Source: Heterodontus francisci
Taxonomy: Eukaryota
Length of the DNA: 64,000 bases
Assembly (NCBI RefSeq): GCF_036365525.1
Contig: NC_090398.1
Coordinates: 6,572,001-6,636,000 of the forward strand
Direction: 5' to 3'
In this document: positions 1 through 64,000 of the stretch, piece after piece
How positions within the stretch are numbered: the stretch's first letter is position 1
Layout of the letters: each line of letters opens with the position of its first letter
Position numbers and translations under genes: made by a program
Notes under the pieces: generated by a model
What the model was told of the DNA's origin: nothing
The model's input: the letters and a program-made list of their open reading frames with translations, nothing else
The model's database searches: none

Positions 1-2535
1 TCCTTACCCTGAATAAACAGTGACTCTGTACAGTTATACAGTGAGTGACCCTCACCCTGAATAAACAGTGACTCTGTACAGTTATACAGTGAGCGATCCT
101 CACCCTGAATAAACAGTGACTCTGTACAGTTACACAGTGAGCGATCCTCACCCTGAATAAACAGTGTCTCTGTACAGTTACACAGTGAGCAATCCTTACC
201 CTGAATAAACAGTGACTCTGTACAGTTACACAGTGAGTGATCCTTCCCCTGCTGAACAAACAGTGTCTCTGTACAGTTACACAGTGAGCAATCCATATCC
301 TGAATAAACAGTGACTCTGTACAGTTATACAGTGAGTGATCCTCACCCTGAATAAACAGTGACTCTGTACAGTTACACAGTGAGTGATCCTCACCCTGAA
401 TAAACAGTGACTCTGTACAGTTACACAGTGAGTGATCCTCACCCTGAATAAACAGTGACTCTGTACAGTTACACAGTGAGCGATCCTCACCCTGAATAAA
501 CAGTGACTCTGTACAGTTACACAGTGAGTGATCCTCACCCTGAATAAACAGTGACTCTGTACAGTTACACAGTGAGTGACCCTCACCCTGAATAAACAGT
601 GACTCTGTACAGTTACACAGTGAGCAATCCATATCCTGAATAAACAGTGACTCTGTACAGTTATACAGTGAGTGATCCTCACCCTGAATAAACAGTGACT
701 CTGTACAGTTACACAGTGAGTGATCCTTACCCTGAATAAACAGTGTCTCTGTACAGTTACACAGTGAGTGATCCTCACCCTGAATAAACAGTGACTCTGT
801 ACAGTTACACAGTGAGTGATCCTCACCCTGAATAAACAGTGACTCTGTACAGTTACACAGTGAGTGATCCTTAGCCTGCTGAATAAACAGTGACTCTGTA
901 CAGTTACACAGTGAGTGACCCTTACCCTGCTGAATAAACAGTGACTCTGTACAGTTCCACAGTGAGTGATCCTCACCCTGAATAAACAGTGACTCTGTAC
1001 AGTTGCACAGTGAGTGATCCTTACACTGAATAAACAGTGACTCTGTACAGTTACACAGTGAGTGATCCTTACACTGAATAAACAGTGACTCTGTACAGTT
1101 ATACAGTGAGTGACCCTTACCCTGCTGAATAAACAGTGACTCTGTACAGTTACACAGTGAGTGACCCTTACCCTGCTGAATAAACAGTGACTCTGTACAG
1201 TTACACAGTGAGTGACCCTTACCCTGCTGAATAAACAGTGACTCTGTACAGTTACACAGTGAGTGATCCTTACCCTGAATAAACAGTGACTCTGTACAGT
1301 TATACAGTGAGTGACCCTTACCCTGCTGAATAAACAGTGACTCTGTACAGTTACACAGTGAGTGACCCTTACCCTGCTGAATAAACAGTGACTCTGTACA
1401 GTTACACAGTGAGTGATCCTCACCCTGCTGAATAAACAGTGACTCTGTACAGTTACACAGTGAGTGATCCTTACCCTGAATAAACAGCGACTCTGTACAG
1501 TTACACAGTGAGTGATCCTCACCCTGAATAAACAGTGTCTCTGTACAGTTACACAGTGAGTGATCCTTACACTGAATAAACAGTGTCTCTGTACAGTTAC
1601 ACAGTGAGTGACCCTTACCCTGAATAAACAGTGACTCTGTACAGTTACACAGTGAGTGATCCTCACCCTGAATAAACAGTGTCTCTGTACAGTTACACAG
1701 TGAGTGATCCTTACACTGAATAAACAGTGACTCTGTACAGTTACACAGTGAGTGATCCTCACCCTGAATAAACAGTGTCTCTGTACAGTTACACAGTGAG
1801 TGATCCTCACCCTGAATAAACAGTGACTCTGTACAGTTACACAGTGAGTGATCCTCACCCTGCTGAATAAACAGTGACTCTGTACAGTTACACAGTGAGT
1901 GACCATTATCCTGCTGAATAAACAGTGACTCTGTACAGTTACACAGTGAGTGATCCTTACACTGAATAAACAGTGTCTCTGTACAGTTACACAGTGAGTG
2001 ACCCTTACCCTGAATAAACAGTGACTCTGTACAGTTACACAGTGAGTGATCCTCACCCTGAATAAACAGTGAGTCTGTACAGTTACACAGTGAGTGATCC
2101 TCACCCTGAATAAACAGTGACTCTGTACAGTTACACGGTGAGTGATCCTCACCCTGAATAAACAGTGACTCTGTACAGATACAGTGAGTGATCCTCACTC
2201 TGAATAAACAGTGACTCTGTACAGTTACAGTGAGTGATCCTCACCCTGAATAAACAGTGACTCTGTACAGTTACACGGTGAGTGATCCTCACCCTGAATA
2301 AACAGTGACTCTGTACAGATACAGTGAGTGATCCTCACTCTGAATAAACAGTGTCTCTGTTCAGTTACTCAGTGAGTGATCCTCACCTTGAATAAACAGT
2401 GTCTCTGTACAGTTACACAGTGAGTGATCCTCACCCTGAATAAACAGTGACTCTGTACAGTTACACAGTGAGTGATACTCACCCTGAATAAACAGTGACT
2501 CTGTACAGTTACACAGTGAGTGATCCTTCCCCTGA
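1..2535. repeat. 48-bp minisatellite (CCCTGAATAAACAGTGACTCTGTACAGTTACACAGTGAGTGATCCTCA), ~52 copies, runs off window start
   Basis: Direct tandem periodicity; 16-aa repeat in ORF track; 51-bp variants with extra CTG. Confidence 0.97.
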
Positions 2536-2735
2536 CAGAGACAGAGAGACACACAGAAAGGGAGAAATGGAGCAAGAGCGAGAGACACATAAACACAGAG
2601 ACTGAGAGACACAGACTGAGAGACAGAGAGGGACGGGGAGAGCGAGAGGGAGGGAAAGACGGGAGAGAGAGAGACACAGAGTGAGAGAGAGATGGAGTGA
2701 GAGAGAGATGGAGACTTGGACTGTGAGAAAGAGAG
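2536..2735. repeat. GA-rich low-complexity/microsatellite tract
   Basis: Degenerate (GA)n/(GACA)n. Confidence 0.85.
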
Positions 2736-2940
2736 TGGGTGGATGCTCAGACGTGTGTGGGCCTGGGTTTGGAAGGAGTGAAGTAAAGTGTTTACACAGG
2801 CAGGCAGCCAAGTCTCCATGCCATCTCGTTCTCAGTGACTGGCTGTCGGAAATGCTCTCATATTTACAGTTTACACTCTGTCCTTTGTTTAATTAAAAGA
2901 GAAATCTTCTCATGGTACAAAGCATGTCCATCAGAGGAAG

Positions 2941-3250
2941 GTAGAGGGAGCTTTACTCTGTATCTAACCCCCGTACTGTACCTGTCCTGGGAGTGTTTGA
3001 TGGGGACAGTGTAGAGGGAGCTTTACTCTGTATCTAACCCCGTACTGTACCTGTCCTGGGAGTGTTTGATGGGGACAGTGTAGAGGGAGCTTTACTCTGC
3101 ATCTAACCCCATACTGTACCTGTCCTGGGAGTGTTTGATGGGGACAGTGTGGAGGGAGCTTTACTCTGTATCTAACCCCGTACTGTACCTGTCCTGGGAG
3201 TGTTTGATGGGGACAGTGTGGAGGGAGCTTTACTCTGTATCTAACCCCGT
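2941..3250. repeat. 69-bp dispersed minisatellite (GTAGAGGGAGCTTTACTCTGTATCTAACCCCGTACTGTACCTGTCCTGGGAGTGTTTGATGGGGACAGT), ~4.5 copies; resumes at 3901-3948
   Basis: Tandem units at 2941, 3011, 3080...; same unit at 30303-30607. Confidence 0.93.
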
Positions 3251-3900
3251 TTTTTTTTCTCGTTTTTTTGTCTATAAGGTGGCCTTTATACCCCAGGCCC
3301 CTTTTATATTTTTCATGTCGAGTCGGCCTTTATTCCTCAGGCCCCCTTTATAAACATACTTATATTTTTAAAATAACTTCATTAAAACCAGAAATAAACA
3401 AAAAACTCAAATTAAAATGCCATTCTCAGCGTCGACAATGCACTCCAGTCCCTGCGGTGCCCACCGGTCGCGGAAGGCCTCAAGCGTACCGGCCGACACC
3501 GCATGCTCCTTCTCCAGGGACACCTGGGCGCAAACGTAACTGCGGAAGAGGGGCAGGCAATCGGGGAGGACGGACCCCCCCGACGGCCCGCAGCCTGGAC
3601 CTGTGAATTGCCACCTTGGCCAGGCCCAGGAGCAGACCGACGAGGAGATCCTCCTCCCGGCCCACGCCCCTCCGCACCGGGTGCCCAAAGATCAGGAGCG
3701 TGGGACTGAAGTGCAGCCAGAATTTGAGGAGCAGCCCCTTCAAATACTCAAAGAGGGGCTGCAACCTCGCACACTCCGTATAAATGTGGAACACGGACTC
3801 GTCCAGGCCGCAGAAAGTACAGGCGGCCTGGGAGTCCGTGAACCTACTTAAAAGCCTATTGCACGGGACTGCCCTGTGCAACACCCTCCACCACAGGTCT
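3250..3900 (-). mobile_element. Tx1-clade (L1 group) non-LTR retrotransposon, 5'-truncated 3' fragment with zf-RVT domain, 3'UTR and A-rich tail
   Basis: Translation LWWRVLHRAVPCNRLL...CTFCGLDESVFHIYTEC...LGLAKVAIHRSR, frameshifted continuation ...AFRDRWAPQGLECIVDAENGILI* (stop 3407-3409); T-run at 3250 is the tail on -. Confidence 0.85.
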
Positions 3901-4169
3901 ATACCTGTCCTGGGAGTGTTTGACGAGGACAGTGTAGAGGGAGCTTTAAGAGAGAAAAGATGGATTTTGTCTGGTGACGAGCTCTGAAACTTCTCACTGA
4001 GGACAGATTCTCCCACTTGGCAGTGGTGACTAATCAAACTGGTTCAACTTGTATTTCTGTTCATTCTCAGTGCCTGATGATTCCCATAGTCAAAAAGGTG
4101 ACGTTCCCAGAACCCCTGGTGTCAGGTTCCATTCTCACTCACTCTGTTACTCACTCCCAGGTATCTCGT

Positions 4170-6669
4170 TTATTTATTCATTCATGCGATGTGGGCATCA
4201 CCGGCCAGGTCAGCATTTATTGTCCATCCCTAATTGCCCTTGAGCAGGTGGTGGTGAGCTGCCTTCTTGAACCGCTGCAGTCCATGTGGGGTAGGTACAC
4301 CCACTGTGCTGTTAGGAAGGGAGTTCCAGGATTTTGACCCAGCCACAGGAAAGGAACGGCGATATAGTTCCAAGTCAGGATGGTGTGTGACTTGGAGGGG
4401 AACTTGCAGATGGTGGTGTTCCCATGCATTTGCTGCCCTTGTCCTTCTAGTTGGTAGAGGTCGTGGGTTTGGAAGGTGCTGTCTGAGCAGCCTTGGTGCA
4501 TTGCTGCAGTGCATCTTGTAGATGGTACACACTGCTGCCACTGTGCGTCGGTGGTGGAGGGAGTGAATGTTTGTAGATGGGGTGCTAATCAAGTGGGCTG
4601 CTTTGTCCTGGATGGTGTCGAGCTTCTTGAGTGTTGTTGCAGCTGCACCCATCTAGGCAAGTGGAGAGTATTCCATCACACTCCTGACTTGTACCTTGTA
4701 GATGGTGGACAGGCTTTGGGGAGTCAGGAGGTGAGTTACTCGCCGCAGGATTCCTAGCCTCTGACCTGCTCTTGTAGCCATGGTATTTATATGGCTACTC
4801 CAGTTCAGTTTCTGGTCAATGGTAACCCCTAGGATGTTGATAGTGGGGAATTCAGCGATGGTAATGTCGTTGAATGTCAAGGGGAGATGGTTAGATTCTC
4901 TCTTGTTGGAGATGGTCATTGCCTGGCACTTGTGTGGCGCGAATGTTACTTGCCACTTATCAGCCCAAGCCTGGATATTGTCCAGGTCTTGCTGCATTTC
5001 TACACAGACTGCTTCAGTATCTGAGGAGTCACGAATGGTGCTGAACATTGTGCAATCATCAGCGAACATCCCCACTTCTGACCTTATGACTGAAGGAAGG
5101 TCATTGATGAAGCAGCTGAAGATGGTTTGGCCGAGGACACTACCCTGAGGAACTCCTGCAGTGATGTCCTGGAGCTCAGATGATTGACCTCCAACAACCA
5201 CAGCCATCTTCCTTTGCACTAGGTATGACTCCAACCAGTGGAGGGTTTTCCCCCTGATTCCCATTGACCTCAGTTTTGCTCGGGCTCCTTGATGCCATAC
5301 TCGGTCAAATGCTGCCTTGATGTCAAGGGCAGTCACTCTCACCTCACGAGTTCAGCTCATGTTTGAACCAAGGCTGTAATGAGGTCAGGAGCTGAGTGGC
5401 CCTGGCGGAACCCAAACTGAGCGTCACTGAGCAGGTGATTGCTAAGCAAGTGCCACTTGATGGCACTGTGCTGCGGCTGATGGCCCACAGCGCCTCATGG
5501 ATGCCCAGTTTTGCATTGCTAGATCTGTTCGAAATCTGTCCCATTTAGCACGGTGATAGTGCCACACAACACGATGGAGGGTATCCTCAATGTGAATGCG
5601 GGACTTCATCTCCACAAGGACTGTGCGGTGGTCACTCCTAACAATACTGTCATGGACAGATGCATCTGCAGCAGGCAGATTGGTGAGGACGAGGTCAAGT
5701 ATGTTTTTCCCTCGTGTTGGTTCCCCCACCACCTGCCGCAGACCCAGTCTAGCAGCTTTGTCCTTTAGGACTCGGCCAGCTCGGTCAGTAGTGGTGCTAC
5801 CGAGCCACTCTTGGTGATGGACATTGAAGTCCCCCACCCAGAGTACATTCTGTGCCCTTGCCACCCTCAGTGTTTCCTCCAAGTGGTGTTCAACATGGAG
5901 GAGTACTGAGTCATCAGCTGAGGGAGGGTGGTAGGTGGTAATCAGTTGGAGGTTTCCTTGTCCATGTTTGACCGGATGCCCTGAGACTTCATGGGGTCTG
6001 GAGTCGATGTTGAGGACTCCCAGGGCAACTCCCTCCCTACTGTATACCACTGTGCCACCACCTCTGCTGGGTCTGTCCTGCCTGTTGGACAGGACGTACC
6101 CGGGGATGGTGATGGCAGTGTCTGGGACGTTGTCTGTAAGGTATGATTCCGTGAGTATGACTATGTCAGGCTGTTGCTTGACTAGTCTGTGGGGCAGCTC
6201 TCCCAACTTTGGCACAAGCCCCCAGATGTTAGTAAGGAAGACTTTACAGGGTCGACAGGGCTGGGTTTGCCGTTGTCGTTTCCGGTGCCTAGGTCGATGC
6301 CGGGTGGTCCGTCCGGTTTCATTCCTTTTTATTGACTTTGTAGCGGTTAGGACCAACTGAGTGTCTTGCTCGGCCATTTCAGAGGGCATGTAAGAGTTAA
6401 TCACATTGCTGTGGGTCTGGAGTCACATGTCGGCCAGACCAGGTAAGGACAGCAGATTTCCTTCCCTAAAGGACATTAGTGAACCAGATGGGTTTTAACA
6501 ACAATCGACAATGGTTTCATGGTCATCATTAGACGAGCTTTTAATTCCAGATTTATTAATTAAATTCAAATTTCACCATCTGCCGAGTTGGGATTCGAAA
6601 CGATGTCCCCAGAGAGAAACCTAGGGTCTCTGGGTTACTAGTTCAGTGTCAATACCACCGCCTCGCCTA
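4170..6669 (-). mobile_element. CR1-group LINE (APE endonuclease + RT), internally deleted and inactivated, with tRNA-derived SINE-like 5' head
   Basis: APE motifs (PDIVILTES, GGGTVVY, GDFNVHH, PTRGKNILDLVLT, SDH) in ORF 5442-6404; RT motifs (DIKAAFDRVWH, GVPQGSVLG, FADD) in 4653-5342; C-terminus HHHLLKGN* then AATAAA and (ATGA/ATAA)n tail at ~4170; premature stop at 4653-4655; deletion junction ~5469. Confidence 0.92.
6360..6669 (-). mobile_element. tRNA-derived SINE head and conserved body (Meta-domain-like) forming the 5' end of the LINE
   Basis: B-box-like GTTTCGAATCC at 6601-6591, degenerate A-box near 6650-6666; body CTGGTTCACTAATGTCCTTTAGGGAAGGAAATCTG...TGTGACTCCAGACCCACAGCAATGTG resembles recalled MetaSINE consensus. 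Confidence 0.7.
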
Positions 6670-8882
6670 TATTCTATATATAAACCATCCCCCCCGATCC
6701 CCTCGATTAGATTCCAGTCTGCAACTCACTCCGGGTATCTGTTATTCTATATATAAACCCCCCGAACCCCTCGATTAGATTCCAGTCTGTAACTCACTCC
6801 CGGGTATCTGTTATTCTATATATAAACCCCCCGAACCCCTCGATTAGATTCCAGTCTGCAACTCACTCCGGGTATCTGTTATTCTATATATAAACCCTCC
6901 CCCCCGAACCCCTCGATTAGATTCCAGTCTGCAACTCACTCCGGGTATCTGTTATTCTATATATAAACCCCCCCTAACCCCTCGATTAGATTCCAGTCTG
7001 CAACTCACTCCGGGTATCTGTTATTCTATATATAAACCCCCCTAACCCCTCGATTAGATTCCAGTCTGCAACTCACTCCTGGGTATCTGTTATTCTATAT
7101 ATAAACCCCCCGAACCCCTCGATTAGATTCCAGTCTGCAACTCACTCCCGGGTTTCTGTTATTCTGTATATAAACCCTCCCCCCCGAACCCCTCGATTAC
7201 ATTCCAGTCTGCAACTCACTCCCGGGTATCTGTTATTCTATATATAAACCCCTCGAACCCCTCGATTAGATTCCAGTCTGCAACTCACTCCCGGGTATCT
7301 GTTATTCTATATATAAACCCCTCTAACCCCTCGATTAGATTCCAGTCTGCAACTCCCTCCCGGGTATCTGTTATTCTATATATAAACCCTCCCCCCTGAA
7401 CCCCTCGATTAGATTCCAGTCTGCAACTCCCTCCCGGGTATCTGTTATTCTATACATAAACCCTCCACCCCGAACCCCTCGATTGGATTCCAGTCTGCAA
7501 CTCACTCCCGGGTATCTGTTATTCCATATATAAACCCCCCAAACCCCACGATTAGATTCCAGTCTGTAACTCACACCCGGGTATCTGTTATTCTATATAT
7601 AAACCCTTCCCCCCGAACCCCTCGATTAGATTCCGGTCTGTAACTCACTCCCGGGTATCTGTTATTCTATATATAAACCCCCCGAACCCCTCGATTAGAT
7701 TCCAGTCTGTAACTCACTCCCAGGTATCTGTTATTCTATCGATAAACCACCCCGAACCCCTCGATTAGATTCCAGTCTGTAACTCACTCCCGGGTATCTG
7801 TTATTCCATATATAAACCCCCCGAACCGATGGATTAGATTCCAGTCTGTAACTCACTCCCGGGTATCTGTTATTCTATATATAAACCCCACCAAACCCCT
7901 CGATTAGATTCCAGTCTGTAACTCACTCCCGGGTATCTGTTATTCTATATATAAACACCCCGAACCCCTCGATTAGATTCCAGTCTGTAACTCACTCCCG
8001 GGTATCTGTTATTCCATATATAAACCCCCCGAACCGCTCGATTAGATTCCAGTCTGTAACTCACTCCCGGGTATCTGTTATTCTATATATAAACCCCCCC
8101 AAACCCCTCGATTAGATTCCAGTCTGTAACTCACTCCGGGTTTCTGTTATTCAATATATAAACCACCCGAACCCCTCGATTAGATTCCAGTCTGTAACTC
8201 ACTCCCGGGTATCTGTTATTCTATATATAAACCCCCCCAAACCCCTCGATTAGATTCCAGTCTGTAACTCACTCCCGGGTATCTGTTATTCTAATTATAA
8301 ACCCCCCGAACCCCTCGATTAGATTCCAGTCTGTAACTCACTCCGGGTATCTGTTATTCTATATATAAACCCTCCCCCCCCCGATTAGATTCCAGTCTGT
8401 AACTCACTCCCGGGTATCTGTTATTCTATATATAAACCCCCCGAACCCCTCGATTAGATTCCAGTCTGTAACTCACTCCGGGTATCTGTTATTCTATATA
8501 TAAACCCCCTCGATTAGATTCCAGTCTGTAACTCACTCCTGGGTATCTGTTATTCTATATATAAAAGCTCCCCCCCGAACCCCTCGATTAGATTCCAGTC
8601 TGCAACTCACTCCGGGTATCTGTTATTCTCTATATAAACCCTCCCCCCTGAACACCTCGATTAGATTCCAGTCTGTAACTCACTCCCGGGTATCTGTTAT
8701 TCTATATATAAACACCCCCGAACCCCTCGATTAGATTCCAGTCTGTAACTCACTCCCGGGTATCTGTTATTCTATATATAAACCCCCCCGAACCGCTCGA
8801 TTAGATTCCAGTCTGTAACTCACTATCGGGTTTCTGTTATTCTATATCTAAACCCCCAAACCCTCGATTAGATTCCAGTCTG
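6670..8882. repeat. ~69-72-bp minisatellite (ATTAGATTCCAGTCTGTAACTCACTCCCGGGTATCTGTTATTCTATATATAAACCCCCCGAACCCCTCG), ~32 copies
   Basis: Tandem periodicity; first unit is split by the LINE (left half at ~4143-4170). Confidence 0.96.
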
Positions 8883-8894
8883 AAATAGTGATAA

Positions 8895-9508
8895 TAGTGA
8901 TTTCAGTGTGTGTGTATGTGTGTGAGAGCCCCTGTGTGAAGGAACACTCCTTTCATAGCGATTTCAGTGTGCGTGAGAGCCCGGGTGTGATGGAACACTC
9001 CTTTAATAGTGATTTCAGTGTGTGTGTGAGAGCCCGGGTGTGAAGGAACACTCCTTTAATAGTGATTTCAGTGTGTGTGAGAGCCCGGGTGTGAAGGAAC
9101 ACTCCTTTAATAGTGATTTCAGTGTGTGTGAGAGCCCGGGTGTGAAGGAACACTCCTTTCATAGTGATTTCAGTGTGTGTGAGAGCCCGGGCGTGAAGGA
9201 ACACTCCTTTTATAGTGATTTCAGTGTGTGAGAGCCCGGGTGTGAAGGAACACTCCTTTAATAGTGATTTCAGTGCGTGTGAGAGCCCGGGTGTGAAGGA
9301 ACACTCCTTTCATAGTGATTTCAGTGCGTGAGAGAGCCCGGGTGTGAAGGAACACTCCTTTCATAGTGATTTCAGTGACTGAGAGAGCCCGGGTGTGAAG
9401 GAACACTCCTTTAATAGTGATTTCAGTGTGTGTGAGCCCGGGTGTGAAGGAACACTCCTTTAATAGTGATTTCAGTGTGTGTGAGCCCGGGTGTGAAGGA
9501 ACACTCCT
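8895..9508. repeat. 51-bp minisatellite (AGTGATTTCAGTGTGTGTGAGAGCCCGGGTGTGAAGGAACACTCCTTTAAT), ~12 copies
   Basis: Tandem periodicity, 17-aa repeat ORFs. Confidence 0.95.
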
Positions 9509-9857
9509 GCAATAGTAAGGTAGTGTGGAAGTGTGGAAAGTACAGGATTCAGACTGTATGGTATAAATTCTGCTCCCAGGAGTGAGTCACTCTTATTTGC
9601 CTTGGCTCTGTGACAGGTCTGCCTTGCTTGGAGCTCAGGGTGCGGCCGTTTGGGGGAGGGGAGAGAATATGGATGGGCTTCCCATTTTTTCATTCCGTTG
9701 GACTGAGGGGTTATGTGCTGGCGAAGAATTGGCATGAGAGTCAGTGAAGAGATGGCAGGAGGTGAAATTTGAGGGCAGTGGGTCAAGCACAGAAAAGCCA
9801 TGTTGATGTCCTCGGAATACTGTGGAAACCAGTGCCACATATTTGCAAATCCTACAG

Positions 9858-11003
9858 GTCAAATCCCTTCCCTTTGACTCCCACTGTACACAATCCCAAC
9901 GGATCAAACTCCTTCCCGTTCACTCCCACTGTACACAATCCCCTTCCCGTTCACTGCCACTGTACACAATCCCATTGGATCAAACCCCTTCCCATTCACT
10001 CCCACAGTACACAATCCCAATTGATCAAACCCCTTTCCCATTCGCTCCCACTGTACACAATCCCATTGGATCAAACCCCTTCCCATTCACTCCCACTGTA
10101 CACAATCCCGATGGATCAAACCCTTTTCCATTCACTCCCACTTTACACAATCCCCTTCCCGTTCACTCCCACTGAACACAATCCCGATGGATCAAACCCC
10201 TTTCCGTTCACTCCCACTGGACACAATCCCGATGGATCAAACCCCTTCCCGTTCCCTCCCACTGGACACAATCCACTTCCCCTTCCCTCCCACTGGACAC
10301 AATCCCCTTCCCTCCCACTGGACACAATCCCTCCGGATCAAACCCCTTCCCCTTCACTCCCACTGTCCACAATCCCCTTCCCGTTCACTCCCACTGTACA
10401 CAATCCCTACGGATCAAACCCCTTCCCCTTCACTCCTACTGTCCACAATCCCCTTCCCGTTCACTCCCACTGTACACAATCCCTACGGATCAAACCCCTT
10501 CCCCTTCACTCCTACTGTCCACAATCCCCTTCCCGTTCACTCCCACTGTACACAATCCCTACGGATCAAACCCCTTCCCCTTCACTCCCACTGTCCACAA
10601 TCCCCTTGCCATTCACTCCCACTGTACACAATCCCTACGGATCAAACCCCTTCCCCTTCACTCCCACTGTACACAATCCCCTTCCCGTTCACACCCACTG
10701 TCCACAATCCCCTTCCCGTTCACACCCACTGTCCACAATCCCCTTCCCGTTCACTCCCACTGTACACAATCCCTACGGATCAAACCCCTTCCCCTTCACA
10801 CCCACTGTCCACAATCCCCTTCCCGTTCACTCCCACTGTACACAATCCAACGGATCAATCCCCTTCCTGTTCACTCCCACCGTACACAATCCCAATGGAT
10901 CAAACCCCTTCCCGTTCACTCCCACTGCACACAATCCCAACAGATCAAACCCCTTCCCGTTCACTTCCACTGTACATAATCCCAATGGATCAAACTGCTT
11001 CCC
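9858..11003. repeat. Compound 31/45-bp minisatellite (CCCTTCCCGTTCACTCCCACTGTACACAATC +/- CCTACGGATCAAAC)
   Basis: Alternating short and long units. Confidence 0.94.
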
Positions 11004-11034
11004 GAATTGTTTTACAGCAAATATGAAGTGAGCT

Positions 11035-11202
11035 GCACTCACTGTCTTAATTAGGCACAGCAAGATCCCACAAAGCTATGCATTAATAATCAGATTTTTT
11101 TTGTGTTGTGGATTCAGGGTTAATATCAGCCCTGGCGTCACTGGACAAGATTCCCCTCTCCACCTTGCAATTGGGGCTATGGGATTTCTACCATCCAACT
11201 GA
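11035..11202 (-). mobile_element. Degenerate Deu-domain SINE (SacSINE1/AmnSINE1-like) 3' fragment
   Basis: Reverse complement reads CCTCAGTTGGATGGTAGAAATCCCATAGC...GCTTTGTGGGATCTTGCTGTGC, like the recalled Deu-SINE consensus. Confidence 0.6.
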
Positions 11203-11544
11203 GGGCGGTACAGTGGTACCGCAGCCTCACAGCACCAGCGACCCGGGTTCAATTCTGGGTACTGCCTGAGTGGAGTTTGCAAGTTCTCCCTGTGTCTGCG
11301 TGGGTTTTCTCCGGGTGCTCCGGTTTCCTCCCACAAGCCAAAAGACTTGCAGGTTGGTAGGTAAATTGGTAATTATAAATTGCCCCTAGTATAGGTAGGT
11401 GGTAGTAAAATATAGGGACAGGTGGGGATGTGGTAGGAATATGGGATTAGTGTAGGATGAGTATAAATGGGTGATTGATGGTCAGCACAGACTCGGTGGG
11501 CCGAAGGGCCTGTTTCAGTGCTGTATCTCTAAACTAAACTAAAC
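11203..11544 (+). mobile_element. tRNA-derived V-SINE (shark HE1-like), near full length
   Basis: tRNA head (GGGTTCAATTC B-box), V-domain GTTCTCCCTGTGTCTGCGTGGGTTTTCTCCGGGTGCTCCGGTTTCCTCCCACA, CR1-type tail GGGCCGAAGGGCCTGTTTCAGTGCTGTATCT(CTAAA)n. Confidence 0.9.
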
Positions 11545-11565
11545 CTCCCTCAGTACCGACCCTCC

Positions 11566-11713
11566 GAGTCGCTGGGCGCGGGACCCGCACCCCACCGGGA
11601 GTCGCTGGGCGCGGGACCCGCACCCCACCGGGAGTCGCTGGGCGCGGGACCCGCACCCCACCGGGAGTCGCTGGGCGCGGGACCCGCACCCCACCGGGAG
11701 TCGCTGGGCGCGG
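11566..11713. repeat. 33-bp GC-rich minisatellite (GAGTCGCTGGGCGCGGGACCCGCACCCCACCGG) x ~4.4
   Basis: Perfect tandem units. Confidence 0.95.
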
Positions 11714-12534
11714 GGAGGATTCACTCATGATTCTGTTGCACAGAGACATATTGACAGGGGGACATAGTGCAAGGTTGCTGTGTATGTTGATGATTAATCC
11801 TTATCTGTGGTGCTAAGTGTGAGTGGCTGAGGGATACAGGCTTCAGGACTGGAATCAATTACCCTCGGAACAGCTCACCGCAGACAACGAGCAACTCAGT
11901 CCCTAACACCCTGCAACTGCAGGCACACAGCCATGTACCTCAGCAAATCCATCCCAAATCCAAAGCCCTTACCACCGCAGTCCACACCGAGGGGCTACTC
12001 GACTCAGGAAACCATCGCCGAGCTGCAACCTCCCTCCCCCAGCCAAACTCCAGGGGTAATTGGAATGATTTCAGCCAGCAATCCCCGCCAACACCCCTGT
12101 CCCCTCACCCCACCTCCCTCTCCCGGAGACAGGGACATACATTCCAGCCACGGTTCTCAAACAAAACGACCTGCTCGTTAACGTATTGGGGTTAGTGGGA
12201 TCTTGCTGTGCTCAGTTCGGCCGCCAGCTCCTGTGCAACGGCGACCACGTTCTGGGGGCGGCCCATGGGTTGGGATGTTAATTGGGTTCTGCTGGCTGGG
12301 AGCAGGAGGGGGAAGGGACTGGAGTCCTGGGAGATCACCCCTTTACTGCTTTTTGTAGGCATCCGCAATGGAATCTCCCACCTTTCCGTTCCTGCTGAAT
12401 ACGGAACGGATCAGGGACATGGGAGAGATCGGGAACGGCAGCAGCAGACGGCATGAAGCAGAGTCTCGGGCTCCCTCTCCTCTTGGAACTCCCCACGGGA
12501 ATGGGGGGGGAGGCTCCCTTGGCCGGTCTCGAGC

Positions 12535-15500
12535 TCTCCCCCTCTACCCCTCCCCCCCCCACTCCCACTCTTCCCACCCTCCCCCCTTCTTTCCCCTTCC
12601 CACCCTCCCTCACCCCCTCCATCTACCCACCTCTTCCCCCTTCCCACCATCCCTCACCCCCTCTTGCCCCCTTCCCCTCCCATAACCCCCCCACACTCGC
12701 CCTTTCCTCCCCCCCCACACACTCCCTCCCTCCCTCCTTCCCTCCCTCCCTCCTTCCCTCCCTCACCCCTCCCTCGTTCCTTCCCTCCCTCACCCCTCCC
12801 TCGTTCCTTCCTTCCTTCCCACCCTCCCTCACTTCTTCCCTCCCTCCCCCCTCCCCCTCCCTCCCTCACCCCTCCCCCTCCCCCCCTCACCCCTCCCTCA
12901 CCCCTCCCCCTCCCTCCCTCACCCCTCCCTCCCTCACCCTCCCCCTCCCTCCCTCCCCCCTCCCCCTCCCTCCCTCCCCCTTCCTCCCTCACCCCTCCCC
13001 CTCCCTCCCTCACCCCTCCCCCTCCCTCCCTCACCCCTCCCCCTCCCTCCCTCACCCCTCCCCCTCCCTCCCTCACCCCTCCCCCTCCCTCCCTCACCCC
13101 TCCCTCCTTCCTCCCTCACCCCTCCTCCTTCCTTCCCTCCCTCCCTCACCCCTCCCTCCTTCCTTCCCTCCCTCCCTCCCCCCTCACCCCTTCCCTCCCT
13201 CACTCCTCCAACCCTCCCTTCCCTCCCTCACCCCTCCCTTCTTCCCTCCCTCACCCCTCCCTTCTTCCCTCCCTCACCCCTCCCTTCTTCCCTCCCTCAC
13301 CCCTCCCTTCTTCCCTCCCTCACCCCTCCCTTCTTCCCTCCCTCACCCTCCCTTCTCCCTCCCTCACCCTCCCTTCTTCCCTCCCTCACCCTTCCCTTCC
13401 TTCCCCTCCCTCACCCTCCCTCTTCCCACCCACACCCTTCCCTTCTTCCCTCCCTCACCCTCCCTTCNNNNNNNNNNNNNNNNNNNNNNNNNNNNNNNNN
13501 NNNNNNNNNNNNNNNNNNNNNNNNNNNNNNNNNNNNNNNNNNNNNNNNNNNNNNNNNNNNNNNNNNNNNNNNNNNNNNNNNNNNNNNNNNNNNNNNNNNN
13601 NNNNNNNNNNNNNNNNNNNNNNNNNNNNNNNNNNNNNNNNNNNNNNNNNNNNNNNNNNNNNNNNNNNNNNNNNNNNNNNNNNNNNNNNNNNNNNNNNNNN
13701 NNNNNCCCTCACCTCCCTCACCCCTCCCTCCTTCCCTCCCTCCCTCACCACTCCCTCCTTCCCTCCCTCACCCCCCCCAACCCTCCTCCAACCCTCCCTT
13801 CCTCCCTCACCCCTCCAACCCTCCCTTACCCCTCCAACCCTCCCTTCCCTCCCTCACCCCTCCAACCCTCCCTTCCCTCCCTCACCCCTCCAACCCTCCN
13901 NNNNNNNNNNNNNNNNNNNNNNNNNNNNNNNNNNNNNNNNNNNNNNNNNNNNNNNNNNNNNNNNNNNNNNNNNNNNNNNNNNNNNNNNNNNNNNNNNNNN
14001 NNNNNNNNNNNNNNNNNNNNNNNNNNNNNNNNNNNNNNNNNNNNNNNNNNNNNNNNNNNNNNNNNNNNNNNNNNNNNNNNNNNNNNNNNNNNNNNNNNNN
14101 NNNNNNNNNNNNNNNNCCTTCCTTCCCTCCCTCACCCCTCCCTTCCTTCCCTCCCTCACCCCTCCCTTCCTTCCCTCCCTCACCCCTCCCTTCCTTCCCT
14201 CCCTCACCCCTCCCTTCCTTCCCTCCCTCACCCCTCCCTTCCTTCCCTCCCTCACCCCTCCCTTCCTTCCCTCCCTCACCCCTCCCTTCCTTCCCTCCCT
14301 CACCCCTCCCTTCCTTCCCTCCCTCACCCCTCCCTCCTTCCCTCCCTCCAACCCTCCCTTCCCTCCCTCACCCCTCCAACCCTCCCTTCCCTCCCTCACC
14401 CCTCCACCCTCCCTTACCCCTCCAACCCTCCCTTCCCTCCCTCACCCCTCCAACCCTCCCTTCCCTCCCCCTCACCCCTCAACCCCTCCCTTCCCTCCCT
14501 CACCCCTCCCCCTCCCTCCCTCCCTCCCAACCCCTCCCTCCCACCCTCCTCCTCCCTTCCCTCCCTCACCCCTCCCTCCTTCCTTCCTTCCCTCCCTCAC
14601 CCCTCCCTCCTTCCTCCTTCCCTCCCTCACCCCTCCCTCCTTCCTTCCTTCCCTCCCTCACCCCTCACCCTCCTTCCTCCCTCACCCCTCCCTCCTTCCT
14701 CCCTCACCCCTCCCTTCCTTCCCTCCCTCACCCCTCCCCTTCCTTCCCTCCCTCACCCCTCCCTTCCTTCCCTCCCTCACCCCTCCCTTCCTTCCCTCCC
14801 TCACCCCCTCCCTTCCTTCCCTCCCTCACCCCTCCCTTCCTTCCCTCCCCTCACCCCTCCCTTCCTTCCCTCCCTCACCCCTCCCTCCTTCCTCCCCACC
14901 CTCCCTCCACCCCCTCCCTCCCACCCACACCCCTCCCTTCCCTCCCTCACCACCACCCCCTTCCTCACCCCTCCCCCTTCCCTCACCCCTCCCGCCTTCC
15001 CTCACCCCTCCCGCCTTCCCTCACCCCTCCCCCTTCCCTCACCCCTCCCGCCTTCCCTCACCCCTCCCGCCTTCCCTCACCCCACCCCCCTCCCACACCC
15101 CTCCCGCCTCCCTCACCCCACCCGCCTTCCCTCACCCCTCCCGCCTTCCCTCACCCTCCCGCCTTCCCTCACCCCTCCCGCCTTCCCTCACCCCTCCCGC
15201 CTTCCCTCACCCCTCCCGCCTTCCCTCACCCCTCCCCTTCCCTCACCCCTCCCCCTTCCCTCACCCCTCCCACCTTCCCTCAACCCCTCCCCGCCTTCCC
15301 TCACCCCTCCCCCTCCCTCACCCACCCTCCTTCCTTCCCTCACCCCTCCCTCCCTCCTTCCTTCCTTCCCTCACCCCTCCCTCCCTCCTTCCTCCTTCCC
15401 TCACCCCTCCTCCCTCCTTNNNNNNNNNNNNNNNNNNNNNNNNNNNNNNNNNNNNNNNNNNNNNNNNNNNNNNNNNNNNNNNNNNNNNNNNNNNNNNNNN

Positions 15501-18500
15501 NNNNNNNNNNNNNNNNNNNNNNNNNNNNNNNNNNNNNNNNNNNNNNNNNNNNNNNNNNNNNNNNNNNNNNNNNNNNNNNNNNNNNNNNNNNNNNNNNNNN
15601 NNNNNNNNNNNNNNNNNNNNNNNNNNNNNNNNNNNNNNNNNNNNNNNNNNNNNNNNNNNNNNNNNNNNNNNNNNNNNNNNNNNNNNNNNNNNNNNNNNNC
15701 CTCCTTCNNNNNNNNNNNNNNNNNNNNNNNNNNNNNNNNNNNNNNNNNNNNNNNNNNNNNNNNNNNNNNNNNNNNNNNNNNNNNNNNNNNNNNNNNNNNN
15801 NNNNNNNNNNNNNNNNNNNNNNNNNNNNNNNNNNNNNNNNNNNNNNNNNNNNNNNNNNNNNNNNNNNNNNNNNNNNNNNNNNNCCTNNNNNNNNNNNNNN
15901 NNNNNNNNNNNNNNNNNNNNNNNNNNNNNNNNNNNNNNNNNNNNNNNNNNNNNNNNNNNNNNNNNNNNNNNNNNNNNNNNNNNNNNNNNNNNNNNNNNNN
16001 NNNNNNNNNNNNNNNNNNNNNNNNNNNNNNNNNNNNNNNNNNNNNNNNNNNNNCTTCCTTCCCTCACCCCCTCCCTCCCTCCTTCCTTCCCTCACCCCTC
16101 CCTCCTCCTTCCTTCCTTCCCTCACCCCTCCCTCCCTCCTTCCTTCCCTCACCCCCCTCCCTCCTCTCCTTCCTTCCCTCACCCCTCCCTCCCTCCTTCC
16201 TTCCCTCACCCCTCCTCCCTCCTTCCTTCCCTCACCCCTCCCTCCCTCCTTCCTTCCCTCACCCCTCCCTCCCTCCTTCTTTCCTTCCCTCACCCCCTCC
16301 CTCCTCTCCTTCCTTCCCTCACCCCTCCCTCCCTCCTTCCTTCCTTCCCTCACCCCTCCCTCCCTCCTTCCTTCCTTCCTCCTCACCCCTCCTCCTCCTC
16401 CTTCCTTCCCTCACCCCTCCTCCCTCCTCCTTTCCTTCCCTCACCCCTCCCTCCCTCCTCCTTTCCTTCCCTCACCCCTCCCTCACTCCTCCTTTCCTTC
16501 CCTCACCCCTCCCTCACTCTCTCATTCCTTCCCTCACCCCTCCCTCCCTCCTCCATTCCTTCCCTCACCCCCCCTCCCTCCTCCTTTCCTTCCCTCACCC
16601 CCCCTCCCTCCTCCTTTCCTTCCTCACCCCCCCTCCCTCCTCCTTTCCTTCCCTCACCCCCCCTCCCTCCTCTTCCTTCCCTCACCCCCCTCCCTCCTCC
16701 TTTCCTTCCCTCACCCCCCCTCCCTCCTCCTTTCCTTCCCTCACCCCCCTCCCTCCTCCTTTCCTTCCCTCACCCCCCCTCCCTCCTTCCTTTCCTTCCC
16801 TCACCCCCCCCTCCTCCTTTCCTTCCCTCACCCCTCCCTCCCTCCTCCTTTCCTTCCCTCACCCCTCCCTCCCTCCTCCTTCTTTCCTTCCCTCACCCCT
16901 CCCTCCCTCTTCTTTCCTTCCCTCACCCCCCCCCTCCTTCTTCTTNNNNNNNNNNNNNNNNNNNNNNNNNNNNNNNNNNNNNNNNNNNNNNNNNNNNNNN
17001 NNNNNNNNNNNNNNNNNNNNNNNNNNNNNNNNNNNNNNNNNNNNNNNNNNNNNNNNNNNNNNNNNNNNNNNNNNNNNNNNNNNNNNNNNNNNNNNNNNNN
17101 NNNNNNNNNNNNNNNNNNNNNNNNNNNNNNNNNNNNNNNNNNNNNNNNNNNNNNNNNNNNNNNNNNNNNNNNNNNNNNNNNNNNNNNNNNNNNNNNNNNN
17201 NNNNNNNNNNNNNNNNNNNNNNNNNNNNNNNNNNNTTCTTTTCTTCCCTCACCCCCCCTCCCTCCTTCTTTCCTTCCTTCCCTCACCCCCCCTGCCCTCC
17301 TTCTTTCCTTCCTTCCCTCACCCCTCCCTCCTCCTTCTTTCCTTCTTCCCTCACCCCTCCCTCCCTCCTTCTTTCCTTCCCTCACCCCTCCCTCCCTCCT
17401 TCTTTCCTTCCCTCACCCCTCCCTCCCTCCTTCTTTCCTTCCCTCACCCCTCCCTCCCTCCTCCTTTCCTTCCCTCACCCCCCTCCCTCCTTCTTTCCTT
17501 CCCTCACCCCCCCCCTCCCTCCTCCTTTCCTTCCCTCATCCCCCCTCCCTCCTTCTTTCCTTCCCTCACCCCCCTCCCTCCTTCTTTCCTTCCCTCACCC
17601 CCCTCCCTCCTTCTTTCCTTCCCTCACCCCCCTCCCCTCCTTCATTCCTTCCCTCACCCCCTCCCTCCTTCATTCNNNNNNNNNNNNNNNNNNNNNNNNN
17701 NNNNNNNNNNNNNNNNNNNNNNNNNNNNNNNNNNNNNNNNNNNNNNNNNNNNNNNNNNNNNNNNNNNNNNNNNNNNNNNNNNNNNNNNNNNNNNNNNNNN
17801 NNNNNNNNNTTCTTCCCTTCCCTCACCCCCTCCTCCCTCCTTCTTTCCTTCCCATTCTTTCCTTCCCTCACCCCCCCTCCTTCTTTCCTTCCCTCACCCC
17901 CCCCCTCCTTCCTTCCTTCCTCCTCACCCCTCCCTCCCTCCTTCTTTCCTTCCTTCCCTCACCACTCCCTCCCTCCTTCTTTCCTTCCATCCCTCACCCT
18001 CCCTCCCTCCCTCCTTCTTCCTTCCTTGCCCTCACCCCTCCCACCCTCCTTCTTTCCTTCCCTCCCTCCACCCTCCCTCCTCTTGGTTCCTTCCCTCACC
18101 CCTCCCTCCCTCCTTGGTTCCTTCCCTCACCCCTCCCTCCCTCCCTCCTTGGTTCCTTCCCTCACCCCTCCCTCCCTCCCTCTTCCCTCCCTTCCTCACA
18201 CCCTCCTCCCTCCCTCTTCCTCCGACCCTCACACCCATCCCTCCCTCCTTCTTTCCTCCCTTCCCTCACCCCTCCCTCCCTCCTTCTTTCCTCCCTTCCN
18301 NNNNNNNNNNNNNNNNNNNNNNNNNNNNNNNNNNNNNNNNNNNNNNNNNNNNNNNNNNNNNNNNNNNNNNNNNNNNNNNNNNNNNNNNNNNNNNNNNNNN
18401 NNNNNNNNNNNNNNNNNNNNNNNNNNNNNNNNNNNNNNNNNNNNNNNNNNNNNNNNNNNNNNNNNNNNNNNNNNNNNNNNNNNCCCTCCCTCCTTCTTCC

Positions 18501-21500
18501 TCCCCTCCCTCCCTCCTTCTTCCTCCCTTCCCTCACCCCTCCCTCCCTCCTTCTTTCCCCTTCCCTCACCCCTCCCTCCCTCCTTCTTTCCTCCCTTCCC
18601 TCACCCCTCCCTCCCTCCTTCTTTCCTCCCTTCCCTCACCCCTCCCTCCCTCCTTCTTTCCTCCTTCCCTCACCCCTCCCCTCCCTCCTTCTTTCCTCCC
18701 TTCACTCACCCCTCCCTCCCTCCTTCTTTCCTCCCTTCCTCACCCCCTCCCTCCCTCCTTCTTTCCTCCTTCCCTCACCCCTCCCTCCCTCCTTCTTTCC
18801 TCCCTTCCCTCACCCCTCCCTCCCTCCTTCTTTCNNNNNNNNNNNNNNNNNNNNNNNNNNNNNNNNNNNNNNNNNNNNNNNNNNNNNNNNNNNNNNNNNN
18901 NNNNNNNNNNNNNNNNNNNNNNNNNNNNNNNNNNNNNNNNNNNNNNNNNNNNNNNNNNNNNNNNNNNNNNNNNNNNNNNNNNNNNNNNNNNNNNNNNNNN
19001 NNNNCCCTCCCTCCTTCTTCCTCCCTTCCCTCACCCCTCCCTCCCTCCTTCTTTCCTCCCTTCCCTCACCCCCCCCTCCCTCCTTCATTCCTCCCTTCCC
19101 TCACCCCCCCCCTCCCTCCCTCCTTCTTTCCTCCTTCCCTCACCCCCCCCTCCCTCCCTCCTTCTTCCTCCCNNNNNNNNNNNNNNNNNNNNNNNNNNNN
19201 NNNNNNNNNNNNNNNNNNNNNNNNNNNNNNNNNNNNNNNNNNNNNNNNNNNNNNNNNNNNNNNNNNNNNNNNNNNNNNNNNNNNNNNNNNNNNNNNNNNN
19301 NNNNNNNNNNNNNNNNNNNNNNNNNNNNNNNNNNNNNNNNNNNNNNNNNNNNNNNNNNNNNNNNNNNNNNNNNNNNNNNNNNNNNNNNNNNNNNNNNNNN
19401 NNNNNNNNNNNNNNNNNNNNNNNNNNNNNNNNNNNNNNNNNNNNNNNNNNNNNNNNNNNNNNNNNNNNNNNNNNNNNNNNNNNNNNNNNNNNNNNNNNNN
19501 NNNNNNNNNNNNNNNNNNNNNNNNNNNNNNNNNNNNNNNNNNNNNNNNNNNNNNNNNNNNNNNNCCCTCCTCCNNNNNNNNNNNNNNNNNNNNNNNNNNN
19601 NNNNNNNNNNNNNNNNNNNNNNNNNNNNNNNNNNNNNNNNNNNNNNNNNNNNNNNNNNNNNNNNNNNNNNNNNNNNNNNNNNNNNNNNNNNNNNNNNNNN
19701 NNNNNNNNNNNNNNNNNNNNNNNNNNNNNNNNNNNNNNNNNNNNNNNNNNNNNNNNNNNNNNNNNNNNNNNNNNNNNNNNNNNNNNNNNNNNNNNNNNNN
19801 NNNNNNNNNNNNNNNNNNNNNNNNNNNNNNNNNCCCTCCCCCCTCCTTCTTCCTCCCTTCCCTCACCCCTCCCTCCCTCCCTTCCTTCTTTCCTCCCTTC
19901 CCTCACCCCTCCCTCCTCCCCTCCTTCTTTCCTCCCTTCCCTCACCCCTCCTCCCTCCCTCCTTCTTTCCTCCCTTCCCTCACCCCTCCCTCACCTCCCT
20001 CCTTCTTTCCTCCCTTCCCTCACCCCCCCCTCCTTCCTTCTTTCCTTCCCTCACCCCCCCCCTCCCTCCTTCTTCCTTCCTTCCCCCCCCCCCTCCTTCT
20101 TTCCTTCCTTCCCCCCCCCCCCTCCTTCTTTCCTNNNNNNNNNNNNNNNNNNNNNNNNNNNNNNNNNNNNNNNNNNNNNNNNNNNNNNNNNNNNNNNNNN
20201 NNNNNNNNNNNNNNNNNNNNNNNNNNNNNNNNNNNNNNNNNNNNNNNNNNNNNNNNNNNNNNNNNNNNNNNNNNNNNNNNNNNNNNNNNNNNNNNNNNNN
20301 NNNNNNNNNNNNNNNNNNNNNNNNNNNNNNNNNNNNNNNNNNNNNNNNNNNNNNNNNNNNNNNNNNNNNNNNNNNNNNNNNNNNNNNNNNNNNNNNNNNN
20401 NNNNNNNNNNNNNNNNNNNNNNNNNNNNNNNNNNNNNNNNNNNNNNNNNNNNNNNNNNNNNNNNNNNNNNNNNNNNNNNNNNNCTTCTTTCCTTCCCTCA
20501 CCCCTCCCTCCCTCCTTCTTTCCTTCCCTCACCCCTCCCTCCCTCCTCCTTTCCTTCCCTCACCCCCCTCCCTCCTTCTTTCCTTCCCTCACCCCCCCCT
20601 CCCTCCTCCTTTCCTTCCTCACCCCCCCTCCCTCCTTCTTTCCTTCCCTCACCCCCCTCCCTCCTTCTTCCTTCCCTCACCCCCCTCCCTCCTTCTTTCC
20701 TTCCCTCACCCCCCCTCCTCCTTCTTCATTCCTTCCCTCACCCCCCCTCCCTCCTTCATTCNNNNNNNNNNNNNNNNNNNNNNNNNNNNNNNNNNNNNNN
20801 NNNNNNNNNNNNNNNNNNNNNNNNNNNNNNNNNNNNNNNNNNNNNNNNNNNNNNNNNNNNNNNNNNNNNNNNNNNNNNNNNNNNNNNNNNNNNNNNTTCT
20901 TCCCTTCCCTCACCCCCCCTCCCTCCTTCTTTCCTTCCCTCACCCCCCTCCCTCCTTCTTTCCTTCCCTCACCCCCCCCTCCTTCTTTCNNNNNNNNNNN
21001 NNNNNNNNNNNNNNNNNNNNNNNNNNNNNNNNNNNNNNNNNNNNNNNNNNNNNNNNNNNNNNNNNNNNNNNNNNNNNNNNNNNNNNNNNNNNNNNNNNNN
21101 NNNNNNNNNNNNNNNNNNNNNNNNNNNNNNNNNNNNNNNNNNNNNNNNNNNNNNNNNNNNNNNNNNNNNNNNNNNNNNNNNNNNNNNNNNNNNNNNNNNN
21201 NNNNNNNNNNNNNNNNNNNCCCCTCCCTCCCTCCTTGGTTCCTTCCCTCACCCCTCCCTCCCTCCCTCCTTGNNNNNNNNNNNNNNNNNNNNNNNNNNNN
21301 NNNNNNNNNNNNNNNNNNNNNNNNNNNNNNNNNNNNNNNNNNNNNNNNNNNNNNNNNNNNNNNNNNNNNNNNNNNNNNNNNNNNNNNNNNNNNNNNNNNN
21401 NNNNNNNNNNNNNNNNNNNNNNNNNNNNNNNNNNNNNNNNNNNNNNNNNNNNNNNNNNNNCCTCCCTCCCTCTTTCNNNNNNNNNNNNNNNNNNNNNNNN

Positions 21501-24500
21501 NNNNNNNNNNNNNNNNNNNNNNNNNNNNNNNNNNNNNNNNNNNNNNNNNNNNNNNNNNNNNNNNNNNNNNNNNNNNNNNNNNNNNNNNNNNNNNNNNNNN
21601 NNNNNNNNNNNNNNNNNNNNNNNNNNNNNNNNNNNNNNNNNNNNNNNNNNNNNNNNNNNNNCCTCCTTTCCTTCCCTCACCCCCCTCCCTCCTTCTTTCC
21701 TTCCCTCACCCCCCCTCCCTCCTTCTTCCTTCCCTCACCCCCCTCCCTCCTTCTTTCCTTCCCTCACCCCCCTCCCTCCTTCTTCATTCCTTCCCTCACC
21801 CCCCCTCCCTCCTTCATTCNNNNNNNNNNNNNNNNNNNNNNNNNNNNNNNNNNNNNNNNNNNNNNNNNNNNNNNNNNNNNNNNNNNNNNNNNNNNNNNNN
21901 NNNNNNNNNNNNNNNNNNNNNNNNNNNNNNNNNNNNNNNNNNNNNNNNNNNNCTTCTTCCCTTCCCTCACCCCCCCCTCCCTCCTTCTTTCCTTCCCTCA
22001 CCCCCCTCCCTCCTTCTTTCCTTCCCTCACCCCCCCTCCTTCTTTCCTTCCCTCACCCCCCCCTCCTTCTTTCCTTCCTTCCCTCACCCCTCCCTCCCTC
22101 CTTCTTTCCTTCCTTCCCTCACCACTCCCTCCCTCCTTCTTTCCTTCCTCCTCCTTCTTCCTTCCTTCCCTCACCCCTCCCTCCCTCCTTCTTTCCTTCC
22201 TTCCCTCACCCCTCCCTCCCTCCTTCTTTCCTTCCCTCCTCCTCCCTCCCTCCTTGGTTCCTTCCCTCACCCCTCCCTCCCTCCTTGGTTCCTTCCCTCA
22301 CCCCTCCCTCCCTCCCTCCTTGTTCCTTCCCTCACCCCTCCCTCCCTCCCACTTTCCTCCCTTCCCTCACCCCTCCCTCCCTCCCTCTTTCCTCCCTTCC
22401 CTCACCCCTCCCTCCCTCCTTCTTTCCTCCCTTCCCTCACCCCTCCCTCCCTCCTTCTTCCTCCCTCCCTCACCCCTCCCCCCTCCCTCTTCCTCCCTCC
22501 CTCACCCCTCCTCCCTCCTCTTTCCTCCCTTCCCTCACCCCTCCCTCCCTCCTTCTTCCTCCCTTCCCTCACCCCTCCCTCCCTCCTTCTTCCTCCTTCC
22601 CTCACCCCTCCCTCCTCCTTCTTTCCTCCCTCCCTCACCCCACCCCCCTCCTCTTCCTCCCCTCCCTCCCTCCTTCTCCCTTCCCTCACCCCTCCCTCCC
22701 TCCTTCTTCCTCCCTTCCCTCACCCCTCCCTCCCTCCTTCTTTCCTCCCTTCCCTCACCCCTCCCTCCCTCCTTCTTCCTCCCTTCCCTCACCCCCTCCC
22801 TCCCACCTTCTTTCCTCCCTTCCCTCACCCCTCCCTCCCTCCTTCTTTCCTCCCTTCCCTCACCCCCTCCCCTCCCTCCCTCTTCCTCCCTTCCCTCACC
22901 CCTCCCTCCCTCCTTCTTCATCCATCCTCACCCTCCCCCCTCCTTCTTTCCTCCCTTCCCTCACCACCTCCCTCCCTCCTTCCCTCTTTCCTCCCTTCCC
23001 TCACCCCTCCCTCCCTCCTTCCTTCTTCCTCCCTTCCCTCACCCCTCCCTCCCCTCCTTCATTCCTCCCTCCCTCACCCCTCCCTCCCTCCTCCTTCTTT
23101 CCTCCCTTCCCTCACCCCTCCCTCCCTCCTTCTTTCCTCCCTTCCTCACCCCTCCCTCCCTCCTTCTTTCCTCCCTTCCCTCACCCCCCACCCCTCCTCT
23201 TTCCTCCCTTCCCTCACCCCCCCCCCTCATCTTTCCTCCCTTCCCTCACCCCCCCCTCCCTCCCTCCTTCTTTCCTCCCTTCCCTCACCCCCCCCCTCCC
23301 TCCCTCCTTCTTTCCTCCCTTCCCTCACCCCTCCCTCCCTCCTTCTTCCNNNNNNNNNNNNNNNNNNNNNNNNNNNNNNNNNNNNNNNNNNNNNNNNNNN
23401 NNNNNNNNNNNNNNNNNNNNNNNNNNNNNNNNNNNNNNNNNNNNNNNNNNNNNNNNNNNNNNNNNNNNNNNNNNNNNNNNNNNNNNNNNNNNNNNNNNNN
23501 NNNNNNNNNNNNNNNNNNNNNNNNNNNNNNNNNNNNNNNNNNNNNNNNNNNNNNNNNNNNNNNNNNNNNNNNNNNNNNNNNNNNNNNNNNNNNNNNNNNN
23601 NNNNNNNNNNNNNNNNNNNNNNNNNNNNNNNNNNNNNNNNNNNNNNNNNNNNNNNNNNNNNNNNNNNNNNNNNNNNNNNNNNNNNNNNNNNNNNNNNNNN
23701 NNCCCTCCCCCTCCCTCCTTCTTCCNNNNNNNNNNNNNNNNNNNNNNNNNNNNNNNNNNNNNNNNNNNNNNNNNNNNNNNNNNNNNNNNNNNNNNNNNNN
23801 NNNNNNNNNNNNNNNNNNNNNNNNNNNNNNNNNNNNNNNNNNNNNNNNNNNNNNNNNNNNNNNNNNNNNNNNNNNNNNNNNNNNNNNNNNNNNNNNNNNN
23901 NNNNNNNNNNNNNNNNNNNNNNNNNNNNNNNNNNNNNNCTCCCCTCCCCTCCCACCCTCCTTCTTTCCTCCCTTCCCTCACCCCTCCCTCCCTCCCTCCT
24001 TCTTTCCTCCCTTCCCTCACCCCCTCCCTCCCACCCTCCTTCTTTCCTCCTTCCCTCACCCCTCCCTCCCTCCCTCATTCTTCCTCCCTACCCTCACCCC
24101 TCCCTCCCTCCCTCCTTCTTTCCTCCCCTTCCCTCACCCCTCCCACCCTCCCTCCATCTTTCCTCCCTTCCCTCACCCCCTCCCTCCCTCCCTCCTTTCC
24201 TCCCTTCCCTCACCCCTCCCTCCCTCCTCCTTCTTTCCTCCCTTCCCTCACCCCTCCCTCCCTCCCACCTTCTTTCCTCCCTTCCCACACCCCACCCACC
24301 CTCCCCTCCTTCTTCCTCCCTTCCCTCACCCCACCCTCCCTCCCACCTTCTTTCCTCCCTNNNNNNNNNNNNNNNNNNNNNNNNNNNNNNNNNNNNNNNN
24401 NNNNNNNNNNNNNNNNNNNNNNNNNNNNNNNNNNNNNNNNNNNNNNNNNNNNNNNNNNNNNNNNNNNNNNNNNNNNNNNNNNNNNNNNNNNNNNNNNNNN

Positions 24501-27500
24501 NNNNNNNNNNNNNNNNNNNNNNNNNNNNNNNNNNNNNNNNNNNNNNNNNNNNNNNNNNNNNNNNNNNNCCCTCCCTCCCTCCTTCATTCCTCCCTTCCCT
24601 CACCCCACCCTCCCTCCCTCCTTCTTCCCACCCATCCCTCACCCCTCCCACCCTCCCTCCATCTTTCCACCCTACCCTCACCCCTCCCACCCTCCCTCCT
24701 CTTACCTCCCTTCCCTCACCCCTCCCTCCCTCCCTCCTTCTTTCCTCCCTTCCCTCACCCCTCCCTCCCTCCCTCCATCTTTCCTCCCATCCCTCACCCC
24801 TCCCACCCTCCCTCCTTCTTTCCTCCCTTCCCACACCCCTCCCTCCCTCCCTCCTTCTTCCTCCCTTCCCTCACCCCTCCCTCCCTCCCTCCTTCTATCN
24901 NNNNNNNNNNNNNNNNNNNNNNNNNNNNNNNNNNNNNNNNNNNNNNNNNNNNNNNNNNNNNNNNNNNNNNNNNNNNNNNNNNNNNNNNNNNNNNNNNNNN
25001 NNNNNNNNNNNNNNNNNNNNNNNNNNNNNNNNNNNNNNNNNNNNNNNNNNNNNNNNNNNNNNNNNNNNNNNCCCTCCCTCCCTCCTTCATTCCTCCCTTC
25101 CCTCACCCCACCCACCCTCCCTCCTTCTTTCCTCCCTTCCCACACCCCTCCCTCCCACCCTCCTTCTTTCCTCCCTTCCTCACCCCTCCCTCCCTCCCTC
25201 CTTCATTCCACCCTTCCCTCACCCCACCCTCCCTCCCTCCTTCTTATCCTCCATCCCCACCCCCTCCCACCCTCCCTCCTTCTTTCCTCCCTTCCCTCAC
25301 CCCTCCCTCCCTCCTCCTTCTTTCCTCCCTCCTCACCCCACCCTCCCTCCCTCCTTCTTTCCTCCCTTCCCTCACCCCTCCCTCCCTCCCTCCTTCTTCC
25401 TCCCTTCCCTCACCCCCTCCCTCCTCCCTCCTTCTTTCNNNNNNNNNNNNNNNNNNNNNNNNNNNNNNNNNNNNNNNNNNNNNNNNNNNNNNNNNNNNNN
25501 NNNNNNNNNNNNNNNNNNNNNNNNNNNNNNNNNNNNNNNNNNNNNNNNNNNNNNNNNNNNNNNNNNNNNNNNNNNNNNNNNNNNNNNNNNNNNNNNNNNN
25601 NNNNNNNNNNNNNNNNNNNNNNNNNNNNNNNNNNNNNNNNNNNNNNNNNNNNNNNNNNNNNNNNNNNNNNNNNNNNNNNNNNNNNNNNNNNNNNNNNNNN
25701 NNNNNNNNNNNNNNNNNNNNNNNNNNNNNNNNNNNNNNNNNNNNNNNNNNNNNNNNNNNNNNNNNNNNNNNNNNNNNNNNNNNNNNNNNNNCCCTCCCTC
25801 CTTCTTCCTCCCTTCCCTCACCCCTCCCTCCCTCCTTCTTTCCTCCCTTCCCTCACCCCTCCCTCCTCCTTCTTTCCTCCCTTCCCTCACCCCTCCCTCC
25901 CTCCTTCTTTCCTCCCTTCCCTCACCCCTCCCTCCCTCCTTCTTTCCTCCCTTCCCTCACCCCTCCCTCNNNNNNNNNNNNNNNNNNNNNNNNNNNNNNN
26001 NNNNNNNNNNNNNNNNNNNNNNNNNNNNNNNNNNNNNNNNNNNNNNNNNNNNNNNNNNNNNNNNNNNNNNNNNNNNNNNNNNNNNNNNNNNNNNNNNNNN
26101 NNNNNNNNNNNNNNNNNNNNNNNNNNNNNNNNNNNNNNNNNNNNNNNNNNNNNNNNNNNNNNNNNNNNNNNNNNNNNNNNNNNNNNNNNNNNNNNNNNNN
26201 NNNNNNNNNNCCCTCCCTCCTTCTTCCTCCCTTCCCTCACCCCTCCCTCCCTCCTTCTTTCCTCCCCTTCCCTCACCCCTCCCTCCCCTCCTTCTTTCNN
26301 NNNNNNNNNNNNNNNNNNNNNNNNNNNNNNNNNNNNNNNNNNNNNNNNNNNNNNNNNNNNNNNNNNNNNNNNNNNNNNNNNNNNNNNNNNNNNNNNNNNN
26401 NNNNNNNNNNNNNNNNNNNNNNNNNNNNNNNNNNNNNNNNNNNNNNNNNNNNNNNNNNNNNNNNNNNNNNNNNNNNNNNNNNNNNNNNNNNNNNNNNNNN
26501 NNNNNNNNNNNNNNNNNNNNNNNNNNNNNNNNNNNNNNNNNNNNNNNNNNNNNNNNNNNNNNNNNNNNNNNNNNNNNNNNNNNNNNNNNNNNNNNNNNNN
26601 NNNNNNNNNNNNNNNNNNNNNNNNNNNNNNNNNNNNNNNNNNNNNNNNNNNNNNNNNNNNNNNNNNNNNNNNNNNNNNNNNNNNNNNNNNNNNNNNNNNN
26701 NNNNNNNNNNNNNNNNNNNNNNNNNNNNNNNNNNNNNNNNNNNNNNNNNNNNNNNNNNNNNNNNNNNNNNNNNNNNNNNNNNNNNNNNNNNNNNNNNNNN
26801 NNNNNNNNNNNNNNNNNNNNNNNNNNNNNNNNNNNNNNNNNNNNNNNNNNNNNNNNNNNNNNNNNNNNNNNNNNNNNNNNNNNNCGCCTTCCTTCTTCAC
26901 CCCTCCCTCCCCTCCTCCCTTCCTTCCCTCACCCCTCCCTCCCTCCTCCTTTCCTTCCCTCACCCCTCCCTCCCTCCCTCCTTTCCTTCCCTCACCCCTC
27001 CCTCCCTCCTCCTTTCCTTCCCTCACCCCTCCCTCCCTCCTCCTTTCCTTCCCTCACCCCTCCCTCCCTCCTCCTTTCCTTCCCTCACCCCTCCCTCCCT
27101 CCTCCTTTCCTTCCCTCACCCCTCCCTCCCTCCTCCTTTCCTTCCCTCACCCCTCCCTCCCTCCTCCTTTCCTTCCCTCACCCCTCCCTCCCTCCTCCCT
27201 TTCCTTCCCTCACCCCTCCTCCCTCCTCCTTTCCTTCCCTCACCCCTCCCTCCCTCCTCCTTTCCTTCCCTCACCCCTCCCTCCCTCCTCCTTTCCTTCC
27301 CTCACCCCTCCCTCCCTCCTCCTTTCCTTCCCTCACCCCTCCTCCCTCCTCCTTTCCTTCCCTCACCCCTCCCTCCCTCCTCCTTTCCTTCCCTCACCCC
27401 TCCCTCCCTCCTCCTTTCCTTCCCTCACCCCTCCCTCCTCCTCCTTTCCTTCCCTCACCCCTCCCTCCCTCCTCCTTTCCTTCCCTCACCCCTCCCTCCC

Positions 27501-27852
27501 TCCTCCTTTCCTTCCCTCACCCCTCCCTCCCTCCTCCTTTCCTTCCCTCACCCCTCCCTCCCTCCTCCTTTCCTTCCCTCACCCCTCCCTCCCTCCTCCT
27601 TTCCTTCCCTCACCCCTCCCTCCCTCCTCCTTTCCTTCCCTCACCCCTCCCTCCCTCCTCCTTTCCTTCCCTCACCCCTCCCTCCCTCCTCCTTTCCTTC
27701 CCTCACCCCTCCCTCCCTCCTCCTTTCCTTCCCTCACCCCTCCCTCCCTCCTCCTTTCCTTCCCTCACCCCCTCCCCTCCTCCTCCTTTCCTTCCCTCAC
27801 CCCATCCCTCCCTCCTCCTTTCCTTCCCTCACCCCTCCCTCCCTCACCCCTC
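12535..27852. repeat. ~15-kb polypyrimidine/polypurine satellite (core CCCTCACCCCTCCCTCCCTCCTCCTTTCCTT, ~31 bp) with many N-masked blocks
   Basis: Almost purely C/T on +; homogeneous 31-bp units at 26900-27850. Confidence 0.95.
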
Positions 27853-27874
27853 TGAGTGAATCTCAGACACTCAC

Positions 27875-28265
27875 CTGGCCACCAGGTAACTTCTTTCTGC
27901 TGTCAGCTGCAGACAGAGTCCTGCTCCTTGCTGCCGGACTGATCTCTTTCTGTCTCCCTCTGTCACCGGGGGGGCTCCGCCTGGGCTCGGCCGCTCACTT
28001 TTCCCCCTTCTCCAAGGAAGCAGCAAAGTTGGGAGCCAAATCCGACACCCGCCTCACCGAGGACGCAAACTCCGGCAAGATAAAAAGCTGCCGCCTCGGT
28101 TCCTTTCGCCACCGTTCCGTCCTCTTTAACTCTACCAGCCAAGCCCTGAATGACACCGGGGTAATGGACAGGCTCCCAGCTGCGTCTCTTACTCGCCGGA
28201 GCTGCGCCCCGTTCCCAGCCCTTTGCACCGATCCCGAAGAGTTTTTTTTTTCCTGGCGCTCGGGC
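27875..28265 (-). other. Probable non-coding first exon (5'UTR) of an unidentified minus-strand gene
   Basis: Perfect donor CAG|GTGAGT at 27875/27874; CpG-rich unique sequence; no ATG on - strand across the interval; directly downstream of a GC-box cluster. Confidence 0.6.
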
Positions 28266-28269
28266 GAGT

Positions 28270-28510
28270 GACAGCCCCGCCCTCATTAGCATAGCCACGC
28301 CCCTCCTGTCACAAAGCCACGCCCCATCTATTAGCATAGCCACGCCCCCTCCCCGGTCATCTTGGGACCCCGCCCCTGACATTTGTAATCCTTGGAGCTC
28401 CGCCCATCTCATTTGCATCCGATAGAGCCCCGCCCACTTGGCCCCAACCCCGCCCACTTGGCGCCAACCCGCCCACGGCCGGCGCGCATGACGCGACCAA
28501 CGCCCCCAGC
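28270..28510 (-). promoter_or_regulatory. CpG-island promoter: multiple Sp/KLF boxes, octamer sites
   Basis: CCCCGCCC and GCCACGCCCC repeated about 8 times; ATTTGCAT at 28411-28418; duplicated ATTAGCATAGCCACGCCCC at ~28285 and ~28330. Confidence 0.75.
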
Positions 28511-28656
28511 AGCCCCTTTCCTCTGAAACTTTGCCAACTTTAAAATCCATTTTTGATCCCCGCCGAATATTTAACTCATTAACGGAATGAAGAATCGATT
28601 ATTAACTGTTTATAATTTTCACATTTGGTAGTCGGCATTTGGTGCACCTCCCCGGG

Positions 28657-28670
28657 GTTGCCATGGAAAC
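28657..28670. promoter_or_regulatory. RFX X-box GTTGCCATGGAAAC
   Basis: 13/14 match to palindromic consensus GTTGCCATGGCAAC within promoter region. Confidence 0.7.
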
Positions 28671-28829
28671 AGGGCAGGGCTGGGAGCAGGGAGTCAAAGG
28701 GCAATCCTCAGAAAATGTAAATTGAATTCAATTAGCAATATTTCCCTCAGAGCTGAAACATCTCTTATTTTGATCCACTTTCCTTTTTATTGAGTAGAAG
28801 GAGAAAAAAAATAATAACGGTTTTAGTGG

Positions 28830-28895
28830 AAAGACGGCGCGCGCGATGACGTCATAACGCCCGGCGTCGTGACGCACGGCGCGTAAAACCCAACG
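28830..28895. promoter_or_regulatory. CpG cluster with CRE (TGACGTCA, 28847-28854) and E2F-like GGCGCG motifs; possible divergent (+) promoter
   Basis: GACGGCGCGCGCGATGACGTCATAACGCCCGGCGTCGTGACGCACGGCGCG. Confidence 0.55.
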
Positions 28896-29003
28896 GCACT
28901 TTTTTTTTGAGACAGAAACTGTTCTATTTTTGACCTCTTTCCGCAAAAATAAAACTTTAGGAAAAAGTGAAATAAGTCTCCGGAACAAGGGAAATTAATT
29001 TGA

Positions 29004-29203
29004 NNNNNNNNNNNNNNNNNNNNNNNNNNNNNNNNNNNNNNNNNNNNNNNNNNNNNNNNNNNNNNNNNNNNNNNNNNNNNNNNNNNNNNNNNNNNNNNNN
29101 NNNNNNNNNNNNNNNNNNNNNNNNNNNNNNNNNNNNNNNNNNNNNNNNNNNNNNNNNNNNNNNNNNNNNNNNNNNNNNNNNNNNNNNNNNNNNNNNNNNN
29201 NNN
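29004..29203. other. Scaffold gap (exactly 200 N)
   Basis: Round-number N run between unrelated sequences. Confidence 0.95.
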
Positions 29204-29214
29204 GCCAGTTCCCG

Positions 29215-30075
29215 CAGTGAAGGCGGGGCCCCAGCGAGGGGGCGAGGTTCCCTTGGTGAAGGCGGGGCCCAGCGAGGGGGCGGGTTCTCAGTAAAGGTGG
29301 GGTCCAGCGAGGGGGCGGGTTCTCAGTAAAGGCGGGGCCCAGCGAGGGGGCGGGTTCTCCGTCAAGGCGGGGCGCAGCGAGGGGCGGGTTCTCAGTAAAG
29401 GCGGGGCCCAGCGAGGGGGCAGATTCTCAGTAAAGGCGCAGCCCAGCGAGGGGGCGGGTTCTCAGTAAAGGCGGGGCCCAGCGAGGGGGCGGGTTCTCAG
29501 TAAAGGCGGGGCCCAGCGAGGGGGCGGGTTCTCAGTAAAGGCGGGGCCCAGCGAGGGGGCAGGTTCTCAGTAAAGGCGGGGCCCAGCGAGGGGGCGGGTT
29601 CTCAGTAAAGGCGGGGCCCAGCGAGGGGGCGGGTTCTCAGTAAAGGCGCGGCCCAGCGAGGGGGCGGGTTCTCAGTAAAGGCGGGGTCCAGCGAGGGGGC
29701 GGGTTCTCAGTAAAGGCGCGGCCCAGCGAGGGGGCGGGTTCTCAGTAAAGGCGGGGCGCAGCGAGGGGCGGGTTCTCAGTAAAGGCGGGGCCCAGCGAGG
29801 GGGCAGATTCTCAGTAAAGGCGCAGCCCAGCGAGGGGGCGGGTTCTCAGTAAAGGCGGGGCCCAGCGAGGGGGCGGGTTCTCAGTAAAGGCGGGGCCCAG
29901 CGAGGGGGCGGGTTCTCAGTAAAGGCAGGGCCCAGCGAGGGGGCAGGTTCTCAGTAAAGGCGGGGCCCAGCGAGGGGGCGGGTTCTCAGTAAAGGCGTGG
30001 CCCAGCGAGGGGGCGGGTTCTCAGTAAAGGCGGGGCCCAGCGAGGGGGCGGGTTCTCAGTAAAGGCGGGGCCTCA
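29215..30075. repeat. 35-bp GC-rich minisatellite (GGCGGGGCCCAGCGAGGGGGCGGGTTCTCAGTAAA), ~24 copies, SSRP1 intron
   Basis: Tandem periodicity. Confidence 0.96.
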
Positions 30076-30128
30076 GTGGAGCTGAGATTTGGGCAGGGCC
30101 TAACTCTACCCTCCCACCTCCTGCCCAG

Positions 30129-30258
30129 ATATGACAGTAACGCCGGCGGCAGCTCCTCCAGCAGCAATGAGGACGAGAGTGAGGGCGAGAAGGTCAGCAA
30201 AGTTCCAGCAAAGAGAGCCAAGGTCGTCAAGGAGAAAACCAAAAAGAAAAGACCAGAG
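30129..30258 (+). CDS. SSRP1: FACT complex subunit SSRP1, internal exon (acidic/basic linker YDSNAGGSSSSSNEDESEGEK...KKKRPE)
   Basis: CAG acceptor 30126-28, GT donor 30259; aligns to FDSNASASSSSNEGDSD of vertebrate SSRP1; in phase with next exon. Confidence 0.9.
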
Positions 30259-30302
30259 GTAAACTCTGACCTTTCACCCTCCAACTCCTGGGGTGAAACA
30301 CA

Positions 30303-30607
30303 AAGAGGGAACTTTACTCTGTATCAAACCCCGTATTGTACCTGTCCTGAGAGTGTTTGATGGGACAGTGTAGAGGGAGCTTTACTCTGTATCTAACCCC
30401 ATACGGTACCTGTCCTGGGAGTGTTTGATGGGGACAGTGCAGAGGGAAATTTACTCTGTATCTAACCCTGTGCTGTACCTGTCCTGGGAGTGTTTGATGG
30501 GGACAGTGCAGAGGGAGCTTTACTCTGTATCTAACCCCGTACTGTACCTGTCCTAGGAGTGTTTGATGGGGACAGTGCAGAGGGAGCTTTACTCTGTATC
30601 TAACCCA
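30303..30607. repeat. 69-bp dispersed minisatellite, same family as 2941-3250, ~4.4 copies
   Basis: Near-identical unit sequence. Confidence 0.93.
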
Positions 30608-30634
30608 TGGTGTTTAATCTTTGTTACTGTGTAG

Positions 30635-30811
30635 ACGAAGAAGTCAAAGGACAAGGATCCCAATGCTCCCAAGCGGCCCATGTCTGCCTATATGTTGTGG
30701 TTGAATGCGAGCAGAGAGAAGATCAAGGCTGACAATCCCGGGATCAGCATCACAGAATTATCGAAGAAAGCGGGAGAGCTGTGGAAATCCATGAGTAAGG
30801 ATAAGAAGGAG
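30635..30811 (+). CDS. SSRP1: SSRP1 exon, HMG box N-part (KDPNAPKRPMSAYMLWLNASREKIKADNPGISITELSKKAGELWKSMSKDKKE)
   Basis: TAG acceptor, GTAAG donor; near-identical to the SSRP1 HMG box. Confidence 0.97.
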
Positions 30812-30844
30812 GTAAGGAGTTGAGTTCTATCTTGGTATCTCACA

Positions 30845-31125
30845 AAGCTCCGCCCCTGCCTCTCAACACATCTGCTGCTGAAACCCTGGGTCTGTTCCCT
30901 TTCTCAGCTCCAGACTCAACAAATCCAACACTGTCCCTGACCAGAGGCCCAGTTTCCACTCTCCGTAACCATTAACTTATCTGAAAGTCCCCTTTCCCGT
31001 ATCCGAACTTGCACCCATCACCCTCCCCGACCTACACTGACTCTCCGTTCAACAACACTTCCATTTTAAAATTCACATCCTCCAGTTCAAATCCCAACAT
31101 GGTCAACTCATCCCCTCCCTATCTG
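30845..31125 (+). mobile_element. Degenerate L2-like LINE RT C-terminal fragment
   Basis: Similar to 62030-62310 (CGCCCCTGCCTC..CATCTGCTGCTGAAACCCT...TTTTAAAATTCACATCCT..TTCAAATCCC..CCCCTCCCTATCT). Confidence 0.65.
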
Positions 31126-32485
31126 TCTTAGGCAAAATGTTAGAAGCTATTATTAAAGACGTTATAGCAGGGAATTTAGAAAAATTCAAGGTAATCAGGC
31201 AAAGTCAACATGATTTTGTGAAAGGGAAACCATGTTTAACCCGTTTATTGGAGTTCTTTGAGGGAGTTACATGTGCTGTGGATAAGGGGGAACCGGTGGA
31301 TGTACTGTACTTAGAATTCCAGAAGGCATTTGATAAGGTGCCACATCAAAGGTTATTGCAGAAAATAAAAGCTCATGGTGTAAGGGGAACCGAGTCAGCG
31401 AGGATTTTTGCATGTATAGATGATTGGCTAGTTAATGAAACACAGTCGACATAAATGGGTCCTTTTCTGGTTGGCAAAATGTAACGAGTGGTGTGTCACA
31501 GGGATCCGTGCTGGGGCCTCAACTTTTCCAATTTATATAAGTGACTTTGATGAAGGGACCGAAGGTATGGTTGTCAAATGTGCCGATGACACAAAGATAG
31601 GTAGGTAAGTAAGCTGTGAAGAGGACAAAAGGAGGCTACAAAGGGATATAGATTAGTTAAGTGAGTGGGCAAAGATCTGGCAAATGGAGTTTAATGTGGG
31701 AAAGAGTGAAATTGTCCATTTTGGCAGGAAGAATAAAAAAGAAGCATATTATCTAAATGGTGAGAGATTGCAGAGCTCTGAGATGCAGAGGGATCTGGGT
31801 GTCCGAGTGCATGAATCACAAAAGGTTAGTATGCAGGTACAGCACGTAATTAGGAAAGCTAAGAGAATGTTATTGTTTATCACGAGGGGAATTGAATACA
31901 AAAGTAGGGCGGTTATGCTTCAGCTATACAGGGCATTGGTGAGACCACATCTGGAATACTGTATACCAGTACTGGTCTCCTTATTTAAGGAAGGATGTAA
32001 ATGCGTTGGAGACAGTACAGAGCAGGTTTACTAGACTAATACCTGGAATGGGCGGGTTGTCTTACGAGGAAAGATTGAACAGGCTCGGCTTGTATCCACT
32101 GGAATTTAGAAGAGTAAGAGGCGACTTGATTGAAACAAAGATCCTGAGGGGTCTTGACAGGGTGGATGTGGAAAGGATGTTTCCCCTTGTGGGAGAATCT
32201 AGAACTAGGGGTCACTGTTTAAAAATAAGGGGTCGCCCATTTAAGACAGAGGTGAGGAGAAATTTTTCTCTCGGAGGGTGGTGAGTCTTTGGAATTCTCT
32301 TCCTCAAAGGGTGGTGGAAGCAGAGTCTTTGAATATTTTTAAGGCAGAGGTAGATAGATTCTTGATAAGAAAGGGGGTGAAAGGTTATTGGGGGTAGGAG
32401 GGAATGTGGAGTTGAGATTACAAACTGAAAGGCGTAGCAGGCTTGACGGACCGAGTGGCCTACTCCTGCCCCTAATGTTTGTACG
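31126..32485 (+). mobile_element. CR1 (HER1-like) LINE, 5'-truncated RT + 3'UTR, decayed
   Basis: SQHDFVKGKPCLTRLLEFFE, FQKAFDKVPHQRLL, QGSVLGP, ADDTK, LYRALVRPHLEYC, LEFRRVRGDLIE; tail GGACCGAGTGGCCTACTCCTG. Confidence 0.93.
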
Positions 32486-32519
32486 CTGTTGACGCTGCTG
32501 TATGTATGACTCAGTTACC

Positions 32520-33378
32520 TCTCGCTGACTCGGTCACTCTCTCCCCCTCCCGCCCTCGCTGACTCGGTCACTCTCCCCCTCCCGCCCTCGCTGACCCGGT
32601 CTCCTCCCCCTCCCGCCCTCGCTGACCCGGTCTCCTCCCCCTCCCGCCCTCGCTGACCCGGTCTCCTCCCCCTCCCGCCCTCGCTGACCCGGTCTCCTCC
32701 CCCTCCCGCCCTCGCTGACCCGGTCTCCTCCCCCTCCCGCCCTCGCTGACCCGGTCTCCTCCCCCTCCCGCCCTCGCTGACCCGGTCTCCTCCCCCTCCC
32801 GCCCTCGCTGACCCGGTCTCCTCCCCCTCCCGCCCTCGCTGACCCGGTCTCCTCCCCCTCCCGCCCTCGCTGACCCGGTCTCCTCCCCCTCCCGCCCTCG
32901 CTGACCCGGTCTCCTCCCCCTCCCGCCCTCGCTGACCCAGTCTCCTCCCCCTCCCGCCCTCGCTGACCCGGTCTCCTCCCCCTCCCGCCCTCGCTGACCC
33001 GGTCTCCTCCCCCTCCCGCCCTCGCTGACCCGGTCTCCTCCCCCTCCCGCCCTCGCTGACCCGGTCTCCTCCCCCTCCCGCCCTCGCTGACCCGGTCTCC
33101 TCCCCCTCCCGCCCTCGCTGACCCGGTCTCCTCCCCCTCCCGCCCTCGCTGACCCGGTCTCCTCCCCCTCCCGCCCTCGCTGACCCGGTCTCCTCCCCCT
33201 CCCGCCCTCGCTGACCCGGTCTCCTCCCCCTCCCGCCCTCGCTGACCCGGTCACTCTCTCTCTCTCCCCCCTCCCGCCCTCGCTGACTCGGTCTCTCTCT
33301 CTCTCTCCCCCTCCCGCCCTCGCTGACTCGGTCTCTCTCTCTCTCTCCCCCTCCCGCCCTCGCTGACTCGGTCTCTCC
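32520..33378. repeat. 31-bp minisatellite (CTCCTCCCCCTCCCGCCCTCGCTGACCCGGT), ~27 copies, abutting SSRP1 acceptor
   Basis: Near-perfect tandem units. Confidence 0.96.
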
Positions 33379-33395
33379 TCCGAATTTCTTCCCAG

Positions 33396-33493
33396 GAGTG
33401 GGACGCCAAAGCTGTTACTGCGAAGAAAGATTACGAGAAAAAGATGGAAGAATACAAGAGGAGCGGAAAGGCCGAGTCCTTCAAAAAGAAAAA
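33396..33493 (+). CDS. SSRP1: SSRP1 exon, HMG box C-part (EWDAKAVTAKKDYEKKMEEYKRSGKAESFKKK)
   Basis: CAG acceptor, GTAAG donor (phase 2); aligns to EWDRKAEDARRDYEKAMKEY. Confidence 0.95.
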
Positions 33494-34099
33494 GTAAGCG
33501 GGAATGGGGGGTGCGGGGGTGGTGGTGGGAGGGGAAGGAGGGTGGGAGAGCAGCTGCATGGATGGAAAAGTGAGGCGGGACCTCCTGAGGGTGGGAGTCA
33601 GCTAGAGGGGGCAGGGGTAGAGGGTTAGGAGCGAGGGGGTTGGGGGCAGGTGGAGAGGGGTAGGAACGAGGGAGATGGTTGGGGCGAGAGTGTTTGGAGC
33701 GATGGGGCTGTGGGAGGGGGTAGGAGCGAGAGGGTTGGGAGCGAGGGGGATGGGGAAGAGATTTGGGAGTGAGGGTGTGGGGGAGAGGGGTGGGAGCAAG
33801 GGGGCTGGGGAAGAGGGATAGGGGAGAAAGGGCAGGGTGAGAGTGTTGGGAGTGAGGGGGGTCAGCAAGAGGGCCAGGAGTGAAGGAGGATGGGGAGCTC
33901 AGTTGTTTGCACTTTCTGATCCTGCCAGAGATCAGAGCAACTGTGAAGCCACGACAGCCGAATATCCTACTTGTGCGTTGTCCTTTCTTGGCAGGAGTTT
34001 ATTTTCTGAGAGTCCCCGTCCCCATGACAAATTGACGCAGCGGCAGATTGAGGCTAATCGACTTGGTGTGGCTTCACGCAGTGGCTTTCCTGCAACCCC

Positions 34100-34100
<1 letters not shown>

Positions 34101-34169
<69 letters not shown>
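34101..34169. repeat. Homopolymer C69 in SSRP1 intron
   Basis: Uninterrupted C run. Confidence 0.9.
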
Positions 34170-34172
<3 letters not shown>

Positions 34173-34216
34173 ATGCTGAACCTTGCTAACACACCCCCCT
34201 GTTCCCCTCTCTTCAG

Positions 34217-34358
34217 GGAGACTCCCAAGAAGGCGAAGGGTAAAAGTGAGAAGCAGCCACCGCCTCGCTCCGTATCGAAGAGCCCTGTGAAAGGGATCAG
34301 TGACAGTTTTAAGAGTAAAGAGTTTGTGTCAAGTGATGAGAGTTCCTCCGAGAGCGAG
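34217..34358 (+). CDS. SSRP1: SSRP1 exon (ETPKKAKGKSEK...ISDSFKSKEFVSSDESSSESE)
   Basis: CAG acceptor, GTGAGT donor; conserved SFKSKEFVSSDESSS motif. Confidence 0.96.
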
Positions 34359-34446
34359 GTGAGTGTTGGGAATGGGGGGGAAGGGGTGTCCCGGAGAGGG
34401 GTGCAGCGACGGAACTCTCACTAATGCTGATTCACTCTCTTGGCAG

Positions 34447-34509
34447 GGTTCGGACCAGGAGAAAGCCGCCAGCACTCCCGCCACCTCTGAGGAATCTGGC
34501 TCCGACTAG
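34447..34509 (+). CDS. SSRP1: SSRP1 last coding exon (GSDQEKAASTPATSEESGSD*)
   Basis: CAG acceptor, phase 0; matches ASTPPSSEDSASGSDE C-terminus; TAG at 34507-09. Confidence 0.93.
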   Translation, partial: GSDQEKAASTPATSEESGSD

Positions 34510-34785
34510 GGGTGTGTGATCCCCTCTGCCGTCATTTCAGAGTGGAACGGGAGGGGTGAAGAAGGGAGGTCCGAGGACTCGGGAACAAACAAGCTCTTCT
34601 CCCCCCACCCCCCACACAAGCAAAACAGCGCACGTCTGCTGCGATCAGTTTACTCAGCCCCAGACATTGAGAGTTAGGGTGAAGTCCCCTTGGTCGAATT
34701 GCCATGGGTAATCTCTCCCACAAACCACCTCTTTTTTTCTTTTCTCCCGTCCGCTGACTGTGTCTGACTTTGAAGTTCAAGTTTC

Positions 34786-34791
34786 AATAAA
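34786..34791 (+). terminator. SSRP1 polyadenylation signal AATAAA
   Basis: ~280 nt after the stop, followed by T/GT-rich sequence. Confidence 0.8.
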
Positions 34792-34837
34792 GTGATTTTT
34801 GTTTTCCACCGGTTTGAGGTTTTGTAATCAATTATCC

Positions 34838-35787
34838 TAAACATTCACTCCCTCCACCACCGACGCACAGTGGCAGCAGTGAGTACCATCGACAAAATGC
34901 ACTGCAGCAACGCATCTAGGCTCCTCCGAGTGTGCAAGAACAGAGGTGCAGGTGCATCGATCTTTGAAGGTGGTCGGATATATTGAGAGACTGGTTAGTT
35001 AAGCTTATGGGATCTTGGGCTTCATGAACAGAGACATTGAGTACAAAAGCAGGGAAGTCATGCTGAACCTTTATAAAGCTCTGGTTGGGACACAACTGGA
35101 GTATTGTGTCCAGTTCTGGTCACCACACTTCAGGAAGGATGTGAGGGTCCTTGAGAGGGTGCAGAGGAGATTTACACAGAATGGTACCAGGGATGGGGGA
35201 TTTGAGTTACAAGGTTAGGTTGGAAAAGCTGGGGTTGTTTTCCTTAGAGCAAAGGAGATTGAGGGGTGATTTAATAGAGATGTACAAGATACTGACAGGT
35301 TTAGAGAAGTTAAACAAGGAAAAACTGTTCCCAGTAACTGATGGTACAAGGACTGGGAGACACAGATTGAAGATTTTGGGTAAGAGATGCGGTGGGGGGT
35401 GGGTGGTGAAGGGATCTGAGGGAAATCTTTTTTACACAGTGGGTGGTAATGATCTGGAACTCGCTGCCCACGAGGGAGGTGGAAGTGAAGACGGTCAATG
35501 ATTTCTAAAGGAAACTGGATGGGTAATTGAGGGAAATTAACTTGCAGGCTACAGGGATCGAGCGGGGGAGTGGGACTGAGTGGATAGCTCTGCGAAGAGC
35601 TAGCATGAACCCGAATGGCCACCAGCTATGCTGGAAATGACTTAAATGAGAAGCACCTTCCAAACCTGCGACCTCTACCAACTAGAAGGACAAGGGCAGC
35701 AGATGCATAGGAACACCACCACCTGCAAGTTCCCCTCCACACCACACACCATCCTGACTTGGAACGATATCGCCGTTCCCTCACTGT
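34838..35787 (+). mobile_element. Fragment of the 4170-6669 LINE family (34838-34929 and 35652-35787) interrupted by a CR1 3' fragment (34930-35650)
   Basis: NIHSLHHRRTVAAV...RLLR | HLPNLRPLPTRRTRAA halves are contiguous in the 4170 copy; the insert encodes LYKALVGTQLEYCVQFWSP...LEQRRLRGDLIE. Confidence 0.88.
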
Positions 35788-36094
35788 TCTCACCCTGGGG
35801 ATAGATTTGACACGTTCGGCACGTTTTAAAGAAACAGAGACTGGTCCGTGCGATGCGTTTAATAAAAAAAAATTTCACTCACTCGCCTAACAAACGTCAT
35901 GAGCAGAAACATCACCACCGCTGGCTCTTAAATATCCTGGCACAGCAGGATCCCACACACAGCTTCCAGTCGCTGCCCCGATTAATCTTGTGTTTCAAGT
36001 CAGGCACTGAAAAACCCAACAGGCTTGCTCAGAAAATATATAATGCAGGAGGTGTTAAATATCACAGAGTGAGAAGGAGTGACAGGACTACACA

Positions 36095-36215
36095 CAAATC
36101 AAAGTGGAATGAGGTTGTGAAGTTATGGATTTGGTAAGCAAAATAAAGCAGAATATTTTTTTAATGGTGAAAAACTGGGAAATGTTTGCACTGAGAGATC
36201 TGCGTGTCCTTATAC
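36095..36215 (+). mobile_element. Short, highly decayed CR1 fragment
   Basis: Resembles the CEVMHFGRKN...YFLNGEKL...RDLGVL segment of the other CR1 copies. Confidence 0.5.
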
Positions 36216-36227
36216 CTGGTAGCTTCC

Positions 36228-37880
36228 GAGAGAGAGGGGGAGTGAGAGACTCGAGTCAATGTACAGATATCACCCTGAGAGAGAGGGGACTGAGAGACAC
36301 CAGTCAGTGTACAGATATCACCCTGAGAGAGAGGGGACTGAGAGACACCAGTCAGTGTACAGATATCACCCTGAGAGAGAGGGGACTGAGAGACACCAGT
36401 CAGTGTACAGATATCTCCCTGAGAGAGAGGGGACTGAGAGACACCAGTCAGTGTACAGATATCTCCCTGAGAGAGAGGGGAGTGAGAGACACCAGTCAGT
36501 GTACAGATATCACCCTGATAGAGAGGGGACTGAGAGACACCAGTCAGTGTACAGATATCACCCTGATAGAGAGGGGGACTGAGAGACACCAGTCAGTGTA
36601 CAGATATCACCCTGAGAGAGAGGGGACTGAGAGACACCAGTCAGTGTACAGATATCACCCTGAGAGAGAGGGGACTGAGAGACACCAGTCAGTGTACAGA
36701 TATCTCCCTGAGAGAGAGGGGAGTGAGAGACACCAGTCAGTGTACAGATATCTCCCTGAGAGAGAGGGGACTGAGAGACACTAGTCAGTGTACAGATATC
36801 ACCCTGAGAGAGAGGGGACTGAGAGACACCAGTCAGTGTACAGATATCTCCCTGAGAGAGAGGGGACTGAGAGACACCAGTCAGTGTACAGATATCACCC
36901 TGAGAGAGAGGGGACTGAGAGACACCAGTCAGTGTACAGATATCACCCTGAGAGAGAGGGGACTGAGAGACACCAGTCAGTGTACAGATATCTCCCTGAG
37001 AGAGAGGGGACTGAGAGACACCAGTCAGTGTACAGATATCTCCCTGAGAGAGAGGGGAGTGAGAGACACCAGTCAGTGTACAGATATCACCCTGATAGAG
37101 AGGGGACTGAGAGACACCAGTCAGTGTACAGATATCACCCTGATAGAGAGGGGGACTGAGAGACACCAGTCAGTGTACAGATATCACCCTGAGAGAGAGG
37201 GGACTGAGAGACACCAGTCAGTGTACAGATATCACCCTGAGAGAGAGGGGACTGAGAGACACCAGTCAGTGTACAGATATCTCCCTGAGAGAGAGGGGAG
37301 TGAGAGACACCAGTCAGTGTACAGATATCTCCCTGAGAGAGAGGGGACTGAGAGACACTAGTCAGTGTACAGATATCACCCTGAGAGAGAGGGGACTGAG
37401 AGACACCAGTCAGTGTACAGATATCTCCCTGAGAGAGAGGGGGAGTGAGAGACACCAGTCAGTGTACAGATATCACCCTGAGAGAGGGGGGACTGAGAGA
37501 CACCAGTCAGTGTACAGATATCTCCCTGAGAGAGAGGGGACTGAGAGACACCAGTCAGGGTACAGATATCACCCTGAGAGAGAGGGAACTGAGAGACACC
37601 AGTCAGTGTACAGATATCTCCCTGAGAGAGAGGGGGAGTGAGAGACACCAGTCAGTGTACAGATATCACCCTGAGAGAGGGGGGACTGAGAGACACCAGT
37701 CAGTGTACAGATATCTCCCTGAGAGAGAGGGGACTGAGAGACACCAGTCAGTGTACAGATATCACCATGAGAGAGAGGGGACTGAGAGACACCAGTCAGT
37801 GTACAGATATCTCCCTGAGAGAGAGGGGACTGAGAGACACCAGTCAGTGTCCAGATATCACTCAGAGAGAGAGTGACTGA
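36228..37880. repeat. 48-bp minisatellite (GAGAGAGAGGGGACTGAGAGACACCAGTCAGTGTACAGATATCACCCT), ~34 copies with a 577-bp higher-order duplication
   Basis: 16-aa repeat ORFs; same +1 variant at ~36570 and ~37147. Confidence 0.97.
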
Positions 37881-37933
37881 GATGGCAGATGGTGCCGAGG
37901 ATAGTTTTTCCGTTCAGACCATGTCCTGTTCCT

Positions 37934-38362
37934 CTAGCTGTTGACGCCGGTCCGCTCCAGGATATGGAGATCACCGGCTGTTTGTCTGGTGCTGCCTCGG
38001 GACGTGGACCCCCTGCTCAGTCTGCTGAGGCCAATCGGCCCCTCGTCCTCCGTGCTGGCTCCAGGAAATCGCTGGCCCACGTTGCTGGCTCTGGAGAAGC
38101 TTTGCCCCGCTCCCATCTCTGCGCCTGGCTGGCCCTCCAGGCTGTCGAAGTGAGACATGTGGAAGCGCAGCTCCAGCTGCTCGACCATGTGGCGGAGTGT
38201 GATGAATGCCAGCAGAACCTCCGCCAGCAGCAAGGCCAGATAGACAATGCTGGCACCGTACTCCAGCGGCAGGACTGCCAACTTCGGGTTACAGGTGTCG
38301 AACAGGGTCATGGGGATCTGCAGCAGTAGCGTCAGCAGCCAGAACCCAGCTAACTCGGGCAC
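37934..38362 (-). CDS. TMEM17: TMEM17-family transition-zone protein, exon 4 (VPELAGFWLLTLLLQIP...RHMVEQLELRFHMSHFDSL...GVNS*)
   Basis: CAG acceptor 38365-63; matches TMEM17 VPELAGFWLLSLLLQLP...LRKMVNQLAVRFHLQDFD. Confidence 0.93.
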   Translation of the reverse strand: MPELAGFWLLTLLLQIPMTLFDTCNPKLAVLPLEYGASIVYLALLLAEVLLAFITLRHMVEQLELRFHMSHFDSLEGQPGAEMGAGQSFSRASNVGQRFPGASTEDEGPIGLSRLSRGSTSRGSTRQTAGDLHILERTGVNS

Positions 38363-38519
38363 CTGTGGGCAAAGAGGGTGAGAGAGAGGGACAAACTGAG
38401 ACACCCGGGCAGCCACAACCCCCAGTGCCCCAGCCCACCCTGCTCATCACCTCCGGTGCTGGGTTTGACCCCAATGTCGGTTCGACCATTGCCCTCCCCC
38501 TCCCCCTCCCGTCAATTAC

Positions 38520-38633
38520 CTTCTCCTGCAGGTTTCCCATGTAGCCCAGCATGAGCCGTATCACTTCAACCAAGGTCATCATGGTAAGCAGGGCACTGAG
38601 GACAATGCGGTAGTAGTTGCTGAGCACTGGGTA
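38520..38633 (-). CDS. TMEM17: TMEM17-family exon 3 (YPVLSNYYRIVLSALLTMMTLVEVIRLMLGYMGNLQEK)
   Basis: CAG acceptor, GTAAT donor, 114 nt phase 0; IRLxLGYxGNLQEK family motif. Confidence 0.95.
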
Positions 38634-38679
38634 CTGGGGACAGAGAGAAACGATCACTGAATCTCTGTGCCAGAGCACG

Positions 38680-39245
38680 CTGAAAGCCCACTGATACCCA
38701 CCGGAATCAGCTGCCATAATTCCCGAACTCACTGAATTCCCACTGACACCAACCCGAATCAGCTCCGATAATACCCGATCTCAGTGAATTGCCACTGACA
38801 CCCACCGAAATCAGCTCTGATAATACCCAATCTCAGCGAATTCAACTGATACCCACAGTAATCAGCTGCCATAATTCCAGAACTCACTGAATTCCCACTG
38901 ACACCAACCCGAATCAGCTCCGATAATACCTGATCTCAGTGAATTCCCACTGACACCCACCGAAATCAGCTCTGATAATACCCAATCTCACCGAATTCCC
39001 ACTGACGCCCACCCGAATCAGCTCCGATAATACCCAATCTCACCGAATTCCCACTGATACCCACTGGAATCAGCTCTGATAATACCCAATCTCACCGAAT
39101 TCAACTGATACCCACCGGAATCAGCTCCGATAATACCCAAACTCACTGAATTCCCACTGATCCCCACCGGAATCAGCTCCGATAATACCCGAGCTCACTG
39201 AATTCCCACTGACACCCACCGGAATCAGCTCCGATAATACCCGAC
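38680..39245. repeat. 52-bp minisatellite (GAATTCCCACTGACACCCACCGGAATCAGCTCCGATAATACCCAATCTCACT), ~11 copies
   Basis: Tandem periodicity. Confidence 0.93.
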
Positions 39246-39292
39246 CCACACCGGGACTGAGAATGGCAATGGTGTAACAAATGGGGAGAATA

Positions 39293-39400
39293 TTAGAACA
39301 TAAGAAACAGGAGAAAGAGTAGGCCATTTAGCCCCTCGGGCCTGCTCGATCATTTCAAAGAGCATGGCCAATCTTCAACTTCAAGGACACCTTCACACCC
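39293..39400 (-). mobile_element. CR1 3'-end fragment
   Basis: AGAACATAAGAAACAGGAGAAAGAGTAGGCCATTTAGCCCCTCGGGCCTGCTC is the reverse complement of a CR1 tail. Confidence 0.7.
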
Positions 39401-39467
39401 AATTAAGTAGGTAGTCTTGGGGGAGGGGGCGGGGGTGGTGGTGATGTCACCAGGAGTCATTAGACGA

Positions 39468-40858
39468 CGATCAGGAGCAGGAACCCTGGCTGATTTCCCC
39501 TCTCTCTCTAACCCAGGGATCACTGGACAGTGAACAGGAGCAGGAACCCTGGCTGATTCCCCTCTCTAACCCAGGGGTCACTGGACAGTGATCAGGAGCA
39601 GGAACCCTGGCTGATTTCCCCTCTCTCTCTCTAACCCAGGGGTCACTGCACAGTGATCAGGAGCAGGAACCCTGGCTGATTTCCCCCTCTCTCTCTAACC
39701 CAGGGGTCACTGCACAGTGATCAGGAGCAGGAACCCTGGCCGATTTCCCTCTCTCTCTATAATCCAGGAGTGACTGGACAGTGATTAGGAGCAGGAACCC
39801 TGGCTGATTTCCCTCTCTCTCTATAATCCAGGAGTCACTGGACAGTGATCAGGAGCAGGAACCCTGGCTGATTTCCCTCTCTCTATAATCCAGGAGTGAC
39901 TGGACAGTGATTAGGAGCAGGAACCCTGGCTGATTTCCCCTCTCTCTGTTATCCAGGGGTCACTGCACAGTGATCAGGAGCAGGAACCCTGGCTGATTTC
40001 CCTCTCTCTCTATAATCCAGGAGTCACTGGACAGTGATTAGGAGCAGGAACCCTGGCTGATTTCCCTCTCTCGCTATAGTCCAGGGGTCACTGCACAGTG
40101 ATCAGGAGCAGGAACCCTGGCTGATTTCCCTCTCTCTATATAATCCAGGAGTCACTGGACAGCGATTAGAGATACAGCACTGAAACAGGCCCTTCGGCCC
40201 ACCGAGTCTGTGCCGAACATCAACCACCCATTTTATACTAATCCTACACTAATCCCATATTCCCAACAAACATCCCCACCTATCCCTATATTTCCCTACC
40301 ACCTACCTATACTAGTGACAATTTATAATGGCCAATTTACCTATCAACCTGCAAGTCTTTTGGCTTGTGGGAGGAAACTGGAGCACCCGGAGAAAACCCA
40401 CACAGACACAGGGAGAACTTGCAAACTCCACACACGCAGTACCCGGAATCGAACCCGGGTCCCTGGAGCTGTGAGGCTGCGGTGCTAACCACTGCGCCAC
40501 TGTGCCGCCCTAATCAGGAGCAGGAACCCTGGCTGATTTCCCTTCTCTCTCTATAGTCCAGGAGTCACTGGACAGTAATCAGGAGCAGGAACACTGGCTG
40601 ATTTCCCTCTCTCTCTATAATCCAGGAGTCACTGGACAGTAATCAGGAGCAGGAACACTGGCTGATTTCCCTCTCTCTCTATAATCCAGGAGTCACTGGA
40701 CAGTAATCAGGAGCAGGAACACTGGCTGATTTCCCTCTCTCTCTATAATCCAGGAGTCACTGGACAGTAATCAGGAGCAGGAACACTGTCTGATTTCCCT
40801 CTCTCTCTAGTCCAGGAGTGACTGGACAGTGATTAGGAGCAGGAACCCTGGCTGATTG
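39468..40858. repeat. ~62-64-bp minisatellite (CAGGAGCAGGAACCCTGGCTGATTTCCCTCTCTCTCTATAATCCAGGAGTCACTGGACAGTGAT), split by a SINE
   Basis: Tandem units on both sides of 40166-40510. Confidence 0.94.
40166..40510 (-). mobile_element. Full-length HE1-like V-SINE
   Basis: Reverse complement of the 11203-11544 family; intact A-box TGGCGCAGTGG and B-box GGTTCGATTCC. Confidence 0.92.
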
Positions 40859-40985
40859 CCTATCTGGTTGGTGACGAAATTTGAGGCTGGTTTCTGGAAG
40901 GTGCTGGAGCAGAGTCTGACCCACACTGTCTGGGTGTACGGGAGATCATCGAGTGTCTCAGGATCCTCAATTGCCTGTAACGTAC

Positions 40986-41089
40986 CTTCAGCTGCACCAT
41001 GGTGACTTTACACGCCCACCAGAATGGGTAGAAGTAGAGGTTAAAGTAGAGGCACATCTGTAGGGGCAGACTCGAGGATACCTGCTGTC
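40986..41089 (-). CDS. TMEM17: TMEM17-family exon 2 (GQQVSSSLPLQMCLYFNLYFYPFWWACKVTMVQLK)
   Basis: TAG acceptor, GTAC donor, 104 nt; matches SSLALQMSLYFNTYYFPLWW. Confidence 0.95.
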
Positions 41090-41149
41090 CTACAGAGAGA
41101 GAGATTATAGGGTCAAAATACATCCACCATTTTCACTGCCTCCCTATCC

Positions 41150-41613
41150 GCTAACACATCCATTCAAAAATTCACATCTTCCCGTTCAAATCCCCTCCAT
41201 GGCCTCAATCCTCCCCCTCTCTGTAATCTCCTCCAGACCCGACACCGCTCCCCCTCTCTGTAATCTCCTGCAGACCCGACAACCCTCCCCCTCTCTGTAA
41301 TCTCCTCCAGACCCTACAGCCCTCCCCCTCTCTGTAATCCTCTGCAGACCCGACAACCCTCCCCCTCTCTGTAATCTCCTCCAGACCCGTCAACTCCCCG
41401 CCTCTCTGTAATCTCCTCCAGACCCGACAACCCTCCCCCTCTCTGTAATCTCCTCCAGACCCTACACCCCTCCCCCTCTCTGTAATCCTCTGCAGACCCG
41501 ACAACCCTCCCCCTCTCTGTAATCTCCTCCAGACCCGACAACTCCCCGCCTCTCTGTAATCTCCTCCAGACCCTACACCCCTCCCCCTCTCTGTAATCTC
41601 CTCCAGACCCGAC
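41150..41613 (+). repeat. L2 fragment ending in a 37-bp minisatellite (CTCCCCCTCTCTGTAATCTCCTCCAGACCCGACAACC), ~11 copies
   Basis: Same unit and same upstream L2 context as 62300-64000. Confidence 0.9.
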
Positions 41614-41616
41614 AAT

Positions 41617-44600
41617 GTCATTAGGGACATTGGGTTAGGGTCAGTCATTAGGGACAGTGGGTTAGGATCAGTCATTAGGGACATTGGGTTAGGGTCAGTC
41701 ATTAGGGACATTGGGTTAGGATCAGTGATTAGGGACATTGGGTTAGGATCAGTCATTAGGGACAGTGGGTTAGGATTAGTCATTAGGGACATTGGGTTAG
41801 GATTAGTCATTAGGGACAGTGGGATAGGATCAGTCATTAGGGACATTGGGTTAGGATCAGTCATTAGGGACATTGGGTTAGGGTCAGTCATTAGGGACAT
41901 TGGGTTAGGGTCAGTCATTAGGGACATTGGGTTAGGGTCAGTCATTAGGGACATTGGGTTAGGATCAGTCATTAGGGACATTGGGTTAGGATCAGTCATT
42001 AGGGACATTGGGTTAGGATCAGTCATTAGGGACATTGGGTTAGGATCAGTCATTAGGGACAGTGGGTTAGGATCAGTCATTAGGGACAGTGGGTTAGGAT
42101 CAGTCATTAGGGACAGTGGGTTAGGATCAGTCATTAGGGACAGTGGGTTAGGATCAGTCATTAGGGACATTGGGTTAGGATCAGTCATTAGGGACATTGG
42201 GTTAGGATCAGTCATTAGGGACATTGGGTTAGGATCAGTGATTAGGGACATTGGGTTAGGATTAGTCATTAGGGACATTGGGTTAGGATCAGTCATTAGG
42301 GACATTGGGTTAGGATCAGTCATTAGGGACATTGGGTTAGGATCAGTCATTAGGGACATTGGGTTAGGATTAGTCATTAGGGACATTGGGTTAGGATCAG
42401 TCATTAGGGACATTGGGTTAGGATCAGTGATTAGGGACATTGGGTTAGGATTAGTCATTAGGGACATTGGGTTAGGGTCAGTGATTAGGGACATTGGGTT
42501 AGGGTCAGTCATTAGGGACATTGGGTTAGGATCAGTCATTAGGGACATTGGGTTAGGATCAGTCATTAGGGACAGTGGGTTAGGATTAGTCATTAGGGAC
42601 ATTGGGTTAGGATCAGTCATTAGGGACATTGGGTTAGGATTAGTCATTAGGGACATTGGGTTAGGGTCAGTGATTAGGGACATTGGGTTAGGATCAGTGA
42701 TTAGGGACATTGGGTTAGGATTAGTCATTAGGGACATTGGGTTAGGGTCAGTGATTAGGGACATTGGGTTAGGATCAGTGATTAGGGACATTGGGTTAGG
42801 ATTAGTCATTAGGGACATTGGGTTAGGATCAGTCATTAGGGACATTGGGTTAGGATTAGTCATTAGGGACATTGGGTTAGGGTCAGTGATTAGGGACATT
42901 GGGTTAGGATCAGTGATTAGGGACATTGGGTTAGGATTAGTCATTAGGGACATTGGGTTAGGATCAGTCATTAGGGACATTGGGTTAGGATCAGTGATTA
43001 AGGACATTGGGTTAGGGTCAGTCTTTGGGGACATTGGGTTAGGGTCAGTGATTAGGGACATTGGGTTAGGGTCAGTGATTAGGGACAATGGGTTAGGATC
43101 AGTCTTTAGGGACATTGGGTTAGGGTCAGTGATTAGGGATAATGGGTTAGGGTCAGTCTTTAGGGACATTGGGTTAGGGTCAGTGATTAGGGACATTGGG
43201 TTAGGGTCAGTGATTAGGGACAATGGGTTAGGATCAGTCTTTAGGGACATTGGGTTAGGGTCAGTGATTAGGGACATTGGGTTAGGGTCAGTGATTAAGG
43301 ACATTGGGTTAGGGTCAGTCTTTGGGGACATTGGGTTAGGGTCAGTGATTAGGGACATTGGGTTAGGATCAGTGATTAGGGACATTGTGTTTGGGTCAGT
43401 GATTAGGGACATTGGGTAAGGGTCAGTGATTAGGGACATTGGGTTAGGATCAGTCTTTAGGGACATTGGGTTAGGGTCAGTGATGAGGGACATTGGGTTA
43501 GGATCAGTCTTTAGGGACATTGGGTTAGGGTCAGTGATTAGGGACATTCGGTTAGGATCAGTCTTTAGGGACATTGGGTAACGGTCAGTGATTAGGGACA
43601 TTGGGTTAGGGTCAGTGATTAGGGACATTGGGTTAGGATCAGTCTTTAGGGACATTGGGTTAGGGTCAGTGATTAGGGACATTGGGTTAGGATCAGTCTT
43701 TGGGGACATTGGGTTAGGGTCAGTCTTTAGGGACATTGGGTTAGGGTCAGTGATTAGGGACATTGGGTTAGGGTCAGTCTTTAGGGACATTGGGTTAGGG
43801 TCAGTGATTAGGGACATTGGGTTAGGGTCAGTCTTTAGGGACATTGGGTTAGGATCAGTCTTTGGGGACATTGGGTTAGGGTCAGTGATTAAGGACATTG
43901 GGTTAGGGTCAGTGATTAGGGACAATGGGTTAGGGTCAGTGATTAGGGACATTGGGTTAGGGTCAGTGATTAGGGACATTGGGTTCGGATCAGTCTTTGG
44001 GGACATTGGGTTAGGGTCAGTCTTTAGGGACATTGGGTTAGGGTCAGTGATTAGGGACATTGGGTTAGGATCAGTCTTTGGGGACATTGGGTTAGGGTCA
44101 GTCTTTAGGGACATTGGGTTAGGGTCAGTGATTAGGGACATTGGGTTAGGGTCAGTCTTTAGGGACATTGGGTTAGGGTCAGTGATTAGGGACATTGGGT
44201 TAGGGTCAGTCTTTAGGGACATTGGGTTAGGGTCAGTGATTAGGGTCAGTGATTAGGGACATTGGGTTAGGGTCAGTCTTTAGGGACATTGGGTTAGGGT
44301 CAGTGATTAGGGACATTGGGTTAGGGTCAGTCTTTAGGGACATTGGGTTAGGATCAGTGATTAGGGTCAGTGATTAGGGACATTGGGTTAGGGTCAGTCT
44401 TTAGGGACATTGGGTTAGGGTCAGTGATTAGGGACATTGGGTTAGGGTCAGTCTTTAGGGACATTGGGTTAGGATCAGTCTTTAGGGACATTGGGTTAGG
44501 GTCAGTGATTAGGGACATTGGGTTAGGGTCAGTCTTTAGGGACATTGGGTTAGGGTCAGTGATTAGGGACATTGGGTTCGGGTCAGTGATTAGGGTCAGT

Positions 44601-47600
44601 GATTAGGGACATTGGGTTAGGGTCAGTCTTTAGGGACATTGGGTTAGGATCAGTCTTTAGGGACATTGGGTTAGGGTCAGTGATTAGGGACATTGGGTTA
44701 GGATCAGTCTTTAGGGACATTGGGTTAGGGTCAGTGATTAGGGACATTGGGTTAGGGTCAGTCTTTAGGGACATTGGGTTAGGATCAGTGATTAGGGACA
44801 TTGGGTTAGGGTCAGTCTTTAGGGACATTGGGTTAGGATCAGTCTTTAGGGACATTGGGTTAGGGTCAGTGATTAGGGACATTGGGTTAGGGTCAGTCTT
44901 TAGGGACATTGGGTTAGGGTCAGTGATTAGGGACATTGGGTTAGGGTCAGTCTTTAGGGACATTGGGTTAGGGTCAGTGATTAGGGACATTGGGTTAGGA
45001 TCAGTCATTAGGGACATTGGGTTAGGATTAGTCATTAGGGACAGTGGGATAGGATCAGTCATTAGGGACATTGGGTTAGGGTCAGTGAGTTGGGACATTG
45101 GGTTAGGATCAGTCATTAGGGACATTGGGTTAGGATCAGTCATTAGGGACAGTGGGATAGGATCAGTGATTAGGGACATTGGGTTAGGATCAGTCATTAG
45201 GGACATTGGGTTAGGATCAGTCATTAGTGACAGTGGGTTAGGATCAGTCATTAGGGACATGGAGTTAGGGTCAGTGATTAGGGACATCGGGTTAGGGTCA
45301 GTGATTAGGGACATTGGGTTAGGGTCAGTGAGTAGGGACATTGGGTTAGGGTCAGTGATTAGGGACATTGGGTTAGGGTCAGTGTTTAGGGACATTGGGT
45401 TAGGGTCAGTGATTAGGGACATTGGGTTAGGATCAGTCTTTAGGGACATTGGGTTAGGATCAATGAGTAGGGACATTGGGTTAGGGTCAGTGATTAGGGA
45501 CATTGGGTTAGGGTCAGTGAGTAGGGACATTGGGTTAGGGTCAGTGTTTAGGGACATTGGGTTAGGGTCAGTGATTAGGGACATTGGGTTAGGATCAGTC
45601 TTTAGGGACATTGGGTTAGGATCAATGAGTAGGGACATTGGGTTAGGGTCAGTCTTTAGTGACATTGGGTTAGGGTCAGTGATTAGGGACATTGGGTTAG
45701 GGTCAGTGAGTAGGGACATTGGGTTAGGGTCAGTCTTTAGGGACATTGGGTTAGGATCAGTGATTAGGGACATTGGGTTAGGATCAGTCTTTAGGGACAT
45801 TGGGTTAGGGTCAGTGATTAGGGACATTGGGTTAGGGTCAGTCTTTAGGGACATTGGGTTAGGGTCAGTGATTAGGGACATTGGGTAAGGGTCAGTGATT
45901 AAGGACAGTGGGTAAGGGTCAGTGATTAGGGATAATGGGTTAGGGTCAGTCTTTAGGGACCTTGGGTTAGGGTCAGTGATTAGGGACAATGGGTTAGGAT
46001 CAGTCTTTAGGGACATTGGGTTAGGGTCAGTGATTAGGGACATTGGGTTAGGGTCAGTGATTAAGGACATTGGGTTAGGGTCAGTCTTTGGGGACATTGG
46101 GTTAGGGTCAGTGATTAGGGACATTGGGTTAGGATCAGTCTTTAGGGACATTGGGTAAGGGTCAGTGATTAGGGACATTGGGTTAGGGTCAGTGATTAGG
46201 GACATTGGGTTAGGATCAGTCTTTAGGGACATTGGGTTAGGGTCAGTGATTAACGACATTGGGTTAGGATCAGTCTTTGGGGACATTGGGTTAGGGTCAG
46301 TCTTTAGGGACATTGGATTAGGGTCAGTGATTAGGGACATTGGGTTAGGGTCAGTCTTTAGGGACATTGGGTTAGGGTCAGTGATTAGGGACATTGGGTT
46401 AGGGTCAGTCTTTAGGGACATTGGGTTAGGATCAGTCTTTGGGGACATTGGGTTAGGGTCAGTGATTAAGGACATTGGGTTAGGGTCAGTGATTAGGGAC
46501 AATGGGTTAGGGTCAGTGATTAGGGACATTGGGTTAGGGTCAGTGATTAGGGACATTGGGTTAGGATCAGTTTTTGGGGACATTGGGTTAGGGTCAGTCT
46601 TTAGGGACATTGGGTTAGGGTCAGTGATTAGGGACATTGGGTTAGGGTCAGTGATTAGGGACATTGGGTTAGGATCAGTCTTTGGGGACATTGGGTTAGG
46701 GTCAGTCTTTAGGGACATTGGGTTAGGGTCAGTGATTAGGGACATTGGGTTAGGGTCAGTCTTTAGGGACATTGGGTTAGGATCAGTCTTTAGGGACATT
46801 GGGTTAGGGTCAGTGATTAGGGACATTGGGTTAGGGTCAGTCTTTAGGGACATTGGGTTAGGGTCAGTGATTAGGGTCAGTGATTAGGGACATTGGGTTA
46901 GGGTCAGTCTTTAGGGACATTGGGTTAGGGTCAGTGATTAGGGACATTGGGTTAGGGTCAGTCTTTAGGGACATTGGGTTAGGATCAGTCTTTAGGGACA
47001 TTGGGTTAGGGTCCGTGATTAGGGACATTGGGTTAGGGTCAGTCTTTAGGGACATTGGGTTAGGGTCAGTGATTAGGGACATTGGGTTAGGGTCAGTGAT
47101 TAGGGTCAGTGATTAGGGACATTGGGTTAGGGTCAGTCTTTAGGGACATTGGGTTAGGGTCAGTGATTAGGGACATTGGGTTAGGATCAGTCTTTAGGGA
47201 CATTGGGTTAGGGTCAGTGATTAGGGACATTGGGTTAGGGTCAGTCTTTAGGGACATTGGGTTAGGATCAGTGATTAGGGACATTGGGTTAGGGTCAGTC
47301 TTTAGGGACATTGGGTTAGGATCAGTCTTTAGGGACATTGGGTTAGGGTCAGTGATTAGGGACATTGGGTTAGGGTCAGTCTTTAGGGACATTGGGTTAG
47401 GGTCAGTGATTAGGGACATTGGGTTAGGGTCAGTCTTTAGGGACATTGGGTTAGGGTCAGTGATTAGGGACATTGGGTTAGGGTCAGTATTTAGGGACAT
47501 TGGGTTAGGATCAGTCTTTAGGGACATTGGGTTAGGGTCAGTGATTAGGGACATTGGGTTAGGATCAGTCTTTAGGGACATTGGGTTAGGATCAGTGATT

Positions 47601-47678
47601 CGGGACATTGGGTTAGGGTCAGTCTTTAGGGACATTGGGTTAGGATCAGTCTTTAGGGACATTGGGTTAGGGTCAGTG
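41617..47678. repeat. 27-bp telomere-like minisatellite (GGGTTAGGGTCAGTGATTAGGGACATT), ~225 copies
   Basis: 9-aa repeat ORFs; up to two TTAGGG per unit. Confidence 0.98.
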
Positions 47679-50600
47679 ATTAGGGTCAGTGTTTCGGGTC
47701 AGTGTTTAGGGTCAGTGTTTAGGGTCAGTGTTTCGGGTCAGTGTTTAGGGTCAGTGTTTAGGGTCAGTGTTTAGGGTCAGTGTTTCGGGTCAGTGATTCG
47801 GGTCAGTGATTCGGGTCAGTGTTTCGGGTCAGTGATTCGGGTCAGTGTTTAGGGTCAGTGTTTAGGGTCAGTGTTTCGGGTCAGTGATTCGGGTCAGTGT
47901 TTCGGGTCAGTGTTTCGGGTCAGTGTTTAGGGTCAGTGTTTCGGGTCAGTGTTTAGGGTCAGTGTTTCGGGTCAGTGTTTCGGGTCAGTGTTTCGGGTCA
48001 GTGATTCGGGTCAGTGATTCGGGTCAGTGATTCGGGTCAGTGTTTCGGGTCAGTGATTCGGGTCAGTGTTTCGGGTCAGTGTTTAGGGTCAGTGTTTAGG
48101 GTCAGTGATTAGGGTCAGTGTTTCGGGTCAGTGTTTAGGGTCAGTGTTTCGGGTCAGTGTTTCGGGTCAGTGATTCGGGTCAGTGTTTAGGGTCAGTGTT
48201 TAGGGTCAGTGTTTAGGGTCAGTGTTTAGGGTCAGTGATTCGGGTCAGTGTTTAGGGTCAGTGATTCGGGTCAGTGTTTCGGGTCAGTGATTCGGGTCAG
48301 TGTTTAGGGTCAGTGATTCGGGTCAGTGTTTCGGGTCAGTGATTCGGGTCAGTGTTTCGGGTCAGTGATTCGGGTCAGTGTTTAGGGTCAGTGTTTCGGG
48401 TCAGTGTTTCGGGTCAGTGTTTCGGGTCAGTGTTTAGGGTCAGTGTTTAGGGTCAGTGTTTAGGGTCAGTGTTTAGGGTCAGTGTTTCGGGTCAGTGTTT
48501 AGGGTCAGTGATTCGGGTCAGTGATTCGGGTCAGTGATTCGGGTCAGTGTTTCGGGTCAGTGATTCGGGTCAGTGTTTCGGGTCAGTGTTTCGGGTCAGT
48601 GTTTCGGGTCAGTGTTTAGGGTCAGTGATTCGGGTCAGTGATTCGGGTCAGTGTTTCGGGTCAGTGTTTAGGGTCAGTGTTTCGGGTCAGTATTTAGGGT
48701 CAGTGTTTCGGGTCAGTGTTTAGGGTCAGTGTTTCGGGTCAGTGTTTAGGGTCAGTGATTCGGGTCAGTGTTTCGGGTCAGTGATTCGGGTCAGTGATTC
48801 GGGTCAGTGTTTCGGGTCAGTGATTCGGGTCAGTGTTTCGGGTCAGTGTTTAGGGTCAGTGATTAGGGTCAGTGTTTCGGGTCAGTGTTTAGGGTCAGTG
48901 TTTAGGGTCAGTGTTTAGGGTCAGTGTTTCGGGTCAGTGATTCGGGTCAGTGTTTCGGGTCAGTGTTTAGGGTCAGTGTTTAGGGTCAGTGTTTAGGGTC
49001 AGTGTTTCGGGTCAGTGTTTCGGGTCAGTGTTTCGGGTCAGTGTTTCGGGTCAGTGATTCGGGTCAGTGTTTAGGGTCAGTGTTTCGGGTCAGTGTTTCG
49101 GGTCAGTGATTCGGGTCAGTGATTCGGGTCAGTGTTTAGGGTCAGTGATTCGGGTCAGTGTTTCGGGTCAGTGTTTCGGGTCAGTGATTCGGGTCAGTGA
49201 TTCGGGTCAGTGATTCGGGTCAGTGATTCGGGTCAGTGTTTCGGGTCAGTGATTCGGGTCAGTGATTCGGGTCAGTGTTTCGGGTCAGTGTTTAGGGTCA
49301 GTGTTTCGGGTCAGTGTTTCGGGTCAGTGTTTCGGGTCAGTGTTTCGGGTCAGTGTTTCGGGTCAGTGATTCGGGTCAGTGATTCGGGTCAGTGATTCGG
49401 GTCAGTGATTCGGGTCAGTGATTCGGGTCAGTGTTTAGGGTCAGTGTTTAGGGTCAGTGTTTCGGGTCAGTGTTTAGGGTCAGTGTTTCGGGTCAGTGTT
49501 TCGGGTCAGTGTTTCGGGTCAGTGATTAGGGTCAGTGATTCGGGTCAGTGATTCGGGTCAGTGTTTCGGGTCAGTGTTTCGGGTCAGTGTTTCGGGTCAG
49601 TGTTTCGGGTCAGTGATTCGGGTCAGTGATTCGGGTCAGTGTTTAGGGTCAGTGATTCGGGTCAGTGTTTCGGGTCAGTGATTAGGGTCAGTGATTCGGG
49701 TCAGTGATTCGGGTCAGTGATTCGGGTCAGTGTTTCGGGTCAGTGATTCGGGTCAGTGTTTCGGGTCAGTGATTCGGGTCAGTGATTCGGGTCAGTGTTT
49801 CGGGTCAGTGTTTAGGGTCAGTGTTTCGGGTCAGTGTTTCGGGTCAGTGATTCGGGTCAGTGATTCGGGTCAGTGATTCGGGTCAGTGTTTAGGGTCAGT
49901 GTTTAGGGTCAGTGTTTAGGGTCAGTGTTTCGGGTCAGTGTTTAGGGTCAGTGTTTCGGGTCAGTGTTTCGGGTCAGTGATTCGGGTCAGTGTTTCGGGT
50001 CAGTGATTCGGGTCAGTGTTTCGGGTCAGTGATTCGGGTCAGTGTTTAGGGTCAGTGTTTAGGGTCAGTGATTCGGGTCAGTGATTCGGGTCAGTGATTC
50101 GGGTCAGTGTTTCGGGTCAGTGTTTAGGGTCAGTGTTTAGGGTCAGTGTTTCGGGTCAGTGATTCGGGTCAGTGTTTAGGGTCAGTGTTTAGGGTCAGTG
50201 ATTCGGGTCAGTGATTCGGGTCAGTGTTTAGGGTCAGTGTTTAGGGTCAGTGTTTAGGGTCAGTGATTAGGGTCAGTGTTTCGGGTCAGTGTTTAGGGTC
50301 AGTGATTAGGGTCAGTGTTTCGGGTCAGTGATTCGGGTCAGTGTTTAGGGTCAGTGTTTCGGGTCAGTGATTCGGGTCAGTGTTTAGGGTCAGTGTTTCG
50401 GGTCAGTGTTTCGGGTCAGTGTTTCGGGTCAGTGTTTCGGGTCAGTGTTTCGGGTCAGTGTTTCGGGTCAGTGATTCGGGTCAGTGTTTCGGGTCAGTGT
50501 TTCGGGTCAGTGATTCGGGTCAGTGATTCGGGTCAGTGATTCGGGTCAGTGTTTCGGGTCAGTGTTTCGGGTCAGTGATTCGGGTCAGTGATTCGGGTCA

Positions 50601-53600
50601 GTGTTTCGGGTCAGTGATTCGGGTCAGTGATTCGGGTCAGTGTTTCGGGTCAGTGTTTCGGGTCAGTGTTTCGGGTCAGTGATTCGGGTCAGTGTTTAGG
50701 GTCAGTGTTTCGGGTCAGTGATTCGGGTCAGTGTTTCGGGTCAGTGTTTCGGGTCAGTGTTTCGGGTCAGTGATTCGGGTCAGTGATTCGGGTCAGTGTT
50801 TCGGGTCAGTGATTCGGGTCAGTGATTCGGGTCAGTGTTTCGGGTCAGTGATTCGGGTCAGTGATTCGGGTCAGTGTTTAGGGTCAGTGTTTCGGGTCAG
50901 TGTTTCGGGTCAGTGTTTCGGGTCAGTGTTTCGGGTCAGTGATTCGGGTCAGTGATTCGGGTCAGTGTTTCGGGTCAGTGTTTCGGGTCAGTGATTCGGG
51001 TCAGTGATTCGGGTCAGTGTTTCGGGTCAGTGTTTCGGGTCAGTGATTCGGGTCAGTGTTTCGGGTCAGTGTTTCGGGTCAGTGTTTCGGGTCAGTGTTT
51101 CGGGTCAGTGTTTCGGGTCAGTGATTCGGGTCAGTGATTAGGGTCAGTGATTAGGGTCAGTGATTAGGGTCAGTGATTAGGGTCAGTGATTAGGGTCAGT
51201 GTTTCGGGTCAGTGTTTCGGGTCAGTGATTCGGGTCAGTGTTTAGGGTCAGTGTTTCGGGTCAGTGTTTAGGGTCAGTGTTTAGGGTCAGTGTTTCGGGT
51301 CAGTGATTAGGGTCAGTGATTCGGGTCAGTGATTCGGGTCAGTGTTTCGGGTCAGTGTTTCGGGTCAGTGTTTAGGGTCAGTGTTTAGGGTCAGTCTCCC
51401 CCCCCTCCCCCTCCCCCTCTCCGGTTCCCTTGTCTCAGTATTAAAGATGGAGACTGACCATCCACAGTGATTCGGGTCAGTGTTTCGGGTCAGTGTTTCG
51501 GGTCAGTGATTCGGGTCAGTGTTTCGGGTCAGTGATTCGGGTCAGTGATTCGGGTCAGTGATTCGGGTCAGCGATTCGGGTCAGTGTTTCGGGTCAGTGA
51601 TTCGGGTCAGTGATTCGGGTCAGTGTTTCGGGTCAGTGATTCGGGTCAGTCTCCCTCCCCCCCCCCCCCCCCCTCCCCCTCCCCCTCTCCGGTTCCCTTG
51701 TCTCAGTATTAAAGATGGAGACTGACCATCCACAGTGATTCGGGTCAGTGTTTCGGGTCAGTGTTTCGGGTCAGTGATTCGGGTCAGTGTTTCGGGTCAG
51801 TGATTCGGGTCAGTGTTTCGGGTCAGTGATTCGGGTCAGTGTTTCGGGTCAGTGTTTCGGGTCAGTGATTAGGGTCAGTGTTTCGGGTCAGTGATTCGGG
51901 TCAGTGATTCGGGTCAGTGATTAGGGTCAGTGTTTCGGGTCAGTGATTCGGGTCAGTGATTCGGGTCAGTGTTTCGGGTCAGTGTTTCGGGTCAGTGATT
52001 CGGGTCAGTGATTCGGGTCAGTGATTCGGGTCAGTGTTTCGGGTCAGTGTTTCGGGTCAGTGTTTCGGGTCAGTGTTTCGGGTCAGTGTTTCGGGTCAGT
52101 GATTCGGGTCAGTGTTTCGGGTCAGTGTTTCGGGTCAGTGATTAGGGTCAGTGTTTCGGGTCAGTGATTAGGGTCAGTGATTCGGGTCAGTGTTTAGGGT
52201 CAGTGATTCGGGTCAGTGTTTCGGGTCAGTGATTCGGGTCAGTGTTTCGGGTCAGTGATTCGGGTCAGTGATTCGGGTCAGTGATTCGGGTCAGTGATTC
52301 GGGTCAGTGTTTCGGGTCAGTGTTTCGGGTCAGTGATTAGGGTCAGTGATTAGGGTCAGTGATTCGGGTCAGTGATTCGGGTCAGTGATTCGGGTCAGTG
52401 TTTCGGGTCAGTGTTTCGGGTCAGTGTTTCGGGTCAGTGATTCGGGTCAGTGTTTCGGGTCAGTGATTCGGGTCAGTGTTTCGGGTCAGTGATTCGGGTC
52501 AGTGATTCGGGTCAGTGTTTCGGGTCAGTGTTTCGGGTCAGTGTTTCGGGTCAGTGATTCGGGTCAGTGATTCGGGTCAGTGTTTCGGGTCAGTGTTTAG
52601 GGTCAGTGATTCGGGTCAGTGTTTCGGGTCAGTGTTTAGGGTCAGTGTTTCGGGTCAGTGATTCGGGTCAGTGTTTCGGGTCAGTGTTTAGGGTCAGTGT
52701 TTCGGGTCAGTGTTTCGGGTCAGTGATTCGGGTCAGTGATTCGGGTCAGTGTTTCGGGTCAGTGTTTAGGGTCAGTGTTTCGGGTCAGTGTTTAGGGTCA
52801 GTGATTCGGGTCAGTCTCCCTCCCCCCCCCTCCCCCTCCCACCCTCCGGTTCCCTTGTCTCAGTATTAAAGATGGAGACTGACCATCCACAGTGATTCGG
52901 GTCAGTGTTTCGGGTCAGTGTTTCGGGTCAGTGTTTCGGGTCAGTGATTCGGGTCAGTGATTCGGGTCAGTGATTCGGGTCAGTGTTTCGGGTCAGTGTT
53001 TCGGGTCAGTGTTTAGGGTCAGTGATTCGGGTCAGTGTTTCGGGTCAGTGTTTAGGGTCAGTGATTCGGGTCAGTGTTTCGGGTCAGTGTTTAGGGTCAG
53101 TGTTTAGGGTCAGTGTTTCGGGTCAGTGTTTCGGGTCAGTGATTCGGGTCAGTGTTTCGGGTCAGTGATTCGGGTCAGTGATTCGGGTCAGTGATTCGGG
53201 TCAGTGTTTCGGGTCAGTGTTTCGGGTCAGTGTTTCGGGTCAGTGTTTCGGGTCAGTGATTCGGGTCAGTGATTCGGGTCAGTGATTCGGGTCAGTGATT
53301 CGGGTCAGTGTTTAGGGTCAGTGTTTCGGGTCAGTATTTAGGGTCAGTGTTTCGGGTCAGTGATTCGGGTCAGTGTTTCGGGTCAGTGTTTCGGGTCAGT
53401 GTTTCGGGTCAGTGATTCGGGTCAGTGATTCGGGTCAGTGATTCGGGTCAGTGATTCGGGTCAGTGTTTCGGGTCAGTGTTTCGGGTCAGTGTTTAGGGT
53501 CAGTGATTCGGGTCAGTGTTTCGGGTCAGTGTTTAGGGTCAGTGTTTCGGGTCAGTGTTTCGGGTCAGTGATTCGGGTCAGTGTTTCGGGTCAGTGTTTC

Positions 53601-56200
53601 GGGTCAGTGTTTAGGGTCAGTGATTCGGGTCAGTGTTTCGGGTCAGTGTTTCGGGTCAGTGTTTAGGGTCAGTGTTTCGGGTCAGTGTTTCGGGTCAGTG
53701 ATTCGGGTCAGTGATTCGGGTCAGTGTTTCGGGTCAGTGTTTCGGGTCAGTGTTTAGGGTCAGTGTTTCGGGTCAGTGTTTCGGGTCAGTGTTTAGGGTC
53801 AGTGATTCGGGTCAGTCTCCCTCCCCCCCCCCCTCCCCCTCCCACCCTCCGGTTCCCTTGTCTCAGTATTAAAGATGGAGACTGACCATCCACAGTGATT
53901 CGGGTCAGTGATTCGGGTCAGTGTTTCGGGTCAGTGATTCGGGTCAGTGTTTCGGGTCAGTGTTTCGGGTCAGTGTTTAGGGTCAGTGTTTCGGGTCAGT
54001 GTTTCGGGTCAGTGTTTCGGGTCAGTGTTTAGGGTCAGTGATTCGGGTCAGTCTCCCTCCCCCCCCCCCTCCCCCTCCCACCCTCCGGTTCCCTTGTCTC
54101 AGTATTAAAGATGGAGACTGACCATCCACAGTGATTCGGGTCAGTGATTCGGGTCAGTGATTCGGGTCAGTGTTTCGGGTCAGTGTTTCGGGTCAGTGTT
54201 TCGGGTCAGTGATTCGGGTCAGTGATTCGGGTCAGTGATTCGGGTCAGTGATTCGGGTCAGTGATTCGGGTCAGTGTTTCGGGTCAGTGTTTCGGGTCAG
54301 TGATTCGGGTCAGTGATTCGGGTCAGTGTTTCGGGTCAGTGTTTCGGGTCAGTGTTTCGGGTCAGTGTTTCGGGTCAGTGATTCGGGTCAGTGATTCGGG
54401 TCAGTGATTCGGGTCAGTGATTCGGGTCAGTGATTCGGGTCAGTGATTCGGGTCAGTGATTCGGGTCAGTGTTTCGGGTCAGTGATTCGGGTCAGTGATT
54501 CGGGTCAGTGTTTCGGGTCAGTGTTTCGGGTCAGTGATTCGGGTCAGTGTTTCGGGTCAGTGATTCGGGTCAGTGATTCGGGTCAGTGATTCGGGTCAGT
54601 GTTTCGGGTCAGTGATTCGGGTCAGTGTTTCGGGTCAGTGATTCGGGTCAGTGATTCGGGTCAGTGTTTCGGGTCAGTGTTTCGGGTCAGTGATTCTGGT
54701 CAGTGATTCGGGTCAGTGTTTCGGGTCAGTGTTTCGGGTCAGTGTTTCGGGTCAGTGATTCGGGTCAGTGATTCGGGTCAGTGATTCGGGTCAGTGATTC
54801 GGGTCAGTGATTCGGGTCAGTGATTCGGGTCAGTGTTTCGGGTCAGTGTTTCGGGTCAGTGTTTCGGGTCAGTGTTTCGGGTCAGTGATTCGGGTCAGTG
54901 ATTCGGGTCAGTGATTAGGGTCAGTGTTTCGGGTCAGTGATTCGGGTCAGTGTTTAGGGTCAGTGTTTCGGGTCAGTGATTCGGGTCAGTGATTCGGGTC
55001 AGTGTTTCGGGTCAGTGATTCGGGTCAGTGTTTCGGGTCAGTGATTCGGGTCAGTGATTCGGGTCAGTGATTCGGGTCAGTGATTCGGGTCAGTGTTTCG
55101 GGTCAGTGTTTCGGGTCAGTGTTTCGGGTCAGTGTTTCGGGTCAGTGATTCGGGTCAGTGTTTCGGGTCAGTGTTTCGGGTCAGTGTTTCGGGTCAGTGT
55201 TTCGGGTCAGTGTTTCGGGTCAGTGTTTCGGGTCAGTGTTTCGGGTCAGTGTTTCGGGTCAGTGATTCGGGTCAGTGTTTCGGGTCAGTGTTTCGGGTCA
55301 GTGATTCGGGTCAGTGTTTCGGGTCAGTGATTCGGGTCAGTGATTCGGGTCAGTGTTTCGGGTCAGTGATTCGGGTCAGTGATTCGGGTCAGTGATTCGG
55401 GTCAGTGATTCGGGTCAGTGTTTCGGGTCAGTGTTTCGGGTCAGTGATTCGGGTCAGTGATTCGGGTCAGTGTTTCGGGTCAGTGATTCGGGTCAGTGAT
55501 TCGGGTCAGTGATTCGGGTCAGTGTTTCGGGTCAGTGATTCGGGTCAGTGATTCGGGTCAGTGATTCGGGTCAGTGTTTCGGGTCAGTGATTCGGGTCAG
55601 TGTTTCGGGTCAGTGATTCGGGTCAGTGATTCGGGTCAGTGATTCGGGTCAGTGTTTCGGGTCAGTGATTCGGGTCAGTGATTCGGGTCAGTGTTTCGGG
55701 TCAGTGTTTAGGGTCAGTGATTCGGGTCAGTGATTCGGGTCAGTGATTCGGGTCAGTGTTTCGGGTCAGTGATTCGGGTCAGTGATTCGGGTCAGTGATT
55801 CGGGTCAGTGTTTCGGGTCAGTGTTTCGGGTCAGTGATTCGGGTCAGTGTTTCGGGTCAGTGTTTCGGGTCAGTGTTTAGGGTCAGTGATTCGGGTCAGT
55901 GATTCGGGTCAGTGTTTCGGGTCAGTGATTCGGGTCAGTGTTTCGGGTCAGTGTTTAGGGTCAGTCTCCCCCCCCTCCCCCTCCCCCTCCCCCTCTCCGG
56001 TTCCCTTGTCTCAGTATTAAAGATGGAGACTGACCATCCACAGTGATTCGGGTCAGTGTTTCGGGTCAGTGTTTAGGGTCAGTCTCCCCCCCCTCCCCCT
56101 CCCCCTCCCCCTCTCCGGTTCCCTTGTCTCAGTATTAAAGATGGAGACTGACCATCCACAGTGATTCGGGTCAGTGTTTCGGGTCAGTGTTTAGGGTCAG
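47679..56200. repeat. 13-bp minisatellite GGGTCAGTG[A/T]TT[C/A], ~600 copies, with 7 internal copies of a flank-derived cassette
   Basis: Direct periodicity; the unit is half of the 27-mer. Confidence 0.98.
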
Positions 56201-56295
56201 TCTCCCCCCCCTCCCCCTCTCCGGTTCCCTTGTCTCAGTATTAAAGATGGAGACTGACCATCCACATTGATGGAGGCAGCTCGCTGACAGCCGAA

Positions 56296-56338
56296 AAAAT
56301 GGCGGATACTCCCCTCCCTCCCTCCCTCCCGCCATCTT
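56296..56338. promoter_or_regulatory. Inverted pair of YY1 motifs (AAAATGGCGG; CCGCCATCTT) at the start of TMEM17 intron 1
   Basis: Match to the CCGCCATNTT consensus. Confidence 0.55.
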
Positions 56339-56346
56339 CCGCTCAC

Positions 56347-56464
56347 CTATCCAGCATTTCAACTCCCTTTCCGTCTCCTCCAGCCCCCGGCGGACATTGA
56401 AGACGCTCTCGCTGAGGAGACTGAGGCGCCGGCGGATCGGCTCCGGGATCGGACTGCGCTCCAT
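56347..56464 (-). CDS. TMEM17: TMEM17-family exon 1 (MERSPIPEPIRRRLSLLSESVFNVRRGLEETERELKCWI-G)
   Basis: ATG 56464-62, donor G|GTGAGC phase 1 compatible with exon 2; aligns to MELPDPVRQRLGNFSRAVF. Confidence 0.9.
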
Positions 56465-57390
56465 CTCAGCGCCGCGGTGTTACCCTGGCAGCGGGGCTGG
56501 GGGCGGGGCCAGCAGCGCTCCATCCCATCGCCGCGGTGTTACCCTGGCAGCGGGGCTGGGGGCGGGGCCAGCAGCGCTCCATCCCATCGCCGCGGTGTTA
56601 CCCTGACAGCGGGGCTGGGGGCGGGGCCAGCAGCGCTCCATCCCATCGCCGCAGTGTTACCCTGGCAGCGGGGCTGGGGGCGGGGCCAGCAGCGCTCCAT
56701 CCCATCGCCGCGGTGTTACCCTGGCAGCGGGGCTGGGGGCGGGGCCAGCAGCGCTCCATCCCATCGCCGAGCAGTTACCCTGGCAGCGGGGCTGGGGGCG
56801 GGGCCAGCAGCGCTCCATCCCATCGCCGAGCAGTTACCCTGGCAGCGGGGCTGGGGGCGGGGCCAGCAGCCCTCCATCCCATCGCCGCGGTGTTACCCTG
56901 GCAGCGGGGCTGGGGGCGGGGCCAGCAGCGCTCCATCCCATCGCCGAGCAGTTACCCTGGCAGCGGGGCTGGGGGCGGGGCCAGCAGCGCTCCATCCCAT
57001 CGCCGAGCAGTTACCCTGGCAGCGGGGCTGGGGGCGGGGCCAGCAGCGCTCCATCCCATCGCCGAGCAGTTACCCTGGCAGCGGGGCTGGGGGCGGGGCC
57101 AGCAGCGCTCCATCTCAGCGCCGCGGTGTTCCCCTGACAGCGGGGCTGGGGGCGGGGCCAGCAGCGCTCCATCCCATCGCCGAGCAGTTACCCTGGCAGC
57201 GGGGCTGGGGGCGGGGCCAGCAGCGCTCCATCCCATCGCCGCGGTGTTACCCTGGCAGCGGGGCTGGGGGCGGGGCCAGCAGCGCTCCATCTCAGCGCCG
57301 CGGTGTTCCCCTGGCAGCGGGGCTGGGGGCGGGACCAGCAGCGCTCCATCCCATCGCCGGGCGGTTACCCATGGCAGCGGGGGCGGGACC
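56456..57390. repeat. 59-bp VNTR x16 overlapping TMEM17 start/promoter (X-box-like + GC box + ATG)
   Basis: Units start at 56456, 56515 ... 57341. Confidence 0.96.
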
Positions 57391-57594
57391 AGCCGCAGGG
57401 AACAGGCGCCATGATGTTACAAGGCATCCAAATCCCCACACACACTAAGCAAAAAGTTAATGTCGGAGGTCCTCCATATCCGGCGTTGTTTAAAGGAAAA
57501 CGGGGAAATGGAGAGTTTTTAAAAAAAATGAGTCATGGCGAAACGATCGGGGAAAACCGTTATTAGCAGCATCTGACCTCACTAGCCCATTAAA

Positions 57595-57895
57595 ACCTGA
57601 GCGGCTGTGCGCAGACGCGGATAATTGCGGGCGCTTGCCCCGCTCCTCCTTCGTCACTAGTTCCGCCCCGCAAGGCGTCCCTGACCAGACGCATGTCGTC
57701 ACTGGCCCCGCCCCAGTTACGCGTCACCGCACCCGTTCACGTGACGTCATCGGCCGCGCCCCGCCTTTGTCCCTTTGTGAGCCGGCTGTGCGGCCCGGGA
57801 CCTGCCCCACCCCTCTCTTCACCCCGCCCCCACCCTCATAGCGGCCTGTTCCCCACCCCCACCCACCCCCCGCCAGACAGACAGGGCGGCGCGAG
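57595..57895. promoter_or_regulatory. CpG-island (bidirectional) promoter with overlapping E-box/CLEAR and CRE (TCACGTGACGTCA, 57737-57749) and GC boxes
   Basis: Dense CpG, several CCCCGCCC; lies between divergent first exons. Confidence 0.75.
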
Positions 57896-57986
57896 ATGGA
57901 AGACCAGGTCATCGTGGATGGACTGCGCAAGCGCATCCGCGCCTTCGAGGACGTCATCGACGCCGACCAGCTGCCGTTCCAGCCAG
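57896..57986 (+). CDS. First coding exon of an unidentified gene (MEDQVIVDGLRKRIRAFEDVIDADQLPFQP-G)
   Basis: Strong Kozak (GAGATGG), strong third-position C/G codon bias, donor CAG|GTGAGC at 57987, downstream of CpG promoter. Confidence 0.75.
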
Positions 57987-58229
57987 GTGAGCGCCAGCCT
58001 CAAAGATGGCCGCGCCCGGAGCTCGGCGAGGGCGAAATTGATGGGGCTGCCATCTTTGATCCTGGCTACCCACTCGTCAAGTGGCTGAGATAGCAGGAGG
58101 AGGCCATTCAGCCCTTCCCCTCATTCCCCTTGAGCTTGTTTTGTTCCACCATTCAATTAGGTCAGGGCAGTTCTGTATTTTTAACTGTGTCTTCTACTTC
58201 TACATGTCTAAATAACTCATGGAATTGGC

Positions 58230-59995
58230 GAATGGTACGGCACAGGATGAGGCCATTCGGCCCGTCGTGTTTGTGCTGACATTTTGTAACAGCACCTCAC
58301 CTCGTCCCACTGCCCCATCTTTTCCCCATAGCCTTGCAATTTTTTTTTCTTTTCAGATTATTATCCAGTTATTCCTTTATGAAAGCCTCGATTGAATCTG
58401 CCTCCACCACACTCTCAGGCAGTCCTTTCCAGATCCGAACCACTCACTGCCTCGAAATGTTTTTCCTCGTGTCACCTCTGCTTCTCTCACCAGTCGCCTT
58501 AGATCGGTGTCCTCTGGTTCTCGACCCCTCCGCCAATGGGAACAGTTTCTCTCTATCTACTCTGACCAGACCCCCAATGATTTTGAACACCTCGATCAAA
58601 TCTCCTCTTCTCCAAGGAGAACAGTCCCAGCTTCTCCAATCTATCCACCGTAACGGAAGTCCCTCATCCCTGGAACCATTATCGTGAATCTTTAATGCAC
58701 CCTCTCTAAAGCCTTCACATCCTTCCGAAAGTGTGGTGACCAGAACTGGACACAATACTCCAGTTGAGGATGAACCAGAGATTTATAAAATTTTACCAGA
58801 ACGTCCTTGTTTTTGTATCGATGTCTCTATAAAGCCCAGGATCCCTTATGCTCCATTAACCACTTTCTGAACCTGTCCTGTCACCTTCAATGATTTGTGT
58901 ACATTTACCCCCAGGTCCCTCTGCTCCTGCATCCCCGTTACAATTGTTCCCTTTATGTTATATTGTCTCTCCTCGTTCCTCCCCACCACAATATATCACT
59001 TCACACTTCTCTCTGTTAAACTGTATCTGCCACTTGTCTGCCCATTCCCCCAGCCTATGTCCTCCACACTATCACTATCCTCCCCTCAGTTCACAATACT
59101 TCCAAGTTTTGTGTCATCTGCATACTTTGAAATTGTGCCCTATTGTACACCCAAGTCTAGGTCATTAATATTCATGAAGAAAAGTAATGATCCTGATATC
59201 GACCCCTGGGGACCCCAATGTCCTCCAGTCCGAGAAACAACCGTTCACCAATAATCTCTGTTTCCTTTCACTCAGCTAATTCCGTATCCATGTGGATACT
59301 GTCCCTTTTATTCCATGAGCTGTAACTTTGCTCACCAGTCTGTTGTGTGGCACTTCATCAAATGCCATTTTGAAAGTCCATGTACGCCACATCAACAGCA
59401 TTGCCCTCCTCAACCCTCTCTGTTAGCTCCTCAAAGAACTCCAGCAAGTTAGTAAAACACGATTTTCCCCTTAACAAATCTGCACTGTCTTTCCTTAACT
59501 AATTCAAATTTGTCCAGGTCACTGTGAATTTTGTTCTGGATATTTGTTTCGAAAAGCTTTTCCACCACTGAGGGTAAACAGCCTGGCCTGCAGTGGCTGG
59601 TTTATCTTGACATCCTTTTTCTTTCATTCATTCGTGGGATGTGGGCGTCGCTGACCAGGCCAGCATTTATTGCCCATCCCTAATTGCCTTTGAGAAGGTG
59701 GTGGTGAGCTGCCTTCTTGAACCGCTGCAGTCCGTGTGGGGTAGGTACACCCATAGTGCTGTTAGGAAGGGAGTTCCAGGATTTTGACCCAGCGACAGTG
59801 AAGGAACGGCGATATCGTTCCAAGTCAGGATGGTGTGTGACTTGGAGGGGAACTTGCAGGTGGTGATGTTCCCATGCATCTGCTGCCCTTGTCCTTCTAG
59901 TTGGTTGAGGTCACGGGTTTGGAAGGTGCTGTCTAGGGTTGCAATTCTCTAGTCCACCGGCAGCACCCCTGAGTCTAAAGAGCGTTGGAAGATGA
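58230..59995 (-). mobile_element. Decayed CR1 LINE (RT + 3'UTR), interrupted at ~59620-59937
   Basis: RRGDLIEVFKIIGGLVRVDREKLFPLAEGSRTRGH; further RT remnants (LLEFFEE, VPQGS, ADDTKL) on -; IFQRSLDSGV segment at 59940-59995. Confidence 0.88.
59620..59937 (-). mobile_element. 3' fragment of the 4170-6669 LINE family nested in CR1
   Basis: Closely matches 4175-4485 by eye. Confidence 0.92.
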
Positions 59996-60002
59996 ATCGA
60001 TG

Positions 60003-61153
60003 TGTCAGTACTGAGGGAGTGCTGCACTGTCGGAGGGTCAGTACTGAGGGAGCGCTGCACTGTCGGAGGGTCAGTACTGAGGGAGTGCTGCACTGTCGGA
60101 GGGTCAGTACTGAGGGAGTGCTGCACTGTCGGAGGGTCAGTACTGAGGGAGTGCCGCACTGTCGGAGGGTCAGTACGGAGGGAGTGCCGCACTGTCGGAG
60201 GGTCAGTACGGAGGGAGTGCTGCACTGTCGGAGGGTCAGTACTGAGGGAGTGCCGCACTGTCGGAGGGTCAGTACGGAGGGAGTGCCGCACTGTCGGAGG
60301 GTCAGTACGGAGGGAGTGCCGCACTGTCGGAGGGTCAGTACGGAGGGAGTGCCGCACTGTCGGAGGGTCAGTACGGAGGGAGTGCCGCACTGTCGGAGGG
60401 TCAGTACGGAGGGAGTGCCGCACTGTCGGAGGGTCAGTACGGAGGGAGTGCCGCACTGTCGGAGGGTCAGTACTGAGGGAGTGCCCCACTGTCAGAGGGT
60501 CAGTACGGAGGGAGTGCCGCACTGTCGGAGGGTCAGTACTGAGGGAGTGCCGCACTGTCGGAGGGTCAGTACTGAGGGAGTGCCGCACTGTCGGAGGGTC
60601 AGTACTGAGGGAGTGCCGCACTGTCGGAGGGTCAGTACTGAGGGAGTGCCGCACTGTCGGAGGGTCAGTACTGAGGGAGTGCTGCACTGTCGGAGGGTCA
60701 GTACTGAGGGAGTGCTGCACTGTCGGAGGGTCAGTACTGACGGAGTGCTGCACTGTCGGAGGGTCAGTACTGAGGGAGTGCTGCACTGTCGGAGGGTCAG
60801 TACTGAGGGAGTGCCGCACTGTCGGAGGGTCAGTACTGAGGGAGTGCCGCACTGTCGGAGGGTCAGTACTGAGGGAGTGCCGCATTGTCGGAGGGTCAGT
60901 ACTGAGGGAGTGCTGCACTGTCGGAGGGTCAGTACTGAGGGAGTGCCGCATTGTCAGAGGGTCAGTACTGAGGGAGTGCCGCACTCTCGGAGGGTCAGTA
61001 CTGAGGGACTGCTGCACTGTTGGAGGGTCAGTACTGAGGGAGTGCCGCACTGTCGGAGGGTCAGTACTGAGGGAGTGCTGCACTGTCGGAGGGTCAGTAC
61101 TGAGGGAGTGCCGCACTGTCGGAGGGCCAGTACTGAGGGAGTGCTGCACTGTC
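60003..61153. repeat. 33-bp minisatellite (GTCAGTACTGAGGGAGTGCYGCACTGTCGGAGG), ~35 copies, Deu-SINE-derived
   Basis: 11-aa repeat ORFs; continues into Deu-like sequence GAATGAGATGTTAACCTGAGGCCCTGTCTTGCCTCTCAGGT. Confidence 0.95.
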
Positions 61154-61379
61154 AGCTCTGCTGTCTGTCGAATGAGATGTTAACCTGAGGCCCTGTCTTG
61201 CCTCTCAGGTTGATGTCAATGCCACCTATCTCTCATGGTCTTGCGAGTCCATCCTATCAATTACAGATAACGCCATTTCTAATCACCTACTTGTATCACT
61301 CTCCACCTACCTCCTTCTTCCACACCCAAACCCTACCTGCTCCCGGATCCATCTCTGGAAAAAGCTATCCCCCAATGCA

Positions 61380-62305
61380 CTTACAACTGCACTTTCACAA
61401 TCCTGACTCTCGCCTTTGGCCCTCCATTCATTTCTGCAGCTACTCTCTCACCCTGACCGTTCCCCCGGGTACGCTCCTCATCTCCGCTCCCCTAAAGTCC
61501 AAGAGAGGCAGACTTGAAAGATTATGGTGGACACCTGCTTTCTGGTGGCCATTCACTGCCAGAACTGACTGGATCACATCAAACACTACCGGGTCCTGCT
61601 CTCGTCTGCTTAAACCCCTCTCCCCCATCCTCACACCACTCTCCTCCACTGCACTGTCGTCTGGCTGGCTGGGACTGCTCTCACCTCCTCTCATTCTGAT
61701 CTGCTGAAAAACACCCATTTCTCCCTCCCCACCACCTCTCACTCCACTCCTCCACTGTTGTTAAATTATCGGTCTGCTTATCCCACATCCAGTACTGCAT
61801 CAGCAGAAATTTTCTCCAATTAGACATTGGGAAGACTGAAGACATTGTTTTCTGTCTCCACTCCAATCTCCGTGCCCTAGCTCCCGACTCCATCCCTCTC
61901 CCTGGAAACAGTCTGAGATTAATGCAGTCTCTTCACAATCTTGGTGTCACATTTGACCCCGAGATGAGTTTCTGATCTCATATTCACATCATCACTAAGA
62001 CCGTCTATTTCCACCTCTGTAACATGACCCGACTTCGCCCCTGTCTCAGCTCATCTGAAACCCTCATTCATGCCTTTGTTACCTCTAGACTTGACCATTC
62101 CAACACACTCCTGGCTGCTCTCCCACATTCTACCCTCTGTAAACATGAGCTCATCGAAACTCTGCTGCCCCCGTGTCCTAACTCACACCCAGTCCTGTTC
62201 CCCTGTCACCCCCTGTGTTCACTGCCCGACACTGGCTCCCGGTCAAACAACACCTCGATTTTAAACTTCTCATCCTTGTTTTCAAATCCCTCCATCACCT
62301 CACCC
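61380..62305 (+). mobile_element. Decayed L2-like LINE fragments
   Basis: NFLQLDIGKTEDIVF, NLGVTFDPEM, RLRPCLSSSETLIHAFVTSRLDHSNTLLAALP, FKLLILVFKSLH. Confidence 0.82.
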
Positions 62306-64000
62306 CTCCCTATCTCTGTAAACTCCTCCAGACCCTACACCCCTCCCTATCTCTGTAAACTCCTCCAGACCCGACACCCCTCCCTATCTCTGTAAACTCC
62401 TCCAGATCCTACACCCCTCCCTATCTCTGTAACCTCCTCCAGCCCCTACACCCCTCCCTATCTCTCTAACCTCCTCCAGACCCGACACCCCTCCCTATCT
62501 CTGTAACCTCCTCCAGCCCCGACACCCCTCCCTATCTCTGTAACCTCCTCCAGACCCTACACCCCTCCCTATCTCTGTAAACTCCTCCAGACCCTACACC
62601 CGTCCCTATCTCTGTAAACTCCTCCAGACCCTACACCCCTCCCTATCTCTGCAAACTCCTCCAGACCCGACACCCCTCCCTATCTCTGTAACCTCCTCCA
62701 GATCCTACACCCCTCCCTATCTCTGTAAACTCCTCCAGACCCTACACCCGTCCCTATCTCTGTAACCTCCTCCAGACCCGACACCCGTCCCTCTCTCTGT
62801 AACCTCCTCCAGCCCCTACACCCCTCCCTCTCTCTGTAACCTCCTCCAGCCCCTCCACCCCTCCCTCTCTCTGTAACCTCCTCCAGACCCGACACCCCTC
62901 CCTATCTCTGTAACCTCCTCCAGACCCGACACCCCTCCCTATCTCTGTACCCTCCTCCAGCCCCTACACCCCTCCCTCTCTCTGTAACCTCCTCCAGACC
63001 CGACACCCCTCCCTATCTCTGTAACCTCCTCCAGCCCCTACACCCCTCCCTATCTCTGTAACCTCCTCCAGCCCCTACACCCCTCCCTCTCTCTGTAACC
63101 TCCTCCATCCCCTACACCCCTCCCTCTCTCTGTAACCTCCTCCAGCCCCAACACCCCTCCCTAGATCTGTAAACTCCTCCAGATCCTACACCCCTCCCTA
63201 TCTCTGTAACCTCCTCCAGACCCGACACCCCTCCCTATCTCTGTAACCTCCTCCAGACCCTACACCCCTCCCTATCTCTGTAACCTCCTCCAGACCCTAC
63301 ACCCCTCCCTATCTCTGGAACCTCCTCCAGCCCCTACACCCCTCCCAATCTCTGTAACCTCCTCCAGTCCCTACACCCCTCCCTATCTCTGTAACATCCT
63401 CCAGCCCCTACACCCCTCCGTATCTCTGTAACCTCCTCCAGACCCGACACCCCTCCCTATCTCTGGAACCTCCTCCAGCCCCTACATCCCTCCCTATCTC
63501 TGTAACCTCCTCCGGCCCCTATAACCCTACTTATCTCTGTAACCTCCTCCAACCCCGACACCCCTCCCTCTCTCTGTAATCCCCTCGAGCCCCTCTAACC
63601 TGCCCTATCTCTGCAACTTCCTCAAGCCCCTACATCCCTCTCTCTGGAACACCTTCCAGCCCCTACACCCCTCCCTACCTCTGTAACCTCCTCCAGCCCC
63701 TACACACCTCCCTATCTCTGTAAGCTTCTCCAGCCCCTACACCCCTCCCTATCTCTGTAACATCTTCCAGCCCCTACACCCCTCCCTATCTCTGTAACCT
63801 CCTCCAGCCCCTACACCCCTCCCTATCTCTGTAACCTCCTCCAGACCCTACACCCCTCCCTTTCTCTGTAACCTCTTCCAGCCTCTACACCCCTCCCTAC
63901 CTCTGTAACCTCCTCCAGCCCCTGCACCCCTCCCTATCACTGTAACCTCCTCCAGCCCCTACAGCCCTCCCTATCTCTGTAACCTCCTCCAGCCCCTACA
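62303..64000. repeat. 37-bp L2-derived minisatellite (CCCCTCCCTATCTCTGTAACCTCCTCCAGCCCCTACA), >=46 copies, runs off window end
   Basis: Tandem periodicity starting at the L2 PPYLCNLLQPY-like segment. Confidence 0.96.

Follow-up and report, generated by a model that had tools for sequence, protein, structure and literature searches.

The window, a 64,000-nucleotide stretch of Heterodontus francisci contig NC_090398.1 (positions 6,572,001 to 6,636,000), consists over its whole length (1-64000) mainly of tandem arrays, with units of 13, 31, 33, 37, 48, 51, 59, 64 and 69 bp, and shows strong strand skew. Beside the 69-bp array lies a LINE copy whose parts, together with related fragments, are as follows:

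4170..6669, minus strand: decayed whole copy of a tRNA-headed single-ORF LINE, differing by 3.7% from the commonest letter per column across 31 copies
6580..6669, minus strand: tRNA-like head; its A-box region is damaged here and intact in most family heads
6591..6601, minus strand: B box, one mismatch to the family form
6354..6579, minus strand: conserved body common to the short SINE, with several upstream AUGs
6369..6377, minus strand: ATG-GCC and one further codon, TAG in the family (42/53 copies) and here GAG, a hotspot change
6267..6311, minus strand: Arg-rich leader in frame with the ORF; headless invertebrate relatives have similar basic leaders
5628..6230, minus strand: AP endonuclease domain (Pfam PF03372, PF14529)
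5469..5471, minus strand: site of a 776-bp internal deletion private to the window copy
4818..5336, minus strand: remaining part of the reverse transcriptase domain (Pfam PF00078)
4230..4652, minus strand: C-terminal part of the ORF, up to the family stop codon
4170..4243, minus strand: 3′ tail that the short SINE also has, with short TGAA repeats and an A-rich run at its end
6690..8882, plus strand: 69-bp minisatellite, its end unit being the element's insertion site
34839..34929, plus strand: family 3′ fragment, first piece (91 bp)
35652..35787, plus strand: family 3′ fragment, second piece (136 bp), beyond a CR1-like insert
59622..59938, minus strand: 3′-terminal family fragment

The original prediction had read 4170-6669 (minus strand) as a tRNA-like head (B-box-like motif at 6601-6591) followed by a SINE-like body and an APE-RT ORF, the whole inserted as a single element. 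Both points are borne out: the endonuclease (PF14529, E 3e-14, also PF03372) and reverse transcriptase (PF00078, E 4e-24) are recognized by Pfam, and the two flanks together restore the end unit of the 69-bp array. No tRNA was detected in the window copy by ARAGORN or Rfam. The copy is dead, as had been proposed, carrying the 776-bp deletion, 8- and 5-bp deletions and an in-frame stop. Its sense-strand runs of at least four letters number 0 for T, 8 for A, 9 for C and 7 for G, in agreement with the reported lack of T4 and roughly eight A4+ runs. The same lack had been claimed for two further fragments, which holds for the family pieces themselves and for 59620-59937, all too short to count; the interval 34838-35787 includes the CR1-like insert (34930-35651), which interrupts the family 3′ fragment and carries T4. 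A 3′ fragment of a young Tx1-like LINE, 95% identical to locus L244 and with a weak zf-RVT match, lies at 3325-3930 on the minus strand.

The tRNA-type head is the 5′ end of a LINE family

A 281-bp query spanning the body-ORF boundary, searched in the 6.0-Gb genome, gave 2,374 candidates, 40 of which were scored and are 95-100% identical; body and ORF were found together at all 39 of the other junction loci. A chimera specific to this locus is rejected, since the junction is high-copy and body and ORF are joined elsewhere. The family element is about 3.29 kb long (3,289 alignment columns), 776 bp more than the window copy, and the 31 aligned copies (the window copy plus 30 others; 38 had a scored 3′ end, and eight of these were excluded for large inserts, deletions or duplications) diverge by 2.4-5.2% from the column-wise commonest letter. 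Two features that might have undone the prediction are absent from this full-length form: it has no T4, the segment deleted in the window copy included, and no longer 5′ end with an ORF1.

A head-blind sample was also taken, comprising 40 of 150 RT-scored hits chosen by score and open-frame length. Fifteen of these reach head base 1-3 and 25 are 5′-truncated, with breakpoints scattered from 338 to 2085. The head is present in old copies as well, 79-85% identical to the young reference (L150, L151, L154, L159, L353, L356). Target site duplication-like matches of at least 4 bp are absent in 17 of 22 scored copies, so that 5′ truncation, a fixed 3′ end with short repeats and few or no duplications mark the element as a LINE. 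The tRNA-type head is the 5′ end of this family.

The element was detected in sequencing runs of six organisms and one metagenome; none of its relatives was found in the viral contigs searched. In assembled transcriptome-like contigs (4 of 24 runs) family RNA is abundant, its profile being 3′-weighted like genomic copy number; such contigs tell nothing about where transcription starts, on which strand or by which polymerase. Among the hits examined, the family has no fully intact frame. The same genome holds young RTE (1069 codons; L340-L345), CR1 (992; L336-L339) and Tx1-like (1252; L244) elements with many intact frames.

The 5′ edge was defined on heads located through an A-box pattern, 67 from LINEs and 26 from SINEs; their retrieval favoured intact heads in both sets. 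The base 10 nt before the A box is G in 84% of the LINE heads and 88% of the SINE heads, and conservation collapses at position -11, to 45% and 27%, respectively. LINE and SINE therefore share their first base, which lies 10 nt ahead of the A box. In the family the A and B boxes stand 64 nt apart, start to start, and vary mainly by CpG decay; their commonest forms match the type-2 Pol III promoter consensus. Rfam gives tRNA-clan matches of about 21 bits to the family heads, under its cut-offs; the boxes are intact. Like a type-2 Pol III unit, the element carries its A and B boxes internally, begins on a purine a short way upstream of them and has no internal sense T4+. No source tRNA of the head was identified among 30 tRNA loci, which covered Thr and Lys only. 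Folding of the first 426 nt gave a z of -2.8, with no specific motif assigned.

T-run depletion in the headed family

In the window copy, zero T4 has a P of 0.02 when mononucleotides are shuffled and of 0.12 when dinucleotides are (2000 shuffles of each kind). The commonest letters of 71 family copies contain 482, 81, 8 and 0 T runs of lengths 1, 2, 3 and 4+, with 15 A, 13 C and 8 G runs of 4+, and 20 older copies give a closely similar T series (472, 86, 6 and 0). Four of the eight family TTT runs sit in the SINE-shared first 200 nt. T4 is absent from 31 of 40 RT-selected copies, and where individual copies do have T4, it is attributable to decay at one CpG site, to the tail, to inserts or to private changes.

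Expectations were derived from a protein-fixed null, in which third positions were redrawn 500 times in five natural ORFs of the headed family; all five represent one family and are not independent tests. T4 was observed 0 times against an expected 2.0-3.5 (P 0.014-0.10 per ORF), T3+ 3-6 times against 15.4-20.7 (500 draws never went so low) and 4-of-5-T windows 1-3 times against 9.8-11.3 (P at most 0.002). Synonymous shuffling gave a P of 0.07-0.08 for zero T4. The comparison with codon-shuffled expectation put forward in the original prediction is hence only partly favourable: zero T4 by itself is marginal and a weak signal, and the strong signal lies at the level of the family and in shorter T-runs, T3+ being lost beyond the protein-fixed null.

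Four LINE families of the same genome, which from their sequences we take to be RTE (3 copies), CR1 (3) and two Tx1-like families (2 each), served as controls and have no T-run deficit under the same null, with T4 counts of 4 (T3+ 25), 11-12, 13-14 (Tx1-like A) and 4-5 (Tx1-like B), respectively. The RTE control matches the headed family in base make-up (A.28, C.28, G.23, T.21), and the extension of TT to TTT is 0.24 in RTE versus 0.06-0.10 in the headed family (Fisher P 0.001; 4e-6 to 2.5e-3 across the controls). Base composition is rejected as the cause, because an element of the same composition has normal T-runs, and the loss grows steeper with run length for T only. T-runs are specifically depleted in the headed family. 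TT itself is also low (observed/expected 0.66-0.80), leaving room for a broader TT-avoiding force behind the loss.

T is the rarest base of the family (20%), and Phe makes up 1.8% of its protein versus 2.9-3.8% in 14 relatives. This concerns overall Phe content only; a loss of conserved Phe residues is rejected, 13 of 21 being kept versus 11-13 of 20-21 in equally distant relatives. For a wider comparison, 80 metagenome loci of invertebrate relatives yielded 70 with an ORF of 500+ codons, a T-richer set in which many contigs are short on the 5′ side. T4 is present in all 70 ORFs (1-49 each), seven have a T4 deficit at P<0.05 and none is at zero; no head with A and B boxes was seen upstream of any of the 70, many contigs being short 5′. 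According to the accessible text of one study, degenerate T-rich signals also terminate human Pol III (PMC3141230), with which loss below T4 length is consistent.

These data also bear on the weakest alternative, a neutral by-product of mutation or codon bias with the head an old fused SINE devoid of a present promoter role, which is improbable: the rarity of T, the P of 0.12 in dinucleotide shuffles and the ordinary retention of conserved Phe speak for it, and the composition-matched RTE, the T-only steepening with run length, the low overall Phe and the persistence of the head in both old and young subfamilies speak against it.

Reading frame, relatives and the short SINE

The element has a single ORF encoding an AP endonuclease followed by a reverse transcriptase, and natural copies retain 826-956 stop-free codons. 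From the 5′ terminus up to the ORF there are about 300 nt, in which the longest AUG frame has 46 codons, too little for an ORF1, and the first 350 nt of the family hold ten AUGs. Among 53 head-bearing copies, the codon after the last in-frame ATG-GCC is TAG in 42, GAG in 10 and CAG in one; nine older copies covering the site have TAG (7) or TAA (2). The ATGs at 6389 and 6377, proposed earlier as in frame, are so in the window copy by virtue of its GAG and are closed by TAG in those 42 family copies. Beyond the TAG the family frame is open for about 975 codons, and its next in-frame AUG is codon 291, past the endonuclease. The expectation that non-canonical translation would be required consequently stands, the in-frame AUG of the family being closed by TAG with none further before codon 291.

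A subfamily with an open AUG is rejected: the GAG variant is what a CTA>CGA hotspot would produce, and TAG or TAA stands at the site in older copies. In the family alignment this CpG-creating change occurs on both strands at 3.5% per site versus 0.15-0.8% for other T>G contexts, i.e., at 4-20 times their level, and is strongest after CC.

Between 16 older headed copies (4 of 20 were dropped, being as near or nearer to the young set) and 15 young ones there are 63 synonymous and 25 non-synonymous codon differences; private changes in the same comparison number 434 and 685. The ORF of the headed lineage evolved under purifying selection while the head was present. This synonymous bias between headed subfamilies suggests that the headed element made its own protein, probably translated from headed loci. 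The leader frame shows 4 synonymous and 5 non-synonymous changes, too few to show selection. Some 220 residues that match this ORF (86% against the query; 76% over 252 columns) lie in an aldo-keto reductase gene model of Heptranchias perlo (XP_067854341.1), where they are likely a mis-annotation and possibly an exonisation.

In a quick RT tree (47 rows, its careful search unfinished) the family falls among invertebrate CR1/L2-type elements (SH-aLRT 99), apart from the CR1, RTE and Tx1 elements of the shark. With about 28% identity to the CR1 of this genome, a separate branch and no ORF1, it does not belong with vertebrate-type CR1. Its nearest branches are single-ORF invertebrate LINEs, 37-43% identical, that share the basic leader and a single APE-RT ORF of about 930-1050 aa. 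Nine relative loci were inspected, and none has an upstream stop-free frame over 121 codons; in eight an AUG is close to the APE start. Absence of ORF1 is ancestral, and neither this absence nor the basic leader is an effect of head capture, because both are shared by relatives with no tRNA head. These relatives (metagenome proteins 40-43% identical, and lepidopteran elements, likely CR1-Zenon) differ from the window family in having an AUG shortly before the endonuclease at eight of the nine loci and T4 runs in all 70 ORFs, with no A- and B-box head seen. A search with PF09004 for an L2/Rex control gave no match, and a cluster atlas lookup returned generic RT clusters only.

The short SINE was recovered with its own junction search, which gave 4,955 candidates, 30 of which were fetched and measure 379-400 bp. 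In all 30, nt 1-~315 of the LINE are fused to the last ~75 nt of the same LINE, and the joins seen fit a single origin with small later deletions. Of the traits that define SINE2 elements, the tRNA-like head with A and B boxes is found in the LINE, and shortness and lack of coding capacity only in its partner, which consists of the 5′ and 3′ ends of the autonomous element as in bipartite systems. The autonomous LINE and its SINE have head, body and tail in common, a novel structure. In a tree of the 93 shared regions (unrooted, with bootstrap support not settled) older LINE copies interleave with SINE groups, and LINE/SINE labels change 4 times versus a shuffled mean of 26.8, three of the changes being forced by well-supported branches. 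As older LINE copies sit within SINE groups, the head appears to have been shared between the two over time. One SINE subfamily (the L260-L289 set) has lost 9 nt, including the TAG, by deletion between short direct repeats.

Several known systems come close. SacSINE1 and LmeSINE1 (DeuSINEs), set beside the short SINE by description and not by sequence, likewise have a tRNA head, a conserved body and an L2-group LINE tail (463 bp compared with 383-400 bp here). With their partners, L2-2_CM or a CR1-4_DR-like LINE, only the tail is shared in the accessible accounts (PMC5499810; PMC3747384; PMC2746220), and only tail homology is reported there between SacSINE1-type SINEs and L2-2_CM (PMC5499810), whereas here the LINE has the whole head and body. 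Bipartite elements such as Bov-A/Bov-tA, RTE-N and Vingi also join a 5′ part of a LINE to its 3′ part, but in the available description the tRNA head is confined to the short element and the clades are RTE, Ingi, Vingi and R2; here it is an autonomous CR1/L2-type LINE that is headed (PMC5786205). In the Repbase comparison of that same partial text, RTE and Vingi were the only cases of 5′ sharing between SINEs and LINEs, and RTE-1_DAn was set aside because of its tRNA-like sequence (PMC5786205). RTE-1_DAn and elements related to it, LINEs whose tRNA-like sequence matches many SINE2 elements, are thus similar but of the RTE clade, and are compared here through a one-sentence description that gives no sequence position, promoter role or T-runs (PMC5786205). 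The TRIMp3 elements Cassandra, Helenus and Ajax are further non-SINE retrotransposons with a small-RNA-derived Pol III promoter; in the accessible text they are short, non-coding LTR elements whose autonomous partners are argued to need Pol II (PMC10886601). No tRNA-headed autonomous LINE in sharks was found in the literature searched, which took in neither subscription papers nor Repbase/Dfam, and a motif search of the supplements of PMC5804259 and PMC4824008, one file excepted, gave no match.

Transcription and translation of the headed family

A high-copy single-ORF APE-RT LINE with an A/B-box head and few T-runs is best accounted for, with a probability of about 0.6 from sequence evidence, as an autonomous LINE transcribed by Pol III and likely translated without a cap. 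TFIIIC and Pol III would make a 3.3-kb RNA, and selection would have purged canonical as well as degenerate terminators. The protein would be made from the same RNA, and the least certain steps are those of translation. Ribosome entry might take place at an AUG close to the conserved body's end, where the base at -3 is a purine and that at +4 is G. Translation might then proceed by read-through of UAG-CAA or by reinitiation at a non-AUG codon; one or the other is invoked because no further in-frame AUG precedes codon 291, which lies past the endonuclease. A UAG with CAA after it is prone to leak, and L1 ORF2 provides a known case of AUG-independent reinitiation. The SINE probably derives from this LINE by removal of the coding middle, or else is its long-standing partner in module swapping. 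Reporter RNA made from type-2 Pol III promoters can be translated, with output approximately doubled on removal of TTTT, in the accessible part of PMC8223928. Translation is nonetheless hard to explain given ten upstream AUGs and the in-frame TAG, and the Pol III reading is strained by a length of 3.3 kb, far above the 100-700 bp given as usual for SINEs in the available text of PMC10886601.

A bolder form of this proposal is offered tentatively, at a little below even odds: that the family is a natural, long-lived protein-coding Pol III unit of vertebrates, in which the LINE reshaped 3 kb of coding sequence, Phe content included, against terminators, the SINE-shared body serves cap-free ribosome entry and amber read-through, and a widespread conserved shark SINE body is the 5′ end of this LINE.

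Alternatively, Pol II could make the RNA, with the head acting as a Pol II promoter or RNA-processing module and T-runs being avoided for other reasons, such as splice-site pyrimidine tracts or U-rich decay and sensing. LINEs are considered Pol II transcripts in the accessible portions of both PMC5786205 and PMC10886601, capped RNA is easier to translate, and TT is depleted as well as T4. We regard this as unlikely, if still the strongest competitor: four other LINE families, presumed Pol II-transcribed, have no T-run loss, the start base is identical to that of the SINE, 10 nt before the A box, and the A and B boxes of the family are intact. The leader kept upstream of the tRNA-like part would, in addition, argue against RNase P-type trimming.

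Less likely again is a division of labour in which Pol III RNA is copied, hence the loss of terminators, and translation relies on capped RNA that Pol II makes by reading through the same or nearby copies. This would account for the 5′ edge and the T-run loss with no need for cap-free translation past ten AUGs and a TAG, and abundant family RNA with a genomic-copy profile in transcriptome-like contigs is in keeping with it. However, purifying selection along the headed lineage (63:25) requires tight linkage of RNA and protein, and the TAG and upstream AUGs impede capped RNA too.

If Pol III does transcribe and supply the coding RNA of this LINE, the family would break the accepted split, stated in the available texts, between LINEs as Pol II-transcribed and coding and SINEs as Pol III-transcribed and non-coding (PMC5786205; PMC10886601), and would let both cap-free translation and Pol III processivity over 3.3 kb be tested in a natural system. 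The origin of conserved SINE bodies is termed completely unknown in the accessible text of PMC5786205, where their origin and purpose are posed as an open question. As the conserved body here doubles as the 5′ untranslated region of an autonomous LINE, a role in translation or ribosome recruitment is directly testable.

The 3′ tails of LINE and SINE copies contain T4+ in 25 of 159 cases; T-runs ahead of A-runs are also common in the flanks (123 of 1249). These 25 tails are near-palindromic, a T-run with an A-run, and their length distribution dips at 3 and peaks at 5. Such T/A tails may either have arisen from A tails by fold-back mutation or serve as Pol III terminators built into the element.
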